NCBI GenBank assembly: GCA_036867785.1
Contig: CP145424.1
Coordinates: forward strand, 558,001 to 622,000
DNA: 64,000 nucleotides
Direction of reading: 5' to 3'
DNA from: Plasmodiophora brassicae
Lineage: Eukaryota
Positions within the stretch are counted from its first letter, which is position 1; each line of letters begins with the position of its first letter. Under the pieces are notes generated by a model, which was given only the letters and a program-made list of their open reading frames with translations, searched no databases and was not told the origin of the DNA. Below are positions 1 to 64,000 of the stretch, in pieces. A program made the position numbers and the translations under genes.

Positions 1-757
1 GTGCTCGAGGACCTGTTCGAAGACGAGTCTGGCGCGGCGGGGGCTGATGCCCAGCAACGACGACGTACGGCGGGCACAGTCGGCGAGTTCCCGGTCGTCA
101 TGAACGCGATCCTGGGAGGGCGCCGCGATTACCTAGGGCGCTGGCATTACACGTATTAGGTCAAAGGTACCTTGCGGCGGGCGAGATGCAGGCGGTGAGC
201 CCTGGCCACGGTTGTCAGGTCGGGATCGGCTGTGAAGTCCACATTGTACAGCCGTTCAACGCGGGTCTTCCTGTCCAGGAACGCGCTGGCCAGTTCCGAC
301 ACGCCGGATGCCATTCCGGGTGCCCGGCGCTAGGTATATCAAGGCAATGTCACCTGCCGACCGTACCGCATCAGCATCCCTCCCCAGATATATCCAGCGC
401 ATTGGTCAGCAATACCCTGCCTCCAAAGGGTGACATTGGCAAGACGCGACAGTTGAGCCGCAACTGGCAGCCGCTTCGTAAGGCATCTAACAGACAGCTC
501 AGGCTAACAGATCGAGAGCTCGGTCAGGTCGTCGAGCAACGACATTCGACCTCGTCTAGCACGTGCAGGTTCTAGACGGGTCTGCTCAACGGCAACAGTC
601 GGTGTGACGAACGGTGCAGTATCACACCAAACGGCATCGGCTTCCACAAATAGATCGTGGCCCGTACAAGGTGGCGAGGCACCCGCCGCAGCGGGACCAT
701 TGTCACGTTACTGGCGGGGCGCCTTCCAACCCGGAAGGCCGTTGAGGGCCCCTGGCG

Positions 758-2100
758 GTGGCCGACTGGGCGGACGCCCACATATCGTGGGCACTGGCGG
801 TGAACGAAGATCACGATATGGGCGACCAGTTCCATTCCGAGCTGGTGCCGCTGCAGGGGTTCGGCAATGTCGACGCCGTCCCTCAGCAACTGGAATACAA
901 TCTAACAGGGCGGCCGGCGTTCGCCATCGTCAATGTGTTCCTGCGCGGTCAGCAACGTGTTCTCGCATCTGCAGGTCAGAACCCGACCCTTGTTTATCGC
1001 ATGTACATAACGCGATCCGCTCGTAGGAAAGATGCAGTGGATGGACAGTAAGAATCGGCGTCTGTGGGGTTGCTGCTCGTGTTGATCTTGGAAGCGCCCA
1101 GGCGGCCTTCAGGTTGAGACGTCATGTCCCGACGGCGCTTGTGGGCGGTGCCTGGCCAAGGAGACGCTCTGCATGAACACATTCAATGTAGACTTCGCTC
1201 AGTACCGGGTCGGTTGTTGGCCGTAATCAAACACTACTGGTCAGGGCATCGGCGGTATCACGTTCGGCCTGAAAGAACCCGGCGACATTCTCCCGTTCGC
1301 CGTCGGGCCTGGCAACGGCTGGATCGTCAGCCACACGACGTTCGTCTGCGGCACCGACAACATCAAAGTCTCGGCCGCGTTTCCCGGGTGGGCACCTTGG
1401 GACGTTGCCAGCGAATCGTGTCTGACGTGTTCTGCTCCTGTAGCTGCATGATGGCTTGCTGTGGTGGAGAAGGGTTCTTCCTGACGCATGTGTCCATGAA
1501 GAACCATGGCGAAAGGTACTCATCGGGCATTGTACATTTAGACTGCCGATGAACATGCTATGGACCTCGTAGTGGGATGTTCTTTGCCGGCGGGTATGGA
1601 GAGATCATTCGGCACGACAGTATGCCTGCGTGTGCTTTCTTGCGTCAGCGCGTCAAACCGACTCAGGGGGGTGCTTCTAATTGTTAGTCCCGGCCGGCAA
1701 GACGATGTACATCGACAACGGTCTGTTCTTTGCAGTCCACGAGTCAACGAAATTCGAAATCGGTATGGGGGACACAGCTTGATGCGATCGGCACGGTCTG
1801 ACATGTGTGGGTTTCTGCAGGCATCCTCAACCTGAAGGTCTGTAGTCGCGAACAACGCTCGGGTTTGGTCCTGTCTCACCCAACGGTAGACATGCCTGTT
1901 CGGTCAGCAGGGATTCATCATGAAGTTCCATGGTCCATGCGCCCTGTTCACGCAAAGCCGGTAACCATCAGCCGTAATGGCGCACCGTCAGGCTGACGCG
2001 TCTGCACAGCGACCCGCGCATCTTCCGACAGTGCCAACGTGGCCCGCCAGGGCGGAGCAGGCGGGCAGGAGCGGCAGCCGCGGCCGGTGGTATCCAGTAA
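758..2100 (+). CDS. AIM24/DUF124-family protein, multi-exon; start uncertain
   Basis: Spliced reading gives LEYNLTGRPAFAIVNVFLRGQQRVLASA|GKMQWMD, ETLCMNTF, GGITFGLKEPGDILPF, GGEGFFLT, GKTMYIDNGLFFA and GFIMKFHGPCALFTQS, matching AIM24 motifs; GT-AG introns between segments; TAA at 2098-2100. Confidence 0.65.
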
Positions 2101-2404
2101 TCGAGATCACCGAAGGCCTACCCGTGATAGGCAATCGTTGCCCTTCAGTAAAACAACACGCGGGGCACCGACAAATGTTCAGGACCATGCTACTTGACTG
2201 ATAGCGTTGCAGTGCAACATTCCTCGTTCGCCTGCAGTACCAAGGATTTATGCTCGCGGGGAGGATGACCCGGCTAGTGTTCCCCGGCCGTGAGAACGAC
2301 CGGGGCCAGGGATCGCGAGACGCGACAAGTTAGTATACCACCTTGGGGTCGCGGGGAGCGGATCCGCTACGGACTCCGTGGCGGGGTGCAGCGCTGCCAC
2401 AGTC

Positions 2405-4056
2405 ATGCCGCCGTACCTGGTCTGGTTTGCGTCCTCGGATCGCAAGCACTTTGGTGACTTCAGGGTCGACGAGCTCCGTGGCCATCTCGACTATCTCGGC
2501 CTGCAGTCCGACGACGTACCGCGCGACTTGCACATTGTAGGCGCGCTGTATCACTGGCTGCCCCCAGCACGAGCTCACTGCCGTCTAGGACTGTCCGTAT
2601 GTCGTGGTGCCATTGCCAAACGACGAGGCATGTCGTGTCATTATGGAGCGCAGCGTACTGATCAACCGTATTGCTGAAGTTTACGCTTGTGGCCCATCTG
2701 TTGACGAGCTGCTCGAGCGCACCGCCGAGAGGTTTAAATTGCACCCAGAGCAATGCCCGGATGCATCGCAGTCGTTCTGCATGCGCATGCATTCGTTCGG
2801 TGTCTCGATGAAGGATACCGATGCGGTCAGCGTACTGTCTCGGTTCATGAACACGCTCCAATTCCAGGGAACGGTCCAGCTGAAGCGACCCGATTTCCAG
2901 TACGACGTCCTCTGCGATTACGGTACGAAATTGAGCGCTGCTCCTTCCGTAGTAGTTCGTACTGACATCTTCTAAAGGTCGACCTGACACTTCGACGACG
3001 AGACAGTTGAAGAAGGCGTTCTTCACACGCCTTGTCGCCGTCCGGGGAAAATCGATGAGGTTCTCGTTGAAGACCCGTATGGCGATGTGTGTAGCGGGAC
3101 CTTGAACCTCGGTGCTGACTCGTGTGGGGCAGGTGCGTACATCGGCCCGACGTCAACGGACCATCAGCTGGCGCAGTTGATGGCCATTCAAGTTCAGGCG
3201 CGCCCTAATGCCTTCATCTGCGATCCCTTCGCTGGTACGGGGTCTCTCCTTGTGGCCTGTGCGTACTTTGGAGCAAAGGTTCGAAACGTAAACGCCATCG
3301 TCTGGCCCCGGATCTGACGTCGGCGTGGAGCAGTGCGTTGGGTCTGATATCGACTGGAAAGTCGTGCACGGCAAAGACGGCGTCAACTTCAGGTCGAACT
3401 TCTCGCAGTACGAATTGCTTTGCCCTGACATTATCCGATCGGACAACTCCATACCGGTTGGTTCGGATGGTTACTGCCGATACTTCGTCGGTTATACTCA
3501 TCTCGATGTTCGTCGTAGGCATGGAGACACGACATGCGCTTCGATGGCATCATCACTGATCCGCCGTACGGGATTCGAGCCGGGTTCGTCTGTCGTCGTG
3601 GTACTGTGTGGCGTTGTGCTAACGTTCGGCCCGACAGTGCTCGTAAGGCGGGCCAGCGCCGCGAGGCACATCGACGGACAGTCGACACGCGATAGTACGT
3701 CCTCCCCTGCTTAGGCATTCGGATTCGCCTGCTGATGGTTGCATTAGTTTCGAATCGCACTATGCGCCCACACAGCACTACGATCCTGTCGATGTCATGA
3801 GGGACCTGCTGGATATGGCTGCAAGGCATTTACGACTTGGTACCTCACAGCCGAGTTCACTGCTGGACCCAATCTGAGCGTTTGCCCGTTCCCAGGCGCG
3901 CGGCTCGTATACCTTCTACCGGCAACCGCCGACTTCGACCCGGTGGTGGACCTCCCGAGTCACCCGTCGCTGACCTGCGTTGCGAACTCGGAGCAACTGT
4001 GTGCAGGAGGTCTATGTCGACGCCTGATAACCATGGTGAAAACATCGGACCCCTAA
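2405..4056 (+). CDS. TRM11: tRNA (guanine-10-N2)-methyltransferase TRM11, multi-exon
   Basis: Exons encode YIGPTSTD, ICDPFAGTGSLL (SAM-binding), GSDID, FDGIITDPPYGIRAG and C-terminal RRLITMVK*. Confidence 0.88.
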
Positions 4057-4309
4057 ACGACCCATTCACCTGGAATGCTACCGTCTGCTACGTCCCGCGT
4101 AGGAGGTGTACAAATCGAAATGTTGTCCCATACACTGTGTGGCTTCTTTGGGCCTGCAAGAAGGCCATGCAGAGGGCGCAGCGATGTAGCCTGTGCAGAG
4201 CAGGCGCGTACTGCTCTGTGGAGGCGGGACCAGTGGCGCTTCAAGAAAGTCTGCAAACACGTGCAGACTTTCTTGTGGGGCCGCTGCATCCCTTCGAAAC
4301 CTCGGTCCG

Positions 4310-4480
4310 CTGATGAGGTCGTTTCAGACGGCTCTGCTGCTACCCTCGGGTTCACGGGTAATGGGGAGCGTGTTTTATATGGTCTGAAGGAGGGTACCGA
4401 GATCCCCATTGCCACCAGCGCACACATTATCAACGAGGGCAGCAACACGGACGCTCTGCCGATGCCGACATCGCTCAATG
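4310..4480 (+). pseudogene. Degenerate PAS-domain fragment related to the downstream hybrid histidine kinases
   Basis: GERVLYGLKEGTEIPIATSAHIIN aligns with GERTLYGLKKDGTEFAIAIGLNVIN at 12262-12335 with a one-codon deletion; no H-box or kinase follows. Confidence 0.6.
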
Positions 4481-4635
4481 GCATCACCGAAGCGCGATGC
4501 CACATCGGAAGGCGCTCCCCGATCATTTGCACTCGCAGCCACTGCTACCGGAGACGCCAGGGTGCTCTGCCTCAGCAGTACCTGGCGAAACTGTACCCAA
4601 CCACTGCCAATCCAAACTGTAACGACGTCCTAGGT

Positions 4636-6762
4636 TTAGGTCCACGTGCTCCAATCGGTATCGCTTTCCTGTTGGGTGTACGCGCCCTGGTTGTACTTGT
4701 CTCTGTCGGGTTGCCGCCGTCGACCTTTCCCTGAGATGGCGTTTTCAACGCTGCTGGGTGCCAACGGCTGATCAGCAACGGAGTAGGGCAGATGAAAGTA
4801 CGTCGGGATCGCCGGTGCTTGTTTCGGATTGGAAATACTCGACAGTGTAGGGGCAATGCCCGGGTTCGGTAGGACGCTGGTCGCCACCGCGGACGACGGT
4901 GCCCGGTCGCGGGAGCAAACGATGACAAGCAGGACGGCGATCACGAGCATGCCGACAACGCTAAGTACAACCACCATGGTGGTCGTCGTGAAGAACGACC
5001 TGTTGGACGTCGACGGGGACGACGTCGGCGACGCTTTCGGATTCACCACTATCACGTCACCCAGGCTGCTCGAGGAAGACACTATCGCCGGCGACGACTT
5101 GACGAGCGCGTGCGGGGCCGGCGACGACTTGACGAGCGCCTGCAGGGCCGGCGACGACTTGACGAGCGCTGGCGACGATTTGACGAGCGCCTGCGGGGCC
5201 GGCGTTGGCATCGTCCTTGATGGTGACAGCCCGCCGGTTGTCCTCCGACGCACAGCAGACGTCCTAGGGCGCCCTAGGCGAGTCGTTGAGCGCGACGCAG
5301 TCGCTGTGCTGACACGCGGCCGTGAGCTTGTCGACTTCTTCTTCCTCGTATGCGTCGTGCTTCGGGACACCGCAGGATGACGCGATGAAGTTCGCGATCT
5401 CGGCGGAACCGATGAAGGAGCTGGGCGGCGACTAGGTGGCTTCGATGTGGACGGCATTGGGCACAGGGGCAACTGTGGGTACGACGTTGCGAGCAATGGC
5501 GGCGGGACCGGGACACACTTGCCGACTCCCGCGTTCATGGTCAGCCACCTGTAGGCTCTCCCGGTCAGGCAATGCCAGGTCACGTGCGACGCTTGCACGC
5601 ACACGTTCACCAGCACAGGGTTGAACTTGAACAGATCCCAGGGCATCGTGGCGATGTTGTTGTGAGACAGGTCCCTGCATTCGGGTTGGGGTCAACCTGT
5701 GCACCAACGGTACGGAGGGTACACGTACACAGAGTTTAACGACGCCAGACTGTCGAAAAAGTGTGCCGGTACTGCCGTCAGCTTGTTATCAGAGAACGAC
5801 CTGTGCCTGCTTTAGGCGGTACCACGCACGACACGACGAAGGATCTTTGAAGTCTTACACGATGGTCAGCAGAGTGATGCCGTTGAACAAGCTGACCGGC
5901 AGAGACGTCAGAGAATTGTATCCCAGCAATCTGCGACGTCCAGAATCAGTCCACAGTGTACCGCTTTGATTGGTGCGAGCTCATCCGCCTTACAAAGTAT
6001 TCAGCTGCGGAAGGGGTGAAAACATGTTCGCCGATACGATGGTGAATTTGTTCCATGTCAGATCCCTGGCACGTCAGTCAGGAGCTAGGATTATTGTGTG
6101 ATGAGCCAGCATCCGCTACAGGTACGTCAAAGACGGCATGGCAGAGAACGTCGTAGCCGTTATGGCCGGGATCGAGTTACCGTTCAGCGACCTGCAGTGT
6201 ACGTGTCATGGACGGGTCGGATGGACGTGTCCATTCGTGACCGACAGAGATGTTATAATAGGCAGGTTGGCGAAAATCCCGGTCGGTATCGTTCCGATCC
6301 AGTTGTTTGACAGCGCTCTGCACAGGTACGTGAGTGACCTGGCTGAGTGGGATTCCGAACAGGGAACCGTACGTACAGTGTGGTCATGGCCGTCAGCGCA
6401 TCGAAGGCCTGCGCGGCAACTTGCTGGATGTTGTTATTGCTGAGATCCCTGCGTCTATCCGATCAGCGGGCGTTTTCCCAGCACGCAATGCACACGGTTA
6501 CACTGTCGTGATGGACGACACGTCCAGCCCTTGGAACCAGGACGACGTTATCGTTCCCGTTATCGCTAAATTTGTCAGGGTGCTGGCACCACGCAACGTT
6601 ACGCCCTGTATTCGTCATTGTCCGTTCGGCGGCCTACATCTGTCCATTGGACGGGCACGGCGACGCTGGAGCGTACCAGGTACACACGTTCCCGGTCGCC
6701 CATGCCGGCACCGCCAGCAGGAACGCAATGATCCCAAACGGCATCCCTAGGTGCAGCGCCAT
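4636..6762 (-). CDS. LRR-containing type I membrane protein (signal peptide, 7-8 LRRs, S/T/R-rich stalk, one TM helix, short tail)
   Basis: Signal peptide MALHLGMPFGIIAFLLAVPAWA; exons DLSNNNIQQVAAQAFDALTAMTTL, ALSNNWIGTIPTGIFANLPIITSL, SLNGNSIPAITATTFSAMPSLTYL, DLTWNKFTIVSANMFSPLPQLNTL, LLGYNSLTSLPVSLFNGITLLTI, SFSDNKLTAVPAHFFDSLASLNSV, DLSHNNIATMPWDLFKFNPVLVNV; TM MVVVLSVVGMLVIAVLLVIVC. Confidence 0.85.
5087..5204. repeat. Coding tandem repeat, four copies of GGCGACGA(C/T)TTGACGAGCGC in 21-30 nt units, encoding ALVKSSP
   Basis: Repeat visible directly; lies in the stalk of the LRR protein. Confidence 0.9.
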
Positions 6763-7143
6763 GTGGTCTCCTTCCTGGCGAAGGGGGGTAGGGTACACAC
6801 AGGCGATCCGGACACAAAAATCCTGCTGCCTGCTGAACATGTGGGGATGCTCCTGTACGACTGAACGGCGTCGAACTCTGGTACCGGGATCAGTCCTGGG
6901 ATTAATAGTACGCCGCGGTTTTGACGGGGCACCGTTGTATTGGTCTGCTGCGATGCAAGAACGAACACGGCAAGCGGACCACGGCTACCGGCGCTGCCAA
7001 GCAAGACGGGCAATCCGTCGCGTTACTTCGACCCACGGCACCCACTCCGCAGGTGCACGGTCGACTCACCCCGTCCCGCGCAGCGTCTATTTCCGGCGTC
7101 GCTTGATCGCGCAGACCGCAGTTCTGGACGCACCTTGGCGACA

Positions 7144-8751
7144 ATGCCGGCGACGTCGTTGCTGTCCATCGCCTGCACCGTCTTTGGTCCGCACTGCCAA
7201 TGATTGAACGGTCCGTCAGCGCGCTGACTTATTCTTTAGTAATGGCGGCGTTCGGGAGCGTTGTACTCCCCAACAGGCGAACAGGTGGCCGCCTGTCGTT
7301 CCACAGCCCGGCGGCGTCCCGGTTTCTCGGCCCGCAAGTCGACGACCATCTGGGACCCGTCTCGCTTCGGGTCTACGTTTTCCGTGGTGACGCGTGTAAC
7401 CCCAGCGACATCGACGCGAACCTCGTTCGCAATCGTGCCGTCGTCATGACCGGCAATCGGGCCTGTAGCTTCACACAGCGGTTCGCCAACTTCGCGTCGA
7501 AAGGCGCCGCCGCCGTTCTAGGTATACAACGGCCACGCCGGAAGTCCTGCGTGCGACGCTGACCCCCCACGTTCGCTGTCGACAGTTAAGGCGGCCACGG
7601 GCACCCAGCCGGGTCGATACGTGCACTTCCGGGACGGCTCCGAATCCGGTTGGCATCGTCGGCACCCGATGCTTTTCGTCGAGGTCGACTACGCCCGCAG
7701 CGTCGTCGAGGACGCGGAATCCCCAGCGGGTCTGACCGTCCAGATCACGGTCGACAACAACGAATGGGTCGACGCGTTCGCGTCCTGGCCCTACCAGGCC
7801 TTCGTACGATGGATCCCGGCGCTCGTCTTTGGCGTCGCTGGCGTCGCCGGCGTCTATTTCCTCGTCGTTCACCTCCTGTTGATCAACGACCGTTTTCTGG
7901 CGAAGACCGTCGCGAAACGACGGACGTGGCGTCGTCGCGTTGCGTTTGCTACGAGCGCCCTCGTTAACGGCCACCTTGTCGCGCTAGTCCTCGAGATGGT
8001 GTCATCCTTCGCCATGGCCGTCGTCATGGGCGTCACCGGGTTCTACTCGACGTCGAACGCGCCCGCCTGGGTGACGCTATTCTTCCACATGCAACTGTCC
8101 GGGTGGGCGTTCGTTGCCACGTTCCTGTCGTCGATCTTCTGGGCGCAGCGCCTGGAGAAGATCATCCCGGGGCGCAAGTGGTGCATCACTGGCATGCTTC
8201 GCGGCGAGCACCCCCGCGCCAGCGCCATCGTCTGCCTTGTGATCTTCCTGCTCGAGGTCGCCATCGACGTCTCGTACATCACGTACCAGAGCTGGAGGTC
8301 GAGATGGTCGCCGTTCATGCCGTTGCCGCAGCTGGCCGCCGGCATCTTCGCGCTCGTCGAGCTGATCCTGGGAGTGAACTTCCTGGTCGGCACTGTCCGG
8401 TACCTGTACGAGGTGTCGAAGACGACGATCGCGCAGCGGGACACCGGCGTGCACCGCGTCCTGCGTCGTGTCTGGTGGTGCGCGTTCCTGATCGGCCTGT
8501 CGATGATGTCGTACGTGATCTGCGGCATCGTCATGGTCGCCTGCTACAGGTGGTTCTGGGCACCAACCGGATGGACTGTGGTCTGGGGCGCCGGATCCAT
8601 CGCCAGGGCCACTGGCGGCCTAGCCCGCGTCTTCATGTTCCAGCCCCGTCGACGAGGCCGATCGGCACACTCGCAGCCAGGGTACCTGAACTCCCAGCGG
8701 AGACCGACGTCACTCGGGGCCATGTCCGCACACACAACCTCACAGGCATAG
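7144..8751 (+). CDS. PA (protease-associated) domain plus 7-transmembrane protein, GPCR-like; start uncertain
   Basis: GDACNP...NRAVVMTGNRACSFTQRFANFASKGAAAVL fits the PA consensus; the long exon ending at 8751 has seven hydrophobic segments. Confidence 0.65.
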
Positions 8752-8832
8752 AACGTAATGGACTTCACATCATATACTACCTATACGAGTCGGGACATTA
8801 ATAGGTGCCCTCCTCGTTGAACGACGAACGCT

Positions 8833-8845
8833 ATAAATAGCAGGC
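8833..8845 (+). promoter_or_regulatory. TATA-like element ATAAATAGCAGGC upstream of histidine kinase copy 1
   Basis: TATAAATA about 50 nt upstream of the ATG; the same 13-mer recurs at 14245-14257 upstream of copy 3. Confidence 0.5.
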
Positions 8846-8883
8846 CATTTCCACCACCCGGCGACAGCACGCACCGGAGGACG

Positions 8884-11071
8884 ATGGCGCACCGCACGGT
8901 GTTCTCGAAGATCGGCTCCCTCTTGCCGCCTAAGCGACGGAGCCGGCTCGACCCGGCCAAGGAGCAGTCGCCGGTATGTTTGGCGGTCGGGCAGGTGTTC
9001 GAGGCCTCGTCGAACGCAATGGTCATCGTCGACAAGGGCGGGAACATTGTCGTGGCGAACGGGACTGCCGAGGACCTGTTCCAGTACGGACGCGGTGAGC
9101 TGGTCGGCAGCAACGTCAACGTGCTGGTGCCCAGCCGTTTCGCGGCGTCCCATCCGCTGGCGGTTGCCGCGTTCATGACGAACCCTTGCTCTCTGCCGAT
9201 TGGCATCGGGCGCGACGTGTGCGGCGTAAGGAAAGACGGCACGGAGATCCCGCTGGAGATCAGCCTGAGCCCTATCAAGGTCCAGGACGACGTCTTCATG
9301 GCTGCAGTCATTGCCGACATCACCGAGCGCAAACGCGGCGAGCGAATGTTCCGGATTGCCGTTGAAGCATCGACGACGGCCATGATCATGGTGGACGCCG
9401 CCATGCGGATCGTACTGGTGAACGCGAGGACGGAAGCGCTGTTCCAGTTCGCGCGAGCTGAAATGATCGGTAACGACCTGAACTTGGTGATCCCTGAGCG
9501 GTTCCAGGAACATATTGCCCTGCTGGTGCACGAACCGACGACAACGACCGCTGTCGGCAAGCGATCAGAGCGGACCCTATTCGGGTTGAAGAAGGATGGC
9601 ACGGAGGTCGCGATTGCCGTCGGCGTGAACGTGATCAACGCCAACGATGCTGGTGGCGACGATACGTTGGTGTTGATATCGGTCACGGACCTCACCGAGA
9701 AGATCGAGATGGAGAACCTGATCAAGTCCAACCAGGTCGCACTCGAGGCATCGCGCCTGAAGTCGACCTTCCTGGCCAACATGAGCCACGAAATTCGGAC
9801 GCCACTCAGCGGGATCAGTACGTCCGCATGCCAGCCGCGTATCTCATGACCAGACAGTGACCAGTGGTGCAGTGACGACCGTCGACCTTCTGTCGTCCAC
9901 CGACCTCTCCGACGAACAACGCCAGTACGTGGGCATGATGCAGGAATCATCGCGGACGCTGACGGGCATTCTGAACAATGTCCTCGACCTGTCCAAGATC
10001 GAAGCCGGCAAGGCCGAAATGGAATTCGTCGGGTTCGACCTGTGCGAGCTGGTCCAGAACCAGCGCGCTCTGGTTCGTCACCGTCTGGCAGATCGCGGCG
10101 TGTCTTTCCATGTGTCGTCCCCGGCGACACCCGTTATCGTCGTCACCGACGAGGTCAAGGTTCGCCAGATACTGCTCAACGTTCTCGATAACGCCGTCAA
10201 GTTCACTGGGGACGACGGCTGCATAACGCTCCGTCTGGACGTCGTGGATCCCGTCAACGGCGTGAAACCTTTGCTGCCACCGAGCGCGCCTGACCAGCTG
10301 TCGTCGTCGTCGTCGTCGTCCAACGTTGTCACCGTCAGCCTGTCTGTCTCGGATACTGGGATTGGTATGCCTCTGGACGCCATGGACGACCTGTTCTCCG
10401 ACTTCTACCAAGCCGATCAGAGCACAACGAGGCGTTATGGCGGCACCGGGCTCGGCCTGGCGATCTGCCAGAAACTGGTCCACATGCTGGGCGGGGCGAT
10501 TTCGGTCCAGTCCGAAGAGGGCAAAGGAACGACCTTTGTGATCACGTTGGCGTTTCTGCGCGTCAATGGCAGGGCAGGGCTGCCCAGCGCTCAGACGTGC
10601 GATGTCTGTGATCGTGACACCGAACGTGAGGACGGCGTGCAGGGTCGCCAGTCGGACGAGGCCTGGCATCGTGCCGAGGCGCCACTACGTATCCTCGTCG
10701 TCGAGGACAACGATGTCAATCGCGCCATCTTGCGGCGCGTCCTGGAGAAGTTCGGGCACAACGTGGAAGTCGCGAACGATGGGATGCAGGCGGTGTCGGT
10801 GCTGGCGAACCCCATCCAGTTCGACGTGGTGTTCATGGACTGTCAGATGCCGACCATGGACGGGTACGAAGCGACCAGGATCATTCGTGCGATGCCTCAT
10901 CGGAAGACGCTCCCCATTGTCGCGCTGACGGCCAGCGCCATCAAAGGCGACAGGGAACGCTGCTTGGCAGCCGGAATGAACGACTATCTGACAAAGCCGA
11001 TCCGCATCGACAAGCTGAAACAGACGATCAACGCTGTCCGACCAGTTGCGGGGCCGGTATCACCACATTAA
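8884..11071 (+). CDS. Hybrid sensor histidine kinase copy 1 (PAS-PAS-HisKA-HATPase-REC); intron 9818-9872
   Basis: H-box FLANMSHEIRTPL, N-box NVLDNAVKFT, DTGIG, GGTGLGL, receiver FMDCQMP and LTKP. Confidence 0.95.
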
Positions 11072-11529
11072 AAGGCACCCGCATCTGGTCTTCTAGCATT
11101 CCAGCTGCTGGCGGGCGCCGATCAGGCGTTTGAGTGCTCCAACGAACGCGAGTCGAGCCGGACAGATTGCAATTCAATAATATAGCATGTCACGAAGCAA
11201 CCCCGCGCGTCTCAACAATCGAATCGTCGACCTCGTCTCTCCACGCGCGGCTAAACATAGCATGGAGTACGACTGGACCAAAACGCGGGGTTCCCCAGGG
11301 CCGATGACCAGCGAGTCCCCAAACGCGCCTCGGCTGGCTGCCGCGTGCCGCCGCGCATCGCGGCGATGCCGATGCGACAGGGGGGTGTCCAAAACGGGAG
11401 CCGGGTCGGGGCAGCAGAGCTGCAGGCGCGCACGGGGCGGGGCGCGACCGACGCGGCGTGCCGCGTGTGGCCGCGGTCGTCGTTGGCCCACAAGTTCGGG
11501 GGCCCAGCCCGCCGCACACGAAAGTCGTC

Positions 11530-13739
11530 ATGGCGCAGGGGACGGCGTTCCACAAGGTCAGTTCGTACCTGACGCCGAAGCAGCGGGACCTGTTCCAGTC
11601 GACGGGCGATGCCGCGGAACGGGAGCGCCTCATCGAGACGGGCAGGTTCAAGCGGTACTCGTCGGCGTGTCTGGCGATCGGGCAGATCTTCGAAGACTCG
11701 TCGAACGCGATGGTGATCGTGGACAAGGTCGGCGACATCGTCCTGGTCAACGATAACGCGGAGACCATGTTCCAGTACCAGCGGGTGGAGCTGATCGGCA
11801 ACAACGTCAGCATGCTGATCCCCGGTCGTTACGCCGAGTCGCACCACCACCGAGTCGCTGAGTTCATGATGAACCCGTGCTGCCGGCCGATGGGCGTCGG
11901 GCGCGACCTGTACGGCGTCAGGAAAGACGGCAGCGAAATCCCATTGGAGATCAGCCTAAGCCCGATGAAGTTCCTGGACGAGGTCTTCACCGCCGCCATC
12001 ATTGCCGACATCACCGAGCGCAAACGTGCCGAGCGAATGTTCCGGATCGCTGTCGAGGCGTCCCCGACGGCCATGATCCTGGTGGACGCCACGATGCAGA
12101 TCGTCCTGGTCAATTCCAAGTCGGAGGCCCTGTTCCAGTTCACGCGGGCGGAGATGGTCGGCCGTCACCTGGACATGATCATCCCTGAGCGGTACCGAGC
12201 GTACCATGCCTCCCACACTCGTTTCTTCATGCGGGAGCCGACGACCAGGGCCATGGGCAAGGGGGAACGCACCCTGTACGGCCTGAAGAAGGACGGCACC
12301 GAGTTCGCCATCGCCATCGGCCTGAACGTGATCAACGGCAACGAGAAGGAGGAGGGCATGATGGTCCTGGCGTCGATCACGGACATGACCGAGAAGATCG
12401 AGATGGAGAACGTGATCAAGTCCAGCCAGGTCGCACTGGAAGCATCGCACCTGAAGTCGATCTTCCTTGCCAACATGACCCACGAGATACGGACGCCAAT
12501 GAGCGACATCAGTACGTACTCCCCGCTGCTGACGTCGTCATCCCACAACTGATGAATGGTGCAGTCTCGACCATGGATCTGCTGGCGTCCACCGAGCTGT
12601 CCGAGGAGCAGCGCCTGTACGTCGACATGTTGAAGGACTCGTCGAGGACGCTGATGGGCATCCTGAACAACGTCATCGACTTCTCCAAGATCGAGGCCGG
12701 CAACACCGAGACCGAGTTCGTCGAGTTCGACCTGTGCGATCTGGTCGACAAGGCGCAGGCGTTGTTCTCGGGGCGGGCCGCCGGCCGCAACATCGCGTTC
12801 CATGTTTCGCGCCCCGACACGCCCATCGTCGTGGTCTCCGACGAGGTCAAAGTGCGTCAGGTGCTGCTCAACATTCTCGATAACGCCATCAAGTTCACCG
12901 GCGAGGGCTCCATCACGCTCCAGCTGGACATTGTCGAGCCCGTCCACGATACCAGACCCTGGCTGCCGCTGTCCAGCAGCCCGCCCACCGGTTCCGAGCT
13001 GAACACCGTCACCGTCCGCTTCACCGTCGCCGACACCGGCATCGGCATGTCGCAGGACGCCATGAGCGACCTGTTCAACGACTTCTACCAGGCCGACCAG
13101 AGCACGACCAGGCGGTACGGTGGCACCGGCCTGGGCCTGGCGATCTGCAAGAAGCTGATCCAGATACTGGGCGGGACTATATCGGTCGAGTCGGAGGAAG
13201 GCAAAGGATCGACGTTCATGATCACGCTGGCGTTCGCGTGCACGAACACGCCCAGTGCTGTACGTGACAGCGTAGCCGATCGGGAATGTGGATCCAAGAA
13301 CAGTAGCGGCGTGCAGGCCCGACAACCGGAGGAGACCTGGCAGCGTGCCGCGGCACGTTTGCACATCCTGGTCGTCGAGGACAACGATGTCAACCGGTCC
13401 ATCCTGCAACGCGTCCTGCAGAAGCTCGGGCACGACGTCGAGATCGCGACTGATGGGATCCAGGCCGTTGCGATGTTGGAGGAACCCGTTCGATATGACA
13501 TCGTCTTCATGGACTGCCAGATGCCGGTCATGGACGGGTATGAAGCGACCAAGATCATTCGTGCAATGCCGCAGCGGCGGACGCTGCCGATCATCGCGCT
13601 GACGGCCAGCGCCATCAAAGGCGACCGGGAGCGCTGCTTGGAGGTCGGCATGAACGAGTACCTGACGAAGCCGATCCGCATGGAAAAGCTCAAGGAGATG
13701 ATCAACAACTTTGTCGGCGTGAGACCGGAACAGGTGTAA
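11530..13739 (+). CDS. Hybrid sensor histidine kinase copy 2; intron 12512-12564
   Basis: Same architecture; H-box FLANMTHEIRTPM, receiver FMDCQMP; intron at the same position. Confidence 0.95.
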
Positions 13740-14348
13740 CCTCTGCAGGCCCGGCGGTGTTGATTAGAACACCACCGAATAACAGATCTTTCACAGTCGA
13801 TGGAAACCCGTCTGAACGCGGTCCGCGTATGTTCAACCGAGTCCTACCGCAGCGTACATAGCGGGGACCCTCGATGCAGAACACAGGCGCGAAACACATG
13901 AGCCAGCCTTGCCATCCATAGCAGGGTCGCTCGAACATACCTTGGGGGAGCCCATCGTTGCGGATACGCAGCGGGATGGGCCGGCGCATGGCAGTCTGTT
14001 CGACGCTGGGAAGGTCCCGATCCATTCGACCTCGTCTTCGTTGCCATGGACGGGGCACGAGGCGACCAATTAGTTCGTCGGTGCGATACGAATGCCACAG
14101 TGGGAATACTCTGCCGGTTGCGCTTGTTGCCTTGACAGCCATAGCGCGACATCCGGGGACGCGGGCATCACCGATGACCGGGCGAAGCCGACCCGCATCA
14201 AAAGAGCCTCCACCGGTGATGAGATCACGGCATGGTCCGATGCCATAAATAGCAGGCAGCTCGGACACCCGATGTATAGGAAAGGGTCCCAAATAGTGTC
14301 CGGGTGCGGGTGGCTATCACTGCCCGAATCGTCTCTGTGGATGACCTA

Positions 14349-16536
14349 ATGTCGCGTTCGATGGCATTCCCCAAGATCAGCTTGTACTTGACGCCGAAGC
14401 AGCGGGCTCGGTTCCAGTCGCCCGCAAACGCTGCGGAACGAGAACGCCTCATCCAGACGGGCAAGCTCAAGCGGTACCTGTCGGTGTGTTTGGCGATCGG
14501 GCAGGTGTTCGATGCGTCTTCGAACGCTATGGTGATCGTCGACACGACCGGCGAGATCGTTCTAGTCAACAGCAAAGCCGAGGAACTGTTCCAGTACGAA
14601 CGTGACGAGCTGATCGGCTCTAACGTCGGCATGCTCGTACCCAAACGCTGTGCCGAGTGTCACGCCCAGGGGGTGGCTGAGTTCATGAAGAAGCCTCGAT
14701 ATTTGCCAATTGGAGCCGGACACAACCTGTACGGCGTCAGAAAAGACGGCCGCGAGGTCCCGCTGGACATCAGCCTCAGCCCGATGAAGGTCCAGGATGA
14801 CGTCTTCGTCGCCGCCATTATAGTCGACATCACCGAATGCAAGCGCGCTGAGCGAATGTTTAAGACCGCTGTCGAGGCGTCTCCGACGGCCATGATGTTG
14901 GTAGACGCCGCCATGCGAATCGTGCTCGTGAACTCGAAGACGGAAGCACTGTTCCAGTTCACGCGAACTGAATTGGTCGGCAAAAACTTCAGCGTCGTCA
15001 TATCTGGACGGTCCCTGGCACAGACGACACTCGTTATGCAACAGGCGATGGCAACCACGGCGAGCAAGGGACCGGAACGCACCGTGTACGGCTTGAGGAA
15101 GGACGGGACGGAGCTTGCGATTGTGATCGGTTTAAATATGGTCGACGCCGACAAAGACGACGATAGGCTTCTCTTGGTGTCCATCATCGATATGTCCGAT
15201 AGAATCAAGATGGAGAACCTGATCAAGTCCAGCCAGGTCGCGCTGGAGGCGTCGCGCCTGAAATCCATCTTCCTGGCCAACATGAGCCACGAGATTCGAA
15301 CGCCAATGAGCGGCATCAGTACGTTCAGTGTTTCGTATCATCGTCATGATTGCATCTGTTAACCTGGCGCTAGTTTCGACCGTGGATCTGCTGTCGTCCA
15401 CCGACCTATCTGAAGAACAGCGCCTGTACGTGGGCATGATGCAGGACTCGTCGCAAATGCTTCTGGGTATCGTGAACAACATCCTCGACTTTTCCAAGAT
15501 CGAGGCCGGCAAGGCCGAAGTCGAATTCGTCGAGTTCGACCTGTGCGAGCTGGCCCGGAGAATGCACGCTCTGTTCTCTCGCCGCGCCGCCGATCGTGGC
15601 ATCGCGTTCCACGCTTCGTGCCCAACGAGTCCCATTATCGTCAAATCTGACGAGGTCAAGGTCCGTCAGGTCCTGGTCAACATTCTTGACAACGCGGTCA
15701 AGTTCACTGGCGATGAGGGTTCCATTGCTCTTCTGCTGGACGTCGTGGATCCTGTTGAGGCTGTGAACGCCTTGCTGCCGCCGCCGAGCAGCAGAACGGT
15801 CGATCCTCCACTCGTTGTCACTGTCCGCTTGACCGTCGCCGACACCGGGATCGGTATGTCCCAGGACGCCATGAATGAGCTCTTTTCCGACTTCCATCAA
15901 GCCGACCTGAGCACAACGAGGCGGTACGGTGGCAGCGGGCTCGGCCTGGCGATCTGCCAGAAACTGGTCCACATGCTGGGCGGGTCGATTTCGGTCCAGT
16001 CCGAGGAGGGCAAAGGAACGACCTTCGTGATCACGTTGGCGTTCATGTGCGCGAAGCCCGGAAGACCTTCGGCCGTCTCACAGTGTGAACCCTTGAGTGG
16101 TGGTGTCGAGCAGGCTCGACAATCGGATGACGTCTGGCAGCCTGCCGGGTCTCCGCTACACATTCTAGTTGTGGAGGACAACGCCGTCAACCGTGCCATC
16201 CTGCAGCGCGTCTTGGAGAAGTTCGGGCACAGCGTGGAGATCGCCAACGAGGGGATGCAGGCTGTCGCCCTGCTGCAGGGTACGGAACGGTTCGACCTGG
16301 TCCTCATGGACTGCCAGATGCCGGTCATGGATGGGTACGAAGCGACCAGAGCCATTCGTGCGATACCGCACCGGAAGACGCTGCCGATTATCGCACTGAC
16401 GGCCAGTGCCATTAAGGGCGACAGGGAGCGCTGTCTGGAGGCCGGCATGAACAACTACCTGACGAAACCGATCCGTATTGAGCTACTCAAACAGATGATC
16501 AGCGACTTTGGTGACCGGAGAGCGGATGCAGGGTAA
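14349..16536 (+). CDS. Hybrid sensor histidine kinase copy 3; intron 15319-15373
   Basis: Same architecture; H-box FLANMSHEIRTPM, GGSGLGL, receiver LMDCQMP; intron at the same position. Confidence 0.95.
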
Positions 16537-17036
16537 CCGGTGACCGCCCTATACACAGTTGGGTTTATGGCTCCGTAGTAGGAGAACACACATTCGGCGT
16601 CAGATGCAATGGCGCAGGTTGCTCTTGGCGATGCTATAAGCCCGGGTGTGCTGCGCGTCAGCTCCCGGGGAGTCGATCAGCAACCTCATGTTACTTGATC
16701 GGTATCGATCTGCGCGCCCGACGGCGCGTACATCGCAGGATAACCGCTGCAAGCAAACCGTCACGCGGCTGGTAGTGACTACGAAGAGGTGATGCTGGCG
16801 CCCTTTTTTATGCCCCGAACTGCAGTGCGCGACCGACTCGTGGCCAGTCGTCGGCAGCGACTGTGTGACGTGGTCCAGTCGCGTTGGCGTGTGGTGGATG
16901 GTGGGGGCGGTACAGTACTGCACGCCATTGTCATTTTGGGTCGACGACGGGTGTCAGACGCGCGCTGACACTGCCTGTTGGGTCGGGGGGAGGTGGGGGC
17001 GCACACATCGCGTCGGGGGGCAGTCAGTCGCGAGGT

Positions 17037-18700
17037 ATGGTGTCGCCCGAGTCGACATCGTCGCGCCGCCTGGCCATGTTCCTGGACGGCACCTGGGACC
17101 TCCTGCCGGACGCCTGCACGAACGGTGCGGTTGCGCCTGTGCCCGAACGATTATCTGGGGCGTGACGCATCCCGTCCTGCGTAGTGAAGCGAATGAAGGC
17201 CCTGGTTGCGCCCGTCGGGTTCAGCGGCGTCGAACAGGTCGTGTACTATGAGGGCGGTGTCGGGTTCATCGAGCGGGTTGTCGGTGGCGTCGTTCCTGTC
17301 GGAGTCGACGTCCAGATCAAAGAGGCGTATTCCTGGCTGATGGAGAGTTACCAGGTCGGCCGATGACGCCCTGGCACCGTTTTCGCCTGCGAACCATGTT
17401 CGTTTGTAGGACGGTGATGAACTGTTCCTGTTCGGGTTCAGTCGTGGAGCGTACTCGGCCAACTGTCTGGCTGGCATGCTGGACGAATGCGGCCTGTTGT
17501 CGGGCACGTCGCCACTGACGGTGGACCAACTGTACCAGCGGTATCGCCAGTCGAATGACCCGAGCAACCCGATTTCGCACGCGACAAAACGGGTCATCGA
17601 CGAAGCGCCACCAGAGCGCTATACGATCAGGGACAACTTTGCCGAGTACAGCCTGCGCAAGTACAGCAAGACGGTCACCATCACCTACATTGGCCTGCTC
17701 GACAACGTGCGGTCGTGCGTCGTACGCTCACGATTGGCAACTGACCGGGTCATACAGGTGGCCCCATCCGGGATCCCTTTGGGCAGCTTTAGGAATGTAA
17801 GCAGCTCGACGCTTGCGTTCAGGCGGGTAGGCATGTGCGCCAATGTGCTGAGTGCACGGCACGCGCTTGCCCTCGACGAGTTCAGGCAGTCGTTCCGTCC
17901 AAGTAGGTGACGATTGTGCATCGCGCTGCCCAAGGTCTGATTCTGAACAGCGCTGTGGATCGTCGCGAAGGGTGAATGCGAACGCATTCATGATCCAGAC
18001 CTGCCCCGCTCCCCATCCGCTCACTGTTTCGCGGATCGGATTGAGCAACGGTGGTTCAGTGGATCGCACAGCAACGTCGGTGGTGGATATCCCAACGACG
18101 CGCTCCAGCAGGTGCTGGCCAGCGCGTTATTGCAGTCGTATTGCATGTTGATCGTCTGTGGCCGGGTTCAGATATCAATGGTGTGGATCATGGAAGGTGC
18201 TGAGCGTGCGGGACTTGCATTCCGTCAGGCGGAACCCATCGTGGTTGATGAATGCATCGTCTCACCGTGAGCCGACCTGGCTTTGCCCCGCTTGGTGAGC
18301 CATGCTGACAGCAGTTAGGGTTGTCGATTCCCGGTCATCGGCTCTGTTTGGCATCTACCAGGTTCGACGCGGGATGTACGTACGGCGTGTTGTTGCTGAC
18401 GTCCGCTTCGACAGTATGTCCCGGTTATCGGTGCCCCGAACTTCAGGGCGATAGGCGAAGCCGGAACGCCCGATGTCGAGAACGTCAACGAGACAATCGA
18501 CGTTTCGGTATTCAAGCGATGGCAAACCGATCCAACGTACAGGCCCGCGAACCTGGTGAAGTGGGCATCCGACCGGCGCATCGATCTCTCCACGGCGATA
18601 CCCGCGACCCGGCACGCCTGTTCCGGTGTGCCAGAGTGTGGATATGCTGTTGGGGAACAGCGCTCCTGACCCGGCCAACAGGCGTCCCCGTTAACGGCTG
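17037..18700 (+). CDS. DUF2235 alpha/beta hydrolase (Tle1-like phospholipase fold), multi-exon; 3' end approximate
   Basis: RLAMFLDGTW, VYYEGGVG, FLFGFSRGAYSA (GxSxG), HALALDEFR, WFSGSHSNVGGGY. Confidence 0.85.
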
Positions 18701-18916
18701 CCGAACACCAGCGAGCGCCGACCGTAAGTCCACCTTCTGGACCATCAAACCAGAAGCGGGAACCGGGCTGGGATCACGGGTGGGATCGATGTCTGAGCTA
18801 CAGGACCCGCCAGCAAAGGACGTCGACGGCCGTAAGATCGGCAAGCGGGCTCGGCAGCCACAGAGTCCGGCCAGTGCAACGCAATAATGTCCCATGGGAA
18901 CTTCGACGAGCGCTTC

Positions 18917-19531
18917 ATTTCAATTGCTGCCTCCGCTTACGCTTCGAGAGTTTGCACGCGATGCTGGACGTATTCCTATCGGCGTAGTCGGCACCCTTGG
19001 CCTTCGCTTTCCGCTGGCGACGGGCCTGCCGCCGCGAAACGGATGAAATCTCTTTCCCGATCTGGTGCCGATTCCTAATGGGTGCAGTCAGATGCGGGAG
19101 GCGATCGGCGAGCGTAGCAAGCACCATACGAATAGTGCTCGACGATTGCCGAATGAAGCTCCAGGCTGGACTGCGACTGCATGGGGAGGCAGCCGAACGG
19201 ATCGCGGCCGAGCCGGACCTGCACTGGCAGCGTCAGTGACGGCGCGCGGGCGACGAACCGGGGGCCGATTTGCCCTGCCGACCTGGTCCATGGCCTCGCA
19301 GACCTGCTGCTGCTGCCGTTCGACCTTCTCGGCCTGCATCACCCGGATCTCCGCATCGAGGTCGTCCAGCGCCAACGACATGGCTGGCTTGGCGCCGTCG
19401 GGGCCGGTCAGCGGCAAATTGCGCAGCGCGCCCCGCGGAACCGCTCGGAATAACTTCGAAACGAGGCCCCGGCATCTGCCGGCGTGGCGCTTGTCATCCC
19501 GATGCCGGCGATAAACATCTCTAGTCGTCAT
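18917..19531 (-). CDS. Hypothetical protein, spliced, with a short coiled segment
   Basis: ORF MTTRDVYRR...LDDLDAEIRVMQAEKVERQQQQ followed by plausible GT-AG introns; no recognisable domain. Confidence 0.3.
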
Positions 19532-19809
19532 GGCGCCCTTTGCTTGCTTCGGGCCGGCTTCTGAGTTCCCAACCGAACCTCCGTCGGTTTGCCCAGAGTG
19601 TATTAGCGTTTGTTTTCGCTGCGTTGGAGACGCTCTCCGCAACGGGGCCTGTTCCACGCTCGTGGCCGGACAGCGGTTGGAGTCGCGCCGTTTTGCTGCC
19701 GGTCAGGTTTCTGTTGAACTGGGCACAATCCGTCTTGGCCTACCGGCTACCGCCGATGGGAATATTCTTAGCGGCCAATTGTGCGCAGCCCGCGGCCCTC
19801 GTATCGCCA

Positions 19810-20555
19810 ATGGCGACCACGCTCAAGGACGAAGGCAATCGGCTGTTCAGCGATGGCGACATGGCAGGCGCGGTCGGCAAGTACCAGGAGGCGGTCGCCG
19901 CGGGTCCGGATCATTGCGTTTCCGCTGTGGGAGGGTCGGGGAGCTGACAGTATGCGACAGTGGGAGACGCCGAGGGTGACGAAGAGAAGGCGCTGCTCGC
20001 CGTCCTGCATTGCAACATGGGCGCATGCTATCTGTCACTGAATGAGCACGAGAAGGTCATATGGCTTAAATCCGAGTCCAGCATGCGGTCGATCTCATTG
20101 CCTGCTAGGTCGTGTCCCATTGCACCACTGCACTCGAGCTGAATCCATCGTACGAGAAAGCGCTCGTCAGGCGTGCGAAAGCAGCGGAAGCGTTAAAGAA
20201 GTACAACGATGCAGTTGAAGGTCGGGTCCTGTGATGAGCGCTCATCTGGGGAGCTATATAACACATGACTGCAGACACGAAGAAGCTCGTGGAGCTGTCT
20301 CCCGAATCGAAACACTACAGGAACGAGTTGGCGCGTCTGGAGCGGGACAACGCCGCGTACCAGGAGGCGCAGAAAGACGAGATGATGAGTATGTGCCCGC
20401 AGCTGTTCAACAGCCATCGTACGCTGACGACTGCCGCAGGCAAGCTGAAGGAGATGGGCAACTCGTTGCTAGGGAAATTCGGCATGAGTCTAGACAACTT
20501 CCAGGCGACCAAGGATCCGAATACAGGATCGTACAGCATCAACTTCAAACAATGA
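19810..20555 (+). CDS. TTC1: Tetratricopeptide repeat protein 1-like
   Basis: LKDEGNRLF, LHCNMGACYL, LNPSYEKALVRRA and the C-terminal signature KLKEMGNSLLGKFGMSLDNF...GSYSINF. Confidence 0.85.
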
Positions 20556-20655
20556 ACACTCGGCGAGAACCCCCCAAGTTTGTGAATATACCTGGAAACC
20601 CTATATTGTGATTGCTTGCTCTTACGAATGTAGTTATCGATTCAGCGGGGAGCTG

Positions 20656-21711
20656 TCACTTCTTCTGAGAGCCTTGGTGTCTGAGAAGGATGTCGACCAT
20701 TCGGATGAAGATGTTCAGGATGTTCCAGTAGAGGCCAAACGACTCGTTGATGTAGTCGGGGTGCTGGCCGGTGCGAGCAACAATGCGCCCACGTTCCATC
20801 ATGACTTGCGTGTCGTATAGGACGAGCCCGCCTAGCAAATTCTGTAAGCGATGCACGCATGATCGATTCCGAGAGCCGCACCGAAAACGACAAGCCCGCC
20901 ATAGAGCGAAAGCGACTGCGCAATGTTGAACGCTGCCCCACCGACAGGAAGGAACATGCCAGAGATACTAGACAGCGCGACAACGGTGAGCCCAGCGAAC
21001 AATGGACCACCCTGGGTCGTTAACGCGTCAGCAGCATGTCGAAGCCATGAAACAAACGAGGGCACTTACCAGGTACAGGAAGGCGCCCTGTTCAGCATTC
21101 ATTGACACCAGGGACAGGGATCCGACGATGCCGGCAGTATACAGCGCAGCACGATACAAAATCGGGCCGGGGACAAGGGCGAATGGCGACATCGTAACGG
21201 CACCGACGGCAGCCATGGTCGCGACCCATGCGGCATGTTTCATCACGGGCGACTCTGTCGATGACAAACTCATCGTAATCATCGTCCCGCCCATCACGCT
21301 GGCCAGAGAGAGGCCCATGTATCCCCATGGGTTCATCTGCAGCATACGAAGCGCAGCACCCTGCCGAAACGCGACCACGGCGGACGCGGCTGTGATCCCC
21401 AGTCCACCAAGCACGTAGCCGTACGTCCCACGCATGTACTCGTGCACCGACGACGGAATCGCCCCGAATGAATACCCCTCGCGCTTGTTCAGCAGGTGAT
21501 TCAGGACGAGATACGTGGACACCATGAGGCCGCCGGCGCCGACCAGCGTCATCGCCCCAGAATGCGCCGCATGCTGCGGAACGACCGGAGCGTGCTGCGC
21601 GAACCAGCGCACCGTCGTCGTCTTGCCCTGTTGCCAGAGCGGGCGAGCGCACAGCGCCGGCGCCCGGGTCGCGAACCGCGCCCCCAGACCAACCCACGAC
21701 CGCATCATCAT
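20656..21711 (-). CDS. GHITM: Bax inhibitor-1 family mitochondrial membrane protein, GHITM-like
   Basis: Mitochondrial-type N-terminus, TYGYVLGGL, RAALYTAGIVGSLS, FLYL|GGPL, LVLYDTQ, GLYWNILNIFIRM. Confidence 0.85.
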
Positions 21712-21934
21712 CGCGCCAACTGCCTCTGCCGGCTGCCAACAAAGAATGCCGTTTGACGTGTTTTTGGGTCCCGCACGGACCGGCCAGTGGAACATTCCGG
21801 CTATACGTAGTCACAGTGCTAATGTGGGTTGGCAGTTGGCACTAGTAGTAGCAAAAGGGCCTGGCAGGCAGCCCCGATCGACCCGACTCCAAGCCAGGGC
21901 ATGAACGCGGGAACGGCAAAGGATCGGGCAATGT

Positions 21935-23511
21935 TCAGTAGGCCGCGATTGCAGCATTGATGATGTCGATGCTTTCGGCGACCTGATCCTCGTTGATGAC
22001 GAGGGGAGGGGCGAACCGGATGATGTGGGTGTGGGTCTGCTTGGCCAGCAGGCCGCGATCTTTCATCTGCAGGCACAGGTCCCATGCGGTTTTGTCGCCC
22101 TTCGGTTTGATCACGATAGCGTTCAGCAGTCCTTTGCCGCGGACGGCCTGGATGATGTCAGGGTGTGTCTTTGACAGTTCGTCACGGAAAACGGCGCCGA
22201 GGCGTTCGGCGTTCTCGCAGAGGTTTTCGTCTTGGATTATGTCGAGGGCTTCCATGGCGACGACACAGGCCAGCGGGTTGCCTCCGTATGTGGACCCGTG
22301 CTCACCGGGCCCGATCGTTAGCATGACTTCATCGTCAGCTAGGACTGCAGAAACAGGCATCATACCGCCTGACAGCGCCTTCCCAAGGATGACGAGGTCG
22401 GGTCTAACGTTATCATGATCGACGCAGAGCATGCGGCCCGTCCTTCCAATTCCTGTTTGAACCTGCGAAACACAGGATATAAGACTCCATGACGGCCCCG
22501 TTACCGATCCTTACTTCATCAGCGATAAACAGCACGTTGTTCTTCTTACAAATTCGGGACACTTCTTTTAGGTAGCCAGGGTCAGGAACGATAACGCCGG
22601 CTTCACCTTGAATGGGCTAGACAGTCCCTACTTAGTGGACCGATGGCGACGACGTCGTATGGTTCGTACCTCGACCATGAATGCGGCACAGTCTGGATGT
22701 GAGACTGCTTTCTCGAGCGCCTTGGTATCATTGTAGTCAATTAGGTCAAAGTTGGGCATGAACGGGCCGAAACGAGCCGAGCATGTCGGGTCACTTGACG
22801 CCGACACGGCCGCAAGAGAGCGGCCCCAGAAATTCCCGCGAGCAAACACGACGCGGGCGGCGTTCGGCTTGACCTTCTTGACATCATACGCCCACCGTCT
22901 GGCAAGTTTCACGGCTGCACGAGTTCCATGAGCAAGGCATGCTACGCGCGCATTGAGCACGATGGAACTTACCAGTTTCGCAAGCCTGTGATAAACATTA
23001 GTGCGAAGGAGGTACATCCCAAGAAATTGAATAGTCCAACCTCAACGCCGGTGTTCATTGGCAGGAGCCGATCGTATCCGAAGAGTTTCGACATGTATTC
23101 CTCGTAGCGTCCCAGCTGGTCATTATGAAAGGCGCGCGAAGTCAGCGTCAAAACTTCGGCCTGTTTGGACATGGCCGCAACGAGACGAGGATGGCAGTGT
23201 CCTTGATTGACGGCAGAATACGCGCTAAGCATGTCCAGGTACCTCTTCCCATCGACATCCCACACTTCAACCCCACGACCCTTCGCCAATACCACAGGCA
23301 ACGGTTTGTAGTTCAACGCCCCGTACTTCTTCTCTGACAACCGATCACTTAAGACGGGCGGTCGAGCCGTGGCGCTCGCCTACCTACCAAGCTCGATGCA
23401 TGCCGCAGATGCCCCTGTGGCACCTGAGGTCGACGTCGACGTCGACGACGCCCATCGACGCAGCGTTCGCGACGCGACCGGCAGGCGCGTACGTGGTAAA
23501 CAGAGCACCAT
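21935..23511 (-). CDS. OAT: Ornithine aminotransferase
   Basis: [39 protein letters not shown] (PLP lysine), [18 protein letters not shown]. Confidence 0.95.
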
Positions 23512-23706
23512 GCCAACGAGTTTGGCGACTTTGTATTGGTCGTTTTCATCCAAAATGAAATTTTCTGCGTCAGTTGACAGCCGTGGATCCAAGTATCGCG
23601 ACGGCATTTTTTGGTGATGACTGGTCAGGATCGCTCCGGATCATCACCAAACTCCGTACGTCAGCCTGCGATCAGCGCGCTCAGGTTGCCAGCTGTTCGA
23701 CCAGCG

Positions 23707-24780
23707 ATGGCGTCGTCTGGACCTGGGGATAGTGGATCAACCGCCAATGAGATCCTCGAAGGAGACGATCGTGTTCATGTCACACTTGACGTGATTGTGA
23801 AACCGTATGTAAGCATACAGCCGCGGAACACGTTGTATCACGTTCTAGGCCAATTCGACGTCGAAGTGGCCACCGTTGGCGACTTTACAGACGCCGTACT
23901 TGGTCTCGTTCAAGAAAACGTAGACGGCCTGGCTCGCAAGTCATCTGACGACGACTCGACGTATATACTTGCTAAGGAGACCGTAACGTTAACGTCACTG
24001 GACCAGTTTGTTGCCATCAAACACAACAATCACTTCTACGCCTTCCACCGTCCACATGGCGAGGATCACCGAGATCCAATGCGTACCCCAACTGTTGTGC
24101 TAACGTTCAAATTGAAGTTAGTCACTGAATGTTGTTCTTGGCATACAGGCATAACCAAGGACACGCTTAACCGCTGGAGTAAGGACGTCCCGAGTCTATT
24201 CATTTATCAGTACGGGAAAGAGCTGCGAAACGCATCGGACTTCAAGAAGTTTCAAGCGTCTGTGTTCTCGGCTCCGCAGTTGGACCGTGCTCGCGCCGCT
24301 GCCGATGAACAAGTGAGAGCGATCGAACGCCAACTGAAGGATCACTGGGGAACGGTATATCAATCCCAGTCAGCCAACTGGCGGATTTGGGCCAGTCGCA
24401 TCGCGCGCGAGCCGGTCACACGTCGAGCTGCTTTGATCGAGGATCCGCCTCCATACGAAATCGTCCACCTCTTCGAGCACTCGCCACTACAAAATGGACC
24501 GTTGCTCACGACCCTCCGGGAAGACAATTCCACAACGCTAGCGATTCTGGACACGATGGACGATCACTTGCAAGAGTTTCAGGACTTTATCCATCGCCAG
24601 ATCGAGGCGTTTCGCGACAGCGTTGGGTGCCAGATGCGGCAGATGCGCGACACCGTGCGCCGACATCGACGAGTTGCTGAGGCGCTTAGGGCTAGTCTTC
24701 ATCCCGAGGAACTTCCTGATAATCTGAACAGGCTGCAGAGGGCTCCCAATCAGAGTGATGTAGACCATGAGGATCAATAA
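23707..24780 (+). CDS. Hypothetical protein convergent with the transposase; possible in-frame intron 24083-24148
   Basis: Open for about 360 codons; Trp-rich block LKDHWG...NWRIWASRI...DPPP and a C-terminal heptad-like helical region. Confidence 0.7.
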   Translation: MASSGPGDSGSTANEILEGDDRVHVTLDVIVKPYVSIQPRNTLYHVLGQFDVEVATVGDFTDAVLGLVQENVDGLARKSSDDDSTYILAKETVTLTSLDQFVAIKHNNHFYAFHRPHGEDHRDPMRTPTVVLTFKLKLVTECCSWHTGITKDTLNRWSKDVPSLFIYQYGKELRNASDFKKFQASVFSAPQLDRARAAADEQVRAIERQLKDHWGTVYQSQSANWRIWASRIAREPVTRRAALIEDPPPYEIVHLFEHSPLQNGPLLTTLREDNSTTLAILDTMDDHLQEFQDFIHRQIEAFRDSVGCQMRQMRDTVRRHRRVAEALRASLHPEELPDNLNRLQRAPNQSDVDHEDQ

Positions 24781-24782
24781 AT

Positions 24783-25965
24783 TTATTCGAATCCGGCCTC
24801 CGTCATGCGATTGGTGATGTCCTTGTAGGCGACGCCTGGATTGAACTTTCCGTTTGCGCCAAACCCACATTTCTTGAACAGACCTCTCATATCATATCTC
24901 CGAAACTTCTTGAGTTCCGTTAAGATTACAACAGGGAGGTCCTTCGGTTTGACATTGCCTTCAGCATACCAACGCCTAAGGCTTTTCTTGACAAGACCGA
25001 ACACAATCTCAATCGGGTTGAACATCGGACAGTAGGCTGGCAGGAAGATGGGAATGATGCCGAGATCCCGTAGGTACTCGACTATCGTATGATGGCAATG
25101 TATCCTGGCTCCATCCATGATCCAAACCGATTGCCGCCCAGGATGCTTCTGAACTCGGCCGGACAGAGCATGCTCACGGACGCATTCGACAAATTTCTGA
25201 CGATCGAACGTGCCCTCTGTGAGAAATGTGCCTTCCAACCCATCACATCCGATGAAGCACAACAACGAGCTACGCGGCCTTCTGACGAATTCGCCTCTGA
25301 AGAGCAGTTCCTGGCCCTGCATAACGCATGTTAGGGTCCTGTATACGGATAACGTTGGGGAACTCGTCGACAGACCTTAAGCGCATAACCCTTGCGACGT
25401 AGCATGTCCCGGTTGTCGAGGCCGAACTCGTCAAGAAAGCACAGGCTGGAGTGGGTCCAGTCGATAGCGTTGAGTTCCTCGAAGAATCGGACGATGTCTG
25501 CTTCCTTGATCTGGATGGCTCGACGGACAATGAGCTATTCAACAGTAAGCCGAAACTGATAACCCATTCCTGTTCGAGTCGTACCTTTCGAGTAAAGCCG
25601 TATTCGCGAAGTATGCGCCAGATCGTGCTCAAACTGATGTCGTTCTTCCAGTTGATTTCGAATGCCAGCTTGGCTTCGTCAAGAAAGGACAAAGGGTTGG
25701 CGAGGAAGTAGTCCCTTATCCATTCGCGGTGTTCAGGCGTGTACTTCCGCTGCGACTCTGTTGCCTTACGGGATACGGCACCGGTGCGCTCGTACCGCTC
25801 GATCCATCTGCCGATCGTCGATGGCGCCTTGCGATACAAAAGGGCTATCTGATTCTGCTTGAGGCCGATGAAATAGTAGGCGTACAGCGCATGCAGTTTG
25901 GTGTTCTCTGTAGCATGTTGGCTTTCAATTGCTTCGGACACGTGTACACCATGAGCGGCCGCCAT
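24783..25965 (-). CDS. IS630/Tc1/mariner-superfamily transposase (HTH plus DDE_3, DD34E); introns 25535-25584 and 25317-25375
   Basis: HTH QNQIALLYRKAPSTIGRW; spliced GFTRK|LIVRRAIQIK...CFLDEFGLDNR...GYALK|GQELLFRGEF; WIMDGARIH followed by FLPAYCPMFNPIE with 34 residues between D and E. Confidence 0.9.
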
Positions 25966-26478
25966 CTCCAACGCTGGCACCTACGCGCTTTGCAATAATT
26001 TTGTAACTGAAAAAGAGGGAGCACGACGCCACAGATCACATCTACAACCTTGAACGGGCGTTACATCGTCTGCTCGCGCTCGTGCAATCCAAATCAGGTA
26101 TAACAACTAGTCTCAGGTCAACCACTACCGAACAGGACACGATTGCGAAGACGGTTGTTTCTCGAGCTCCGTTTAATTGATCAGAATCGCCGCTACGTAT
26201 CTTCTCTACCTGCTTGACTGAAAGATTGCCACATCCCGTCCCTATATCTTCTGGAAGCTACAGGTTTCAAGTCAAACCAGCCGAGCAAGCGCGCTCGCGA
26301 TAGTTGGGCACCAACAATCGCGAAAAAAATGCGTGGCGACGGTTGATAGTTGGGGCGATTGCATTTCGGACGGCAATCGCAATATTGAGTCGGCGGGCGG
26401 CGGGTGCGGTGGTCACTTGTCCTTGACGGGTCCAAAAAAGCGGCACTCGGTTGACTGTGGGCGCCGCCTGCGTGCGTC

Positions 26479-26720
26479 ATGTCCTCGTGGAGGAAGGACA
26501 ACCCGTGCGCGGCCCTGGCCGACGCCAGCTACGCATGCATCGAGAAGAACGATGGCGACAAGTCCGCCTGCGATGCGCACTTCCAGGCGTATAAGGCGTG
26601 TGTCAAAGCGGAGGTGGCGTGCACCCCGGCAGCAACCGCCCCACAAAGTGACTCTGATCGCAATTGCCTCCGTAGACTGAGCGACGCAGACGCGAACGAC
26701 TTGCTGCGAACTCCACCTGA
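26479..26720 (+). CDS. Twin CX9C (CHCH) protein, COX23/CHCHD7-like
   Basis: CAALADASYAC and CDAHFQAYKAC; one intron then TERRRRERLAANST*. Confidence 0.75.
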
Positions 26721-27032
26721 TAGCCAGGCGTCCTGTTCGCGCCCTTGCCGTCATCAAATTATCGTCGCAACTGTCAAGCGCAACAACCACACTACATCGA
26801 TAATATCGTCAATGTCAACACATGTACCTGTATCAGCTAAGTAGCAGCGCGCCTGACGTTCGTAATCGCACAGCTGGTCGCACGCCGGGGAGACCATGAG
26901 CCCCCGGGGCAGCTGGCAAGGACCAGGAGGGAGGGCGCTCCTCTGACGGAGGGGGCATGGCGATTGTAGCATTCCACAGTGTTGATCGCTAGTAGGACAT
27001 TAGAGCGCGTGCGCCATACACCCAGGCCTCGG

Positions 27033-27639
27033 ATGGTTGATGCCAGGAGACGTGGTTTCCGCGGATCACAGAACGCGACACTCAGCGAACAACTCCGTGA
27101 CGTCGCAGCGGCAGATGCCATTGCGGTCGCGTTCCCCGGTCGGGCGGCGGCGAAACGACCGGTCACGTTCGCCGCATCGGCAGCGGCGCAGTCCCGCCAG
27201 GCGTCGAAGCCGGAGGTCGATCAGCCCGGCGCGCCGGCCCCGTCGGTCGCGCTCCAGGTCGGATTCGCGCGAGCGCCGACGGAGTGCTTCCCGGGAACGG
27301 CGCCACAGGAGGGATGCCCGTCGATCGCCGTCCAGATCATATTCTCGCGAGCGCCGGCGGAGTGATTCCCGGGAACGCAACGATAGGAGAGACGGCAAGG
27401 CGCCTGCTGATGGGAAGCCTGCCCCGACGAAGCCTACCGTTGCCATCACCGACGATATGGCCCCGGAAGAAATGATGGCCGCCCTAGGCCTGCCGACGCA
27501 GCTGTCGTCAACGAAGGGCAAGAATGTCGAGGACGACGCAGCGAATATGTCTGGCGCTCGAGTCATGAGCAAGCGCAAGTACAGGCAGTACATGAACCGG
27601 CTCGGTGGGTTCAATCGTCCACTTGGCAAGCAGTTCTGA
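27033..27639 (+). CDS. SNRNP27: U4/U6.U5 tri-snRNP 27 kDa protein; start uncertain
   Basis: RS-rich N-terminus; [30 protein letters not shown]. Confidence 0.9.
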
Positions 27640-28176
27640 AGCCCACGCCTACATATACAACGACTGTCTGCACTCCATTGAGCGCGTTGCACCGCTCCTC
27701 AGCGATTGGCTGTCGTGAAGTCGCCGACACGGGTTCGATATTCTATGGGGCGTGCCACACAGCATTGCTAGTGCTACGACGTAGTGTCCATTGTGTCGAG
27801 CTCGAGAACTCGCTCAGGCAGATGCGAGAGGTCTCAGCGGTCTTCATTAACGTCGGCCTCCGGCGCTGTCAGGATGGCACGCAGGGCTACATTCTCCAGT
27901 TCCTGGCAATGTCCTGCATTGTAGCGGCTCGGCGAACCAACTGCCTGGAGACGACAGCATCCGACGAAGCCAAGTCGGCGTGGCAACGAGTAACCAGTCA
28001 GCACTGATAGGTATGCCGTTTCCAGTCATGGCAATTGCAAGAGCAGGCTCCACTCGCAAATGAGAAGGGATGCAAATGAAAGGTGACACGGTTGCCAGTA
28101 CTGGCAGTACTACCTGTGCCCGCTCATATTGAGTCCCGGTCAGACAGGGTCGGAATACTGTTCGCCCTCATATGGC

Positions 28177-29710
28177 TTTATCCATTTCTCCAGGGCCGAT
28201 AACGAGGTTTATACAGACAGAGGGCTCCTGTGCGATGACACCTCGTTCTTGTAACGGAGGCTGACCATGTCCATCCAGCTGATCCTTACTTGCGGGGTCA
28301 GAAATCGTCCCAGGCACGGTTACGTTTGGGACGCGGCGGCGGAGGGACAGGATGACGAGGATGACGGACCTGCATAAAGTTCATCCGGTCAAAAGGACCG
28401 GAAAGGTGACGCGCCGGCTCGTAGGGCGCTTTCATGATGCCTGCGGCAAGCGCTCCCCAGTCAAACCCACGGAACCAGGCATGGGTTTTGATCTGGTCGA
28501 ACTCTGCTCAAACGCATACGTAGTTAGAACGGGCCAGGCCAACCTGGGAGGCTGGCAACTTACTCGGGCGCTTCCGTGGGCTGTGCCTCAGAAGGCTTCG
28601 TACGAAGTTCTGTGCAAGTGGCGGCAGGGCTGACGGGACCGGAATGTCGGGCTCCGGTGTCGACAGGATGGCGCACGCGACCACAGCCGCCCATTGCTCT
28701 GGGCTTTCGTACTGGATATCGTGTATGGCGAACGGTGTCGTGCCCACAAACAGGGCGCACACGAATATGCCCAGTGCCCATATGTCACTGATCTGGTCGT
28801 ATCCAGCATAGCGCCTCGGCAGACCAATGCCCTGGAAATATTCTAGAGCGCCCAGGGTCTTCACCATCTAGCAGATCCAGTAGTCAGCAAACGAACAAAT
28901 CTGCGGCGATCTAAGGCGGCAACCTCTGGCGACGCGAACTCAAGTTTGCCCTGGAAGAAACACAGCTTGTGTCCCCGTGGAAAGAACCTGGAGGTCGAGA
29001 AGTCGACGATTCGTATGTATCCTTTGGCGTCCACGAAGACGTTTTCCGGGTTCAAGAGACTGTAGAACATCCCTTTTTGGTGCACCTTCTCCAGCACCAG
29101 CACCGTCGACGCCACGTAGAATTTCACCAAATGCTCTGGCGCCGTCGTCGGGAATGATGGGCACTAAATAGCAAGGCGCGACTCAATATCAAACCATAGC
29201 CCCCCTTAAGCACATGTCACCACTAACACGAACGTATAGATTGCCACCAGGTAAATATTCCATCAGGATGCACGCATAGTCGGCGTCCTGCATCGTGCAG
29301 AATGCCCTGACCACACCAGGCGTGCCGCGTAGATGCAGCAGCAGTGCATCCCGGTCAGCAAAGGACAACCTCACATGATTTGGGTCGCTTTCCTTTGCAA
29401 TCTGTGTCGTCAAATCAGTGGACAGCGAACTCTATGCCACCCACTTGCATCCCTTCTTCAACGCGTACGGAACGTTCGTTGCCTTGTGCCTAACTAGGTT
29501 CACGATGTAGTGCCCTTTGTACTCGCGGAGAGGAAACAGTGTCTCGAAGTCTTCCAACCGACACGGCATGGGCGGTGGCGGCGTCGTGCCGGGCTGCGCA
29601 GCACCCTACAAGTGCCATCAATCGCACCCAGGACGGTACCCCCCGGGCACCCGACTTACGAGAGCGGCAATGGCCACAGCAACGATTGCAGTGGCAATGA
29701 CGATGAGCAT
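28177..29710 (-). CDS. AGC-family pseudokinase with an N-terminal signal peptide; 3' end uncertain
   Basis: MLIVIATAIVAVAIAAL|GAAQP; LEDFETL, YALKK, MEYLPGGNL, YSLLNPEN, DFS, EFASPE, DIWALG, IKTHAWFRGFDW. Confidence 0.8.
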
Positions 29711-30320
29711 CGCTCCCGCACCCAAATCGCACGTGATGCTTCTGTCTGATTGGGAATCCGGGGCCCACACCCAGCGCGCGTAAATCGGGCGCTGGAGACT
29801 GGAGTGCACTCGGGGGCTACGGCGCGCGCAGGCCTCTTCATTCACGGACCAATCCATCACTGTAAGCGCCGTAAATAGCCTACCCACGGACTGATCGCCG
29901 GCCTGGTTTACAGGACACCACGGACTTTGGGGGGCAACTGCCGTGCACGCGGTGCTATGGGCTACCAGACCTACAGGGGCTACCACGATGGGTTTATAGT
30001 CGGTCCATCTTTAGAATCTTCATCCATCATAATGGGGGTCACTCGTGGGCAATTCAACGTGGCGCATTTGTCCAGTACGCCGGCCGACGACGTCGCTCAG
30101 ATTGGCGGAACTCCCTGTTGCAGCACGCTGACGGTTCCTGGATGTATGGCCTGGGCGGCGCCCTGTCTGAAAATGGGCGCGCTCATGAGCCGGGCCTATT
30201 CGGTTGCCTCATGGTCGCAGCGTGTCACAGGATGCCATCCTCCTCCGTTCGTGCAGGCGTGCCGCTTCCAGTCATTGGTGACGAGTCGGTGGGCGGCGGC
30301 AGAGATCTCCCGGGGTCGAT

Positions 30321-33109
30321 ATGACGTCGTCGGCCCCAGATCCTCCTAGGCGCACGTTGCGCCCGCTACCGCCTCTGTCCCCGATACACCGCCCGCAGCG
30401 CCTACCATCACTGCCACAACCATCGGCACCTACTGATGACTTCGCCACCAAGCGGAGGCTCCGCATGTCGATGGCAGCGGGAGCGATGGAGTCGCCTTCG
30501 TCGCCTGCGAAACCCGCTCCAACGGTGTTCGACTTCGCCGAGCACAGGCGGCAGACCCGACGGTCCGTCCTGCTATCGCCAAGCGAAACCTTCGCGGGGC
30601 GAAGACGATCGCGAATGCCGTCCGCCGAGGCGACCCGCCGCTTGTCGCCCAGGCGGGTAGCCAGCCCTTCCCCGGACCACCATGCAATCGAGATGCCGAC
30701 GCCCAAAGAGAAGGAAGGGCGTCCTTCGGGCGATGTTGCAATCGACGTGCCTCCCGAACAGGCACCTGCGCAGTCAGCGACATCCCACCTGGCTGGACGA
30801 TTCTTGCTAGCGTTCTTCGACTGCCAGCTCGGGCACTCGATCGTCGAGTGGTTCGCCATGATGATCAGTGCCCATAGACAGACACGACGAACCTTGGAAA
30901 TGGTCGCATAACGTGTCTGAACCGTATGGCCGACGTTGAACGTGCTGGCAGGAACTAGCGGACGGCGTCGTGCTACCGCCGAGCTGGGCTCCTGCTCGCC
31001 CCGACCTCATCCAGGACATGATGGAGCAGTACCCGTTGCAACCGATTCTTTGCGTTTCTGGCCTCAGAGCCGATCTGCTGCGAGAGGTGCCACTCTGCAT
31101 GAACCCGGTTGTTCGGGTGAGAGCGGCACATCCAGTTTGCCTGAATGTGGTTTAACACGCTGGGTACAGGTCAGCGTTGTAGACGTGCAGACCGGGCAGC
31201 TGCTCGAAAAGGCGCATCCACAGTGGTCGGTTGTGACGCGCTACGAGTCGCCCGGTAGTCGAATCCTCCCGGTGCAAACAGTGAGCGCAGGCCCGAATGC
31301 GAATCGGCACGACGCACTGACGCTCGCGAGTAGGAACCGTGGGACATCGTGGGGCGGCGCGTCCTAGCGCCAGTCTGGGAGGAACCGGTGATCTTCAACG
31401 AATCCCTGCAGCACTTCTTCCAGCACCGTGTCCTGATCCTGTTTGAGATTCTAGGTAAGTCGTCAGTAGCGACGCCGACGTCTGCTAACCATTTCCAATA
31501 GACTTTGGCCCACACGTCAACTTGAACATGTACCCATCTGGGACGCTGCCCATCGCCTGGGCGTTCGTGAAGCCTCTCAGCGCGTCCGGCGCCCCAAATC
31601 ACGGCCACATCCGGGTGCAATTGTACGAGTACACGCGCGAGGCCGCCACGCGCGAACGCTCTGGTGCACTGCGTCCCTACGTCGAGTACGTCGTCCAGAA
31701 GAACTGCGGCTTCGTTCCGTACCCGTCGTCGCTGTACCTGAACCTACGCGGGATCGCCCCGCTGCGATCCCGCATCGTCCGCGGCAAGCGCCCGCGCCTG
31801 CCAACCGACATTGAGCAAGGTCGTATTGGGTACGACGAGATGCGGAGCAAGTTCGGCCCGGCGTCGCCTACTGACACACCCGGCCATGCGCGTGATTCGG
31901 CGCCGGTCAGCACTCGTCAGCGCAGCAATTGCCGGCAGCGTCTACGTGGCGACCCGTGTTTGGTGCCGAACGAGGAGGCGGGGCGCCTGAGCAGCGGCAC
32001 GCTCGGTGCCTTCGTCGTCGAGTTCAGCCCGGACGGGAGGTTCGTCGCGGCGGCCTGCGCCGAGTACCTGATGTTCCCTGTGAAGCTGTTCGACAGCGAT
32101 GGCGGCACCCTAGAACACACGTTCGCTGGACACTACGGCCTGGTGCACGATCTGGCGTGGTCCGCCGACGCCAGGTTCCTCGCGTCCGCTTCGGCGGACA
32201 ACACGGTCAAGATCTGGGCGAAGGAACGCGGCGTGTCCGCTATTGCATCGTTGCAGCACCTGGCCTTCGTGTACAGTGCCCGGTTCGTTCCGACCCACGA
32301 CATTGACGCCGTTGTCGTCACCGCTGGCGTTGACCGGGTCGTTCGCGTATGGGACGCGCTGCAAGGCGCTGTGATCCACGAGCTCAGTGGGCACGACGCG
32401 CCGATCAATTCGATCGCTGTCGACCAGCAGGGGTTGCGGATGTGGACGGGCGATGCAAGCGGGTCGGTAAAGAGCTGGGACCGGGACTTGCCTCAGTCCG
32501 CGTCGCGGTTCCGACCCGTGCACCGCCTGCAGCACCCGGAGCTGAAAGACGTCGCCATTACGTCTGTGCGACACGATCCTGTTCGGGACAGCATCGTTGT
32601 CATGGCCAGGAACCACCTTCTCTACGTGTTTGGCGTTCGCAGGTACCAGTGGAGCATGCGCTCATCGCATCCATGTTGGGAGGACTGACGTCCACGTCGG
32701 TGTAGATACGATCTTCGCCGCGTCCTGTCAGGCGTCCAGTGCGACCATTCGGCGATTCGGGCACAGTTCTCTCCAGACGGGGCGTTCGTCGTGTCCGGGT
32801 CCGAGGATGGCAAAGTGCATGTTTGGAGGGTTGCCAGCGGCGAGCTCGTATCGCAGATCGAGACCGGTTCGCGGCAGTAGTCGCCGGCCTAGAGACACGG
32901 TTGCTGATTGCGTCCGCACAGGGTACACGGCAGCATGTTACGGCGTCGCATGGCACCCAAGCCAGCACCTAATTGCTGCATGCTCGTTCGGCGGCGACTA
33001 CCCGATCATGGTGTTCGACTGCATAGATGGGAGTGGTGCGGCGCCCGACCCCGTTGCAAGCGCAGACAGCCCTCGAAGGCAGACGCACCTACCGGGCGCT
33101 ATCTCGTAA
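30321..33109 (+). CDS. AHI1: Jouberin/AHI1-like ciliary protein (C2-like domain plus WD40)
   Basis: NPVVR|VSVVDVQTGQ, PVWEEPVIFNE, ILFEIL|DF, IAWAFVKP, YPSSLYL, followed by several WD40 repeats. Confidence 0.8.
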
Positions 33110-33217
33110 TATACTGGGACACATGGAGTACGACGTCGGGCAGAGCAACGAATTGCGACAAAGCGTTGTATGATTCGACAGCGAGCGGAGCAACTGGACA
33201 TCGGCAGCATCGACACG

Positions 33218-33443
33218 TTACACGCTTGCGTGATGATGATGGTCGGCGACCGGGCTGTTCCAGAACTTCGCCCGGACCCTGCAACGCGACCACATCAGCC
33301 CACCCTATAAATCGTTCAGTACGGGTGCACCCCTGGGCCACTCACCGCCGGCACGCCTCAAACAGCCCGACGGCCGTCACCGACGACATGAACACGTTGC
33401 CGACGATCACGTAGGCACGGACAGCAGCAGTCGATGACGTCAT
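33218..33443 (-). CDS. Small 52-aa single-pass membrane protein; intron 33279-33345
   Basis: ACCATG start, GTGAGT donor, CTGAT branch point, CAG acceptor; MTSSTAAVRAYVIVGNVFMSSVTAVGLFEACRRVRAKFWNSPVADHHHHASV*. Confidence 0.45.
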
Positions 33444-34122
33444 GGTACCCGAAGAACAACAACGATAGCAAGTTGGCGTGCAGTTGCGGTCTTTTCCGCA
33501 ACGGACACCGCCGGGGCAGCACAGTTCGGACCCGGGGGATCCGGAAACGAGCTGCATCATGCCGCGGCCCGCGGGGTCCTTCGGGCCCTTCCGGGCTGCG
33601 TTTTAACGCGCCTTCCTGTGTCCGCGACGCGACGAACGTATCGCCGGCGCCGCGTGCCAGTCGCCGGTCGCGAGGACGCTGACCGGTCGATAATCTGTAC
33701 TGTACACTGGCCGCATACCTCCTGGATCATGTGACCCATTCATCTTGATCTGTGGGCATTAAAGCAGTGGACCTGGGGATCAGTACCGGCCGACCTTCCT
33801 GCCGTGGGAGTCGCCGTAATACAGGTCTGTCTATTGTATATCTTGGCGGGACTGGCCATCCTATACAGGAGCCATCACCGTTGATTCCGAAGTAGGGTAG
33901 GTGGGGCGACCGAGGTCCAGTCGCCGTCGCAGTCCGTTTCTCCAATGCTGCACTGACTGGAATGTACTGGATTGCGTATAGCAGGCCCGTTAGCCAGTGG
34001 CGCTGCCGTTCCGTTCCGTAGGTAGTACGCCGTGCTGCGGCGACGACGTCGCGAACGTCACTTTCCGATTCGGGCACGGTTCGAGCATCGGTTTTATTTT
34101 GGGCGAGCGTTCTCGTGATGCG

Positions 34123-34768
34123 ATGATCAATCGGGACGGGACGGCGTCGGCGCTGCTGCGCGACGGCGTCGTCGACGATGGCAGCGGCAGCGGAATTGTG
34201 ATCCGGACGCTGACGTTGGCCGACATTGGCGAGGTGCGCCGGGTCGACCTGCAGCTGTTCCCGGTGCGGTACAGCGACGAGTTCTACACGTCGCTGGGGA
34301 AGAACCCGTCGATGACGCTGGTTGCTGTCGATGACGACAATATCGTCGCCGTTGTATCCAGCCGTGTCATCCATTCGCGACTATCGTGTCGAAACCTGAT
34401 GGGATACAATCACCATGTCGGGTATATCTCGACACTGGGCGTCCTGCCGCCGTACCGTCGCCGAGGCATTGCCAAGCTCCTTCTGGAACGCATCATTTCT
34501 GTACTGAAACGCGATTGCCAGTGCCAGTCGGTCTACCTCCATGTAAAGGTTCGCTGAGAATCGTTGCTCTGCCTGCCGGTCCTTGTCTGACCTGCGTTTA
34601 TAGGCAGATAATTTTCCAGCTCTGAAACTGTACAAAGAATTCGGGTTTGATCAAGTGCGATTCCTGCAGGCACACTATTATTTTGATAACCGACACCATG
34701 ACGCCATCCAGCTGGAAAAACAGCTCGGCGATGCAACGAGACACGCGACACAATGTGCCATATTATGA
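34123..34768 (+). CDS. GNAT N-alpha-acetyltransferase, NAA60/NAA50-like
   Basis: LFPVRYSDEFY, YISTLGVLPPYRRRGIA, VYLHVK|ADNFPALKLYKEFGF, HYY; ends CAIL*. Confidence 0.85.
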
Positions 34769-34821
34769 AGGTCCATTCACGTGAATTCCGTCAGGCATTT
34801 ACGATACGATAGCGGCGAATG

Positions 34822-36678
34822 TCATTTCGGCACAGCTGCTCCAGCAGCCTGCAGCACCTGCGCTCTTAGGAACTTGAACCGCTTGATGCACTGCTGCTTG
34901 TCCTTGCCGGGAACAAGAGCGGCAATCGCCGACCACCTGTCGTGCTGGCTGGCAGGAACCTTTCTCAGCGCCGCCTCGAAGGCAGCGTGCTGGGGCTGGG
35001 TCCAATTATCGGAGCCCGCGGGAGCCTGCACAGCGTCTCGCTTGGCTTCCACACCGCCTGCGCTCCCTTTTGTGAGGCTCTTGGCCTTGGCGATGACTTC
35101 GTCCTGCGTCCGCCCTTTGACCATCTGCGTGATCTTGGTCCAGCGCTCCGGTGTACCGCCAGGGTACCTTGCGACACCTTTCGCGAGCAGGCCCAGTTCC
35201 TCAGTCGTCCATGGCAACGATCTGGCAGACGCATCATCATTTGCGTCCTCCGTCCTCGAATCTTCTTCCTGAACCACGGGTTCGCCATCAGCCTCAGGCT
35301 GCGAGCGCTCTGGCGACACCACGCGATTGAGGTTCGCGTCCGGGTACACTCGCGAGAGGTGCTCGCAGAGCACATTGACGCCATGCGCGGCGTCTTCGCT
35401 GGCAGCGGGATCGACGGCAGCGAGAAATTCGCTCAAAGCAGCGTTTTCCAGGCCAACGAACAGCTCGTCAAGGTCCCACGATCCCTGCGCCACGATGTCG
35501 GCGTAACGGTCGGAATTGATCGCCGCCCGGAGTTGCTTCCGCAACGTTCGTCCCAGTCGCTTCTCGTCCTGGGCGGCACGTTTGGCAGCAGCGGCCGCTT
35601 CCTTCGCCGCCTCCTCGGCCGCAGCGGCTTCCTGCTGACGTCGCTCCATCTCCTCTTGCTCACGAGCCTTCTCCTGCAATCGTTCCTGGTTGCGTTCAGC
35701 CTTCTTCGCCTTCTTCTGTTCCTTCTCGAGTTTTCGCTGCGCTTTCACTCGTGGGTCTGCGTAACGAAATGAAACGTCAGCTCACACGATAGGCCCTAGA
35801 CCGAACGACCCTACCGATTCTGAAAGCACGATCAACAAGACGTCGAACGCGCGCTGCTTCGGCCTTGTTGAGAGAGTTGGTCACCTTCTCATTCTGCTTC
35901 TCCATCCATCGACGTTCGTCTCGGTTCTCAGCAGAGGATGGGTCGTGCTCGCACTCGGATGAAAAGTCCCTCCACGATTTGAATCCGAACCAAAAGTCGT
36001 AGAACGCGTCGACCTCAGCGAAGGGCGTCGCGTGATCACCGAGAGACGGGCACGGCGTCACTTCGCTGAACCGAGTGTTACGAGCGAACACCGGACCGAA
36101 GACCTTGTAGAAATCGGCCGATGGAACATTCTCCGGAGGAATGCTGTCGTCAAATGGCAGCGTGGAATCGTAAACACGGCGACGCCTCGGGTCGGTCAGA
36201 GTGGTTTGAGCTGTGGGCCAGACTCAGCCAGCGTCTACAAATGAATAATCAACTAGGATACCTTCTTGAATCGCCTTGTAGATGTGCTCGGATTCCGGGT
36301 TCTTATCCGGGTGGTACATCAACGATACTTCTCGGTAGGCCTTCCGGATGTCGTCGACAGTGGCGTCAACGCCCAGATGCTCGAGATGAAGCAACGCATA
36401 GTAGTTCTTCAAGTCGACGTTCGACGAATGCCGTTTCTTCTTCTTGTGATGGTGCTTCTTCTTTGCCTACGTCGCTGTTAGGACGTGAATTTCGCAATGA
36501 ACAGCCGACCTACAGGCGCGTTCTCTGGTTGTTTTTCGGCGCGGTTCAGACCATGCAGCCTTTCATGATAAGCCCGCCCGGCGTGCTCGACCGCCTTCTT
36601 TTGCGGCGTGCAGCATGACGCGAACGTGATCGGCGTCTCGACGCGCTCCGCCCCGAACTCGATTAGGAGGATCGACAT
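34822..36678 (-). CDS. DNAJC2: Zuotin/DNAJC2 (J domain plus two SANT domains)
   Basis: NYYALL...YHPDKN, FYDFWFGFKSWRDF, RRWMEKQN, WTTEE...YPGGTPERW, RWSAIAALVPGK. Confidence 0.92.
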
Positions 36679-37209
36679 GATTTCGCCTTTGCAAGCCTGG
36701 GGCGCACCGACCTCAGTCAACAAAAAAGTCCGTGACGCACCCCGTGGCGGACTCCGCGGACGCCAACAACCGGATCGGGTTTATACCCACCGATCTCTCG
36801 GTAACCTAAGCTGCTGAGTGGTGAACCACCACGATCCTGCGGTCTGTGCCGCCTTGGAATAAAATGCTCGACATGCGACCATCTCGTACACAGATCGGAA
36901 AAATTCCGACAACGTGCATATCACGGCACGACATATGCGCTGCTTCAGTCTAGCAGGTCTGGAACACGGGGCGATGTATGCAGGAACAGCGTAGCAAAGC
37001 TCAGGAGGCTGAGGCATCAGCTTACGGTTTGACGTTTCGTCGGCCTGGAGCGGGTCAGACGTGATAACGTAGAAGTCCGCAGCCAAGTGCGGCCACTATT
37101 CATTGTCGTTGGTACGTGACGGGGTCAACGACTGGCTGTCGCGCAGCGGTAGGGCGATGCGGGATGTGTGTGCTGCGTCCCGTGTGCTGATGTGTGCGGC
37201 CGCAGTGCA

Positions 37210-37936
37210 ATGGCGAACAACGACTACGGCGCTATCCTCCTGAGAAATCAGCTGAAAGGTCGGGAACGTGCCTGATCGACGTGGCGACCGGCCTGATTCG
37301 TCCCTGTAGAGCTCATGAAGCACCCTGTCGACGGATTCTCGGTCGGCCTCGTCGATGATTCGAATGTATACGAATGGCAGGTCATGATTGAAGGCCCATC
37401 GGGCACTATGTTCGAAGGCGGATTGTTTCCGGCTCTTCTGAAATTCCCCACGACGTATCCCAACTGTATTTTCAGGACAGTATCTCGTGGATCTGCGTGT
37501 TGACGAGTTTGGTACAGCGCCACCGACCATGTACTTCCAGACACCCGGTTTCTGGCACCCGAACGTGTATCCTGGTGGGTTGCGTTTGATGTTTCTACTG
37601 TGCGATCGTCGCTGACCGTCCTGCTTTAGATGGGCGAGTTTGCATTTCGATCTTGCACGAAGCCAAGGAGGATTCCTTCAACGAGCAAGAACTGATGGAG
37701 GAGAAATGGCGACCTATTCTCGGCGTACCGTTTCACAGGACTCGTCATCAGCTGTTCCGTATTGACGTGTACGCGCATAGGTTGAGAGCATACTCGTGAG
37801 CGTCGTGTCCATGTTGTCCGACCCCAATCTGGAGAGCCCAGCCAACATTGACGCGTCCGTCAACCTGCAAAGAGATCCGGAGGGCTATCGCAAGCGCATC
37901 CGGAAGCTCGTACGCCAATCAACTGAAGTGCTGTGA
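37210..37936 (+). CDS. Ubiquitin-conjugating enzyme E2, UBC7/UBE2G type with acidic insertion
   Basis: GFSVGLVDD, FWHPNVYP|DGRVCISILH, acidic loop, SMLSDPNLESPANIDA. Confidence 0.92.
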
Positions 37937-38097
37937 AGGTCTGGCGGTCGAATCCAACTACTGATATCTTGCGTTCTCTGTGTCAAATGTCATCAACAAC
38001 GACCGTCAGCACTGTACATAGCAATTCTGCCTGGTAGTCGACAATATCACGTGCGTTGGTTTATAGCCGTACGAATGGATGCAATAGACCCTGCAAC

Positions 38098-38679
38098 CTA
38101 GGCAGCAGGTGTGTTGCCAGTAGCAGCTGACCTTGCGCGTTTGTTCGGTCGCTCAGAGCGCCCGGCGTCGATGCGAACCTTCAGGTCACGCAGCGGTTCC
38201 GTCAGCAGCGGCTGCACTCGCTGACGCCAGCGCGCCATCTTCTCGAACAGCCCCTTCATGGCCTTGTAGTCGTTCTTGGGGTCATATCTATCGATGACAC
38301 TCTGCCAGGTCTGCTCCACGGTTTGCCAGATCGCCTCGAGGTCCTCCTGGTCGCCCTCGCCGGACACGGACCATAACGCCGTCGTGATGCGCTCAAGGAT
38401 ACCGCTGCACTGGTCGCTAGCGCCGGCCGCCAGATACGCGTTGGCCCGGTCCAGCAAATCGCGCAGCGCATCCGTGTTCGAGACATCGACTTCAACGTCG
38501 TCATCCTCAATCGGCCGCCTCAGTTCGCTTCTCAGGACGTCCAGGCAGTCCTCGTGTTGCGCGATGCACTGCGCCAACACGACCTCGAGACGATCGCGCG
38601 ACAGCGGCGCCATCAGGACCGCCAAATCCACGTACGACTCCTCCGCAGCGTCAGTTACGGCGGCGTCGTTGCGCCCCAT
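38098..38679 (-). CDS. Hypothetical helical protein of 193 aa with a basic C-terminal motif
   Basis: Uninterrupted ATG-initiated ORF with protein-like composition; PNKRAR is a possible NLS. Confidence 0.55.
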
Positions 38680-39070
38680 GGCGGCTGCTGCGACTGCGCT
38701 GGTGCCTTCACCCCGTCACGCAATACTGCGCAAACGCCGTGACATGCCTCTCTGCCTTGGGCACTTACCGTCGGCAACTTCCCCAGCAAGGTCGCCATTT
38801 CGTCTCTCCTTTGGGCCGGATGCCCCAGATGTCGCTGCGAACGATTCCGCACGACGTGGTAGGTTTCCGGTCATCTGCGACGCTGCTACCTGCGTGATGT
38901 CGGGACACGGAACATTGCGAGGAACGTTCGCGGAAAAACGTGATGTTGGCTTGGCAAAGCCGACTCCGTCGACGGCCGACGTAATAGCGCGCATAAAATC
39001 ATTTTCCTCATCGCGTCACCGGTGGGCGGTTCGCGTCGGGAGCACACGCACGCACACGCGCGCGATCGAC

Positions 39071-41020
39071 ATGTCGGTTCCATTGACGTCGGGCAACGGC
39101 GCGCCAATCAGCGATGACAACAACTCGAAAACGGCCGGGTACGTGTGTATGTGCATGGTCGCGCGCGCGAACGTGCCTGACAGGCGTGTTGATTCAAGGC
39201 CGTACGGGCCGATCCTGCTTGAGGATTTCCACCTGGTCGACAAGCTGGCTCATTTCGATCGCGAGCGTATTCCCGAGCGAGTTGTGCATGCGAAAGGTGC
39301 CGGAGCGTTCGGGTACTTCGAGGTGACCCATGACATCACCAAGTACAGCAAGGCCAAACTGTTCAACAAGGTACGCGACGCTCAAGTCCCCAACGTTCCG
39401 TAAGCTGACTCATGAACGACGAGTAGGTTGGGAAACGCACTCCCGTTTTCCTTCGTTTCAGTACGGTCGGTGGCGAAAAGGGCTCGGCGGATGCCGCCCG
39501 CGACCCTCGTGAGTGTCGGAGTCACCTGCGTTTCCATGCAGCGGCTTACTCTCTGTCCAGGTGGGTTTGCACTGAAACATTACACCGAGGATGGTGTTTG
39601 GGACATGGTCGGGAACAACACGCCCGTATTCTTCATCCGCGACCCCACCAAGGTTCAACGCAACGGCAAGCGCTAGCGCCTCGATTCACTGACGACCTTG
39701 TTTCAGTTCCCCGATTTCATTCACACACAGAAGCGCCACCCGGCGACGAACTGCCCCGATCCCAACATGTTCTGGGACTTCTTAACGTAACGCCTTTGCT
39801 GTGTTCCTGTCGCGATCGCACTCAACTGAGTTGGTGCGGCGCAGGCTGACACCTGAATCCATTCACCAAGTTACCATCCTGATGTCGGACCGTGGCACTC
39901 CATACTCGTATCGTCACATGAACGGTACGGCATTCACGGGTCATTCCGATATCGTGACGATGACGTTTCGCAGGGTATTCATCGCATACGCTGAAGCTGG
40001 TCAATGCCAAGGACGAAGCTTTCTGGGTCAAATTCCACTACAAGACGGATGCTGGCGTCAAGGTATCCGCTTGTCGGTGCACTCGGTTGTGTTCAGTTCC
40101 CCACCCTGTCGTATAGACCTTCACGAACGAGGAAGCGGCGCAGGTTCGTGCCAAAGACCCTGATAACGCTACCCGCGATCTTTTCAACCACATCAAGTCT
40201 GGGAAGACGGCCACATGGTCCGTCTACATCCAGGTTATCCCCGAGAAGGAGGGCTACAACTACAAGTGGAACATTTTCGACGTGACCAAGGTCTGGCCGC
40301 ACAGCGACTACCCGTTGGTGCCCATCGGCAAGCTCGTTCTGAACCGCAACCCGCGCAACTACTTTGCCGAAGTCGAGCAGGCTGCCTTCAGCCCTGGACA
40401 CACTGTCCCTGGTATTGAGGTGTCTCTGGACCGCATGCTACAGGTGCGATGTCTGTACCCGCGTTCCTTCTGGGATTGTGCTCATCCTTTTGCTTCGGTA
40501 GGCGCGGGTGTTCTCTTACCCAGACACGCACCGCCATCGTCTCGGTGTCAACTACAAACAGATCCCGGTGAACTGCCCCTACGTGAGTGGAGTGAACCAC
40601 TACCAGCGTGACGGTACCATGGCTGTCAACGGCAACGGGGTTCGTTCATACCGAAAATCGTACGCTGTTGTGTTTGTACTCAACGTTCGAATACAGAATG
40701 ACGGGCCGAACTACTGGCCGAACTCTGTCCCTGGAGCCCCAGCTCCGGTTCCTGCCGCGGCACAACAGGCGTATCCGATCTCGGCGGCCAAAGCAGCGCG
40801 GTATCCTCAAACGCACCCGAACGATGATTTCGCGCAGGCGCGTGCGCTGTTCAAGAAGGTCATGTCGGAGCAGGAACGCACCAACCTCATCCACAACATT
40901 GTCGGCAACGTGTCCGGTGCGACTCCGGCGATTCAGAAGCGCGTCGTCGAGTACTTCAGCAAGTGCGACCCCGAGTACGGCCGCCGTGTGGCCGACGGTC
41001 TTCGCAAGGCCAGCCTCTAA
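39071..41020 (+). CDS. CAT: Monofunctional heme catalase, multi-exon
   Basis: [50 protein letters not shown]; ends RKASL* (PTS1-like). Confidence 0.96.
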
Positions 41021-41460
41021 CCCGTCCCATGTCGTTCCACCTTCGGCCAAAAGATATGTCATACACGTTCAGTGCGTCCTGCCCAGTCATAACGGCAACG
41101 TTCCAGATCGTTATATTCTATCCCATATGATCGCGGCACGACGTGTCGCTACCGTTGCCGCTGACGAACGCGCTTCGTTCCCTCGACGTGGCCAGTAACC
41201 CCGGGGGAGGCGGGGTCCTAGTCCTGGACACTGATCGCCGTTCGTCGAGAGGACCACCTGATAATTTCGATGTCCCGTGCGCCTTTCCACTGCCCAATCG
41301 TTTTCAGCAGCGCTCTCGTCGTCCACCTGCACTTCCCGTCGCCTCAGGCTGACCCGGCGAGCACCCGCATACAGTCCAGGCATGCGCCCGAAGAGAGCAC
41401 TCGCCGTCCGTCACACGAGCGGGTGCATTCGCTGTCCGGCACATGCACGCGCGTCTGCGG

Positions 41461-41481
41461 CAGCAGCAGCAGCAGCAGCAG
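41461..41481. repeat. (CAG)7 microsatellite upstream of the class C GPCR
   Basis: Seen directly. Confidence 0.9.
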
Positions 41482-41576
41482 CGGCGGCGCTCTGGATGGG
41501 ACGGACCCTGTGACGTCCGGCATGCATGCAAGACAGCTGCCCGGTCGAGGCGACCAGAACGAGGTCAGACGCGAAA

Positions 41577-44187
41577 ATGACGGCCTCGTTGGTCCTGTGC
41601 GCCCTGCTGGCGGGCGCGGCGACGGCCCTGGTCTGCGACCAGAACCCGTGCGTCACGGTCAACGGGCGGTGCTGCCCGACGTACCCGTGCAACGCCACGA
41701 TGCCGAACACGGTCGACGTGTCGTCCATCTTCCCGTTCGAGCTGTACGGGTTCCCCGAGATCGTCCGCCTCGCCGTCGACGAGATCAACAGCGACCCGGC
41801 CATGTTTCCCAACCAGACGTTTCGCGTGCGCTGGCAGAGCACCCGCTTGGGGAACCCAGGTCGGTACCCTGATCCGCGTATCGGGACGGCCGGGTGACGT
41901 TAACGTGGCGCGCGTGCGCGCACAGGGGCCACCGTCAACGCGTTCGCGTGCACAACGCTGTCGCCCACCTACCAGCCGATCGTCCAGCTTCTGATCGGCC
42001 CGGTCCTGTCGGCAGAGGGCGTCCAGGTCGCCCAGATCGCCGGCATGTGGGTGCCGCACGCCTGGTCATGGCGACGACGACGACTTGGGGACGAACTAAC
42101 CGTCCCGTCCCAGGATGAACGTGCCCGTCCTGTCTGGGACCGTCGCCGCCACCGGCATGTCCGACAAGACATTGTACCCGACGTTCAGCCGCATCCGGTC
42201 GACGAACGCGTATGGCGCCGTTTCGGCCGTCCAGTTCATCTCGTACTACGGCTGGGACCAGGTCGTTGTCATCTGCTCGCCCACCGACGCGTACAGCATC
42301 GAGTACCACGGTTTCGGTTGTTGGCCAGACAGGACCGCTGATGTACACCCGCGCGCGTAGGTTGGCCTCGACGCTCGTGTCGCTGGCACCCAGCAAGGGC
42401 ATCCACGTGGCGCTGAACCTGCAATTCAACTCGGCGGGCGGCGACGACCCGGCCGCCGTCCTGCAGCGCGTCGTCGACAGCAAGGTGCGCGTCCTGTTCG
42501 TCATGCTGACGCTGGCCGACTGGAACGTCCTGGTTCCTGTCGCCGCCCAGATGGGGCTGACCAGCGCCAGCTACGTCTGGATCGCCAGCTCCTACCAGTA
42601 CTACGTCAACATCCCGAACCTGCCCGTCGGCCTTATCGCCATCGGCGAGTACCTGAACACGTCCAGCCCGATGTACAAGAGCATCACCGCGAAATGGGCC
42701 GACGCGTACAAGGCGAACCCGAGCAACACGTTCGGCGTGCCGACGCTCGGCCTCGTCCCGATCCTGCACTACAACGTCATCAAGTTCGGCGCGCAGGTCC
42801 TGTCCAACCTGCAGAAGGGGGGCGTGCCCTGGACGCCGGCCAACATCATCCAGGCGATCCGCAACACGACCTGGCCGGGCATCGGCGGGACCGTCCGCCT
42901 GAAGAGCAACGGCGACTCGCCGAACAACGTCAACTTCGCCAACTACCAGGTCCTGCCCGACGGCACCAAGGCCTGGGCCGTTGTCGGCACCGTGTTCGAC
43001 GGGCAGCCGCTGAGGACCACGTCGGCGAAGGTCCAGTGGGGCATGGGACGCGACGGCGACAACGTGCCGATCGCCGCCCCGCAAACGCTGAGCACGCGCC
43101 TGGAGCCGTCGCCGGGCCTGACAACGACCATGGTCGCCCTGGCGTCCGTCGTCGTCGTCGTCGCCGTCCTCGTGCTGGCGTTCAACGTGTACTACCGCAG
43201 CAACCCGTACGTGAAGATGTCGACGCCGGCGATGAACAACGTCGTCGCCGTCGGCGTCGTCCTCTGCATGGCGTTCGTGTACCTGCTGGCGGCGGCGCCG
43301 ACCATCACGTCGCCGGCCCGGTTCGCCGTCAACTGCAACGCGCGCCTCGTCTGCCTCGCGCTCGGCTTCACGTTGTCGTTCGGCAGCCTGTTCATCAAGA
43401 CGTACCGGGTCGCCCAGGTGAGCGGGCAGTCGCACCCGACGTCGCTCGGTGCCCCGTATGACGTTGCCGCAGATCTTTGCCGGCAAGGTCATGCAGGTCG
43501 TCGTGATCACGCTGTCCGACCTGTTCAAGTACCTGTTCGCCCTGGTCGCCCTCGACGTCGTCTTCCTGGCCGTCTGGCTGGGCATGAGCCCGTACGCGAT
43601 GGAGACGATCGATCACGGCACGCAGGTCCGGCTCGCGCGGTCGGTTGTCCAACGCGTGCTGATCTAATGGATGCCCCCCCTGGGAGTAGGTCGACCCGAG
43701 CGACCCGGACACGTACCTCGACGTGTACACGGTGCACTGCTCGTCGTCGCAGGCGGGCGTGTTCTCCACCATCATGTACGCGTACAAGGCCGTCGTCATC
43801 CTGATCGCGGCGTTCACCGCGTTCCAGACGCGCAACGTGTCGATCCCGGCGCTGAACGACTCGCGCCAGATCGGCCTGTCGACGTACATCTCCGGCATCG
43901 TCGCCGTCATCGTCTACCCGATCGCCGGCCTGATCGACTACCGCCAGGCGAGCGCCCTGTTCGCGCTGACGTCCCTGGCGGTCATTGTGTCGGCGGGCGC
44001 CGTCCTGCTCATCGTGTTCGTCCCCAAGATCAAGGCCGTCTGCGATGGCACGGACAAGCACTTGACGTCGACGCCGCCGCCACTCGGCTTTCGGGCCGGG
44101 ACGCCGAACAAGAGGACGAGCGCGTCGCAGATGGCGGGCGCCGCTCCGCCGAAGCAGGCCAGCAACCCGGGCCAAACGCGATCCTGA
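41577..44187 (+). CDS. Class C (GABA-B-like) GPCR: signal peptide, Venus-flytrap domain, 7tm_3
   Basis: LAVDEIN, LIGPVLS, SDKTLYPTFSR, YVWI, YVKMSTPAMN, GFTLSFGSLFIKTYRV, TRNVSIPALNDSRQIG, VFVPKI. Confidence 0.9.
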
Positions 44188-44726
44188 CCACACGTCGGCG
44201 CGCTGCCTCGGCATCGATCGATCGCCCGTTTTCTGTTTCCAATGATACATGGGTTTCGCGATCGCCCCAGCGGGATGCAGGAACCTGTCTTTAGATCGAC
44301 AGCACGTGGAGCTTACCAATGCGCTCCAAGTGGGTCCCGATAACGGCGACCGGCTATGCAACGTACTGTACGCTGCATCTCAATATCCTTTATCGATCGG
44401 CTCCCACTTGAAGCGCCGGATCTTGGCCCGCGACGATACCGTTGGAACCTTCCCGGAACGTTCCACTGGAGTCACGGGACGAACGCCTGGCACGATGACC
44501 CGGAACTCGACGGCCGAGTGGGCTTGCCAGCAGACGCCAACGTCTGACAATTTGCCACGCGTCTTCGACAGTCCAGGACGTAACGGAACCGTTTGTACCG
44601 AAGGTTCATGGTGTTCGCGCGAATGTACCGGATGTGAACGGTGATAGATACTGCGGTGATCGGGGCAGCGGGCAATCTTTTGGTTCATTTTGGGGGGTGA
44701 CGTGTGATGAGACGGATTCAGCGCTG

Positions 44727-47700
44727 ATGGAGGGTTGCTTCGAGCTGGCCGTGCACCTGGCCTCGTTCCGCAATATCGACCTGTACCGCCAGGGCCTGTA
44801 CCGCTTCCGGGTCAGCTGCTACACGATCGACGCGGGCGGCGAACCGCTCCTGGCGCAGTTCGCCGACGCCAAGACCAGGAACACGGCCGTGCTGACGCTG
44901 GCGCTGCCGGTCGCCGCCAGGGCCATCCCGTTCCGGATACTGGAACCCACGCCTGTCAAGATCAACGATAATCTGTCGTTAGAGCAGTCGCGGTACGTCA
45001 GCTCGGATAGTCGAGGAGATGTCGGGGGTGACAGGCGGTCAGGCGCGCCCATGGACGGATCGACTCTAATGGCACATCCGCGTATACGCGAATGTTTCGC
45101 GTGCAGTACTGCGACCAGAGAGTCGAACTGAACGATACGCTATTGTTCCGGATCGAACTCGACGTCGTCCAGGTAAACCCAGGCGCTCTCTGCGACGCCT
45201 GTCGATCACAGTCGTAAATGATTGCTAGAAGCCAAACGTTTACCTGGACGTCGAAATGATGTGTTTCGATTTGAACGGGGCCCTGTACAGCGAGGAGATG
45301 GAGTTGCCGTCGCTGGACCACTTCGAGGTCGTCAGTCGGAAGATGCTACGACTGCCGAAAATGTTTCCGCATTCGCTTTGACGAGTCTGGGTGCGCGTCA
45401 GTGACACTCTTGCTGGCAGATATGATGGCCTGCGTGATTACTATCCATTGACGACGTCCGACCTGCACTTCGCCTGTGTTGAGATCATCCTGCATTCACT
45501 GTTGATCAACTTCCAGTTCAACCCGAAGAGGCAATATGCGCGTTGGACGCCGTTAATATGTTTATTCTGAATACGACTCTACAGTCGAATTGTGCCGGGG
45601 GCCACGCCTGCCGAAACCCGAACCGTACCCGTTGGGCCTCAAACGCTTTCCCGCGCGCTGTTCCCGCAGCTTATTCGGAGCACCTCTAGCCAATCTTTGT
45701 CTTCCACCGGTATGCGCCAAACCTTGAACACATCTGGGGACGTCCCACTGATTTCAGCCTGTGTAGAAGGACCATCGCAATCTCAAGTCTGGTACACCAT
45801 GTCAGCGCGTTGTTCCCGTTACTGATGATGCTGATTCAGGTTGAACACGACCTCGAGGACATCATCGCCCATGGAAGCGACGTCTATAGATTTTATATGC
45901 ACAGCCTTGTATCGGCGCATAACGATCTTTGTGACTGGTCTGCCGAATACAACGTCCACCTGACGAACGCAGGCAGGACCTTACTGCCATCTAACCCGCG
46001 CATGTCATTGTCGCGATCTGTATGGGCCAGCGTATGCTAGTACTTACCGTATCATAATCGCATGCTCCTCTCCGTAGGCTAAGAATGAAACCAGTGTCGT
46101 CCTTGAAGCAACCCCTAAAAGTCTAACAAGGAAGCTCTCCATTCCAGATCTGACCGCCTACGAAGCGACTTTCCGCGTCCGTCTGGGTCCTTTTCGCTCT
46201 CGGCATCGCCTGATTGTGGTTTAGGCAGACAAACCTGAGACGATATCTTGCGACAAAGCCGCTTGGCGCATAAGGCGCGACCTGAATGAAGTCGCGGCAC
46301 AGGTACTGTCTTGTTGGAAGTTAATCCCAAGCAGTGCGCTGATGCACGTCTGCAGATTTACCCTGTGTGGAACGCTTTCATTGAGAAACTTCCTTTCATC
46401 GCCGATGCTTTGATCCCGCACCTGTAAATGTCTCGAGGTACCTGTATTCTGCTTCTAACGTGCGTTGGTGTCGTAGGAAGAAGGCGTGGCACGATGCAGC
46501 ACTGGACAGGTGGGGAGCATGCATCTTTCGAGAGACGTTGAGTTATGATGCTCGATTTGATGTCGTTACGTCAGACAGGTATTTTTGTCGGACACTGCTT
46601 GGGACAACGACTGAGTCGTGGCACAGCTTCAGGACCAGGGCACGCATTTCTGACACAATCCGCGCATCGTCCTCGTTGCCGGTTATGTCCCAGGCTCCCA
46701 TTGAGGACCTAACGTTGCTAAGGTCCGCTAGCGAGCACGTCGTCGTGTTCAAGCAGATATTCCTTCCAGAAACGCCGCACAACGAACCTGCAAAGGTCTC
46801 GTCAATCGGACCTGACCTTCGACCAGCGGTTCGTTCAAGGGTGCATTGCTGCTTCTGTTCATCGTATCTGACGTCTTCTCTGTAGACAGTGCGGGACGTT
46901 ATTGTGTTTGTGCACGGGTATCAGGGCCGCAGTTCCGATCTGCGACTGTTTCGAAATACGCTTGCTGTCAAGGCACCGTGCTCGTTAATGCTTTCGTCGA
47001 CCGTTAATGAGGAGCGAACCGACGGTCCGATTGAGAACATGGGTAAACGTCTTGCTGCTGAAATAGCAGCGTTTCTGCAGGTAACAATGGTTTCCATGGG
47101 TTTGGACGCTGTACCTCATCAGGATGTGCGCTGTAGGTGAATATATGGTCGCGACCTCAACGAAAACTCGGCCGTGTGTCGTTTGTCTGCCACAGTCTGG
47201 GAGGGCTTATTGTCCGTTCCGCGCTGACCCAGCCGCAGATGATCGAGCTCCAGGCGCACTTCTACACCTTCTTTTCTCTTGGGTGTCCTCACCTGGGTTA
47301 CATTCATGGGTCGAGTCTGGTCTTCGATGCGGGTTCGAGTGGTGCTCGGGGTTTCAAACCGTAAACTGATCCGCTGTGCAACAGGGTTGTGGTTCATCCA
47401 GAAACTGTACAAGTCGGTTTCCCTGTCCCAAATGTCCATGACGGATGACCCCGGTGATGCTCGGCAGTCAATGCTATACAAGCTTAGCAAACAGCCTGGA
47501 CTGGAGTTCTTCAACAACGTTGTGCTTGTTTCGTCGCCCCAGGATCAATATGTCCCACATAATTCAGCGCGCTTGGAACTTACATCGGCGAGTGATAAAT
47601 GGGGTGAGGGGCGCACTGTGCAAATCGCCCATCGTTGTCCCTCACTGCTCCCGCAGGCACGCTCTGCAACGAGATGGCGCGCAATATTCTAGAACCGCTC

Positions 47701-47880
47701 CAGCACGTTTGCCTATTGCGATTCGACATTTCGTTCGTTAACGGCAAATGGAAAACGCTCGACCAAGTCATTGGCCGGGCAGCACACATTCTGTTCCTCG
47801 ATCAGCCTCTCTACATCCAAATGCTGACGCACGTCTACGGCTCATACTTCGTGCGGGAAGATGAACCGAAGACCGCCTAG
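44727..47880 (+). CDS. FAM135-like protein (N-terminal domain plus DUF676 lipase-like domain)
   Basis: FRNIDLYRQGLY, VFVHGYQG, SFVCHSLGGLIVR, SLGCPHLG, SPQDQYVP, IGRAAHI. Confidence 0.85.
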
Positions 47881-48080
47881 TCGATGACACGCTCACATGC
47901 TGGTTGGTATCCACACACGCGAATAATATAAGTGCATTATATTATATTCATAGGTATACATTAGCTCGGTTGTGGAAGCAGTCAAAGCTGCTTCGTCCCG
48001 ACAACGCAGTACCTACGCTTGAGCCAGCCATGGATTGAACGATGAGGATGCGAAATCGCCAAACACGAGCAACGTCAGTT

Positions 48081-49787
48081 TCAGATCGACCTCCGGCTCT
48101 GAAACGCGTCGCTCAACGCGGGAGGCACCTGGACCTTCTGCAGGGCCGGACAGGTGGAGATTAGTGGTTTCAGGTAGCGAAGGCAGATTGATAACAATTG
48201 ATCGTCTTCGGGAATGGCGGCCGACATTGACAGTACGGATACGACACGTTGCCAGAACGTCGAATCGGACTGGATGGATTTCGGGATGGGCCCGAGTGAC
48301 AGCAGCCGAAGCAGGACGGCCAGCAATTGCACATGGTCATCTCGAGTAATTTTGAACCGTGCAAGTAGAATATCGATCGCCTTGTCATTACCCCGTAGTA
48401 CGTTCTGGTCGTGCTCGGCCAGGTTAATCAACACGGACAGCGAATCCCAGACAACGAGTTCATCAGAGGCGCTCGACGATTCAAGTAGTCGCAGTACTTC
48501 ATCCGGAAGGCCATTCTCAATCAAGCGTTGGGCCCCTTCAGCGTCAGCTGCAACGTGGGCAAACGGTCGCAGAAGATCCGGAAGAGGGTTGGCTGACTCT
48601 CGACACGACTTGCACACCCGGACCAGGAACGGAGCGTTAACAAGCACCTCCGAACGGAACGATTCGGTGTCCTCCGAGAGCCAAATACCAAGTGGACGAA
48701 TGCACCTGATCAGGATAACGTCATCGACAATGTCCCGAGACTCGCACTGGGCAATGAACGCGAAGATCGCTCGCATAACGTCGCATAAACGATCGCGCAT
48801 GACGCCTAGCGTGTCGGCGTCTAGGTCCGACCACCCATCGTCCTCAACCAGAAAGCCGATCACGCGGGCCGTAATGTCGAAGCACGTGCACAGTGTGCGC
48901 TCGTCGTCCTCGTCCTTGGCCGCGTCAAGACGCGCCTCTAGGAGAATGCGCGTCTCGATCGAGACCGTCGCCACAATAACGGCTGGCAGCTTCGTGCCCG
49001 TGGCCCACTTCGCCCCGAACTTGACTAAACACAATCGTGCCAGAGAAATCGCCAGCCTCCGGTTTTCATCGTCAATACGAGACGAGAGTACCTACGAGCC
49101 AAACATGTCACCTGATGAGTCCGCAAACGGGAAAAGAACGCGCGTTACCTGAACAAGACCATCGCGAACATTCGTCGCCCATGAAGGAAGCTGATTCAGT
49201 GGGTGATCGTCATCGGGGTTCCCCATGATAGCAACCAGAGCAGCGAGCGCATCGAACTTGCGTTTATCGGCGCTATCGTGGAACTCAGCCGCGAGGTCAT
49301 TGACAATAGAGTTCGGATGTAGTAGCACCGCATCCGGGTCAGATACGTATGCAGGCCATTCCCCGACAACAACCGCGAATTTGTCGGACTGTTCCGGATC
49401 ATTCCACAGCCGACGCGGTAGGGCGCTATCCAATAGCGGCGTAGGGTCTCCAGCCGCGATGCAATGGGAATACAGCGTGAACACATCGTCAAGTGGGACG
49501 ACATCTATCACCGATTCCACGTCGCGGCAGATTCGCTGCTGCGCGAACCGGGACGCCACGGCCGGGCTCGCAGAGAACACCGCGAGGACAGAGACGGCCA
49601 GCGGGGCCGCATCCGGCGTCCGCAGCAGCCGCCGCAGGAACGTCACGCCCAGCGCCGACGCCAACCTGTCCAAATCGTCGACCGCGGGCACCGTCCCCGA
49701 CCGCGACAGCAGCAGCAGCCCCGCCAGCTTCTCCTCGTCCACCGACGAACGCAGCAGGCGCTCCGCGGCATCCACACCACCCGACAT
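48081..49787 (-). CDS. Neurochondrin-like ARM-repeat protein
   Basis: DEEKLAGLLLL, GVTFLRRLLRT, SIETRILL, IRPLGIWLSEDT; one intron near 49035-49148. Confidence 0.7.
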
Positions 49788-50137
49788 GATGCAGTCCCAC
49801 GCGGTCGCCGTGTCACGGCAATTTCCTGAAGTTGCGAGTCCTGCCCCAGTGCAGACTGCACACTGCAGTGCAGTCGCCGACCGACGCACAAAACATACTT
49901 GCGTGTCCGTTTTGGGAGCGCACCGCAGCGGCGGCAGCGCAGTGGCCGGCTATGGGCTTGCATCTCTTTTTTTCCGGTCGCTGATTCAACTCGTGATGTC
50001 ACTCTCGGTACGTACACGGATGACGTCACGCCATTCGGCGGCGAATCGGAACCTGGGCGGGTTTGGCGTTCACTCCTGAACAGCGTTGCCCGTGTCGTCC
50101 CGAAAACCGCCAAACCGACTTCAAACCCGAATCGAAC

Positions 50138-50713
50138 ATGTCTGCCGCTGCCGTCGTCGCGATTTCTCTCGCGTTGTCTGCTACAGCGTCCGCTCAAGGC
50201 GGTCTGTACGGTGATGACCAGCGAATGACGCAAGCGACGTCCGGCGGGTTCCAGCAGCAAGTGGCTGGCTACCAGGCTCCTCCTGTGGCCCCCGTTGTGT
50301 TCTCCCAGCCGGATCCACCAGTCACGTTCACGCAGCCGTCGTTTTCAATCGACGACTGCAGCGAGTCGCTGCGAACGGTGGCGCCTCTGCAGGCAATGCG
50401 ATTCCGCCCTCGTCGGGTCGCTGACGTTCCTGTCGACGACTGCGATGGGTCGGATGGGAGCGCATCATCCACGCGCCGCACCGAGTTCCCACCCGCCCCT
50501 GTCATTGTTGACCAGCCGCGAAGCGAACCAGCACCGTCGACCCAGGTCGTTGTTGGCGATGGCAGTGTCGAGGGCACCGGGTCGTCGTACACGAACAGGA
50601 ACACGGGACGGGGCGCCTCCGGACGCCGAAGAGGTACCAACGGCGGCACCATGCTGCACTCGGCCGGGGCACTCCTCATCGCGCTGGCCCTGGCCCTTGC
50701 CGTCTTTGCTTGA
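50138..50713 (+). CDS. Secreted, probably GPI-anchored low-complexity protein
   Basis: Signal peptide MSAAAVVAISLALSATASA; C-terminus NGG...ALLIALALALAVFA* with no cytoplasmic tail. Confidence 0.7.
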   Translation: MSAAAVVAISLALSATASAQGGLYGDDQRMTQATSGGFQQQVAGYQAPPVAPVVFSQPDPPVTFTQPSFSIDDCSESLRTVAPLQAMRFRPRRVADVPVDDCDGSDGSASSTRRTEFPPAPVIVDQPRSEPAPSTQVVVGDGSVEGTGSSYTNRNTGRGASGRRRGTNGGTMLHSAGALLIALALALAVFA

Positions 50714-51220
50714 AGACATCCACCCCAGGCAACACAATGAAACCTCATTTGAAACAGTGTGCCACGACGTTAGCGCGTTACGAATTCAGTTTTATCAGGG
50801 TCGGAAGGGCAGAAACGCTCGTAGAATGTATAGACCGTGCTGGACACGTCCTCGCGTTAACGCACCTGACTTCTAGTTGTAAATCGCAACGTGGTGCAGA
50901 GCGTGTCCTTCGGCGCTCGAAACCACACCGGTCGATTGGAGCGAGGTTGCGACAACCACATGAGGGCGTTCGCCAAGGTGGGCAGAACGAGCACGCCACG
51001 TCGAACCACGTGGCGCGCCTCCTCAACAAGTCTCGCCCTTCTTACATGGCTGATCCCCCAAACCTGCGATGCGTACGTGCAGTTCCCAGTCGGGTGTCGC
51101 GTTCGCGTGAACGTGGCCGGTTGCCGCCTGCAGCTCCCCCAGTGCGCAGCTGCAGCGCCAGCGTGGAGCGTCGGACAGCGGAGCTGCACTCGCAACGGAC
51201 TCAACTGCGGGGTGCCCCTG

Positions 51221-53517
51221 ATGCTGCGCGTCGTCCTGGGAGCGGGTCGCCGTCTTCCCGGCATCGCCATCCGTCGATGGTTGACGTCGACGTCGTCGGT
51301 AGCACCCCCGACGGCCAACACCGGTGATCAGCCTGCAATCGGCGCGCCTGTTGAACAGCTGGTTTCGTTGCGGGCGCCCGTCGATGATGCGCGTAGTGAA
51401 GCAGTGGGAAGCGAGGTCGCAGTATCCGACGAAGTCGCTGGTATCCAAGGCGAATCGGGCGACTCCGAAGCACAGGTTGCCGGGTCCACAGAACAGGATC
51501 GCGCCCTGATGGAGGAACCGCACGAAGACGATGGCCTTGTGCATGTGACGAAAGAGCAGCGCGAGTTCATCAGCGGGACCGTCTTCAGTCGGACCGACTT
51601 GGTCCGGCTGTTCGCGTTTGCTGGGACTGGTGTGTCCATTGGCATTTCCCTACCTTCCGCATTGCTGATGGACGTTGCAGGGAAGACGTATGCCATCCGC
51701 GAGTTTGCCTGGGCACATCAGACGAGCCGGATTCTCTATTTGGCGGTCAATAAGAGCGCGTGCGACCAGGCGAAGATGACGTTCCCGCCGAATGTTCACT
51801 GCCGAACGATCAACGCGATTGCGTTCGAGTGCTGCTCGCAGAAGGACGTTCGGCCATGGCTGACGCTGCCGACCGATTGGTCGCAGGACGAGCAGATCAT
51901 TGTTGGCAGCGCTCTTGAACGCTGGATGCACTCAGCAAGAACCGATCCCGTCTGCCTGGACGACATCGCGACGGGCGTCAACGAACTTCCTGTACCGAGA
52001 GCGAAGCATATCAATGATCTACCGTTTCGACGTCGGATGCGGGACAATGCTCAACGTCTGTGGGAGCGCATGATTCGCGGTGTGGTGGACATCAGCCCGT
52101 CCGCGCAAGTCAAAGCGCTCCAGATCGCTCCTCGTCAGCTCGGGTATGACATCGTCATCTTGGACGATGCCCAGGACGCCAGCGCAGCCGCGATTTCCAT
52201 CGTTGCACTTCAAAAGTGCACTCGCATCTTCGTTGGAGATCGTAACCAGAAGAGTAGGCCCTGTGCACTAGCGCGATTGGCGACGGATCTAACATTTGCC
52301 TGTCAGCTGCTGGCTTCCCGGATTCGTTGAACGCCCTGGACGAGGTCAACTTCACGAAGACGTTCGACTTCAGCTGCAGCTTCCGCGTGCCGTTCTCGAT
52401 TGCGACCCTGTGCAATGAGATCCTCGCCAAGAAGAGCCGGCCACCCACAGAGAGGCTGGAGTCCGATGGGCATTACGGCGAAGTCCTGTGCAAGACCGAT
52501 TACAAAGACGTCACCTTGGACGTTCCTGTGTTTATCGGGCGGACGACTGCCAGCATCGTCATGCGAGCGCTGGACGCGCAACGGCATGGCATTCGCGTTC
52601 ATTTCATCGGCGGCAAGGCGGCCTACAAACTCCAGGTCATGCTTGACGTTTGCCTCATCCGCGAGGACAAATCCTGGGAGGTTCAGACGCCGACGTTGAA
52701 GGGGATGACGTTCTACCAGTTCCGTAAGCTCATGGTCCAGCGGACGTCCACCGGCATTGATAGCGCGCGCGTCCTGCCTGTGCCGCTGGAGACCGAGTTG
52801 CAGATCGCGCACACGTACGAACTCGTCAAGCAACGCTCGCTCAAGGCGAAAGACATTCAGGGACTACGACACTACTCGCTGTCCAGAGCCGACCTTATAC
52901 TAGGCACTGTCCATCAGGCAAAGGGTACGTTCCTTCTGTTTCTACCGTACCTCTGCCTGAAATGTGGTTCTTCTCCAGGAATGGAATTCGATGTCGTCGA
53001 GCTGGGCAACGACTTCATTGATCCTTATGCGCTGCCGCAAAGCGACGACCCGAACGTGGCCGAAGCCATCGACAATGAGCTCAACCTGCTGTACTTAGCG
53101 GCATCGCGGGCCAGCAGGACTCTTGTTCTGCCACCTGGGCACCCGCTTCTTCGCATGGCGTCTGAGCACCTAAAGGAGGAAGACGAGGACGATGAGGACG
53201 ACTACGAGGGAGACGCCAACGTTGCTAATGAGTCAGACGACGAACGTCCAAGCGAAGGCGCTTTAGACACTGAGGAGCTGTCCCGGCTTGGCGAAGACGA
53301 CGAAGATCACGTTCCTGCACCGGATTGTCGTTTCGGCGACGACGGCCATGACAGCGGTGACGATGGCATTGCGGGCCTCGACGAGTCCAATGATTATCGC
53401 GACGTCGACGGTGGCACTGATGGGTCGCACGGTGATGACGGTCCCGATGCAGACGAATCCGAAGGGTTGTCTGAGTTACCACGCTTGTCGACTAGCGCCG
53501 ATCATGCTACGTCGTGA
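51221..53517 (+). CDS. UvrD/FBH1-like SF1 helicase with a mitochondrial-type presequence and acidic tail
   Basis: FAFAGT|GKT, ILYLAVNK, ILDDAQD, VGDRNQ, SFR, TVHQAKG|MEFD, NLLYLAASRA. Confidence 0.8.
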
Positions 53518-53836
53518 TGAATATCCACTATACTCAATCGTTCGATGTTGCCATAGCGTACTGTAATCATGTGGTAGGACTTCAAAGGTGGACATGGTGA
53601 CCTTTTGGACGCATGAGGAGTCGCAAGCGCCGTACCGATGGTGACATATCGCTTTCGCCTGTTACAATATCTGAGCACGTACAGATATGGCTTGTCAACG
53701 TCGGTCGAGCAAGGCAAACGATAACAACCTAGCTGGTGTATATATATGTGTGTATATGTAGACGACTGGGAATCTCCCAGCAGTCGAAGGCATGTACATG
53801 GTCATTGGCGAGGAGAGACCCTGGACCCTTGGTGAG

Positions 53837-55092
53837 CTACGACGACCTTGAAAAGAAGTCTCCTGATATCGTCGCAGCCTCCAATACTGATAGAAGTGTT
53901 GCGGAAGCACTTGTTTGTGACGCAAAGTTGGTGCCTTCATCATCATCATCATCATCCTCGTCCTCCTCCTCGTCTTTGTTATCATCTTCATCCTCGGCAT
54001 AGCCAACGCCGTTGGCCAGGGCCTGATCGTTCTCGTCCTTCTCGTCGACGCCGTCCGCTTCTCCATCACAATCGTCCATGACGATGATCTCGGCACCCTG
54101 ACCATCGTGGGCATGACGAATATGCTTGGAGAGCGACACCTTCCACATGTACGTCCTGTCGCAGGCGGAGCATTTGAACTTGCCGGGGCGTACGCGCGCA
54201 TGCGTCTTCGTATGCCGGTCCAGTCGCGACTTGTTCGAGAACGCCTTCGGGCACTGCGTGCATTTGTACGCCCGTTCCCCGCTGTGATACAGCAGGTGCA
54301 TCGCCAGCGATGATGGGGCGGCGAACGACTTGCTGCATATGCGGCACTGCAAGGGGCGCTCCCCCGTATGCACCCTCATGTGCACGACAACTGCCAATTG
54401 CACGGTTTCAGGTACCTTTACAAACAGCACAGGACGCACGAAGGAGGCTTACGAGTGTCCTTCTTCGCAAAGGCTTTCCGGCAGATATTGCACTCGAATG
54501 GCCTATGGGCACGCAGGGGTTCAGACTCGCGCCATAGCTGCAAGCACACAGCAGCGATTACCTGTCGCCGGTGTGGATGCGCATATGGGCAGCCAGGTTG
54601 GACCCATGCCGAAACGTTTTCATGCAAACGTTGCAGGCGAACGGTCGTTCGCCCGTATGCGTCTGCATGTGGACCTCCAACGTGCATTTCCTTGCGAAGT
54701 GCTTCCGGCAGACCGTGCACTCGAACTGCTTGTCGCCCGTATGGATGCGCATGTGCGTCTTGAGATTGCCCTTCTGGCTGAACCGCTTCTCACAGATCGT
54801 ACACGGGAATGGTTTCTCCCCTGTATGCTTCCTCATGTGCGCGTCCAGAAGGCTTTGTTTCGTGAACGACTGGCCACAGCCCGCCTCCGGGCACGACAGC
54901 ATCCTGGGCGGCGTCATCAGCACATGGAGACGCGCAGGCGGGTGCAAACCGTCCAACGTACAGGCCAGTGTGGATACGGGCGTGAATCTTCAGCCCACCG
55001 AGTTTCGTGAAGGTCCGCAGACAGACGTCACACTGGAACGGCCCGGCGACCTGCGGGCCCTGGTCGTTGCCGGCAGGGCCCGGCAAGGCCAT
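53837..55092 (-). CDS. Multi-C2H2 zinc-finger protein with acidic tail
   Basis: Repeated CxxC...HxxxH fingers with TGEKPF/TGERP linkers across several exons. Confidence 0.9.
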
Positions 55093-55712
55093 GCTGATGC
55101 GCGCCGCGTGTGAAGTATACGAAAAGCAGAGCCGCGCGCGGATATAGCGCGCTAGCCTCGCGTCGAACGCGCCGGACCGCAGTGAGCTATTATTTGTCGG
55201 TCAGACGCATTTTGCGACGGACTCCGCAGCCATTCCCTCACAGGAAGACGAAATTCCACCACCGACCGACCAGGCGCACCCACCCTGTGACGCGCGACCC
55301 GAGAACAGTGGCGCCGTGGCCTCTTTGCAGCTCGGGACGCCCGACGTGGCGGGGTGCTATTGCCTACGAGGACGCAACGGGATGAAGGTTTCCCTATCTG
55401 GGTAAGGGGCTCTTTGAATGTAATACTAGGTCTGCCGAGAGGCAACAACGGATTCAGCAGCGGGGGCAGCGACAGACGTAACAACAGGAACAGCAACAGC
55501 GCGCACAGGACATTAGCGACGGTAACAGCGGCGACAGTAGCGTTGGCAACGGTATCAAGAGACCGAGTCGACGGACGAGGGGCAGCCGGTATCCTATGCG
55601 TGAACGAGCGTGCTCTGACTTATGGCTTGATGCTCGGGCATTGGGGCTTCGATTCCGCCACCGGATCAGTGCTAGGAATAGAATGCCCTGAGAGTGAACG
55701 AGATCGCGTGCC

Positions 55713-56315
55713 ATGACCCGTGAAATATCGTCAATGGCGAGCACTTCTGATGGCGCGCAGGGGGCGCCGGCGCCGCCCAGCTATAGGGAGACGTTTATCC
55801 AGAGGATCGCACGGGGGATCGACGCGGATTACGGCTGTGATGACGACGCTATCCATTCCGCATGGGATGTTGAGACAGGCTCTCATCTGCCCAAGTTCGG
55901 GAGGCGAGCGGTCGCTCCCCAAAGGACATTGAGAGAAACGCGACGCGCTAAACCAGCCCGACGACAGTCTGCAGAGGATGGCAACCTGGAGACGCCCCGT
56001 GGGCTGAGGGTCCGGCGATTGATGTTCAACGACGTACCGGTAAAAAATACCGGTAGAAGCGGGGGTCAACAGCCCTACCCGCTGTCTGTGCCGAAGCTGG
56101 GCGAGATCCCCAACCAAACACGACAGCAGATCGCCCTAATGGAATCGCTGCTGCGGTTGCGCCTAGGGACGGACCGTGACCTGCTGATCCGTCACTACCA
56201 TCGGCTGCAGGAAGAGCGACGCAAGCAAGCTATGTGCTGTACGGCGCGACAGGCAGGTCGATATGACAATCTCGGCAACCGACGTCCGTTGAGAAAGTAT
56301 AAGTACATGAAATAG
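55713..56315 (+). CDS. Hypothetical basic protein of about 200 aa
   Basis: ATG-initiated ORF filling the gap between two genes; no recognisable motif. Confidence 0.4.
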   Translation: MTREISSMASTSDGAQGAPAPPSYRETFIQRIARGIDADYGCDDDAIHSAWDVETGSHLPKFGRRAVAPQRTLRETRRAKPARRQSAEDGNLETPRGLRVRRLMFNDVPVKNTGRSGGQQPYPLSVPKLGEIPNQTRQQIALMESLLRLRLGTDRDLLIRHYHRLQEERRKQAMCCTARQAGRYDNLGNRRPLRKYKYMK

Positions 56316-56569
56316 CCGCACAGCACCCCCGTGTCGCACACACATCGCGTGGACGTGACGTTCCGGCTCGGCTCAGGATCGGTCGCGGTACGTGCCGCTG
56401 CTGGCGTTTCACTTCCGTTTACACCCAGTGGGGGTGACCCAATCGTTTCGGCCCAGTGGCTACCTTGTGGCATGAACGGTTTTACGTTAAGTTGGAATTA
56501 TTATTGTCGAGCACATCGTCCCGCAAAAGAGGGGGTGGTGGCCGTTCCCGGAGATGTCATTCTTCCCAG

Positions 56570-59500
56570 ATGGTGTCGTCGGTGGCGTCGACGGCGGTGG
56601 CCAATGCGAAGGAGGGTGCTGAATCGGCGGATGCGCTGGCGCTGGCGGGCCTGCTGGAGGGCGACCAGGCTTCGACGCAGCTGGGCGCCGCCATTAAGGC
56701 CGTGTTCGACAGAGGCATGCAGGCGACGTATGAACAGGCCCTGAACAAACACGTTCGCATTCAGAACACGCAGATTAAGAACATTTGCAATCAGCATTAC
56801 GAGGTATGGATGCCTGCAGGCGTATTCCATATCTGTCATGACTGAGAGGCGCAGTGCAGGAGTTTATCGAATCGATCGATAGCCTCGTGACGTTAAAATC
56901 AGACATTCGCGAACTGAGAGACGACATTGTTCGACTCAATGATGGCGTACAGGCTAGTGAAGACGCACCATCCGGTTCAATGCTCCTCCGTGTTCTGACG
57001 GCCGTTAGCAGGCGTCGGGGGATGAACTGCTGTCCACTGCTGAGGAACTGGGCGACCTGCGGCGAATGCAGATCAACATTGGCAACGCCAGAGTAATCAT
57101 TAATCGGTACCGGGTAAACGTCGATTGATGTTTCATCGTCGAACTGACCGATGCTGGTAGGTGTGTCGCGACCCTTGGGCTGCTCAGTAAAGCGCAGTCC
57201 CAGATCAGTGAAGGCAAACTGTTCCCCGCACTGAAAACAATCGCCCAGCTGCAGAAGGAATCTCTGCGCCCACTTCAGTCTGGCACCGCCCGGAACAGTT
57301 CACTGGTTGCAGCGGTCGACCGCGACATCTTGCCTGGCATTATCGGGAACATCAAGGACAAAGTGCGGAATGATTTCGAAAAGTGGCTCACTGCCGCCGA
57401 CGAAAAGGCATCCAAGATCGGTGCCTGGGCGATAGTGAACATGGAGAAGGTTGTCCGGAATGGTATCGATTGTGGCCTAGAGGACGCGCCAGAGGATATT
57501 TACATGCGGTGCAGAAATGGACAAGGATACGAAGAGACGGCATCAGAGGCTGAAGGCTTTGTGTAACTCGGTAACAGTATGGACTGAAAGTTGGTTTCGT
57601 ACAGTAACCAAGCGTTTAAAAAGGCTGCCGACGCGGATGGTGATCTGGACGTTTCACATCTGAGCTCTGCTGTTTGCGACGCGGTGGACCTCGGTGTGCA
57701 CGCTGGGGAGGAGGATCTATTTGAGCGAATTCAGTTCGACTTTGCGCCTGTGTATCAGGTGAAACCGTGGTGACTATGGCTAGCGGTCGTTTCTAACATT
57801 GCGGAAGGCGCTCCACATTTACGAGACGCTCAACGAACCAGATATATTTGCCGCGTTCTACTTTGAGCGGCGTGCTGCGCAAGTCACAAAGGTACGCTGT
57901 TGATGTGGATACCGGGTCGCGGTTCTCAAACGCTCCATGCAGTGCGTCGAATTCACTCGTCCTGAGGATGATAGCAAGTTCTTAATGGCGTTGTCATCTT
58001 ACTTCTCTCAATGCGCCGGATTGTTTATCATTGAAGAATCGATCTTCAAATCGGGCAATCGCCTTATATCACGGTAGGCGACCTGTTTGACCTTAGGAGG
58101 TTTGATTTGAACAGTGGATTTGATTTGAACAATGAGCAGGGCCGATTTGTCAGCTTTATGGGAACTTTTCGTTTCTAAGATGAAAGTTGCCCTTCTGGAG
58201 CAATTGATGCAGCTTTCAGCTAGCGCCGATCTTCTTGAACTAAAGCACCAGGTAGGGCGTCCCGTTACTAGTGGATCGAATGCCGCTGAACAACCTCAGG
58301 TGGTCCTGTTTTGTCGAACCATGGACGTGTATTCTTTCAACGTTGCTCCGCTAATCAGCTTCATCGCTTCGCACCGGTAGGGTTCATTGCTTTCTACCGC
58401 TATGAATCGTTAACATCCGTCCAGCGACAAGTACGAGGAGCTTTTGACTGCCAGATTTCGTGCCGATCTTGAGAAGATTTTCTCGAAGGAGAAATACGAG
58501 CCGTTAACTATTGACACGCCTGAAACGTTCAGTAGGAGCAGTTACTCTAATGTCCGACTGTCTGTACACTGACTGTCGATATCAGGGAAGTTTGTCACCG
58601 TGTTCGGCCTCGAGTAAGTCGTGCTACGCCTGATTGCTGCGTATGGTTCCGGCTCTAAGCATGCGACAGCGCGAACTTACCTGCCCCTGATGGACCGCGA
58701 ACGTTCCCGGTGGGCGTTCCTTTTTCGGGGACCGTCCCGTTAATATGCCGGACGGTCAAGCACTTCGTTGCAGATTACTTTGCAGTACGTGCGTTCGCGT
58801 TTGCTTCATTCGGCCCGCTTATTGCGATTGCGCAGTTTACCATGCACTTGCCAGACATGTTTGTGTTTATTCGCCGTGCTCTGGACGACATTCTGATGAA
58901 TCTCGTCAATGCTCGCCTGAACGAGATCATTGACAATTCGCCATCGCTCAACGTCTCGCAGGCAGTGCAAATCGCGGTCAATGCCGACTACTTGGTCACT
59001 GCGTGCCTGTACTGGGAGCGCCTAACTCTCGTGTTCAACGACCCGAAATACTACATCAAGCCTTTCACCTTATGTAGGCAACGTCAGTACTGTTTGCAAA
59101 TCGCGCTAAACTGGCAATAGCTGCACGTACGTCGTTCGGCGACCTGCGAACCCGCGCTGAGGACTTAATCTTTGAGGTCATCGAACGCAAGATCAATGAG
59201 ATGCTCGATTTGATGAACTGCAACTTGGACTGGTGCCCCCAGAACGTCCAGGTTACTCCCCGCTTGATGTACATCTGTCCGATCTGTTCGTGATAGCCTC
59301 CCTTCAGTCGGGCCCGAACGACTCTGTTCAGATGCTAGTGTCGTTCCTGGAGACGACCATGTCTGCCCAGTATATGCCGGCACATGTTCGCACAGCGGGT
59401 GAGCCTGCAGCAATGTCTGTGCCACGATTGTGACTTACACAGACCAACAGTTCACTTTGCCTCGTGCCGATCCATATCGCGAACGCTTCTGCAGTTCGCT

Positions 59501-59950
59501 GCCTCTGCCAAGCAGCTCAATGTCCTCGCAATGTATAATCTTGAACAGGACGTCAAGCATCTCGAGGCGTATGCCAACAACACTGGCATCCCGAACCTGC
59601 ACGAGGCGTTCGCCGAGGTGAGGCAGTTGATCGCCCTCTTCCTGAACCCGAACGTAGAACAGGTAACTGCCTGAAGCACCGGTTTCAGCGGGGCTTTGGC
59701 GCTGACCTCGTGCCTAGCTTCTTGACGATAACGTACGGAGGACCAGGTTCCCCCTGATCCCCGTCTCCAAGATGTGCATGTTCCTCGACAAGTAATCGGC
59801 ATTGCGTCACTGCACACTTCCCCACCACTAACCGTTGCATGGAACAGGTTCAAGGAGACCGCCTTCCTCAGCGTTGTCCCCGCTGATGTCCCTCGAGTCG
59901 CGAAGAAGAACGTCGAGAACGTCGTCCGCAGGCTGCGACATTCGCCCTGA
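56570..59950 (+). CDS. SEC15: Exocyst subunit Sec15/EXOC6, multi-exon
   Basis: IKNICNQHYE|EFIESID, QFDFAPVYQ, PFSGTVP, QAVQIAVNA, AFAEVRQLIALF. Confidence 0.85.
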
Positions 59951-59986
59951 CTGCCTCAGCCCATAGAAGCACATACTTATATATCA

Positions 59987-62255
59987 ATGCCGTATTTCAA
60001 GAGGCCTGCTGATACGGCACCGGCGATGGACGCCGTGTTGAAGCAACCGGATTACCATGTCCACATGGCGGAGATAGCGGAAGTCTGGCCGGCGCAAGTG
60101 GAGAACAGGGTCCCCCCGGACGCCGCGGGCGACGGGGACTGCGGAACTGCGCCTGTAGCGCGCCCGTCCCAAAATGTGACGGTCGACGGGTCAGGGGGGG
60201 GGGGGGGGAACATTTTGTCCATGACCGGGTCGAGCGGCGCAATGATCGTCGCCGGTCGTACGTAGAGAGAGAGGTAACCAACCCGTGATGGCGCTGGACG
60301 CTGGCATCGCTGCAGCCGACGACGACGCCGGCAGCGCATCGATATGGGATGGCGACGGGTTCGACCTGAGTACGTCCCGGGGGGCGTTGGGCCTGTTGTG
60401 CGTCGCGGTCGGGCCTCCTGACGCCGTTGTGCTGTCCAGAGTCGTGCGGGGCGCGCGCCATGCGCCGTGGCGTGTCGTCGTTTCGGTCGATCCACTGGCG
60501 CGTGTTCCTGGGCGTGTACACCGGACCGCCGGCATCCTGGCCGGAACAGGCGTCGTCGCATCGGCGACGATTCCAGGAGATGCTGGACGCGTGCACGGCC
60601 AACCCAGCGGATAACGCGTCCATAACGGACCTGTCGCTCAACAACCCGTTGTCGACCGCGCAGCAGTCGCCCTGGTCGCAGTTCTTCGCCGACGCCGACC
60701 TGTCCGAGGTCATCAAGATGGACCTGGTGCGGACGCACCCGTCCGAGGCCTTCTTCCAGGACCCGGACACGCAGGCGCGCATGCTGAACGTCCTGTTCGT
60801 CTGGTGCAAACAGCACCGCGACCTGTCGTACCGCCAAGGCATGAACGAGATCGTGGCGCCCATTCTGCAACAAGTCCAGCACGACGCCGAGCAGCAGCAG
60901 CAAGCGAAACCGTTAGCGACGCTATGCGGTACGACGACGGGTAGCCCCGAGGCAACGCTGTCCTCATGCTTTTGCCGGCAGACCCTGCATTCGTCGAGCA
61001 CGACGCGTATGCCGTGTTCTCTGCGCTGATGGAGCGCCTGATCAAGATGTACCAAGGGGAAGGCGCCGGTGGATCGGTGCCGTGTGTCGTGGCCAGGTTT
61101 AGGCGTCATCGCCGCGCGCCGCGCGTTCGCGGATCTGACCATGTGCCTGTTCAAGGTCCGAGCATCTGCAGGACCAGCTGCTGAGGCGTGTCGACCCCGA
61201 TCTGCACGCCCATCTGCGAAGGGTACGAACCGCCGCGCTGTGCGCCTTGTGTGCACGCTGTGGTTGACGGCCGTGGAGCGAAACAGGTCGACCTTCAGCC
61301 GCAACTGTATGGCCTTCGCTGGTTCCGGCTGATGCTGGCTCGGGAATTCACACTGTCGCAAATGTACGTGCGGGGCAGGCTAGGCAGGCGGTTGTCGACC
61401 CGTCGCTCACGACGTCTGGCTGCAGCCCGATTCTATGGGACGCGATCCTGGGTTCGGCCGTCAGTAGCACGGACGCGCCTGCACCGGCGTATGATCTCCC
61501 CCTGCTGGACTGCATCGCCGTCGCGATGCTTTGCAGGGTCCGCAACGACCTGCTGTCGTCCGACAGCAGCTCCTGCGTCAAACGGCTGCTCTCGTTCCCG
61601 GCGGTCAGCGATGTGCGACCTTTGATTGCACAGTAAGCGTCCGCGCGCTCTCCAGGCATCGCATATCGTGAACGTCCGCCGTGTCCACCAGAGCCATTGG
61701 GTTCCTGTTGCGACCGACGGGAGGCACAGCGGCGCCCGCGCCTGTTCAGCGGGCAGCAAGCCCCGAGGCAGTGGGAACCGTCAGCGATACGCTGTCAGGC
61801 AAAGGTAGAAGAAGGTCGGCGGATGCGAAGGCGCCAGACGTCGCCAAGGCGCCGGTTGCCGACCCGACGTCCGCCGATTCGAGCAAGGGCCCGGCCTTGG
61901 CGGCCATGTTTCACGAATTCGCTGACAACGTCTCGCGCGCGCTGCGTCCTGGACCCTCGGGCGCGTCTGGAGACGCTACTTCGCTCAACGTCCGCCTCGG
62001 CGAACGCCTCGCCGTCATCTGCAACGAGATGCAGGTGGAGATTCTTCAAGGGTGCTGAACGGGTTCACACACACTGTGCGTTCTCCTGCAGGCGGCTGAT
62101 CGTTCGCTAGGTCCGACAAGTGCGATCAACAGCGCCTCCTCCACTACCTTGCGCAGGTCAAGCAAGTGAAAGACGTTCTACTTGGGACCCTTCCTTCCGA
62201 CGCCATCCTGTCCAGAGCGTCCTCCCAGGAAGGCACGCAGCACCCGCTCGCCTAA
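59987..62255 (+). CDS. TBC-domain Rab GAP, TBC1D5-like; start uncertain
   Basis: WRVFLG, IKMDLVRTHP, YRQGMNEIVAP, EHDAYAVFSALM, PQLYGLRWFRLMLAREF, VKQVKDVL. Confidence 0.85.
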
Positions 62256-62583
62256 ATACAATGTTTCATTCAGCAACGTGCATCGGCGATCAGCTACTCG
62301 GGGCAGTCCGGTTGATGGGTGGTGTGCGTCGCCTACAGACGATTGCTGCTGCCTGTCTCCCGTTTGATCCGCGTGGGGGCCAGATCCCTGACGCACGAGG
62401 CACGCGCTATGACAGGAAACCGTTGCGGTGACTCACACTTGAACGGAACGATCGGAACGCGATAATGGATTCGGCGAACGATCCCCGGCCGTGTGACTCA
62501 ACGGGATCCCGTCCATGAGTCACCAGCGGTTCCGACGATTCGTCCCCTTTCGGGGGCATAGTCTGAACACTCGTGGAACGTCC

Positions 62584-63326
62584 ATGTCGACGAATGAGAC
62601 GGCAGCGCCTGATAACGCTGCCCTAGATGCTGCCGCCCCTACGACGGATGGCAAGGCCGTCATCGTGTGCCCGCACCCGTCGTGCGACGAAACCTTCAAC
62701 AAGCAGAGCCGCCTGACGTCGCACCTGCGGAAGCACACGGGCGAGAAGCCGTTCGAGTGCGACGTCTGCGGCAAGGCGTTCAGCCAGAAGGGCAACCTGA
62801 AGACGCACATGGTCTGCCACACGGGCGAGAAACGCTTCGAGTGCGACGTCTGCCGGAAGCGGTTCGCACGCAAGTGCACGCTGGAGAGCCACGTCCTGAC
62901 GCACACGCAGGAGCGCCCGTTCACCTGCAACGTCTGCTTGAAAACGTTCCGGCACTCGTCCAACCTCATTGCACAGTGCGTCGCATGCATCGCTGCCTTG
63001 CGTCGGCCTCGTCTGACCTACCTCCGTTTAGTAAGAGAACGCACACGGGCGACCGCCCGTTCGAGTGCACCGTCTGTCGGAAGGCGTTCGCGAAGAAGGA
63101 CACGCTGACGGTGCACATGCGGGTACATACGGGCGAACGCCCGCTGCAGTGCAAGATGTGCGACAAGTCGTTCGCGGCGCCGTCGTCGCTGGCCGTCCAC
63201 GAGGCCAGCCACACGGGCGTGAAATCGCACCACTGCGCCGTCTGCGGCAAGGCGTTCTACCAGAAGTCGAAACTCCAGCGGCACGTCAACGCGGCACATC
63301 CGGACCACGACGACGCCAACGAATGA
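62584..63326 (+). CDS. C2H2 zinc-finger protein with six fingers, paralog of 53837-55092
   Basis: [26 protein letters not shown] and similar fingers; one intron near 62976-63031. Confidence 0.9.
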
Positions 63327-63488
63327 CGGCGGCCGCCCGTCTCTCCTTGTATAAAGTATGCGCCCCCTATAGCCCAGGGAGATCAATGCGGCGACTCGTT
63401 GTATTTGAGGGGGATGGGTTTTGTATGGGACGTCTGGGCGGGATCTGCGGTCGGTACGCGAATACTGTATAGCAGGGCCGAATACAAT

Positions 63489-64000
63489 TTACAAGATGGT
63501 GCACATCTTCTTCCGCTGCGTGGTCGGCGGCGCCGTCTTCTTCTCCATCTTCCGGATCTCGCGCACGACCTGGAAGAAGCACTCCTCGTTGTTGATCTTC
63601 TCCTTCGCGCTCGTCTCGAAGAACGGGCACCCCCACTGCGCCGCTAGTTCCTCGCCTTCGCTCGTCTGCACTTCCCTGTCGTTGACCAGGTCGCATTTGT
63701 TCCCGCACAGCACGATCGGGACCTTCTCCTGGTCCTTCGAACGCAGGATCTTATCGTACAGGCCGGATACTTCATCGAACGTGTTCCTGGACAGTGCGCG
63801 CGTCAGACCGGTTCGAGCGCGCCGCCAATAGGCGGGATCGTACCTAGCGGTGATGTTGTACACGAGGAGGAACCCCTTGCCATCGCGCATCCACTGATCC
63901 TGCATGGAGGAGAACTCCTCCTGGCCGGCCGTGTCGAGGATGTCGAGCAGGGCGGTCTCGTCGTCGACCATGACCTGCTTCCGGTAGCTGTCCTCGATGG
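63489..64000 (-). CDS. Ras-family small GTPase; 5' end lies outside the window
   Basis: IEDSYRKQ, LDILDTAGQEE, GNKCDL, ETSAK, CaaX motif CTIL*. Confidence 0.95.
   Translation of the reverse strand, partial: IEDSYRKQVMVDDETALLDILDTAGQEEFSSMQDQWMRDGKGFLLVYNITARYDPAYWRRARTGLTRALSRNTFDEVSGLYDKILRSKDQEKVPIVLCGNKCDLVNDREVQTSEGEELAAQWGCPFFETSAKEKINNEECFFQVVREIRKMEKKTAPPTTQRKKMCTIL

What the first reader, a model, noticed from the sequence alone, without database searches (positions are those of the whole stretch)
23589..26380. Two-gene DD34E transposon-like unit: intact spliced transposase paired tail-to-tail with an unknown ORF
Seen: a transposase with a complete HTH and D-D34-E triad once two phase-0 introns are removed, and a convergent ORF of about 360 aa (23707-24780) with no domain I recognise; the stop codons are only 2 nt apart. 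Established: IS630/Tc1/mariner elements usually carry a single gene, whereas PIF/Harbinger elements need a second DNA-binding protein and ciliate TBE/Tec elements carry accessory ORFs. Inference: this may be a two-component Tc1/mariner-type system whose partner (Trp-rich HWG...WRIWASRI block plus helical tail) acts in targeting or regulation, or a co-domesticated gene pair.
Basis: partly seen in the sequence, partly recalled or inferred. Interest (0 to 1): 0.8.

Follow-up and report, generated by a model that had tools for sequence, protein, structure and literature searches.

The report
Two-gene Tc1/mariner transposon with binding partner
This is a recently active jumping gene of the clubroot parasite that, unlike most of its Tc1/mariner relatives, carries a second conserved gene whose unnamed protein is predicted to dock onto the cutting enzyme, so it may be a two-part transposition machine.

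Summary
Real, and a mobile element rather than a domesticated pair. The unit is a 2,847-bp TA-flanked IS630/Tc1/mariner transposon (23536-26382) of Plasmodiophora brassicae: seven copies at 99.7-100%, one older copy, and an empty single-TA site in another isolate's run. RNA confirms both transposase introns (357 aa, DD34E). It belongs to a family without a Pfam model (245 clusters; named members from mosquitoes, a midge, Aphanomyces, chytrids, phytomyxids), modelled as a beta-grasp domain, a Trp-rich helical domain and a long helix. It lies tail-to-tail with the same transposase clade in four families of this genome and in 3 of 3 confirmed metagenome loci (two lineages). A complex model of the sister-family pair supports binding to the catalytic domain (0.68, best control 0.00), but the interface is not especially conserved and nothing is shown experimentally. 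Linkage in mosquitoes, oomycetes and chytrids was not tested. The scan reported the sister family of this genome before (e1-7153700). Multi-gene relatives are known (TBE, Tec, Anchois, Dici); I found this partner family in none of ten paper searches. New variant of a known kind.

The parts
23534..23535 (.). Left TA of the target-site duplication
   Evidence: TA before the element in 8 of 8 copies; empty allele in run X14 has a single TA (tables 5 and 5c)
23536..23563 (+). Left end: imperfect terminal inverted repeat beginning TTG
   Evidence: 19 matches in a 30-column alignment with the right end; 0 of 1000 shuffles reach the score
23588..23600 (+). Subterminal 13-nt motif, found inverted near the right end (26296-26308); candidate inner transposase-binding site (inference)
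   Evidence: 2 mismatches between the two; 4 further matches at up to 2 mismatches elsewhere in the 64-kb window, so weak on its own; both kept in the 370-bp derivative at C8:53k
23707..24780 (+). Partner gene: exons 23707-24082 and 24149-24780, 335 aa; beta-grasp-like domain, Trp-rich helical domain, long C-terminal helix, acidic D-x-D-H end
24083..24148 (+). In-frame 66-nt intron of the partner; alternative donor at 24094 gives a 55-nt intron and a 130-aa product
   Evidence: joints in runs X15 (both) and X16 (55-nt listed only)
24783..25965 (-). DD34E transposase gene, 357 aa, two N-terminal HTH-like stretches and a DDE_3 domain
25317..25375 (-). Transposase intron 2 (59 nt, phase 0)
   Evidence: joint in run X16; absent from the intronless sister family, which aligns across it
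25535..25584 (-). Transposase intron 1 (50 nt, phase 0)
   Evidence: joint in run X16
25988..26048 (-). Probable 61-nt intron in the transposase leader (position may shift by up to 3 nt)
   Evidence: one contig in run X16
26355..26382 (-). Right end: imperfect terminal inverted repeat, element ends CAA
26383..26384 (.). Right TA of the target-site duplication
   Evidence: TA directly after the element in 7 of 8 copies; the C20 copy has two extra A before it

Best explanation
A recently active cut-and-paste transposon of the IS630/Tc1/mariner group, from an IS630/Gambol-like eukaryotic DD34E clade, that carries its own accessory gene. Shown: mobility (copies, TA duplications, empty site), an intact spliced transposase, transcription of both genes, and inheritance of the partner with this transposase clade under constraint. 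Modelled, not shown: the partner's Trp-rich helical domain and the start of its long helix dock on the outer strand and two helices of the transposase catalytic domain, away from the three catalytic residues in sequence. Inferred: the long helix oligomerises the partner, so that it acts as a positive cofactor that helps assemble or stabilise the transpososome on the short, poorly matched ends, while the free beta-grasp domain serves as an adaptor to a host protein (tethering, localisation or turnover). The transposase itself cuts and inserts at TA as other members of the group do (established for the group).
For: Seven copies at 99.75-100% with 0-2 substitutions, one of 97-98%; TA on both sides in 7 of 8, and 4 of 4 in the sister family; empty site in run X14, 1 of 2 DNA runs laid. 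Convergent pair in four families of G000 with transposases about 30-60% identical and in 3 of 3 confirmed metagenome loci of 53 pattern matches, one from a 32% GC organism, stops 23 and 28 nt apart where measured. Partner dN/dS 0.33 against the older copy (8 synonymous, 9 non-synonymous changes, Fisher p 0.035), pN 0.39 against pS 0.84 versus L073. Partner and transposase relatives come from overlapping hosts (culicine mosquitoes, chytrids, phytomyxids). Complex model of the sister-family pair: score 0.68, best of 3 controls 0.00, runs agree in at least 70% of contacts, partner pLDDT at least 76; the mark was reached by 51 of 78 solved complexes and 2 of 108 mismatched pairs, on eukaryotes by 39 of 65 and 2 of 126. 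No solved complex of such a partner turned up, so a pass from memory is less likely. Ends match at only 19 of 30 and 21 of 28 columns in the two families.
Against: Binding is a model only, run once, on the sister-family pair and not on this window's pair; 7 of 44 blind gene neighbours also pass. Interface columns are not more conserved than their surroundings (partner mean entropy 2.81 against 2.68 bits; transposase 2.19 against 1.30, the latter including the buried core) and the most conserved partner residues (D144, R145, W175, W178, A179, P198, P199, D307, H310) are not in the listed interface. Nothing distinguishes activator from inhibitor. L072 against L073 shows no constraint on the partner (dN/dS 1.68, p 0.38). 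The foreign sample is small (3 short contigs, two of them 94% alike) and physical linkage was not tested in any named insect, oomycete or chytrid genome. Truncated partner relics without a transposase match within 9.9 kb, and transposase relics without a partner match, exist in G000. The beta-grasp match is weak (best Z 5.4, rmsd 5.3 A over 84 residues; Foldseek E 0.03) and a fold shows no function.
Confidence: 0.45

Rival explanations
1. The partner binds the transposase but restrains it: a built-in inhibitor or dose regulator that keeps copy number low, working together with antisense read-through from the convergent partner gene and with unproductive splicing.
For: The same complex model. 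A contig spliced at GT..AG sites of the plus strand runs across the whole transposase gene in run X15, and out-of-frame 55-nt splice forms occur in both genes. Copy numbers are low (8 and 4 in the two young families).
Against: Long-term purifying selection on a pure inhibitor is harder to explain for an element that spreads between distant hosts (inference). The antisense contig is from one run. Low copy number is expected in a 25-Mb compact genome.
Confidence: 0.2
2. The partner does not touch the transposase; it acts on the host, as an anti-silencing or chromatin factor or a ubiquitin-like decoy, in the way recalled for VANC of VANDAL and MURB of MuDR elements.
For: Beta-grasp-like domain whose nearest solved folds are ubiquitin-like, Ras-binding and PB1 domains. 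The domain recurs in tandem, without the long helix, in a Culicoides ZAD and C2H2 zinc-finger protein and in a solitary 686-codon frame of this genome, which suggests a use apart from transposases. The modelled interface is not conserved.
Against: The complex model passes well above its controls, including the control with the transposase replaced. The partner is acidic overall and has no known chromatin-reader or DNA-binding family.
Confidence: 0.25
3. The second gene is a captured passenger without a role in transposition.
For: Partner relics occur without transposase; the partner diverges faster than the transposase (about 22-46% against 49-54%).
Against: Same position and orientation in four families and two foreign lineages; open frames and constraint; invariant motifs over 80-96 relatives; no ordinary host gene family matches it.
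Confidence: 0.07
4. A co-domesticated host gene pair, no longer mobile.
For: Both frames are intact, spliced and transcribed.
Against: Seven near-identical dispersed copies with their own TA duplications and an empty allele at this site.
Confidence: 0.01

Closest known systems
IS630/Tc1/mariner (ITm) DD34E elements, above all DD34E/Gambol of mosquitoes (PMC7386202 and PMC8533490, passages read; PMC3212995, passages read; Coy and Tu 2005 not seen)
   Same: TA duplication, DD34E triad, N-terminal HTH region, IS630-like transposase; most named close relatives of this transposase are from mosquitoes and 114 of 120 have the 34 spacing.
   Different: Autonomous ITm elements usually carry one ORF (PMC8533490 passage); here a second, unrelated gene is inherited. 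Ends begin TTG and match poorly. Placement in Gambol could not be tested.
Dici1/Dici2 of Diutina catenulata (PMC13469147; sections 12-15 read, list of supplements seen, files not read)
   Same: TA-flanked DD34E element near Gambol/Hiker with extra coding sequences, active.
   Different: Dici has three CDS: a 143-146 aa orphan and a degenerate transposase with a homeodomain; its 22 fungal relatives carry only transposase genes; TIRs start CAGTCGGT. The partner here is not transposase-derived (profile probability 0.1%) and is shared across distant hosts.
Ciliate TBE, Tec, Anchois, Sardine, Thon and Tennessee elements (PMC7325037 and PMC3464196, passages read)
   Same: DD34E/DD35E ITm elements with conserved accessory ORFs of unknown function; Anchois ORF2 is shared among families.
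   Different: Three or four ORFs, zinc-finger or tyrosine-recombinase genes in some, restricted to ciliates. None of the named partner relatives seen here came from a ciliate; homology to Anchois ORF2 was not tested.
PIF/Harbinger two-component elements (recalled, no call)
   Same: Works-like analogy: a second element-encoded protein that binds the transposase.
   Different: Different transposase superfamily, 3-bp target duplication and a Myb/SANT DNA-binding partner (recalled); here TA, DDE_3 and a partner without a known DNA-binding family.
L31-duo elements (DD37E) with an ORF2 of unknown function (recalled; not found in the library)
   Same: ITm element with a second ORF of unknown function.
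   Different: DD37E rather than DD34E; whether its ORF2 is related to this partner is unknown.

Membership tests
IS630/Tc1/mariner group | TA target-site duplication | tested here: met
   7 of 8 copies clean, 4 of 4 in sister family; single TA at the empty site
IS630/Tc1/mariner group | DDE/D transposase of the DDE_3 / IS630 type with N-terminal HTH region | tested here: met
   PF13358 and PF13384 above cut-off; NF033545 124 against 100; D162-D248-E283
IS630/Tc1/mariner group | Terminal inverted repeats | tested here: met
   present but imperfect: 19 of 30 columns, 0 of 1000 shuffles; not found by the exact-seed repeat finder
IS630/Tc1/mariner group (usual form) | Single ORF | tested here: not met
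   second intact, spliced, transcribed gene in all full copies
DD34E/Gambol | DD34E triad and TA duplication | tested here: met
DD34E/Gambol | Falls in the Gambol clade of a transposase tree | not testable with these tools
Dici | Three CDS, the third a degenerate transposase; TIRs starting CAGTCGGT | tested here: not met
   two genes; partner unrelated to the transposase profile; ends start TTG
PIF/Harbinger | 3-bp TAA/TTA duplication (recalled) | tested here: not met
   only TA is duplicated; flanking bases differ
PIF/Harbinger | Myb/SANT-like DNA-binding partner (recalled) | tested here: not met
   no such Pfam hit in 96 partner relatives at E 0.01; model has a beta-grasp and a different helical domain
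TBE/Tec/Anchois | Accessory ORF homologous to their ORFs | not tested
L31 (DD37E) | DD37E spacing | tested here: not met
   34 residues; 114 of 120 relatives 34, 6 unparsed
Beta-grasp (ubiquitin-like) fold, partner N-domain | Structural match to solved beta-grasp domains | tested here: inconclusive
   model pLDDT 93; nearly all of the top 50 rows are beta-grasp domains but best Z 5.4, rmsd 5.3 A, 84 aligned; Foldseek best E 0.03

The most novel reading that the evidence does not exclude
An obligate two-subunit Tc1/mariner-type transposase system, spread across rhizarians, oomycetes, chytrids and flies, in which an undescribed beta-grasp/helical/coiled-coil protein docks on the catalytic domain, licenses transposition on degenerate ends and links the complex to a host factor; its domain has since been recruited into host genes at least twice (a midge ZAD zinc-finger protein, a solitary triple-repeat gene in this genome).
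Probability: 0.3. Interest if true: 0.92.

Novelty: new variant of a known kind. Interest (0 to 1): 0.8.

Why it matters
Tc1/mariner transposases are the textbook one-protein transposition systems and the basis of gene-delivery tools. A widespread lineage that keeps a dedicated partner bound to the catalytic domain would add a new layer of control (activation, restraint or targeting) and explain a large unnamed protein family now annotated as hypothetical host genes in mosquitoes, oomycetes and chytrids. The compact, young, intron-poor sister family and the predicted interface make the question directly testable with two genes. The element is also an active source of insertion polymorphism in the clubroot parasite, here between two divergent housekeeping genes.

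Tried and rejected
Exact-seed repeat search did not find the terminal repeats; they were defined from copy boundaries. My first splice model was off by one base at intron 1 and was corrected. Pfam, NCBIfam and PDB sequence searches name no family for the partner; only coiled-coil noise. The full-length model matched only long helices; viral structure search gave nothing at E 0.001; the helical domain has no named look-alike in the Atlas apart from its own unnamed family; absence of a match does not show a new fold. Viral contigs: 5 and 146 pattern matches, none confirmed; prokaryote genomes: 116 matches, none confirmed. Profile word search for partner relatives returned only 6 proteins among 8000 scored. 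Locus tags of insect partner and transposase proteins gave no usable adjacency; only the P. brassicae pair has consecutive tags. A broader motif scan of the metagenome collection was not run, so the sample of foreign loci stays at three. Read depth was not used to rank expression (contigs only). Three weak own-genome partner hits (L110-L112) were not recovered by the family profile. Degenerate-transposase origin of the partner rejected. Ten paper searches found no description of this element or partner; subscription papers (Coy and Tu 2005, Hiker, L31 papers), Repbase/TEfam entries and bioRxiv supplements were not visible and may bear on novelty. Passages of PMC4054914, PMC9977792, PMC12730594 and 10.64898/2026.10.14.759018 showed no such element.
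Full report
OBSERVATION. The two genes are there. On the minus strand three exons (25965-25585, 25534-25376, 25316-24783) joined over two phase-0 GT..AG introns of 50 and 59 nt give a 357-aa transposase with D162, D248 and E283, 34 residues between the last two. It is identical at 357 of 357 residues to an annotated Plasmodiophora brassicae protein, which names the organism. Pfam finds HTH_23 and DDE_3 above cut-off and NCBIfam the IS630 transposase model at 124 bits against 100. The convergent frame 23707-24780 ends 2 nt from the transposase stop. Of two RNA-type runs laid, X16 shows both transposase junctions exactly, plus a probable leader intron. The 66-nt form gives 335 aa, matches the annotated product at 257 of 257 residues, and removes a stretch that 75 relatives fill at only 9%; the 55-nt form stops at 130 aa.

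IT IS A MOBILE ELEMENT. The own genome (25.3 Mb, 20 contigs) holds six further copies at 99.75-100% over window 23536-26382, with 0-2 substitutions each, one with a 5-nt deletion and one split by a 3.87-kb insertion, and an older copy at 97-98% split by a 6.87-kb insertion. All eight have TA before the element; seven have TA directly after it, the eighth after two extra A. Of two DNA runs laid, X14 has one contig that joins the two flanks with a single TA, while X12 runs into the element from both sides. The ends are real but poor inverted repeats: 19 matches in 30 columns, reached by 0 of 1000 shuffles. A 370-bp derivative keeps both ends. A co-domesticated pair is thereby excluded.

THE PAIR IS INHERITED. 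A second family of 2,485 bp (three full copies, one deleted; TA at both ends in 4 of 4) has an intronless transposase 49% identical and a convergent partner about 22% identical; an earlier agent of this scan reported that family (e1-7153700). Two older families (C5:715-731k, C18:591-593k) keep the same orientation. In metagenomes 53 stretches matched the search pattern, 3 were confirmed, and all 3 carry a convergent transposase of this clade at 52-71% identity, one in a 32% GC organism with a partner only about 23% like ours; stops are 23 and 28 nt apart in the two measured. Two of the three are 94% alike, so this is two lineages, and the related pattern matched only 19 of 150 relatives, so the sample is narrow. 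The partner family is large: 245 clusters at E up to 0.001, Atlas clusters dominated by arthropods and oomycetes, named members from Spongospora, Sorochytrium, Phlyctochytrium, Aphanomyces (many copies), Sabethes, Ochlerotatus and Culicoides (20 of the 150 listed were looked up). The closest transposases come from overlapping hosts, mainly mosquitoes, also Bradysia and Chytriomyces, 114 of 120 with the 34 spacing. Physical linkage in those named genomes was not tested. No member was confirmed in viral contigs or prokaryote genomes. Against the older copy the partner has dN/dS 0.33 (p 0.035) and the transposase 0.52 (p 0.17); between lineages synonymous sites are saturated while pN is 0.39; between the two similar metagenome loci there is no constraint (1.68, p 0.38). 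Against strict linkage: several truncated partner relics have no transposase match within 9.9 kb, and three transposase relics no partner match.

WHAT THE PARTNER IS. No Pfam family is shared by more than 1 of 96 relatives, no PDB sequence matches beyond coiled-coil noise, and it is not a decayed transposase (profile probability 0.1%). AlphaFold2 gives a confident three-part protein (pLDDT 84 for the window frame, with the intron stretch unfolded; 93 for the first 215 residues of the sister-family partner): a beta-grasp-like domain, a small helical domain carrying the near-invariant D-R-x-G-A, W-x-x-W-A and P-P...F motifs, and a helix of about 70 residues before an acidic D-x-D-H end. The fold search lists almost only ubiquitin-like, Ras-binding and PB1 domains for the first part, but weakly (best Z 5.4, rmsd 5.3 A, 84 aligned; Foldseek E 0.03); the long helix matches generic coiled coils; the helical domain has no named look-alike.

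MECHANISM. One complex prediction, on the intronless sister-family pair, supports binding: score 0.68, best of three controls 0.00, runs agreeing in at least 70% of contacts, partner pLDDT at least 76; the mark was reached by 51 of 78 solved complexes and 2 of 108 mismatched pairs (39 of 65 and 2 of 126 on eukaryotes; 7 of 44 blind neighbours). The interface joins partner residues 171-177, 204-205 and 215-229 to transposase residues 201-208, 219-228 and 301-312, inside the catalytic domain; the beta-grasp domain is not in it. The interface columns are not more conserved than their surroundings, and the most conserved partner residues lie beside, not in, it; this tempers the result. My best reading (0.45) is a positive cofactor that oligomerises through its long helix, helps assemble or stabilise the transpososome on short mismatched ends, and uses the beta-grasp domain as an adaptor to a host protein. 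Rivals: a host-directed anti-silencing or decoy factor (0.25), favoured by the reuse of the domain in a Culicoides ZAD/C2H2 protein and in a solitary triple-repeat frame of this genome; a bound inhibitor (0.2), favoured by an antisense spliced contig and out-of-frame splice forms; a passenger (0.07). That the element is mobile and the partner is a constrained part of it I hold at about 0.9 or more; the mode of action is inference.

COMPARISON. It is a member of the IS630/Tc1/mariner group by TA duplication, DD34E transposase and inverted ends, and departs from the usual single ORF (PMC8533490, passages). Gambol is the likely neighbourhood (DD34E, TA, mosquitoes; PMC7386202, passages) but no reference sequence was at hand. 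Multi-gene members are known: TBE and Tec (PMC7325037, passages), Anchois, Sardine and Tennessee (PMC3464196, passages), Dici (PMC13469147, sections 12-15), and, from memory only, L31-duo. Dici's extra genes are an orphan and a decayed transposase and are absent from its relatives; the ciliate ORFs could not be compared. PIF/Harbinger is a works-like analogy and fails the membership tests (features recalled). Ten searches of the paper library showed no description of this element or partner; passages of PMC4054914, PMC3212995, PMC9977792, PMC12730594 and the clubroot pangenome preprint 10.64898/2026.10.14.759018 did not either. Subscription papers, Repbase/TEfam entries and preprint supplements were not visible and could hold a prior description. 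Three earlier notes of the scan describe other two-gene Tc1-type elements in fungi with longer partners; I did not test whether those partners are related.

VERDICT. Observation confirmed with corrections; interpretation partly supported. New variant of a known kind: a two-gene DD34E lineage with an undescribed partner family and a testable predicted interface. Interest 0.8.

Noticed in passing
window 23511-23535 and 26383-26479: The element sits in a short divergent intergenic stretch: about 22 nt upstream of the probable start of a class-III aminotransferase gene (minus) and about 95 nt upstream of a CHCH gene (plus). In run X15 one contig runs from inside the element's right end into the spliced CHCH gene.
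   Followed up: partly
window 24825-24881 and 25592-25651: Joints with GT..AG on the plus strand in run X15: a spliced contig antisense to the transposase that keeps the transposase's own introns. One run only.
   Followed up: no
window about 25715-25769: Minor 55-nt minus-strand joint inside transposase exon 1 in run X16; out of frame, would end the protein before the catalytic domain. Short side only 29 letters.
   Followed up: partly
L104:3788-5848 (G000:C4:513-515k), minus strand: 686-codon open frame with three tandem copies of the partner's beta-grasp-like domain and one helical domain, no long helix, no transposase match in 9.9 kb: possible domesticated gene.
   Followed up: partly
protein P0144 (Culicoides brevitarsis XP_063702760.1): 1100-aa protein with a zf-AD-like start (below cut-off), three partner-domain repeats and C2H2 zinc fingers: possible recruitment into a host transcription-factor-like gene.
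   Followed up: partly
L069:2470-2850 (G000:C8:53k): About 370-bp TA-flanked derivative that keeps both ends of the element (72% and 90%) and neither gene: MITE-like.
   Followed up: partly
L068:3474-7344 (G000:C7:843-847k): 3.87-kb insertion with 179-bp identical terminal direct repeats and an apparent 5-bp duplication in the leader of one copy's transposase: young LTR-type element; its ends also appear as loose ends in run X16.
   Followed up: no
L070:932-7801 (G000:C15:677-684k): 6.87-kb insertion with CACTG inverted ends, subterminal repeat arrays and an apparent 3-bp duplication inside the partner of the older copy: CACTA/CMC-like by recalled features.
   Followed up: no
L062, L108, L109 (partner) and L064 (transposase): Relics folded back on themselves (matches on both strands side by side), as earlier notes of the scan describe for other transposon relics in this genome.
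   Followed up: no
L050:5457-5460 (G000:C20): Two extra A between the element's right end and the TA in one copy.
   Followed up: no
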